DNA from: Nitrosopumilaceae archaeon
GTDB lineage: Archaea; Thermoproteota; Nitrososphaeria; Nitrososphaerales; Nitrosopumilaceae
Reading direction: 5' to 3'
DNA length: 64,000 nt
Assembly (NCBI GenBank): GCA_965207375.1
Contig: CBDBMG010000003.1
Location: 704,001 to 768,000, forward strand
Under the pieces are notes generated by a model. That model was given only the letters and a program-made list of their open reading frames with translations. It did not search any database and had not been told where the DNA came from. A program made the translations under genes and the position numbers. Below, one piece after another: positions 1 through 64,000 of this stretch; the stretch's first letter is position 1, and each line of letters starts with the position of its first letter.

Positions 1-199
1 TCAGGCAAAGCACGAGTGCCTGTGTTACAACTATTACATATGGATTCATTATAATAATTATACCACAAAACCAATGGCATTGCCTAGCAACCACACAATA
101 ACACATGAGTAACTTGTGATTGTAGTAGTCACAGGTAGACACAGGTAAAGACGGGTAGACAGTGCACTAGATAAAGGTAGATTGCACAGACCTGGTATC

Positions 200-596
200 C
201 AGATGTTTGAACATGCCCTGATGAAGTATCCTAAAAGTTGGGCAATGGCATGCTGATGATATGCTGCTTTACTTTCTAGTAATACAGCTACCAGATGTAA
301 ATAGTTATTTAATGCAGCAACATGGGCAATCGGTAATGCTTCTGGATGATACTGAGTCAGTCAAACCACTTGATCACTAGAAGCTTCAAACTCAAGATTT
401 GACATTCTGTCCTCCACTGCAAAGGTAAAATTATAAAGTGCACACAACGTAATCACCATATGGTTAGCTGATGATACTCTAATGTCAGCTCATTCACATT
501 GCAGCTACGTACCTTCATAATACTTCTCCACTTCTGCAATTTCAGACATGCAAGCCGCAGCTTCTACATTGAGATTTTTTTCAAAATATGATCTTT
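200..596 (-). pseudogene. Possible further exons (596-513; 416-~200), one with an ankyrin-like motif
   Basis: An 84-bp AG/GT-bounded phase-1 exon is followed by a phase-compatible exon encoding LPIAHVAALNNYLHLVAVLLE; one in-frame stop. Confidence 0.25.
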
Positions 597-809
597 CTAA
601 GAATATGATTTTTTCAAAATATAATTTAATAGAAACCAATAAAGTAAATTATCCAGAATTATGAAATTTATATTATTAAAGAAAAAGTCACATACATAGC
701 TACCTACACTGTAAGTATTATTATATTATAAATTTCAGTCATTAATTTCTTGATGAGCATCATCAAAGTTTACGCTAAACTGGGATTTGCTTGATGTTGA
801 GGATTTTGA

Positions 810-3800
810 TCATAATAACATTGGGGTCATTCGTACTTCTTTCAGATACTTCTTACTTTTCTTTACAGATATTTCTTGCAGGACATTTTCCAATACACCA
901 ATCCAATCCTTTTTATTACTTGTGGGGTCTACTTCAAAATAGGTCATGATGTCATTATTATGTCCTAATTGTTCTATTGCAAATGCTTCTTTACTGTTAA
1001 AACTTGGAGTTGTTGTGTTTCTCTTCAGTGTGGCATGTAGCACCGTGATGATACTTGGATTACACAATGGTAGGATAGCCTTAACATTTCTTGATGTACC
1101 TCTGTTGAATTCTCTCCTAGAATAACAGCAGATTCTGTTGTCACTGATAACCACCCACTCTTGACTACCGTTGTACCTGACATGAAACAATAATAAATTA
1201 AACATAGAATTAAGAGAAACAAGTATAATCTATATGCATTAGCGACAGGATTATATGCAACTTATTCCATTGCTGTTGTTAAGAATATACATGCAGTATA
1301 GTTTTTATACAGGGGAAATATTGATGGATTTAACACTAATCTGTCAAAACTTATCCTTTCCAGTAGTATAGCTAATACATGTGACCTAAGATTAAAATAC
1401 TGTCTGTCTAGGATTATTTCCCTATCAGATTTCTAAATGAAGTGATCGATCAATATTTTTATTACATCAAAAATTGCATTATATACGTAGTACAATGATG
1501 TTGTGAGGAAGTCAAGACTCATCACTAAGGAACACATAGCAACACCTGTATATTTATTACTATAGCTACGTAACCAGTCTTCTTTTAAGTGTTTTGCTAC
1601 TGCATAGCATACCCATGCACTCTTATCTATTGTATAACTGATTAAATACCATTACAGTGAAATGGACAGCTAATATAGCATAACCTTGGCAGAAAATTCA
1701 CAATGTGCTTCTTATTAAGGCCATGTCCATTCATAATAATAGCAAGTGTCATAAAAAGATGGCATTAGAGCTACTTTAACTGGCTTCATTTCATGTTTGT
1801 TTATAGACTGGGGGTGGATACACACACATACCAATTTCTCAGACAAATGCACTAGGTTTAACCCTTGGCCCCACAGAAAATGATAGAACGCGTAGTCCAA
1901 AATTGCATATTAATTTAGCATTCATGTTCTTGTTGTTAAAAGGCCCAGCAATGGCCTGGTGCCAAGCACACGGGCCATTTATTGTACACAAAACAAATAT
2001 ACCTCTATAAGCATCCATACTTTTGTAATATAAGCTAAACAAGTCTCTGGTTACAAAGCGATTCACTGGTTTTCTATTTTCATCAAAAAAATCTTTGCCT
2101 TTCACATACGGGCTGTCATTTTTTGAAGCAATAACCAATATATCACCAGATGCAGAATCGCATGAGGAACAAAATGGTACAAGACATTTTTTAATAGAAG
2201 CGATGACGGTCAAATTATGGCTGCTTTTTTAAAGGCATGCAGGTGAAAAGGAAGAAGCTTTGTCACTTTGAGCCTTCCTGAGGACGGATGATTTTATTGG
2301 AGCTGTTTGCCAATACGACCGTTCGAATCTGAACTTAAGGGAGAGTAATAACATAATTTCATAGGCCATATAATATTTAAGTTAGCTCGGTTTGTTTGCT
2401 TGCGTGTAGTTAAAAACCAGTATATTGGCTTATATGGGTTATAGTGGGGCGGCATAGCAAATCCATTGTGCAAATTGTGATAAAAGCACCAAATCTGGCA
2501 CACAGGTTGATAATTATATTATGAAACAATTTAGATATTGGGCCATTGTAGGTTTCATCCCATCTCTGAAAGACCACACCCCCTTATCAATATTCCTACC
2601 AATGCTTACAAACTTGCTAAATACAAGATTCAAAATATTCTAAAATGAGTACATTAACTTGAAAAGTAGCTAGCTAGCTGTCTACTTGTAGAGCTATGTA
2701 CATACATTATGTACAATAGTATAATTATACTATTATATGTCAATAATTTTATGAACACTCTCCTTCACATGCACACAGAGATGTACATTTAAGTGCAGCC
2801 TTCTTGGCTGTCTTCTTACCATGACCAACAAAACTGGACACAGTGTCACAACCAGTAAGTGCATGAAACATTGGGAGTGCCAGTGATTTCTCTGGTCCAA
2901 GTCTATTGGCTGTTTTATGAGCTGCTATATACCGGAAATATTTGCTAGTTCCAAATGCTAGCCAGAGTTCATATTCTGAACCTAGACCTTGTGCCACATA
3001 CAATGCTAGTATCACAAAATCTGTATCTACAGTCCAGATCAATATTTTGTGATGACCACAGTGTGATCAGCTTCTTCATGTCTACAAGGAGAGAGTGAGG
3101 CAATATCATGCAGTGGGGGCTTGCTCAGAACTAATTTTCCATCAGTGATAACAAGCTATTTCTCCTCCTGATTGAATGAATCAAACAGCATGAGACAAGA
3201 ATTTGTATAATTCAGTCTTGTTATCCACACGAAGAAAATCTTTCCAATTTCCTGGAATAAGTGCCCCAGCAACTACACGTCTACGTACTCCTTTCCCACA
3301 TTTTGCTCTGGTTGTACCTTTCAAAGTATCTTCTAAGTACCTGTCCCACACCAGGTCCACACATGATGCATTTTGAAACCGTGAGAAAATGTAAGGAATA
3401 AAGATTTGAGAGGCATATTCAGCAAAATTCTTGATAGCAGTAGGCTTCAGCATTTGGAAAATGACAGCTCCATCAAGTATTACACTATAGCTACTTGCCA
3501 CTGGAGCCTCAGATTGAGTCTCAGAGAGATTTTTCAAGCATATTAGCAGGTTACTTTTGGTACCTAGATAGAAGTTGCCACAATCAGATAGCGCTGGAAG
3601 ATATGCTTGATTTTCATGAGGAAAGAATTCTTCAAGATTTCCATCTCTAGTCTGGCATCCAATGTAAATTCGTGAGAAAAGTTCTACATCAGATTTTGTG
3701 AGGTCAATTGCTATTTACCTTAACCCATATTTGTTTTAGCCGTGTTTTTAAACAACTTTAGCTTGTTGTGATGAATCACATCATCAATTGATTTTGATCG

Positions 3801-6800
3801 ATCAACAAGACATTCTTTGGTGAAAGCTCGAAATTGCTCTTGGCCTATCCTTTGCACATTTTGAATTGTCTCTATTGCTGTGCAATCTGCAATCTCCTTG
3901 CTGTCAAGAACTAAAACATCAGTACTTTCTTCTTCAAAGGGATTACCAAGATCTTCCATCACACTGACAAGAGAGCAAACATCTTTAGCAAAATGAAATT
4001 TGGACACTTGGTGCTTGGTCATGATGATTTGTATTAACTTTACTCCCAAAGTGATAGTGATCATCATGAAACTCTTCTATTATCCTAGCAACTTCTGGGC
4101 CTGCTATCATCCAATGTTGGAGAGCATTTGGATTATCAGTTAGGCCAACAGCTCCTCCATCTCCTATGATGTAGCTATTGTTTTGCTCATGTGCTTGATC
4201 AATAGGGATAGCAGAGAACACTCTATTGGTCTTCTGAATAGCGAAATTACCATCACTAAACGTTTTGGCTATCTCTGGGTGTTCAGTTGGAACTTCAGCC
4301 ATGTATTTGAGATAAACAGGAATCCATCGAGCATAATTGGTGTGATCTAGGACAAAGAAACAGGGAGTGAGTTCTGTTAGAGCATCAAGGTACATAGTGA
4401 AAGATGCCTAGCATAAAGAACGTACATAGACTAATACACAGAGTTCTAATTCCATAACAGTCGCCCAGTATTGAAAATGGAGACAGATTTGTGCTCTTTG
4501 ATTACACCATTGTTTAAACTCCAATATCTCTTGTTCACCTTCTATGGATGTTAGACAGTAGTAATCATAAGTGTGATTTTTTTTAAATATATAACGCGGT
4601 AACTGTAACTTGATGGGCTCTTATGATTCAAGTAACGTGTGCTGCTTGCAAAAAGGAGTCAGCTATCCCTGGTGTTGTAACATTAGCTTGCACCAGCGCT
4701 TGCACCCAGCCACTTCCTTTTAACCAGTCCCCGAGAGTCTTCTGGATTTGGTTTGCTTAGGCATATAGAGGCTGATCAAGAGTGACTACTGGTGTCTGCC
4801 CAGGATTCAGATGCTCAATCGCACTCTTGATTACATGCAAGGAGTGCTTGATCGTTGCTACTGTGTGAGCAGATTCAAGAAACAGTGGAAGTAAGGCAGT
4901 TGGACAGATGACATGACTCTGCAGTGGCTGACGACTTGCGTGGTATGCAGCCCAAGATATATTACTAAAAGTCTCATTTTTGCTGTCTAGTACTTCTCTT
5001 GTATACTTAAGCCAGCAGTATTCTTGCTCAGTTTGCTGCTTGTAGCTGCGTATTCCAGTTCAAAGATATGTTACTGGTAGCTGGAACAGATGACTTCTTA
5101 ATGCTTTCATTAACAGGGGGCATATCAGTGTAGAAGTATAGCAAATCATCAACTGATTTACAACTTACATCCTGAGATACTCTCTCAATGACAATATTTT
5201 GATCCACTCCTTCACCATCATATGTGGGATGCTGAAAGAGAGAAATTCCAGTGCCATGAAAAGACTCTTTTGATGTTGTTGAACTAGGGTAAATGGAATT
5301 CTCCATCACCTCTAAAAGTTTGCTAGGCAACTAATTAGCAAACAATAATATGGGAACATACAAGATTACACGAAAACACAACATAACTACATAAAAACAC
5401 AAGATAAGTAACACAAGATAAGTACATGAAAACACAAAATAAGACATATAGAGAAAATCAAAATTAGGACCATTTTAAATGGTTGCTAATGACCCCAGAT
5501 GTAAAAATTATAATGGCCCAATATCCAGATTTGTGTATAATGCATTTTTCAATACATATACCAAATTTCGTGCTTTATCACAAAGTGCACAATTGTCACT
5601 AATTTTTTGCTATGCCGCCCCACTATTAGAGTGTTAAAAACAGAACTGTTTTAATTGCAACTTGATTAACTCATAATTGCAGTGATCAGATTAATAAAGC
5701 AAAATGTTTCTCTAGAGCATAATAAAAGTATTAAAATGCATAGCACATAGCTAGCTATGTACTGTATAGCTATGTGGAAAATTTTGCAAGATGTATATTT
5801 CACAGAAGGCAAGTAGCTATGAAAAGATTTCAAGGTTTATGTTTTGCTGATCTGCAAGTTGAATACATTGTTTCCTTAAGCCACTACTTATTTTTGAGGT
5901 TAATATTTTGTGCTCAGCAAGCTTACAGCGCAATATGATAATTTATATACCTCGAAAATTTTCTCGTAGCTATACAGTATTTAATTGTTCAGACATTATA
6001 ATGGACCTTATTCAAAAGTGTGAAGCTGTTTAAGTTTTCCTCATCATCTATGCTACATGTATGTACATAAACTACATAAAGGCTTGCACATACCATAAAT
6101 TCCATGTGGCTAAAAATTTTTGGCTTAATTGAAGGGTAGGATATAAATACATTATATTATGAATAATGGTAATAGTCTATCACTCGCCTAGTAAGGAATG
6201 AAGCCAGCTATCATTCTTTGAAGGTTTAGTAGATTTTTATAGTAAGGTAGCTATGTAGCACTATAAGTGAGTAGCTATAGCATGCTCTTCTCTACAAACT
6301 TCACTACACCAAAAATCTGCTTATTCCGTACAAAGTAAAACATCAGTTACAAATCAATAGCAATGTTCATAATGTATCTTACTTCTTCCGTAGGCTTGCT
6401 ATACAAATTATACCACATTCCATAAAATATGAATTTACAGTTTTTGCAAGCCTCTGGTTTAAGTACGCATGTTATTGATGTCACAGAGAACTTAAATGGC
6501 TTCGTGCTTTTGATTAAATACTATGGCAATAAACTTTTTCTAGGACACTTTGTCAGATCAAACTTTACAAAATGTCTAATGACTTGGCTACTATGCTGTT
6601 ACTTACTTTCCTTGATGATAAACTTTCAGCCATCCCTCTTTTCTAATCTGTACATATTCCACTGCTGTATGCTTGTCTTGACTATCAATCTTCAACATTT
6701 TACTGGAGGGCGGTTGTGCAAACATGTGGTCTGCTAGTTCTGCTGGTAGTCCACAGGTGTTGGGCAGATCAGCAGCACACTTGGGATGACATGCAACTTT

Positions 6801-7146
6801 ACAATCTGCATAATGAATACATATTTATAAGTGTATAAACAGCTATACATTATATATGTACGTATATAGCTTATAAGGGCTGGTTTTTTCTGCATAACTT
6901 TTAAAAATAGATTACCTTGTTAAGTTATAATCAGTACTTCAAATTATTCTTGAAAACATAGAGTACTAAGTTAAACACATGCTTGAGGATATCTGTGATA
7001 TAATAAGCCAGTTCACCCCTATAGCTGTGTAGTTGTGTGTATGTATAAACTTACATTTACACTTCATACTATTGTGTCCTCTCTTGATGGCAGTCTTACA
7101 AGCAGCACAGTTGAGTGCTTGCATTGACATACATGCACTAGAAAAC
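810..7146 (-). CDS. Divergent citron/MRCK-like C1-PH domain gene segment; exons 7146-7055, 6805-6607 and 1176-~810 (partial, possibly decaying)
   Basis: GT-AG-bounded exons splice in phase to RFSSACMSMQALNCAACKTAIKRGHNSMKCKYCKVACHPKCAADLPNTCGLPAEL (C1 zinc finger; citron has CHPKC..LP.TCGLPAE), then EGWLKVYHQGK|YNGSQEWVVISDNRICCY...LPLCNPS...KKDWIGVLENVL (PH domain). The ~5.4 kb intron contains the Academ element. Confidence 0.7.
2442..5625 (-). mobile_element. AcademX-type DNA transposon, internally deleted
   Basis: TIRs TAGTGGGGCGGCATAGCAAA / TTTGCTATGCCGCCCCACTA (20 bp perfect, longer imperfect); 3-bp TSD TTA (2439-2441, 5626-5628); TAG..CTA termini. Confidence 0.85.
2749..5330 (-). pseudogene. 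Academ transposase with XPG/FEN1-like nuclease and C-terminal Cys-rich (CXC) domain, fragmented
   Basis: Motifs FHGTGISLFQHP, TLDQPLYA, DHTNYARW, IPIDQAHEQNN, ILDGA, DLVWDRY, TVDTDFV, FHALTGCDTVSSF.GHGKK and CTSLCACEGEC, spread across several frames with stops and deletions. Confidence 0.85.
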
Positions 7147-8164
7147 CTACAGGAGTAGTGTACATCACTGGTTACATGTACGTAGATTACAACAAGATAA
7201 CTATCAGTTAGCAATCATATTCAATAAGCTGAATAGGGTTACAACATGTATAAGAATAGCCGATTACATTCTGTATCATGTAGCTAGCTATATAGCTATG
7301 TACACTACACCAAAGCATCAGCAATTAGCTAGTCATTAACATAATAATTATGTACCATACAGCAGGGTTACCAAGTGGCTGGTACTTGGGCCTGTGGGGC
7401 AAAAAAACTGAGTCCCAAATTTATACTTATGTAATTACACAGTTTATAATTATGAACTTACAGACCTTATGTACAGCTAGGCACTAATTTAGCCTAACAT
7501 AGTAAAAGGTTGGGTAATTTTCACGAGATACATTTCTTTATCAGTGATCTCCAACTATACAGATGGTAAGTTACTTGTTCTTAATAGATTTCACGCTTGT
7601 TTATTGTATAAACACTAAATTCCTTTTCCGTTGCTAACGTAGAAGCTAACATTTATCCCAGTGTTTACAAGTTATAATTAGTATATAGTGTGCGTACTGC
7701 ATACTAGTATTATTAAAATATAGGAACAAAAATGCTTCATGCCTTTTGGCTTGAAGATCATAGTAGAATCACGACTAGATTATGTGTGTCCAAATAAAAC
7801 TTGCATACTTTCATCAATAAAGATTGGCTTGACAAATGGTCGACCATATAATATCCATGATGATAACATTGTACAGCAGCTAATGGACAGATGACAATTA
7901 ATGTTGATACGCTGTGGCTGCACATAATTGGACACCCAGTATATGTGTATGCCTTTCTAATAATGGCTTCATTGATAGTACACACAAAGTTTGGTGAATT
8001 GCAATCAATTTAGCGAAGTTTTTTGCCAATATTGATGTCATTGTAATTGTCATGACAATGTTCATGCCAATTTGTGTCATAAATGTATAATACAACACTA
8101 CCCTTATGGCTAACATAGAAAAGTTTACATGGAGTACATTATAAGAACATTGAACACAGATTAG

Positions 8165-8272
8165 TTTTTAATAGCCTCAGGAGTGGATACACATACACTG
8201 ACACACACTCACACTTCATGGACCAAAGAAACCAGGTGCGCGCCAGCCACCATCTGGTATGTGCCTGGTTTA
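8165..8272 (-). mobile_element. Truncated end of the Helentron-like family seen at 48830-49497
   Basis: AAACCAGGTGCGCGCC...GCCTGGTTT hairpin next to a CA-rich tract and TTTAATAGCC, matching the reverse complement of 48830-48960. Confidence 0.55.
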
Positions 8273-8340
8273 GCAAGATCAAGAGAGACAAGCACCAATA
8301 TAAATGTCATAAACAATTGTGTAAAGCCTACTATTGTTTA

Positions 8341-8705
8341 AAAAAGCCTGCCTGGGCACCGACCCCGGCCGCTAACACCGTGGCAAAGCCTGCCTGGGCA
8401 CCGACCCTGGCCGCTAACACCGTGGCAAAGCCTACCTGGGCACTCAAACGATTTGTAACGAAAATTTACGGAAAATTAAACGGGGTTGAATCTCTGCGCA
8501 TAACGAGATTGAATAAAATTGACGGGCGGGCGTAATTCGTCACCTGGGCAAACTTCACAGGGGTGAGAAATTATCGCGCACCCAAGCCAGGTGCGTGTGA
8601 GAACAAAACGCATACGGTCACTTCACCAGACCCTTTCTGAGCGGGCGCTTATAATCTCTAATCGATAAGCGCCCTGCGACAAAAGGGTCTGGCTACGCGA
8701 GACTA
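8341..8705. mobile_element. Truncated TAG..CTA-ended element related to 32210-32353, containing a 42-bp tandem repeat
   Basis: Ends GGGTCTGGCTACGCGAGACTA, nearly the same as 32333-32353; internal hairpin at 8624-8692; ~2.3 copies of AAGCCTGCCTGGGCACCGACCCCGGCCGCTAACACCGTGGCA. Confidence 0.6.
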
Positions 8706-8795
8706 GACCCTCCTATATAGTTCCTTACCAATTTGGGGCAGTGATACAGTTGCAGATGCAGGCTGTACAGGCCATACCTGAGGCACTTGTACATA

Positions 8796-8868
8796 CTGCA
8801 GCGGCTGCTGCTGCTGCTGCTGTCGTCGTTGTGGTTGTTGTTGTTGTTGTTGCTGCTGCTGCTGTTGC
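8796..8868. repeat. Compound (CTG)/(GTC)/(GTT) trinucleotide microsatellite
   Basis: Directly visible. Confidence 0.9.
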
Positions 8869-8873
8869 CTATA

Positions 8874-9426
8874 CCGTACGTGGGAAAATTTTGGAGTGGG
8901 AAAAAATTGGCGAATTTGGCGAATTGTGGTCTCTTCGCCAATATTTTACCCGCCAATAATTTCTTTTCGGAAACACAAAATTATTTCAGTAACTGAAATA
9001 CAAAGCACTCTCCTTTTACTATAGCTAAAACGCTTACACAGTAAAACGGACGCTTAATACACCGTTAGCTACTCCTTTTCAACCTTGTTCACAAGACGCT
9101 TCGTTTACTAAGGTCACGCCCATCAACAAAATCGATTCAACACAATGAAACCTGCTGTATAAGCATAGCGAATAGCTATAGAAGTTGGTTAACCAATCAC
9201 AGAGGGTTCAATTTCACAAGAAAACGTGCAAACGCTCAAATTACTGGTTACGCGCTTTTAAGTTAAGCGCCTTCAAACGGCGATTATTATTACTAATTAC
9301 GCGCATCCAAAGTATATTTGTAAACAATTGGCCAACTCAGCTCATTCGCCAATATTTTACCCGCCAATTGGTTCAGGTTAGCCTATTCGCCAATATTTTA
9401 CCCCTCCAAATTTTTCCCACGTACGG
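8874..9426. mobile_element. Tc2/pogo-type MITE (CCGTA..TACGG termini)
   Basis: TA|CCGTACGTGGGAAAATTTTGGAG ... CTCCAAATTTTTCCCACGTACGG; internal TTCGCCAATATTTTACCC repeats; the right-hand TA is missing. Confidence 0.8.
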
Positions 9427-9551
9427 GAAAGCATGGCATGTCTGTTAAAGATTTCCTCAAAGGAGTCGATTCCTCAAATAAACAAATGGAAGCAAATCTT
9501 TCAATTATGTTTCAATCTGTTAGGGGCACAAAGCAATACTGGTTTCTTAAG
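9427..9551 (+). pseudogene. Helitron/Helentron Rep-domain fragment
   Basis: MSVKDFLKGVDSSNKQMEANLSIMFQSVRGTKQYWFLK matches the (L/V)RG(S/T)xQYW motif that precedes the HUH motifs of RepHel proteins. Confidence 0.6.
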
Positions 9552-9972
9552 GTTACGGGTGATGCGCTTAATATTGAATATTATTTTTGGTGGCGTGATG
9601 ACTGTTTTGGCTTATTAATCCACATGATGCTCCGTTTCACTTCATGGTCAGTATCAGTGATGAATATAAGTATAAGCGATTAGTGAAAACCACTTTTAAA
9701 TCGTGTGGGAAGCCTATCTTGCTCGAAGTTTACCACATGCGTAATTAAAATACCGGCTTCATTACTCATCAAAAAAGCCAATTTTCAGCCCAGTTCAGCC
9801 AGTGTCACCTACTAGTATCGATACAATGGGATATTATCTAGGTCCTGTCGTGGAGACTTTGTGAAATAAACGCTTTGTGAACTCAGGGCTACACTTAGTT
9901 ACACGTCTACGGCTGTAAGATGGCTGTTGACGACAAGCGGTGGAGGCTTCAAAACATTATGGCTGGTTCGTA

Positions 9973-11008
<1,036 letters not shown>

Positions 11009-11410
11009 AAGATTACCTCATCCATCCGCAAAACTTTTCCACCGTGAACAAAAAGCAATATACGGTATTGAAAAAGAAAATTTTGACAGATTGCTCAAAT
11101 CCATCAATATTTGACGGAGTGCCAAATCCATCAATATTTCTGCCATCAATACGGTAGTGTAAGCAGATTTAGAAATTTTGAATGGAGTTCTGTCGTGTAT
11201 CAAAATTAACTATTTTATAAATTATTAATCCAGCTATCTTGGGTATTGCAAAAATAGCTCACATTGATAATTGTATCAATACTGACAGTTTGTCATATGT
11301 ACGTACTAATATAAATAATTTACTACTTACGTAGCTAGAAATTTTGTAATACTTTTAATATACGTATCTAACTTTTTATTATCAAAGAAGGATACTGATA
11401 ACATTATATA

Positions 11411-11651
11411 TGTGACTGGATTTGCAAAAAGATCTTATACATGCATCCAATTTTTCAACTTTGAGGAGATGTAACTTAGCTTGTATGTAGTTGAGCTACA
11501 GCTTTGAAAGATTGTGAGAAGACTTTCCTATCATTAAACTAGTGTGGGTGAAATTTTAATGCAATAGCTTAATCACAAACAAAGATATGACTCATCAAAG
11601 TTGCAAAATCAGATGCATGTATAAGATTTCTTTTCACAAATCCAGTCACAC
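11411..11651. mobile_element. MITE with TGTGAC..GTCACA termini in a TA-rich site
   Basis: TGTGACTGGATTTGCAAAAAG ... CTTTTCACAAATCCAGTCACA; homologous to ~45599-45838. Confidence 0.7.
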
Positions 11652-11865
11652 ATATATATAAGCATTGAATATTAAAAAATTTACATGTTTATGTGTATGA
11701 ATCATTGAAAACAACTGTGTATACTACCATGATTCAGTTTATGTATTTTATTACTAAGTTGTGTATCCTATATATATTCCATTCTCCATTTCGTATTATG
11801 CAAATCTAGCAAAATATCTTTTTTATATCAACTATTAATTGGTAGCTGACTATGATTTGTTGTAG

Positions 11866-11982
11866 ATCGAACATGTCAACGCAACAATGGAGGATGTCAA
11901 CATATATGCACCGAGACACAGACCAGTGTTATTTGTTCTTGCCGTAGTGGCTTTCGGTTAGTTAATGGTCGATATTGTAAAG
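11866..11982 (+). CDS. Single EGF-like domain exon (phase 1-1) of an unidentified host gene
   Basis: tgtag|...|gtgagt, 117 bp, no stops; RTCQRNNGGCQHICTETQTSVICSCRSGFRLVNGRYCK has six Cys and the NGGC.H.C pattern. Confidence 0.8.
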
Positions 11983-12402
11983 GTGAGTCACACCAGTTTA
12001 TTACTTTTTGTCATCCAAATTTCAGGTGTAGAGTGATCATTAATTTTAGCTAGTATGAATATTGGCAAATGGGACTACTGTTTTAAATGGATTTTTATCA
12101 TGTGATTTTCTACACATTGCCTTAGGATTACATTTTATCATTTTATAGAAAAATATCAGTAGATTACAGAAATATATGTAGATCAGGGGAATATTGTGTA
12201 GCATTTAATGACAGTTTGTTGAAGCCAATGGAGTTTAATCCACTCTATAAGCTATTTATATGCCTTGTCGTTGTATTTTTATAAAGATAAGTGGCATTAT
12301 GATAGCAGGTTGTACATTTCTCAGCCATTTATAGGTATAAAAAGAATAAAATTTAATATGTACGTACATATAATGCAGTGGTAGTCTGCATGTAATTGGT
12401 AA

Positions 12403-12525
12403 CATACATACATACATACATACATACATACATACATACATACATACATACATACATACATACATACATACATACATACATACATACATACATACATACA
12501 TACATACATACATACATACATACAT
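12403..12525. repeat. (CATA)n microsatellite
   Basis: Pure tetranucleotide array. Confidence 0.97.
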
Positions 12526-12682
12526 AGTAATTGGTAAATCTAAAACACAGTAGACTGTAGACAGTTCATGCCTCTAATATCAATAGCAGCTAAGCTGAAT
12601 AGCTTCAAAGGAGGTGTGAAGTTGCAAACAGTAAACAACACTCCTCAGCCCACCTACAAGATGAAATCACAGCATTGATGGA

Positions 12683-13637
12683 GGCTGTTGCTGTTCACTG
12701 GAGTGGACTAGACTACTGGACTGGAATACTGGACTGGAAACTGGACTGAGTCTTTTTTTATTTTTATGCACATTTAACAGGGAGTGTATAAACAGTGGAC
12801 TAGACTACTGGAATAGTGGAATGGTGGAATGGATACTTTATTATCATGTTATAGCTTCCCTGTAGTGTTTATGCCTACCTTCTTACTCTACACAGCTAAT
12901 GTTTATATATCGTTATTATATGCAGCTAGATGCGTCTAAATCTTAATCTTGGCTGTTGTACGTAGTGCTGTACATGCTTTCATCATTCAATCATTAATTT
13001 ATGCAGCTCAATTATTTGGAGAAGGTGTAATAAACATTTATCAAGTATGGGCCCCTACTAGGACTGAAACAAATATGTATCTAAATATCGGCAGGTGATC
13101 CTTTAGAATAGTAGCCAATTGTTTCAAGCACCTCTGAAATATTTTGTGCTGCAATTAAATGATGAAAGCATGTACAACACTATGTACAGCAATAAGATTT
13201 AGACACATCTAGCTGCATATAATGAGATAAACATTAGCTGTGTAGAGTAAGAAGGTAGGCATAAACATTATAGGGAAGCTACAACATGATAAACAATGAA
13301 AACAAAATATCACAGCTACATCAGTATCAAGGTTTCAATAACAATTTTCTTTGAGGCTTTTCATCCATATAGTAACCATAATAATACGTACATATCATAT
13401 CAGCTATTAATACTCAAACCTATATAACTAACTAATGCAATTAATTAATGAATTGCTGAAACAACCAATAAAATGCTAAATCATGGTTGCAGCTAATATA
13501 CCAGAATTAACTTCAAAGTACTTCATAATTTATGGTCATTTAAAAAGAATTCAAGATATCCAATATTTGGTAAAAATAACCCTCCAAAAAGGAAAAAGAT
13601 TCAGTCCAGTAGGTCAGTCCAGTGAATAGTGACAGCA
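12683..13637. mobile_element. Mutator-like MITE containing an internal ~150-bp inverted repeat
   Basis: Imperfect TIR GGCTGTTGCTGTTCACTGGA / TCCAGTGAATAGTGACAGCA; 9-bp TSD ATTGATGGA / ATTGAAGGA (1 mismatch); inverted arms at ~12842-13007 and ~13148-13291. Confidence 0.55.
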
Positions 13638-42982: not shown

Positions 42983-43281
42983 ATGGACGCCGATCAAGCC
43001 GGACGTCAAGCCGTGGTTGGTGCACTGATGGAGGCTATTGCCAAGCTCTCTGGCACGGCAGTCACTTCAGCCGTGCCTAACCCCTCAGAATCAAGTTCTA
43101 TCGGTATTATGAGCCGTATCGGTACTACAGCCACTTGTATGAACAGCGGTTTCCGCAGTAGCAGTGGAAATACTAGCCTTATGACAAGCCACAAGTTTCC
43201 CATTATGATGTCGCGCCATCACCGTAAGAGTCAAGCAGACCCCCAACCTCAACCCGGATCATCTCTAGAGCTAATCTCGCG
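42983..43281 (+). CDS. Possible first exon of unknown (probably transposon) gene
   Basis: ATG-initiated, relatively GC-rich, Ser-rich frame ending at a GTATGT donor; no recognised domain. Confidence 0.35.
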
Positions 43282-43410
43282 GTATGTATATAGTAGCTAG
43301 CTGCATGTATATATAATAGCTATAGCTACTGTATACTCATGAAGCACTTTGTTTGCATAAGTATATAGTTGGCATAATTGTATAATATAAATCAATCTGT
43401 CCTTTCTTTC

Positions 43411-44090
43411 CAGGCACCTAAATTGTTTACAGGCACCTACTTTGCGCTTGTTAACAAGAGCGTTAACATGGCAAAGTAGCTGTATTATAGCAAAATACAT
43501 TCAAAAAACATCAAAATCTATTTGTCTAAGTTATATATTGGGACATATTATGGTAAAATACATCATGTCTGTTAATAGTATTAATGGGTGCAGGTACATT
43601 GCTAATTATATCACGTATGCACACGGCTGTTTTGTGTGACGAAGGCCCACATTCATTGACACCTGTGCTAGCCTTTTAACAGCACAGACAAAGAAAAAGG
43701 AAGATACTGAAGGATGAAAAGAAACATCATGGTACAGTGGATGAATCTTCATCGGAACAGCAGTTTTGTAAATCAGACGCGATTACCTTTGTTGTGTGAA
43801 AAATCTGGAGCCATACTTCTAGTACTAGTGGGTCTTACGGCAGGCAGTCCAGCAGTCCAGCAAGCAGTCAGATGAAATGCTGGTAGATTTGAAAATTTTT
43901 AAAGTTCTCTACTTATTGCATCAGTAGGGTTTTTGTGGTGTTTAATGAAGATACAGTGTTATTATAGTGTTACCAATTCATTTCAGTCAGTCGGTTTTTT
44001 TGGGTAAAGTATATTGTAAGGTGTGTTTATGAGGTGCGTAAAAGCGGTATACCATGTTTTTGTGTCAATCTCTACTATTACTTATTATAG
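43411..44090 (+). mobile_element. Family 1 element, second diverged copy without the palindrome
   Basis: Collinear with 14462-14861 plus 17858-18190. Confidence 0.75.
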
Positions 44091-45332
44091 CTTATGTACA
44101 CAAAATACACCTATTCATATTACAGTATGTATTTCCTTTACTGTTTAAGATTTTAGAAATCTACAAGTTGCATGAGATTCCCTATGAAAAGCTGCATAAA
44201 TGGTGTAAATTTTATTAGACTCCTATGATTAGTTATAAAGTTATTCAAGTTCAAAATCTCAAAATGTGATCAAATTTTATGTGTATAATTTTATTATAAG
44301 CCTTGTTTTCTCATGCTGGGTCACATATATAATAATCGTAAGTGGCAATTGGTCCAAAATTAAGATGCAGTTATAACGGGAGTAAAATGTTTGAGAATTC
44401 ATTATAGAATGGTTTGATGCTATTTCAACTTAATTATTAAGTATTGTAGTCTCCATGCATGATCCATACAGTGTAGCAGACTATTATTCACACCAGACTG
44501 TCTACAGGAGTATACGTAGCTATTGATCAATCATATTTCCTATTCCGAATTATTACAGGCTTGTTACAAGCCAAGGTGTCAGAGGTGGGATATCCTAGGC
44601 CTGATCAGGCCTTCAAACCACTCATGCTTACCTGTAAACCTACAAGTTCATTAACAAAAATATATAATCTTACTAACCATTCAGGGGGTACTCTATACAT
44701 CTATTGCAGACACCTCAAATAAAACACGATTATTTACCTCATGCAAAATTAATGCATTCAACAATTACCTCATCCAACTGTATAATTATGTTTACGTACG
44801 TATACATATGTATGCTTATGCATGTGATAATAGTAATACTATAGCTATAGCCACATATATAATTATCAGTATTGTTGATGATAATTCACCATATTCAATA
44901 ACAATGAATGACAAAAATCTATAACTGTATAGTTTGTTAGTGAATTGTTACCATATGCATAATTATTATCATCATATAATAGTCACAAGTTAAATTACCA
45001 TGTACTGCATGTATGTACAGTGACATATCTGTAAATCTTGGGCTTGTTGGCAAAACATGACTAGGCTTAATAAACCAAAAGTTGATTAATCACATTTAAC
45101 AGAGTAAGGGACTAAGGGGAATACGTAGCTGAATAGGAGGGGAATATTTAATGTTAGCTCGGAAGCTATTTAAGTGTGGGAACCAAAAAGATGTAGCAAA
45201 ATACACATTTTTATTGAAAAATTAATTCCTATGGAAATTTCATTAAAAATACAGGGAAAATGACCCCACTGACCCCCTATTCTGGCACCCACATTTATAT
45301 GTGCATATGTCTGTGTGTGTGAGAGTGTATAT

Positions 45333-45990
45333 GTGACAGAGCCTGAGAAAACAGGTCTTATTTACACATAAAATTTGTTCAGTATTTCAAATTTAACAGC
45401 TAACTCTTTTCCTAACACAGTATTTTCACATACGTTTTATCATAGCTACATGTATAATTATATGTAGAAATTCCTAAGGAATTCAATAAAACTAACAGAG
45501 TTTGAATAACATACACAGATAAAGAGATATATATATATGCATAATATGAATAGGTGTATTCTATGTAGTTTCTCAGGCCCGGTCACATATGTATATATAT
45601 GACCGGATTTGTGAAAAGGGGTCTTATAATACACGCATCCAATTTTCAACTTTAAGGAGATGTAACTCAGCTTGTAGTTGAGCTACAGCTTTGAAATTTT
45701 GTGACAAGACTTTCCTATCTTGAACTAATGTGGGCAAAAATTTTAATGTAATAGCTTAATCACAAACAAAGTTATGACTCATCAAAGTCATAAAATTGGA
45801 AGTGTGTATAAGACCCCTTTTTGCAAATCCAGTCACATATGTGACCCGGCATGAGAAAACCGGGCTTATGTACACAAAATACACCTATGCACATTACAAT
45901 GCATATCTTCTTCACTGTTTAAGATTGTAGACATCTACAAGAAATCTATCTTTAAGTAACTGCCAAATACAATTTTATGTACGTAAGTAC
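45333..45990. mobile_element. Cluster of three adjacent TGTGAC..GTCACA MITEs
   Basis: Termini at ~45333/45588, ~45599/45838 and a third start at 45840; relatives at 11411, ~44090-44325, ~49547 and ~57085/60220. Confidence 0.65.
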
Positions 45991-46131
45991 CATACGTACA
46001 TATATACATACGTACATACTGTGTAGCTACGTATGAGTTTTAACACATACATAATACATGTAAGACACTTGCAAAAGGTAGGAAATACTGATCCGTGATA
46101 ATGTACAATTGAAATATTAATATTTAATCAG

Positions 46132-48669
46132 GGATTTACCTAACACTAATTAGGTGAACTGGATGCTGAATTGGGAGTGCGGGATGACAGAGAAAAGTAT
46201 TATTTATTATGGAGAGAGGTAGGAGTAGTTGAACAGCTGACTGAATACGGCTCCTCTACTACATCAACAGAAAGTGTTGTGATAGGTACGTAGGTATAAT
46301 ATATGCCTACAGGGGTACATATCTAATTGTTTGTGTACATGCATTTAAGCTTCATAACAGATTATTTTGTACTTATTTTGTTAGAGTTAGATAGTTTATT
46401 TAATGAAGCCTGGATCTTATTGTCCAAATCGGAAGAAATGAAGGATCAGCTGCAAGTGCTGGAATCATGATTGCACATTACAAATGATGAAACAAGGCAG
46501 CAGTGCATTGTAGAAGGAAAGTGTTTGGCAATAAAGCGGAAACTTGAGTCGCTTCAGGCAGATATGGAGATGTCCTATCTTAGTATAAAGAAAAAGCAAG
46601 TTGCTATTCAAAGTTTTGCAAGTAAATAAATAAATGTAGAATATAATATTGATTTACTGTCCATATGTATTAATATCTAACACAGCCTCTAGTAAACAAC
46701 GATCACATTTGAGAAGAGCCATAACATCAGAAAAAAGAAATTAACTAAATGTGTACAGAAATACAATGATTTATGCATTGAAGATGCAAATTATTGTGCA
46801 ACTTCTGTTTCTGCTGTTATAGATGGAGATTTTCCATGGTCTTTGCTTACAGGTTAAGTGGCATATACTCAGACAGCAGCTAGCTAATGTATAATCCTAT
46901 AGGTCAACGTCGCAGTGTTGATATTCAAAATAAATTACAAGCAGTTGAGATTTTTAATGAAACAGAGCGTTATAGAGAAGAAAGAGCATTGCTGATTGGT
47001 GAAATGAATAATCTCTTAAGATTTTACTACGGGGTGATACTGCCTTCTATTTCTCAAAGCATATCAGGTACCCATGCATGTACATGTACATACGTAGTTA
47101 CGTACATACATAAAGACAGCAGCTCATGCAATAGTATATACATGCATGCAGTCTTGCATAGTCAGACAATTTTACCTGTGGGTGTATGAAAAGGATATGG
47201 CAGAATAATGGCAGTGTTGTCACCCATGTAATTGGTACATTTTTGGGTATTATTTGTATTAGCTATTGTGCATTACGTATCACTTCAGAGGTATCACTAG
47301 ATTTTCTGAACAGGACTTCTATCATCATTGGCCTACGTCCTATACTAGCATATTATGAGCATGATACGTAATTTGGTTAATCATGCATTTGTATGATTAT
47401 TTGTTTAGAAAACGAAGAAATGTTACAACTGGACACTCATGATGGCACAGGAAGTCAAACTGATGAAGTAAGTTAAGTGTAGAACAAATGCAGAGAATCC
47501 TGTGTGGCTCCTTTGGCTCTTGCCTAGATTACATATGATACCCATAGGATTTAAGTCACTACTAGTCTGGGATTTTTCTACATTCAGTAGTTTATGTGTT
47601 TGAATATTTCTGACTCCCTGTTTAACAATTTTCTTTGTTGATCCATATGATTGTCCAAATGACATAGGATCATATACATACCATAAACGACTAATAAAGT
47701 TTTGCAAATTCATTTTGTCTGGCAAAATTTGGTCAGAAGCTATAACTGATATTATTTCTCCCATGCTCTGCATGTTATAGTGGGGCCGGCTGATGATTCC
47801 TCCCACTCAAAATATAATGGATGAAAAGTCACTGCATATGTATATATATATGTACGTACGTACATTAATACACATGTATTTATTATACCTACATATGTAC
47901 ACCTCTATATACTTATGTGGTGACTTACTGGCTGCACATGTAGAGATGTATGACATGTATTTATGAAACAAATCATGATCAGATGCCACTGTATACATAG
48001 TACGTAGCTATACTGGGTATAAATTATTTGTTTTGACAAATTGAATTCTCTCTGAAGATCATGTATATTATTCAATATAAGCAATTATGCAATATATAGG
48101 TCTAGAATATAAATTTTAATTTGCTGATGCAATTCAACAGAATATATTGTACAGCGGGTTTTGTCTGTGAGGTCCTAATTTTGCAAGGCATCACAAGATA
48201 GCAAATTTTAAACTGAGACAAAGTACAACAACAATAGACTTTTGTACGTATGTAGCTGTATGCAGTTCGCAAATGTAATATTACTGCTAGACTAGAAAAT
48301 CAACTTGCAAAAATTGAGGCACCTCACAAATATATACAGGAAGTTATGTATATGTTAATACATAAACAGTATACAGTTCATAACATTATTATATAATTTT
48401 TATTATTACATGATTAGGTGATAACAAGACGGTACCATTCAGTGAGCAGAGACACAACATATATTCAAGGCAAAGTAGCTTTACTATATAAGGCTAAAGA
48501 AAGAGCGCTGAGGCTACTGTCATCTGCTGTAGAAGTATTTAGACAAGTAGAGTTGAGAGGTGGAGAGGCTTTGCAATTATTGGAAATGGAGGATGAACAG
48601 GCGAGTCCAACAAGCGCTAGTGATGTGGATGATGACAGTTTGTCTAGTGGAGGATCTGATGAAGATTAA
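46132..48669 (+). pseudogene. C-terminal exons of a KDZ (Kyakuja-Dileera-Zisupton)-type transposase
   Basis: Spliced segments ...KQRSHLRRAITSEKRKL...YN...GDFPW, ERYREERALLIGEMNNLLRFY (the R..EE..LL..EM...L.F motif of the KDZ C-terminus) and an acidic tail; in-frame stops; catalytic core not found. Confidence 0.6.
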
Positions 48670-48829
48670 TCGTAGACTGATCATATAATATTATATATCT
48701 ATATTACCAGTAGCTACTTAGTATTGTTATATTACGTACGTATATTAAGTATATGCATATGCTGCGAGTGTTCATGCATGTATATATAATAATCATTCTC
48801 TACTGACTGTGTATACTGCACTTGCATTT

Positions 48830-49497
48830 TCAAACCAGGCGCGCGCCGACCGTCGACCGCATGCCGGCGCGCGCCTGGTTTCTTGATATTACTTTCATGC
48901 GGACGTCGGTATGCGTGCGTGCGTGTGTGTCTGTGTGTCCGCCCCCCGGGCTATTAAAAACTATTCACGTGAAATGAAGTCTGAATAGCCAATTAAACAA
49001 GTCCTACTACTTTTCAGTTTCTCTGTATGGCATTTGCTATCGATACTGTTGATGGGCGGGGCCTTAGTAACGAAGCGCGTCGTGTGTTACTTCCAAAGAA
49101 GAGCAAGGTAATGGCGTACTTGCCGTTCATTACACGGTAAAAGCCGTTTAACCAGTTGTACATTGCTAACAAGACGGAGCGCTTCAGTTTTAAAAGTGGG
49201 CGTTCCGTGCGGGTTGCGAAGCTTATAAAAGAAGACTGGCCTATGATGTTACAGTAAGAATTTCGGCATAAAACAACTTTATACTACTTTCAAAAAGTTT
49301 TATCACTAAAGTACTGGAGTACAAAGCGGGTTTAAACAGAAGAATTAAATTCGCATGCGTTGCTATCAGATATGTGTTCCTTAGTGATGAGTCTCTGCTC
49401 ACGTGACTCACTGGTGACGTCATTAAGGACTATTACAATACATTGATTAACAATAGATTAACAGTTGTTTTAACTTACACACAGTGCCTGGTTTTTA
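48830..49497 (+). mobile_element. Helentron-associated (DINE/HINE-like) non-autonomous element
   Basis: T-run, 5' hairpin AAACCAGGCGCGCGCCG...CGGCGCGCGCCTGGTTT, GT-rich microsatellite, 3' subterminal GCCTGGTTT; no TSD. Confidence 0.65.
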
Positions 49498-49729
49498 GAT
49501 GGTAATACGTCAACTTGTTAATCATGTGTGGTTATAGTATTATATATGTGACTGGATTTTGGAAAACAGACAATTTTGTCATATTTGACACCATTTATAT
49601 TTCTGTTTATTTCAGACACTCCAGATGGTTCTACTGGTTTAATAAGTGGTTAAATCATTAACACACAACTTAAATTACTATTTAAATTAAGCATAGGAAA
49701 TAGTTTAGAAGTAGCTATACGTACGAATA

Positions 49730-51366
49730 TCAAGACTCACGATAGTGAGTCGCGAGGCCAAGAAGAAGCAGCCGTACGCGACGAATGAGTGAGTTATTTA
49801 CACGTAGCACCGCTCTGAAATTTGAAAACGCTGTAACTAAGCCGCCACGACAGCTATCGCCTAGTTATTCAGGACTCAGAACGTTCTAACCATATAGAAT
49901 TAGTAACCCGACAATGGAGGAAATCGGCGCCACCAATCCTAAGTACCAGCCATTGCGAGTTTTATGGCACCCGTTCGTGCGCCCACGCTCGAAAAACCAT
50001 CCCCTTGGCACCTACTTACTCGTTTACTAAACAAATAGTACCTTCAATGTATGAAGAATCGTTGACCTGAAGTCGTTTGATATCCATGACACGAGTTTTC
50101 CGTACGCGCCTTATAAACTCCTTCCTGTAATCAAAAATATTTTAGGCGCCCGTCGTTTTTTTTTCTTTCTTCTTTCTTTCTTTCATTTTCATCGCACACT
50201 TTTTGTGCGCTTGCGCGTGAATTCCGGAATTTCTATTTAAAACACTCACACTTATTTGTCTAATAACTCACTCATTTCTGCATGGATTTCAACCAAATTT
50301 GTATCAACACTTCTCCTATGTATGCTCTACCAGAAACACAACTTTCAGCATAAAGCAAATATCTAACTATATTTGAGAGATACTTTTACACTGCATGTTG
50401 ATAGTTTCCATAACTCAGACCCCCTCTAAATCATTTGAATAAAATTTCAGATACACAAACTATATTGATATATGAATCTTCAGGATAAGTTTAAAGAAAT
50501 TGTGACACTTCAGTTTGTCAAAATTAGCCTTTAATGATCATTCATGCTTATGTGCCATGCAAGATAATTATACCAAACAACACAAGGTGAACAGTGGCCA
50601 CACATTATAAATAGGAGACCACTGTCCTGTTAGCATGCACAAAATTTATTTATAGCATTATAATATATCTTCTCCTGTAGATCAATCAACAGTACAGGAC
50701 ATGATGGCAATGATGTAGCCTTCATTGAGGTTCTTCACTGTTCTCCACCTATATACATAGCTAACAATTATAGTAATACGTACTATATATGTTCATTAGC
50801 TACTTGGGGGAAATACAAGCCGGGGAAACACCTAAAGTATTAACTTCCAGCTCCTCTCCCCTTTAAATTTTTATTACTCTGCATACTTCATATAAGGTTT
50901 CTTGTCAGGACTTGTTTATAATTGTAATCTATTTACAAAAAGCAGTGATATGCTAAGCAAAACAGCCTGGCTGTAAAAAAAGTGCGAGGCCAATCAGAAG
51001 CCACAATGGCTATAAGCGACCAAAATCTCTGATATCAACTAAGGCCAAGAAGTTGAACATTTTATTAAGAATCCTTTTACTTGAATGACATACAATAGTT
51101 TACAGGGCATTTTCACAACTATGATTGGCTTTGTCACTTGGCCACCTTTTTGTACTATCATCTTTTATAAGGTGGCCAAGTGACAAAGCCAATCATAGTT
51201 GTGAAAATGCCCTGTAAACTATTGTATGTCATTCAAGTAAAAGGATTCTTAATAAAATGTTCAACTTCTTGGCCTTAGTTGATATCAGAGATTTTGGTCG
51301 CTTATAGCCATTGTGGCTTCTGATTGGCCTCGCACTTTTTTTACAGCCAGGCTGTTTTGCTTAGCA
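49730..51366 (-). mobile_element. Foldback-ended element family 2, copy C
   Basis: Same length as copy B and essentially the same sequence; palindrome 50950-51367. Confidence 0.92.
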
Positions 51367-51559
51367 TATACTTGTTGTGTACAAAGACAGTGTTTACTTG
51401 AGCTCACCCTGGAAATCTGTTAAACATGTATATACATAACATGATAATACTATGTATCCAATACATTGTGACGGTACATAGCAAGTGCAGGACATTATGA
51501 TTTGGTGGCTATCTGATTAGTACTTAGACCCAACACCTATTATAAATTTCTTACACACT

Positions 51560-52545
51560 GCAATATGAAACTAAGCTGATGTTACAAACATTTAAAAACA
51601 GCAAAAATTATTTTACACTTGATGAGTTTAACTCTCGATTGGAAAACTTGGAGCTCAGATATATGGAGTCCAAAAGTCGTCCCACCCTTCTTTCACATAA
51701 AACTTTAAATTCACAAAGCAATTCTTTGAAGCAAAATGGTTTGTGAATATTATGTACATTAACTGTTACAATTGTTTATTTGCAGCATCGCAAATGAACC
51801 TATTGGGGCATGTTTTACCACTGATTATTGGAGATTTTGTTCTTGAAGATGATCAGCATTGGGAATTATTTCTACAATTGATGGATATTGTGGATATACT
51901 GTTTTCACCAACCACTTCAGCTGATTTTGCTGCTTATGTATCTACACTTATCAGTGATCATCATCACGAGTTTTGTAAGTTATACCCTGAACACAGTGTG
52001 ATTCCAAAGATGCACTTTATGGTGCACATGCCACGATTAATGATTCAGTAAGAAGAAGTTTGTGTTAAGTGTATATAAGTTGTAATTTTTTAGATTTGGA
52101 CCCTTAGTTCGACATTGGACAATGAGATTCGAAGCAAAGCATTCCTATTTTAAGCAATTATCACATTCAATGGGTAATTTTATTAACATTACATTTTCAC
52201 TAGCAATGAGGCACCAGCAATATCAGTGCTACCTGAATATGAATACTAGTGATTTGTTTCAATGGTCTGATTGCATTGAAGTTGGAAAAGGTAATATAAA
52301 AAACTGGAAAATTCTGAAGGCTTTAATTTTCAATGATTTATGGAATAATATTTCAACAGTAGTATTGTTACAATGCTTATGACTAATTTTACTACTTCTC
52401 AACTGAATCTTTGACCTTTGAAATTTTCCAGTTTTATAGAATATGTATATATGGTTATATACGTATTTGTGAGTATTACAGGGTCGGTAGTTTCAAGTGA
52501 TAGACTGAAGGAGTATTTGGATCGTCCTGTTTCCAGCATTTTTAG
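51560..52545 (+). pseudogene. CACTA/EnSpm-type transposase C-terminal exons
   Basis: LQYETKLML, LPLIIGD, FCKLYP...PKMHFMVH, FGPLVRHWTMRFEAKHSYFK and LAMRHQ, with GT-AG introns. Confidence 0.8.
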
Positions 52546-52664
52546 GTAAGAATAAAGTGCATTCCCAGATAGGATTTTCATATTTCAGAATTGGGCTGGA
52601 CAGACCAGATTATTAATACTGACCGTACTTTATTTTAGGATCAAGGCATTCAAATGATTTACTA

Positions 52665-54354
52665 CCGTATAGCGGATTAATTTTGAGGGGGGAATTTCGA
52701 GGATAGGCTAGTATAAATTGTTCGTGAATAAACTTTCGAGGATTAGCTTAGTGTTGTTTTAGTTAATCAAAACTAAAACTAAAAATAATTTTAGTAAAGC
52801 AGTTATATTTTAGTTAACTAAAACTAAAACTAAAACTAAAATTAATTGCAAGTCAGTACTAAAACTAAAACTAAAACTAAAATTAATTGTGAGTCAGTAC
52901 TAAAACTAATACTAAAACTAAAATTAATTGTGACTCGGTACTAAAACTAAAACTAAAACTAAAATTAATTGCAAGTCAGTACTAAAACTAATACTAAAAC
53001 TAAAATTAATTGTGAGTCGGTACTAAAACTAAAACTAAAATTAATTGTGAGTCAGTACTAAAACTATAACTAAAACTAAAATTAATTGCGTGTCAATACT
53101 AAAACTAAAATTAATTGCAAATCAGTACTAAAACTAAAATTAAAACTAAAATTAAATGTTAGTCAGTACTAAAACTAAAACTAAAACTAAAATAGAATGT
53201 AAATTTTTACCAAAACTAAAACTAAAAGCATAACTAAAACTAAGGGTAATTACGTCTTCAAATGGCATATATGATGCAACATAATGCTGTTTAAGCCTGT
53301 TTTAAGCCTGTTTTTACTCAATACTAAAACTAAAAATAGTTTTAGTAAGACATTTTTATTTTAGTTAACTAAAACTAAAACTAAAATTAATTCAGAAATA
53401 TTACTAAAACTAAAACTAAAACTAAAAGTATTTAGAGATATAACTAAAACTAAAACTAAAACTAAAAATACTTCAGAAATCTAACTAAAACTAAAACTAA
53501 AACTAAAAATACTTCAGAAATCTAACTAAAACTAAAACTAAAAATATTTCAGAAATCTAACTAAAACTAAAACTAAAACTAAAAATATTTCAGAAATCCA
53601 ACTAAAACCAAAACTAAACTAAAAATAATTCAGTAATCTTACTAAAACTAAAACTAAAACTAAAATTATTGAGCTAAATTACTAAAACTAAAACTAAAAC
53701 TAAAAATATTTCAGAAATCTTACTAAAACTAAAACTAAAACTAAAAATAATTCAGTAATCTTACTAAAACTAAAACTAAAACTAAAATTATTGAGCTAAG
53801 TTACTAAAACTAAAACTAAAACTAAAATTACAAGCCCTTACTAAAACGACACTAGATTAGCTAACACAACCTATTCACAGATAAAATTTGCTATAAGGTA
53901 ATCATCATAAGACTGCACGCTATCCAGTGGTTAATGGCACCCTGCGCTAAAAGTAGCCTGGTGGTCTGGCCATCCATGCTTTTCAAGTTCTGGTATAGCT
54001 CTTCAATATTTGTTTTCGCTCCAATTCTGTAAGTATTCCTTTACACTGACACTACTGCTCGATCGCCTGTAAATTTGGATATTTCATGCTTGGGCGGATA
54101 TTTGGTACACAAAATTGTAAACTTCCAGCAGGCCGCACTGCATGTAGCTGCAATGCCATGCTCAGCTGTAAATTCAGCTCTGCTTTTGCTGAATCCTTGG
54201 AATAAGCTCCACTCTTGTCTAGCGTGGCTTTCCACATCATCTGTCTCCCGTGACCACAACTATTCAGTAGTTTTCGTAGTTTAAATTTCAAAGATAGAGC
54301 AAAATCCGTGAAAACCTTGAAAATTTCCCCCCTCGAAATTAACCCGCTGTACGA
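52665..54354. mobile_element. Tc2/pogo-type MITE hosting a nested hAT MITE
   Basis: TA|CCGTATAGCGGATTAATTTTGAGGGGGGAA ... TTCCCCCCTCGAAATTAACCCGCTGTACGA|TA. Confidence 0.75.
52749..53854. mobile_element. hAT-type MITE composed largely of (ACTAAA)n arrays
   Basis: TIR TAGTGTTGTTTTAGT / ACTAAAACGACACTA; perfect 8-bp TSD GATTAGCT (52741-52748, 53855-53862). Confidence 0.88.
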
Positions 54355-54680
54355 TAATCATCTCCAATACCCGGTTAAGTTTAGACTTCTTGTGGTGTGG
54401 TTGTGTAATTCGGGATGTTCATCAGATAAGGCGCCCGGCTATGTAGGTCTTTATAGGATGTAACGGCATTGATTAACATGTGGTTTATATCGGGTACAAG
54501 CCATATAATGATGAAGAGGACCAAGGCGCATAAGTTTATACTTACTGATGTTGAAGTTCATAATCAACTGCCAACAGATGGAGTTCAAGTCATTTGGAAG
54601 GCCATAGTAGATCATCATCGCTGTTTCTAATTACCTGAAATTTTAGTTTCATCTGTAAACGCATACATGACACTTGATAC

Positions 54681-55003
54681 TAGGGCTGAGCAACTATCTG
54701 TATACGTAGTATTCACTATCATGATACGTGGTTTGAGATTATTCATGAATAAGATAGTAGACTGCCCGACTATTTGAATAGTAATTTCTACAAAAATTCA
54801 TAGAAAATGTGCCAATAATAATGCAAAATCAAAACATATGGGTAATCTGACATTGATAATATGTGATAACTAGCTGTTTCTTTTCCTTTATATACTGAAA
54901 TACTAACTATATACGTAGCTAACTATCGTGATAGTATTCATAATCGTGAATAGTCAGTGTCTTACTATTGTGATAGCATTATTTTCACTATCGCTCAGGC
55001 CTA
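54681..55003. mobile_element. hAT-type MITE
   Basis: TAGGGCTGAGC / GCTCAGGCCTA; 8-bp TSD CTTGATAC. Confidence 0.88.
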
Positions 55004-55283
55004 CTTGATACGACTTAAGGTACATAGCAGCTTGATTATTCACATGCATGATGAAAAGAAGAGGATCCAAAATGTTGATCCCCAGGGGACACTACAAATA
55101 ACTTTTCTGCTTAAAAGAAAATTGCTTATCCAACTAATATGTTTACCATGGATGCTGAATTTGGCTATAGGTTGTGTACTGAATGCTGGTTAGCTATATG
55201 TGTATGTTAGTAATATATATGTATACTCCAGACCCATAAAAGACATATATGTACATAGCCATACTACATAGTGTCACACATAC

Positions 55284-55739
55284 AAGTAGAACCATTAGAA
55301 CCAATGGAATCATGGGAACCAGTGGAACGACCAGAACCAATGGAACCATTAGAACCAGTGGAACCATTAGAACCAGTGGAACCACCAGAACCAGTGGAAC
55401 CATGAGAACCACTGGAACCATTAGAACCAGTGGAACCACCAGAACCAGTGGAACCAATGGAACCATTAGAACCATTAGAACCAGTGGAACCATTAGAACC
55501 AGTGGAACCACCAGAACCAGTGGAACCAGTGAAACCATTAGAACCAGTGAAACCATTAGAACCAGTGGAACCACCAGAACCAGTGGAACCATTGGAACCA
55601 CCAGAACCAATGGAACCATTAGAACCAGTGGAACCACCAGAACCAGTGGAACCATTAGAACCAGCGGAACCACCAGAACCAGTGGAACCTTTAGAACCAG
55701 GAGAACCATTAGAACCAGTGGAATCAACCGAACCATTGG
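55284..55739 (-). CDS. Putative 456-bp phase 1-1 exon encoding (Gly-Ser-X)n repeats (9/18-bp tandem repeat)
   Basis: aatag|CC AAT GGT TCG...GGT TCT ACT T|gtatgt; stop-free frame NGSVDSTGSNGSPGSKGSTGSGGSAGSNG...; length divisible by 3. Confidence 0.6.
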
Positions 55740-55801
55740 CTATTCATTATAGCAATGTATTTATGTAATTATAATTAATATTTCGTGACTTTTATATCCA
55801 G

Positions 55802-56366
55802 AAACAGCCCAAAACCATGTGTCGGCGTTCATCAGATAATTCAGGCTGCACATCTGTTACTATCCATTCACATGGGATACAATACAATAAAACTCTTGGG
55901 TTGGTGAGAGGATATCAGAAAGGTACTATAGATTCTTTTTACTCAAACAAATATCTTCTTTATGGTATCAACGATGCATATGTTGATGGGGTGTCCATTA
56001 CGATCGGTAATCCTCGTAAACATGTCTGGACCTATGCATCAGGATTCTCTAGTGACCTAAGTTATGCTGCTTATAATTGTCCTTGCTCTGTTAGAAGCTC
56101 CTTCTTTTGTTCGTGAAGACTATTACTGCTCATCTGGTTGTTCAACAACTCCTGTTGGTGCTACTTACTACACCGATGACCCATTGTGGCAAGGAACTGG
56201 TTGCACCAACGCTAAAGATAACTGCTGTGCCGATGTTGGATTGCCCTGGTTCAATCGAGAGTTTCCCTTTCCACAAAATGACGACTTTGAAGTCAGGATC
56301 TGCTATAATCAAGTGTATGCTGATGAAGGCGTTCTGATTGATACCCTTGCACTGCTTGTGCAGTAG
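55802..56366 (+). pseudogene. Cysteine-rich secreted-type domain of a family expanded in sponges; one frameshift
   Basis: VRGYQKG, YVDGVSIT.GNPRKHVWTYA, NCPC, PSFV..DYYC.SG, DDPLW.G.GC, CC..LPWF and EVRIC; frame change near 56090. Confidence 0.7.
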
Positions 56367-57267
56367 AAACAGGAGCTATAGTTATTATACTCTGTCAACC
56401 ATAATATAAATAATCACATGCATTATTTGAAAAACTCTAGTATAGCTAGCTATATAGTTATATTTCAACCAGTATTAGTTAATACATAGCTATACATCTG
56501 GTTCTGTAGTACATAGCTATGTTTTGCATCTAGCTGTTGTATATACATAGCTATATAGCTAGCTTTATCATTTTGTACACATACATTAGGCCATCAATGC
56601 TGCTATTAGTAAAATCAAAATGGATATATATTTACCTGTGGTCACTAGCTAGCTACAGGAACCAATAGTTATTATATTAAACCGGAGGTTAATAACAGTG
56701 GGAGATTGCACCACCTAGGTTTTGTGGTTAAACATTGCAAGTTTGAATACCAGTTCGGGATGCGTCTCTATTTTAGCTACTTATTTTTCTTTCAAGAATA
56801 TCTTTTCTATTTCCAAAATTTTGCTTATACGTAGCTACAACTACATGTATATCTAGCTATATAGGTATCTCAAAAACCATAACATCTTAGCTATACCCAT
56901 AAAACACATAACATTATATTACTACCCTTATTGAGCCCACATATGGTGCTTGCAGCCTTGCATTCCATACCGCCCCTTTACTGGATGTGCAAAACAATTG
57001 GCACTAATTAGAGTAGACAAATAATTGAATGTAACTTGTGAATTATAGGGAGTTTCAAGAAATCCTATACGTATTTAAAATCGAGTACGAAAACAGGTCT
57101 TATCTGCACATCCAAGTTTATGACTTTGAAGACACATACCGTATAGTAAAAAACTTTGGCGGTAAAAAAGTTTGGCGAATTTGGTGAATCCCCTACAATT
57201 CGCCAAAGTTTTTGTCGCCAATTGTTTCTAAATAATCACGTGATACAATTCTGTGCCACGCGTGTCA

Positions 57268-58702
57268 TAAAGTCTATCCTTCATTACTTTAAGTCTGCAC
57301 TAAAGGACGACGAAACGGATGTTTCTCTGCCTAACCCGCATGGACCTTTAAGCAGTAAGATGCCATCTGGAGCTATCGAAATCGCCAATAAGAAGGTGGC
57401 AGAAATTGTTGCGCCACCAACTGCAGCCGATTCGGAACCTACAAGTAGTTCCAGGAAGCGTTACATCAAGTTGACTCCAGCGCAAAGATTTACTGTTGGA
57501 AAACGGGCAGCTGAGCACGGAACAACAGCAGCAATGAGATATTTTTCTTACAAGTATTCCGGCAACTTCGCTTCGTTGAAGGAGACCACCGTCAGGAGGC
57601 TGAAGACTCAGTACCTAGAGCAAGTCTCTCGTAACGATAATTCACAACAAGGTGAAAGCATCCAAGAACTACCTCTAAAGAAAAATGGACGACCACTTAT
57701 GTTAGGCGAATAACAGGTTAGGGAATACATAAGGGATCTACGGGCTCAGGGTGTTGTTATAAATACAGCAGTTGTGTTAGGTGCTGCAGAAGGGATAATT
57801 ATGCACAAAGATGCAAACTTGTTGTCATCATTTAATTTGATAGAAGGCTGGGCAAAGTATCTACTGAGAAGAATGGGGTTCGTAAAAAGAAAGGGAACAA
57901 CTAAAGCAAAAGGATCTGTTGAACACTTTGAAGAGGTGAAGAGAAAATATCTACAAGACATGGAACTAGTCATCGCCATGGATGAAATTCCAGACGATCT
58001 TGTTGTTAATTTTGATCAAACAGGGGTACATTATATTCCGGTTTCAGACTGGACGATGGCTGAGGAAGGGGCAAAACGGATAGAAATTGCAGGCAAAGAT
58101 GACAAAAGACAGATAACTGTGGTCTTTGCTGGGTCAATGGGTGGCGAGTTTTTACCTCCACAATTGGTATATGAGGGGAAAACAACACGCTGCCTGCCCC
58201 ACTATAGCTTTCCATCAGGATGGCACGTGACTTATTCGGCCAACCATTGGTCAAATGAAAATACGATGAATGAATATCTAGAGCACATTATTTTACCATA
58301 CATCCGTAATAAGAGGGCACAACTGAAACTTGCTGAGAATTATCCAGCATTGTTAACTTTCGATAATTTCAAGGCACAATGCACTGCCCCCATCCTGACC
58401 CTCCTTGATCAAAATAACATTAATGTTGTCCTGATCCCCCTAATTGTACCGACCGGCTACAGCCTTTAGATTTAAGTGTCAATAAGTCAGCAAAATCTTT
58501 TCTGCGAAATGAATTTCAAACTTGGTACGCTAAGCAAGTTTGCTCACAGTTACAAGGACAGTCCGAGAATAAGCCTGTTGATTTAAGGCTTAGCATAGTC
58601 AAGCCCTTAGCAGCTGAATGGATGAAATCTTGTTATGACTACATCAAAAGCAAACCCATTATTATTCAAAATGGCTTTAGAGAAGCTGGAATCTTGAAGT
58701 GA
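57268..58702 (+). pseudogene. pogo-family DDD transposase (HTH, CENP-B-like HTH, DDE_1)
   Basis: NFDQTG, TFDNF and QPLD triad; DKRQIT and NHWSNE motifs; in-frame stop at 57711-57713 and a frameshift at ~58440 (IPPNCTDRLQPLD). The start position is approximate. Confidence 0.92.
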
Positions 58703-58853
58703 CTACCTCACACTTTATAACAGTTGTGATTTCCAATAATTGATAATTACCAATACTTTAATCATACATTATATATATGCTAATCAATTTCATATATATA
58801 TATAGTACATTTGATCATTGATTTGTATAATATTATGATAAGATACTGTACAT

Positions 58854-59902
58854 TTAATAACATGGAAAAGGGGATATTTGCTTTTGATTAAAGCAATGTA
58901 CCAGATGCATTCTCATAGCAGATTGATCTAAGTTTTGCTTACTAGGTTGTAATCCAAAGGCTATAGCTGTTGCAAAGGCAATAGCAAATAACCCACAATC
59001 CTTTTTCCCTTTTTGTTTCTGACAGCGGCCCATTGTTATCTGTGGTTTTGGTGAGTTGGTAGTACCAAAAAGATGATGAATGATTCTGATTGTTTCCTTA
59101 TCACAATAAGTAAACAATGAATCAAAAGCTTTTACCTCTCCTAGCTTGCAATTTACAGTGGTGACTGTAATCCAGTGGTGTCTTTCATGACAATGAACAA
59201 TTTGGACATTATTCACAGGGTTGTTTTCTGCAGTAGCTTCTCTCCTTTCCTGAAAAAGCGTGGATCTGAGTCCATTTAATCCAGGATGTTGTGTCTTTAG
59301 CAACTCCTGTGCTAAGTTAATCTCAATGTCAGACAATTCCTGGCCCATTATGATTTGCTCTTCACTAAAGATTTTCAGTTTTTTACTCGGAGGAGATTGA
59401 TCAGTGTCTTGAGCTAGTTCAGTCAAGTCTATAAAAGGGTCAGAACCGTCAGATTCCATAGCCAATGCATCGCTAATGTCAGGGGTTGGTGTGTGAGTAG
59501 TACATTCTGCACTTTCTTTTGGCTTCATACCCAACACTGATTCAAATATACGCTTAGTCTTAGCCTTTTCTTTCTCTTCTGCTGCTACAAATGTTAAAAC
59601 ACAGGGCACCTCTAACCCCCCTTGAGGTAAGTCCGACGAATAGCGTCGGTGCCCATTTACTTCACAAAGTATCATTCCACCTCGCCTTAAAAAATTGAAC
59701 AGAGTGAAGATATCTTCTTAGCAATATGCCCCACAATTGTTTGTACTCCTCCAATATCTTTTTTGATCGCCACAGCATGGGTATCGTAAGCGTTTCAAAT
59801 TTCACGCTCGCACAACAGTTCATCACTGCGCGATGGGTTTTCCCAAATGGTTTTGTATTGATGATAACCTCTAATCATCGAATCCACGCTGAAACTGTAC
59901 AT
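58854..59902 (-). pseudogene. HIRAN-like domain fused to a Ulp1/C48-like cysteine protease
   Basis: From ATG 59902: SMIRGYHQYK..W...LLCERE.*NAYDTHAVAI...IVGHI..KIS (HIRAN-like), then QIVH...HW, FDSL and QKQ...DCGLFAIAFA (H-D-C triad plus oxyanion Q). One stop (~59795) and a 1-bp deletion (~59690). Confidence 0.82.
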
Positions 59903-60700
59903 CGCAATCGTCGTTTGATACCGCACGAGGTCCGGTGCATATTAAAAAGAATTAAAATGATATCATTATAGATTCGCCAAAGTTTTTTTGCCAATTTTTT
60001 ATATAAACAAATTCGCCAAACTTTTTTACCGCCAAAGTTTTTTACTATACGGTAGCTAACTCACTCTATAGATACGTAGCACAAAATTGATACCTGAGAG
60101 ACTAAGCATATGACTGTAAAATTAATGGCGGATTGTTAGCTTATTCACAGGAGAAGTTATGGTTCACTGAATGTGCGTAATTGGATGTGCAGATAAGACC
60201 TGTTTTTGCAGACTCAGTCAAATAGCTTTAATGTAGTTCACTTGCCTTTGACACCTCTGGGATTAGTGGGTCTTTTTTCCACCACCATCAGTTGATTGTG
60301 GTGGGGTTGGTAGTTGTACGAGGGCTCTGTCCACCTGAGGAAACCTAACCAAGTCTAAGGCTGGGACTGAATTCGGAAGGTATATATATACATAAACATA
60401 TATACACATTTTAAATCAGGCAGATACCTAGAGGGTAGCTAGCTAGTTTATTGGATGGCTGAGGGTTATCCTCTGTTTAAACACTGCTTGGGTGTATCAG
60501 GCCAATGAAAGGCACATTAAGTGGCTTTCCACCCAAGCATAGACCATAACCGCCTGCTGATAGGCACAATAGCTACAGTTTGTACATGCACATACGTATC
60601 ACGATAAGCAATAGCTATGTACATATATAATATATATACGTATACATACGACTACGCTAAAGAAACTGGGATAAGAAGGTTATATGATGATACAAGACAG

Positions 60701-61250
60701 TTAAGAGGTAGTTAGTAGCGGCAGTGTTGGCTTTTTGCTGATGCTAGAGCTTTTGATAAATCTCCAAGGTCCTGAGGTGTTAACAGTGTGGATGTGATGG
60801 GCTGGTGACATGAACTCACTGATACTAAGGAGGTTGAAGTAAGTAGTGCAGGCTGCCCAGATCCTCTCGATGTAGTAGTCCCTGGTGTGCTTTGACAAAG
60901 CTGTGTGCAGGCATTCCCTAATTGGAAAAGTGATGGGCTGGCGCTCATAGGGTTGTCTGGTGGTAGCTTGCAACTTACGGATCCCTTTTTTGAAAGCTGG
61001 TTCATTCGAGGAGTTGTCTGGATACTGGAGTATTCGCCTGCAGCAACACGCGAGTAGCAGACTGTGGACATGCAGGTACACTTGCATGGTTGAGTGGGAG
61101 AGTCCTTGCTGGACAAATGTGTGGCAAATAACAGCCATGTTTCTTCAGACGCTGGACGTGCCTGTTGTTAAGTCTGAGAGCAGAATGTGGTGTATTTCTG
61201 TAGGCTTGTGGTATTAAGCTCTTCTTGTGGCAGCTGATATTCCAAGATTG
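60701..61250 (-). pseudogene. Tyrosine recombinase N-terminal remnant
   Basis: GLSHSTMQVYL, KGIRKLQ, RQPIT and IWAAC..YFNLLSISEF (degenerate LR.SE motif). Confidence 0.7.
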
Positions 61251-61399
61251 GGCTGCTGCAGTCAGATGGAGTAAGGTGGTTGCTCTGCCAGAGACAAACC
61301 GCCACGACTGCTGTAAGTATTAATATAATAATAGTAATGATAGTATGAGCATCAACTAATTATGTTTGTGTGGTGGTATTGTACAACAGGTTAGTAAAA

Positions 61400-62988
61400 T
61401 TATTTAACGGATAATAAAGTTTCTTGGAATAAGTGGTGAAATTGGAGGGAAGTCCAATCCAGCTGTTTGGGAGAGACGAGTTTAACTGCTGATGGAGGTA
61501 TGCTGGTTGATTGTTGAGATAGTGTTGGGGTGGATATAAAGGCTTGGGTTAGGTTTCCACGTGAAAGGTGATCCGCAGTGACATTGAGTGCACCTGGTAG
61601 GTGAGTAGCTGTAACCTGAATGTTGAAATGTGCCACAAAGAACCATAAGCACCGAAGGAGGTGCATCACTAATTTGTCCTTGGATGAGCCCTTGTTGATG
61701 GCCACGACGAGGCTTGCATTATCACATTGAAAATTGATATGGCGCTGAGATAGTTGCACTCCCCAAACGATACAAGTGAATAGAATGGGTATCAGCTCTT
61801 TTGCCATGATTCTAATATCGGACCACTCCCGTGGCCATTGCCATTGCAGCCACTGGGAACCCAACACTGCTGCGCAGCCCCATGTCCCTGATGCATCTGT
61901 GTTGGCTAAGAAATCTGGGTTGGCAGGGATTGTAAGAAGGTGTGCCACCAAAGTAGGTCCGAGCGGAAGGCAACATTCAGCCTTGTGATAAAGTGCATCT
62001 TACGAAGTTTGGCTGCTGTTGGATACATTCGTGCCACAAAGGCTCTGCCTGGTCTGATGACCTTAGTGGCGTGCTGGAGGGTACCCACTAGCGACAAGAT
62101 CTCCCTCTTTGAGGCTTTTTTCCTTGGTATCCAGGTCTGGAGCAGTGCTTTCATTCTGATGAGCTTATCTGATGGCAGTCGGATTTCCATACGGTCAGTG
62201 TCTAGTATGATTCCTAAAAATGACAGTGATGTTGAAGGCCCCTCCAGTTTTTCAGATGCTAATGGGACTCCCAAGTCTGCACATAGGGATATAAAGATGT
62301 CTAGATTCCTTTGGCAAATGGCCGATGCTGGTGGTCCCATTGTCAAGTAGTCATCCAAGTAATGAATGAGATAAGACACTCCGGCATTCTGGGCAATCCA
62401 TGAGAGGAGATCGGCGAGGATGTTAAATAACTTGTGTGCTGATCGAAGACCGAATGGGATACAATGATCAATGTAGATGTTATTCTTCCAATTCATTCCT
62501 AGGAGGTGTCGGTCTGCTGGGTGCACTGGCAGTAACCGGAATGCACTTTTGATGTCAATCTTCACCAATATTGTTCCTCTTCCGGATTGCAGAATGCTTA
62601 GTATAGCGTGGTCTATGGTGACGTAAGAAAGGCTGCACAAAGCCGGTGAGATTCCATTATTAACGCTGCCGCCTGGTGGATATGACAGGTCAGTGATGAG
62701 GCGCCATTTGTCTGGCTGATGATTCTTTGGTATAACGCCAAATCTATTGATGTGAACATCTCCGCATCTTGAGCTTGGGTATGGACCTGACATCTGTCTT
62801 AATGCTAGTTCATGAAGTATATAGTCTTCTACCACTTTGGGTTGGGCAACTGTACTTTGAAGATTCTTCTTGATTGACTGTAGCTTGCTGCCACTGAATC
62901 CTATTCTGAAGCCGGTGAAGAGACTCTGTAGGAAGAACTGGACCAGGCCTTGATATGGGTAACTACGTAGGTGATGATCCCAAGCCAC
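61400..62988 (-). pseudogene. DIRS-type reverse transcriptase and RNase H (frameshifted junction)
   Basis: KWRLITDLS, KIDIKSAFR, PFGLRSA, HYLDD and FLGI; then TDASG, IMAKEL, CDN and N..AD.LSR. Confidence 0.92.
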
Positions 62989-63349
62989 CTTAATCAGTGG
63001 GCTCTCTATGCGAGTGGCCTCTGGAGGAATCTTTGTGGGGGCTGATACCAGGGGAAGGTGGTCCAGCCACTCTGGTAGCCATTGTTGATACGGCGTACAT
63101 GCTGTGTTCTGGGTCGATTCAAGTACACTCTGAAATATTTTATAATTTTAATAACGATATGAACTAGTACCAGATGATTCATATACCTTGTACATATCAA
63201 TATGTATTATAAGGTCACAAATCATATAAATTTTTTTACAGATAAATATACTTAACAAGTACTACAGCAAAAGGTAATATACTTAACAAGTACTACAGCC
63301 AAAGTCAAGGTACGTAAAGAGGTGGTGGGGGAGGGAGGTTGGCTCTGAC

Positions 63350-64000
63350 TCATGGGAACAATGGCGGTGGTCTTTGAGCGTTTATTGGCTGATGGTTCTG
63401 GGCTGGGTGGTTGGGACAGACGATGGCCTTGTGATTGATGTCCCTTGCTGCAGGGTTGACAGCGCAAATGGAGCATACATGCTCAAAGCGGCAGTTTGGG
63501 TACGAACAGGATTGGGAGGATTCTTGATTCCATTGCTGACAAATCAGTCTGCGACGAACAGGCCTAACACGAGACGCTCCTGTAAACTGCGGCTCTATTG
63601 GGGGTGAGGTAGGGTTGGGATCAAATTCACAATCCTGTGAGAGGTGGAACAGGCTAAAACAGTGTCTGCAACGGCTTGTCTTGGCTTGGCTGGTAAAGGC
63701 CAGAGTCCAGAGAGTGGAATCGATGTTGGACCATTTGCATTGGGGGTGGGCTGCGACTTGTTGCCGGAAGCGCCTGTCATATGCTAACCAGCTGTTGTTC
63801 CTATACTCGGGGCTGGCCTCAATTATCAGTATCTGATAGCCCATCAGGTCGGGGACACGATAGGGTTGTGTTTTTGCAATAACGGACACGTATACTGCGA
63901 AGGCTTGCAGCCATTCGCTAATATTAGCAACGGAACGATGCTTGATTTTTGATCTTGTGGTGTCTTCAAAACCCAGGCGGGTAGGTATAAGGTCTGCCAA
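63350..64000 (-). CDS. Ngaro/DIRS gag-like ORF with Cys/His zinc fingers (partial)
   Basis: WLAYDRRFRQ, CRHC...H...C and C...WN...C...C...H.C..C motifs. Confidence 0.8.
   Translation of the reverse strand: MADLIPTRLGFEDTTRSKIKHRSVANISEWLQAFAVYVSVIAKTQPYRVPDLMGYQILIIEASPEYRNNSWLAYDRRFRQQVAAHPQCKWSNIDSTLWTLAFTSQAKTSRCRHCFSLFHLSQDCEFDPNPTSPPIEPQFTGASRVRPVRRRLICQQWNQESSQSCSYPNCRFEHVCSICAVNPAARDINHKAIVCPNHPAQNHQPINAQRPPPLFP

Follow-up and report, generated by a model that had tools for sequence, protein, structure and literature searches.

Pogo and Tc1/mariner elements are regarded as the simplest transposons, with one gene each, and genome engineering employs them in that capacity. The locus described here raises the question whether some pogo elements possess a second gene as a working part and, if so, what its product does. 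The window analysed is a stretch of 64,000 nucleotides from an assembly of a Nitrosopumilaceae archaeon (GCA_965207375.1, contig CBDBMG010000003.1, positions 704,001 to 768,000, forward strand). It contains a transposon in which a transposase gene faces a gene for a protein with a HIRAN-like and an Ulp1-like part. A conserved and widespread second gene would mean that some pogo elements manage their own DNA ends, or the repair and SUMO pathways of the host.

Architecture of the element

The element spans positions 57139–60052 (2,914 bp) and its features are collected in Table 1. A reading made earlier from the sequence alone (the sequence-only reading) had described perfect 45-bp terminal inverted repeats (TIRs) and a TA target-site duplication around both genes, and an inverted-repeat search and a shuffle test agree with this description. 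The inverted arms at 57137–57183 and 60008–60054 are 47 nt each and 100% complementary, corresponding to TA plus a 45-nt TIR per side; a search with a 39-nt core of the TIR gave exactly two matches in the window and matches in 0 of 100 dinucleotide-preserving shuffles. The sequence outside the TA differs between the two flanks; hence, the target-site duplication comprises TA only. The CGCCAA copies of the left subterminal region would likely be extra transposase-binding sites. The second gene, described before as convergent, intronless and of about 350 codons, was indeed found inside the TIRs and is read on the minus strand, opposite the plus-strand transposase. Neither blastn nor tblastn turned up another coding copy in the window. 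It was also observed that a small palindromic repeat encloses the entire pogo element.

Table 1 Features of the pogo element (positions within the window)
Feature	Position	Strand	Remarks
TA target-site duplication, left	57137..57138		
Left 45-nt TIR	57139..57183	+	Begins CCGTATAG; TTGGCG lies in each of two direct repeats (57156 and 57172)
Left subterminal region	57197..57234		Inverted CGCCAA copies of the TIR motif, at 57201 and 57216
Pogo transposase pseudogene	57267..58702	+	Stop 58700-58702
AT-rich spacer	58703..58853		151 bp, separating the two convergent 3' ends
HIRAN-Ulp1 accessory pseudogene	58854..59902	-	Intronless; ATG 59902-59900, stop 58854-58856
Clan-CE Ulp1/SENP-like protease domain (predicted)	58857..59363	-	Coordinates projected
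HIRAN-domain part (predicted)	59529..59902	-	Roughly residues 1-125 with the C-terminal helix; domain seen on the intact, 88%-identical P0002; coordinates projected
Right subterminal region	59975..60007		One more CGCCAA motif, at 59975
Right 45-nt TIR	60008..60052	-	
TA target-site duplication, right	60053..60054		

The transposase and the state of the copy

The transposase is read as two ORF pieces in one frame, separated by a TAA at 57711–57713, and a third piece in another frame. Its intact relative P0122 is composed of 480 amino acids, and the window copy differs from it at 10 of 477 aligned residues (97% identity). In comparison with P0122, the window has ATA (57267–57269) at the position of the start methionine, a 2-residue deletion that generates the in-frame TAA, and a loss of 1 bp in a run of C (58436–58440). 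The DDE_1 family (PF03184, cut-off 22 bits) is matched with 29.3 bits by the piece at 57714–58466 and with 52.5 bits by P0122. The catalytic residues D252, D368 and D404 (P0122 numbering) are kept in 73/73, 73/73 and 71/73 sequences, respectively. The last two are 35 residues apart, a spacing inside the range of 29–56 that a pogo survey gives for the last two acidic residues in this superfamily (Gao et al. 2020, PMC7386202). For the helix-turn-helix family HTH_Tnp_Tc5 (cut-off 22.2 bits), the window piece scores 16.6 bits and P0122 barely exceeds the cut-off with 23.1 bits; the transposases of two related loci, L002 and L007, gave no Pfam match to a Tc5/CENP-B-type helix-turn-helix at E ≤ 0.01. 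The earlier assignment of the element to pogo is supported by the sequence, in which the DDE_1 domain, the DD35D spacing, the TA duplication and the TIRs are all present.

The accessory gene has an in-frame TGA at 59795–59797 and lacks 1 bp in a homopolymer at 59689–59694, both defects falling inside the HIRAN-domain part. The ORF of 273 amino acids listed at first is the ATG-initiated portion of a stop-to-stop frame of 287 amino acids. It had been proposed that repair of one stop and one 1-bp deletion extends this ORF to the ATG at 59902; both defects were located, and the frame runs on as predicted. An intact accessory relative, P0001, was found, from which the window differs at 7 of 334 aligned residues, so that intact relatives of both genes (P0122 and P0001) exist at 97–98% identity. 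As the transposase is broken as well as the accessory gene, the whole window copy is dead, and the evidence goes a long way toward establishing it as a young but dead two-gene pogo (DD35D) pseudo-element.

Domains of the accessory protein

The Pfam family HIRAN (PF08797) was matched in 60 of 67 full-length homologues at E ≤ 0.01, the best value being 4.9e-8, and was not matched by the window's own N-terminal pieces, which are too short (34 and 28 aa). The relative P0002 scores below the cut-offs of both HIRAN (16.1 bits, cut-off 24.7) and Peptidase_C48 (20.5 bits, cut-off 20.7). An AF2 model of this two-domain protein (pLDDT 88.6) was compared with known structures by Foldseek, the check that had been proposed for both domains, and matches to HLTF HIRAN (6kcs_A, E 1.3e-5, TMt 0.79) and to the protease SENP5 (9gnx_A, E 7.6e-6, TMt 0.62) were obtained, with Ulp1 (1euv_A) also matched. 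Over the HLTF HIRAN structures, TMt ranged from 0.68 to 0.79. Sequence-profile searches of the PDB returned no HIRAN entries; the full profile gave weak SENP/Ulp1 matches only, and a profile of the HIRAN-only form gave just chance defensin matches (E about 1). Asn37, Gly58 and His59 are invariant in the accessory family and Asp40 is nearly so; the conserved Asn/Asp motif is a putative equivalent of N90/N91 of HLTF. Both the Pfam matches among the homologues and the structural comparison point to the N-terminal HIRAN-like domain that the sequence-only reading had recognized, and the modelled N-terminal part of the protein has the HIRAN fold.

In the form of about 350 amino acids, HIRAN is connected to the C-terminal protease by a disordered linker in which a basic patch is found. 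The window ORF matches Peptidase_C48 with 24.7 bits and P0001 with 24.9 bits (cut-off 20.7), and the family was matched in 52 of the 67 full-length homologues. Pfam matches to other clan-CE families were also seen among these 67 (YopJ 13, RickCE 4, ElaD/SseL 2); the best fold matches of the protease domain are SENP and Ulp1. SUMO is thus only a candidate substrate, contrary to the deSUMOylase type named in the sequence-only reading. H247 and D265 are each conserved in 65/67 homologues, and the oxyanion residue Q301 and C307 in 67/67. The window frame retains all four of these residues, including the H/D/C triad that had been reported as intact. With a profile score over the cut-off, SENP/Ulp1 fold matches and the catalytic residues kept, the proposal that the second gene encodes a C48/Ulp1-like protease stands, and sequence and model together support an accessory protein in which HIRAN is joined to a predicted clan-CE C48/Ulp1-like protease.

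Relatives with HIRAN alone

At four related loci (L001, L002, L005 and L007), the accessory gene encodes a HIRAN protein of about 118 amino acids without Ulp1. HIRAN-only ORFs of 118–139 aa were found in L001, L002 and L007, and in L001, L002 and L005 the space up to the transposase is too small for a protease. The Pfam HIRAN scores (cut-off 24.7 bits) were 32.8 for L001, 31.2 for L003, 24.0 for L007 and 20.2 for L005, with no match for L002. An AF2 model of the HIRAN-only form (pLDDT 88.9, pTM 0.81) gave 16 Foldseek matches in the PDB at E ≤ 1e-3, all of which are HIRAN or the HIRAN-like 3k2y, the latter being the top match; TMq to HLTF HIRAN was 0.69–0.73. Among HIRAN-only candidates of 64–205 aa, 482 of 488 match at E ≤ 1e-3 (counted as clusters), and 93 of the best 120 candidates have a size of 110–130 aa. 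The two-domain profile found 1,331 representatives at E ≤ 1e-30. As HIRAN occurs alone at four loci, it is HIRAN and not Ulp1 that is the constant partner, and the protease is an optional add-on.

These relatives bear on an alternative that places the functional core in the Ulp1 protease, directed against SUMO-dependent silencing, and in which HIRAN just targets the protease to DNA. The catalytic residues, kept in 65–67 of 67 homologues, are in line with this, as are the abundance of the two-domain form (231 clusters at E ≤ 1e-3) and the recurrence of Ulp1 domains in Ginger1 and Mutator DNA transposons, as given in the available text of PMC2836005. However, HIRAN stands alone beside a similar transposase in four loci, two of which are intact elements, and HIRAN-only proteins are no fewer than two-domain ones (482 clusters). 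Since HIRAN-only elements exist, a protease-dependent function cannot be the common one. Anti-SUMO silencing as core function, suggested in the sequence-only reading, is hence weakened by L001, L002, L005 and L007, and a protease core seems unlikely.

Linkage and co-divergence of the two genes

The seven related loci (L001–L007) were picked by the HIRAN motif, and the sample is thus biased toward HIRAN-bearing elements. It was found by tblastn that a convergent pogo transposase adjoins the HIRAN gene in five of the seven (L001, L002, L005, L006 and L007), and the same search detected no nearby transposase in L003 and L004. In L002 and L007, both genes are intact and lie within complete TIRs that begin with CCGTATA and have TA on either side. 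The shared layout spans families whose transposases are just 43–58% identical. On comparing the match lists of the accessory protein and the transposase, nine contigs of equal size, putatively identical, were seen in both; four of these have 2,926–4,505 bp and come from one source. The loci largely establish a lineage in which TA-flanked TIRs (5'-CCGTATA) enclose a transposase gene and a HIRAN-protein gene that read inward from opposite ends. It could be argued that the second gene is a separate element that landed in a one-gene pogo, and nesting is seen at this very locus, where the pogo lies within the palindromic repeat. Yet an internal inverted repeat bracketing the second gene was not found in the window element, and the gene has an identical position and orientation in L001, L002, L005, L006 and L007; a nested insertion is next to impossible.

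The sequence-only reading had also called for a comparison of the cargo and transposase trees and for a check of selection on the cargo. The transposase and HIRAN trees of six intact pairs have one topology, with modest support values (61–80) in the six-row HIRAN tree. Mantel tests on maximum-likelihood path distances gave r 0.60 with an exact p of 0.0097 for the six pairs and r 0.36 with p 0.066 for nine pairs; on percent identity, where the identities are near-saturated and one accessory protein without HIRAN is included, r was -0.36 (p 0.99). For diverged pairs with saturated pS, the HIRAN gene showed pN of 0.24–0.36 and pS of 0.76–0.95, and the transposase pN of 0.31–0.35 and pS of 0.82–0.84. 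Measured by these sequence comparisons, with pN about 0.3 against pS about 0.8, the HIRAN gene is constrained as strongly as the transposase. As both genes co-diverge and are under equal constraint, it was concluded that the HIRAN gene belongs to the functioning machinery of the transposon rather than to its cargo.

DNA transposons are known to capture genes, and with both genes of the window copy broken, the second gene could be viewed as a host HIRAN-Ulp1 gene that was captured once and plays no role in transposition. Such passive cargo is nevertheless very improbable, given a layout common to families at 43–58% transposase identity, congruent trees, pN as low as that of the transposase with pS saturated, and invariant key residues. 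The integral two-gene system that had been proposed is upheld by the recurrent position and orientation in 5/7 loci, the co-divergence and the constraint, which indicate neither a nested insertion nor a one-off cargo.

Proposed function

Cleavage by pogo/Tc1-type transposases gives the excised element 3'-OH ends and leaves the broken donor site with 3' overhangs. According to PMC11237066, HLTF HIRAN binds to 3'-OH ends and, as an isolated domain, has a dominant-negative effect by which end resection is blocked. By analogy, the reading preferred here, with a probability of roughly 60%, is that of a two-gene pogo lineage whose HIRAN protein would act at 3' ends and where Ulp1, if present, would be carried there. 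The transposon HIRAN protein would bind the 3' ends made by the transposase, and could then keep host end-processing factors, HLTF-type remodelers among them, away from the reactive ends and from the post-cleavage complex; alternatively to shielding, it may steer the repair of the donor gap. The Ulp1 module, where it exists, would be brought to the ends and might remove SUMO or another ubiquitin-like modifier from local repair or chromatin proteins. A more specific version can be offered only tentatively: an animal pogo lineage would encode its own end-binding factor, in which HIRAN caps 3'-OH ends and competes with HLTF-type processing, and the Ulp1-fused form would also strip SUMO from repair or silencing proteins.

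The HIRAN protein could instead be a transpososome subunit with a structural or regulatory task, where it would bind the transposase or the duplex TIR and subterminal repeats, or dampen transposition, with no role in 3'-end capping or host repair. The strict co-inheritance of the HIRAN gene with the transposase, the TTGGCG/CGCCAA motifs repeated at both element ends, and the PDB match 6kcs, which is HIRAN on duplex DNA, would suit such a subunit. PIF/Harbinger elements, composed of a transposase and a Myb-like protein, also require a second DNA-binding protein, as demonstrated in Harbinger. The best-known activity of HIRAN, though, is the recognition of 3'-OH ends, and a purely transpososomal role appears quite improbable.

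If action at 3' ends is true, the HIRAN protein would be without precedent as an end-binding accessory factor among eukaryotic Tc1/mariner-pogo elements, and it would form a natural counterpart to the dominant-negative isolated HIRAN domain. The conserved second gene would provide a compact natural HIRAN protein for studies of 3'-end recognition and a testable tie between transposition and the choice of repair pathway, and it would give a name to a large protein family that carries no label as yet in assemblies of marine invertebrates and in MAG bins.

Comparison with known systems

No paper retrieved by the literature search describes the pairing of HIRAN, Ulp1 and a pogo transposon. For 'HIRAN domain' with transposase, nothing on eukaryotic transposons was retrieved; pogo, Ulp1 and transposase together led to Ginger and Crypton only, and HIRAN with Repbase gave nothing.

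The element resembles the pogo superfamily described by Gao et al. (2020; PMC7386202) in DDE_1, DD35D, short TIRs next to a TA duplication, a length of 2.4–3.1 kb and, with scores around the cut-off at best, a Tc5/CENP-B-type helix-turn-helix; its particular closeness to the DD35D families Passer and Fot lies in the spacing alone. That text speaks of pogo elements with 'one or two ORFs encoding transposases', and the terms 'protease', 'second ORF' and 'additional ORF' are absent from it. Unlike the pogo elements surveyed there, the present ones have a separate, convergent non-transposase gene that is conserved.

With Ginger1 and the ULP1-domain Mutator-like elements, as presented in the accessible text of PMC2836005, the element shares the property that a cut-and-paste transposon encodes a clan-CE Ulp1-type protease, for which a role in repair or in ubiquitin-like pathways has been proposed. 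In Ginger1, the transposase carries the protease as a domain at its own C-terminus (PMC2836005). In the present case, in contrast, the protease belongs to a separate gene, is fused to HIRAN, occurs in another superfamily and is dispensable in sister families. Zisupton and CACTA are further Ulp1-bearing DNA transposons.

The transposon HIRAN has the same predicted fold as HIRAN of HLTF/Rad5, with TM of 0.64–0.79 to HLTF HIRAN crystal structures and with PF08797 matches; conserved Asn/Asp and Gly-His motifs are present, and the likeness to HLTF is one of fold and profile and not of aligned residues. HLTF carries HIRAN together with a SWI2/SNF2 motor and with a RING domain, whereas the transposon HIRAN stands alone or with a cysteine protease. 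As a small single-domain protein, it is like the stand-alone HIRAN of bacteria and phages (lp_0118, PDB 3k2y; phage proteins in BFVD), but its genetic context is a eukaryote-type pogo transposon. The viral fold library BFVD gave separate Ulp1-like and HIRAN-like matches, with phage HIRAN proteins among the latter, and none of the matches convincingly covers both domains.

Ciliate TBE/Tec elements are multi-ORF elements according to the text available of PMC7325037. The two-gene pogo is like these and PIF/Harbinger in having a second, co-inherited non-catalytic protein within the TIRs, and differs from them in both the protein family and the superfamily.

Structure of the window copy

The pogo element lies in gene-poor, repeat-rich DNA (see the table), and the perfect 45-nt TIRs and TA duplication described in the sequence-only reading were recovered as 47-nt arms. 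A 39-nt core of the TIR is present at exactly two places in the window (64 kb) and absent from all 100 dinucleotide-preserving shuffles, and the target-site duplication is TA, since the flanks outside it differ. The element was assigned to pogo on account of this duplication and of the domain and triad features of its transposase. Pfam DDE_1 matched the window piece with 29.3 bits and P0122, an intact 480-aa relative, with 52.5 bits; HTH_Tnp_Tc5 missed the cut-off in the window (16.6 bits) and narrowly passed it in P0122 (23.1 bits). The catalytic Asp columns are kept in 73/73, 73/73 and 71/73 aligned transposases, with a spacing of 35 residues between the last two (DD35D). One transposase relative comes from the sponge Amphimedon queenslandica.

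The transposase frame has ATA at the position of the start Met in P0122 (97% identical), an in-frame TAA (57711-57713) produced by a two-residue deletion, and a C-run (58436-58440) short by one base. In the accessory gene, intact relatives confirm the two repairs proposed earlier, of a stop and of a 1-bp deletion: between P0001 (341 aa) and the window protein, 7 of 334 aligned residues differ, and P0002 (354 aa, 88% identical) has the same N-terminus and an uninterrupted frame across both defect sites. Both window genes are intronless, as they are collinear with intact relative proteins. The copy is dead in both genes, and it is young, given its perfect TIRs and a protein divergence of 2-3% from intact copies. 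The earlier observation was confirmed as a whole, and the main interest lies in the lineage that the copy reveals, less so in the dead copy itself.

Features of the window and of two intact elements from other loci
Feature	Position or size	Strand	Description
pogo element including TA	57137-60054		inverted repeat, 47 nt per end (TA + 45 nt), perfect
Transposase frame	57267-58702	+	three defects
Accessory gene	ATG 59902 to 58854	-	in-frame TGA 59795-59797; one base lost in homopolymer 59689-59694
Inverted repeat bracketing pogo	57090-57115 / 60181-60206		26 nt, perfect
Weak relatives of the flank	45330-45375; 45773-45821		~80% identity
MITE-like non-coding pogo relative	8869-9431, ~560 bp		47-nt TIRs, 87% complementary
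Non-autonomous element	52663-54356, 1.7 kb		35-nt TIRs, 86% complementary, starting with CCGTATAGCGG after TA
Reverse-transcriptase fragment	61906-63147	-	413-aa open frame, RVT_1 45.9 bits; retroelement fragment just downstream of pogo
Long (ACAT)n / (ATAC)n microsatellites	20107-21397; 38625-39316; 12402-12526		up to 325 copies; spurious ORFs in six frames
402-aa open frame	28615-29823	-	no Pfam match
Neighbouring frames	28143-28619; 29986-30492		no Pfam match in either
L002 element	2,404 bp		26-nt TIRs; both genes intact
L007 element	3,135 bp		37-nt TIRs; both genes intact

The bracketing repeat is probably a small MITE-like element; its arms come to lie ~150 nt apart once pogo is removed, which suggests that a palindromic repeat of this small MITE-like kind was the insertion site of pogo. 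The TIRs of the 8869-9431 element start with CCGTACGTGGG and carry TTGGCGAAT-type repeats, which identifies it as related to the pogo family, though non-coding; no coding match was found in it. The interior of the 52663-54356 element is a minisatellite of 41-bp period (52817-53830), with no transposase match. Since both of these non-coding elements in the window are relatives with termini of the pogo type seen here, the lineage has been active in the source genome.

Linkage of the two genes

Seven loci with a HIRAN gene (L001-L007) were retrieved from a species-representative genome collection by a single search pattern, one conserved HIRAN peptide, and all seven come from records labelled MAGs. 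ORFs of at least 100 aa starting with ATG cover 0.11-0.31 of their bases, which is not bacteria-like; the exception is L002 (0.70), which is essentially the element alone. The DNA of these loci is probably host DNA in MAG bins. The record titles of L001-L007 are those of bacterial MAGs, but the loci, contigs of 0.2-2.6 Mb included, have eukaryote-type pogo elements, CA microsatellites and very low ORF density, and look like host DNA, probably marine-invertebrate, binned into bacterial MAGs.

A pogo transposase was found directly downstream of the HIRAN gene, on the opposite strand, in five of the seven loci; none was found at L003 and L004. The L002 and L007 termini read CCGTATA...TATACGG between flanking TA dinucleotides, which is the terminal motif of the window element. 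At L003 (5001-5576), the HIRAN ORF runs on for ~70 residues that show no relation to the Ulp1 domain, with no transposase nearby, and may be a decayed copy or have a different C-terminal extension. Nine 'longest contig' sizes were common to the best 120 of 231 accessory matches and the best 120 of 374 transposase matches; four of these are short contigs from one source (2,968, 3,175, 2,926 and 4,505 bp), presumed from size to be the same contigs.

Six of the pairs have two intact genes, and for these the ML trees of the transposase and the HIRAN domain had the same topology, ((L002,L007),(c2926,(c3175,(win,c2968)))), where win is the window element and c2926, c2968 and c3175 are further pairs; the chance expectation is 1/105 unrooted topologies, and support was 87-100 for the transposase and 61-80 for HIRAN. 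A Mantel test on ML path distances gave r 0.60 (exact p 0.0097) for this set; with broken or partial genes admitted, which raised the number of pairs to nine, it gave r 0.36 (p 0.066). A cruder percent-identity test, run earlier, had given r -0.36 (p 0.99). Between loci, where synonymous sites are saturated, the HIRAN gene had Nei-Gojobori proportions of pN 0.24-0.36 and pS 0.76-0.95 and the transposase of pN 0.31-0.35 and pS 0.82-0.84, and by these values the accessory gene is constrained as strongly as the transposase. It was concluded that the pairing is integral: the five loci, the two elements intact within their TIRs, the common contig sizes, the congruent trees and the low pN bear out the two-gene system proposed earlier.

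Domains of the accessory protein

The window ORF matches Peptidase_C48 with 24.7 bits (cut-off 20.7); Pfam gave no HIRAN match on its N-terminal pieces, which are too short. Among 67 full-length homologues scanned singly, HIRAN was matched in 60 (best 4.9e-8) and C48 in 52, other clan-CE matches being YopJ (13), RickCE (4) and ElaD/SseL (2). An AlphaFold2 model of P0002, built from the homologue alignment (mean pLDDT 88.6), has two folded domains joined by a disordered linker (145-171). In Foldseek searches against the PDB, the N-terminal domain matched HLTF HIRAN structures (6kcs_A, E 1.3e-5, TMt 0.79) and the C-terminal domain SENP5, Ulp1 and SENP2 (9gnx_A, E 7.6e-6, TMt 0.62; 1euv_A). Asn37, Gly58 and His59 are invariant in the HIRAN part, and the protease residues His247 (65/67), Asp265 (65/67), Gln301 (67/67) and Cys307 (67/67) are kept. 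The sequence-only reading was right in calling both domains; its interpretation held for these and for the integral pairing, while the deSUMOylase activity it assigned is plausible but unproven.

In L001, L002, L005 and L007, the accessory ORF stops ~20 residues past the HIRAN domain (118-139 aa); that the first three lack a protease follows from the gap of only ~130-280 bp between the HIRAN ORF and the transposase 3' end. The L007 protein model (pLDDT 88.9, pTM 0.81) had 16 PDB matches in Foldseek at E<=1e-3, each of them to either HLTF HIRAN or 3k2y, a small protein from bacteria. Of the 488 candidates in a HIRAN-only search over the range of 64-205 aa, 482 matched at E<=1e-3, and 93 among the best 120 of these matches are 110-130 aa long. 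The four elements form one group on the transposase tree (SH-aLRT 90.7), with the two-domain L006 adjacent, and transposases of two-domain genes are scattered across the remainder. The HIRAN tree is compatible with one clade of HIRAN-only proteins (AU p 0.75) but does not positively demonstrate it. As HIRAN-only elements occur in four loci, HIRAN is the constant partner of the pogo lineage, within which the protease was gained or lost. A basic P-x-K-K-x-K-like patch lies in the linker of 45 of 74 long homologues (loose pattern), and in the HIRAN-only proteins the C-terminus forms a basic helix; both features would fit action in the nucleus or close to DNA.

Possible role of the HIRAN protein

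Pogo/Tc1-type transposases generate 3'-OH transposon ends and leave the donor site with 3' overhangs. On the most economical reading, the transposon would encode a 3'-end-binding protein of its own, which may shield DNA ends or the post-cleavage complex or, alternatively, bias donor-gap repair. In some families, HIRAN would also bring a clan-CE protease to 3' ends, where SUMO might be stripped from proteins at primer ends, favouring homologous repair and restoring the element at the donor site; this idea is modelled on yeast PCNA-SUMO/Srs2 biology. A less likely reading is that the HIRAN protein is a regulatory or transpososome subunit. HLTF HIRAN is described as binding the 3'-OH end of single-stranded DNA, a function lost in the N90A/N91A mutant, and the isolated domain as a dominant negative that blocks protein removal from the cut end and end resection (PMC11237066).

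Comparison with known elements

The two-domain family counts 21,525, 9,731 and 1,331 representatives in public data at E<=1e-3, 1e-10 and 1e-30, the first of which surely takes in unrelated HIRAN or C48 proteins; it is large, yet without a name. No link between HIRAN and a eukaryotic transposon was found in searches of openly available full-text papers. Term searches of two pogo surveys found no 'protease', 'second ORF' or 'additional ORF' in the text of PMC7386202 and no 'protease' in that of PMC7325037, which mentions additional ORFs only in one general statement and for the ciliate TBE/Tec elements. Known carriers of Ulp1 domains are Ginger1, where the domain is fused to the transposase, and Mutator-like elements (PMC2836005). 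The element described here belongs to a pogo lineage in which a HIRAN(-Ulp1) accessory gene is conserved, and its transposase shares the DD35D spacing of Passer and Fot (Gao et al. 2020; PMC7386202).
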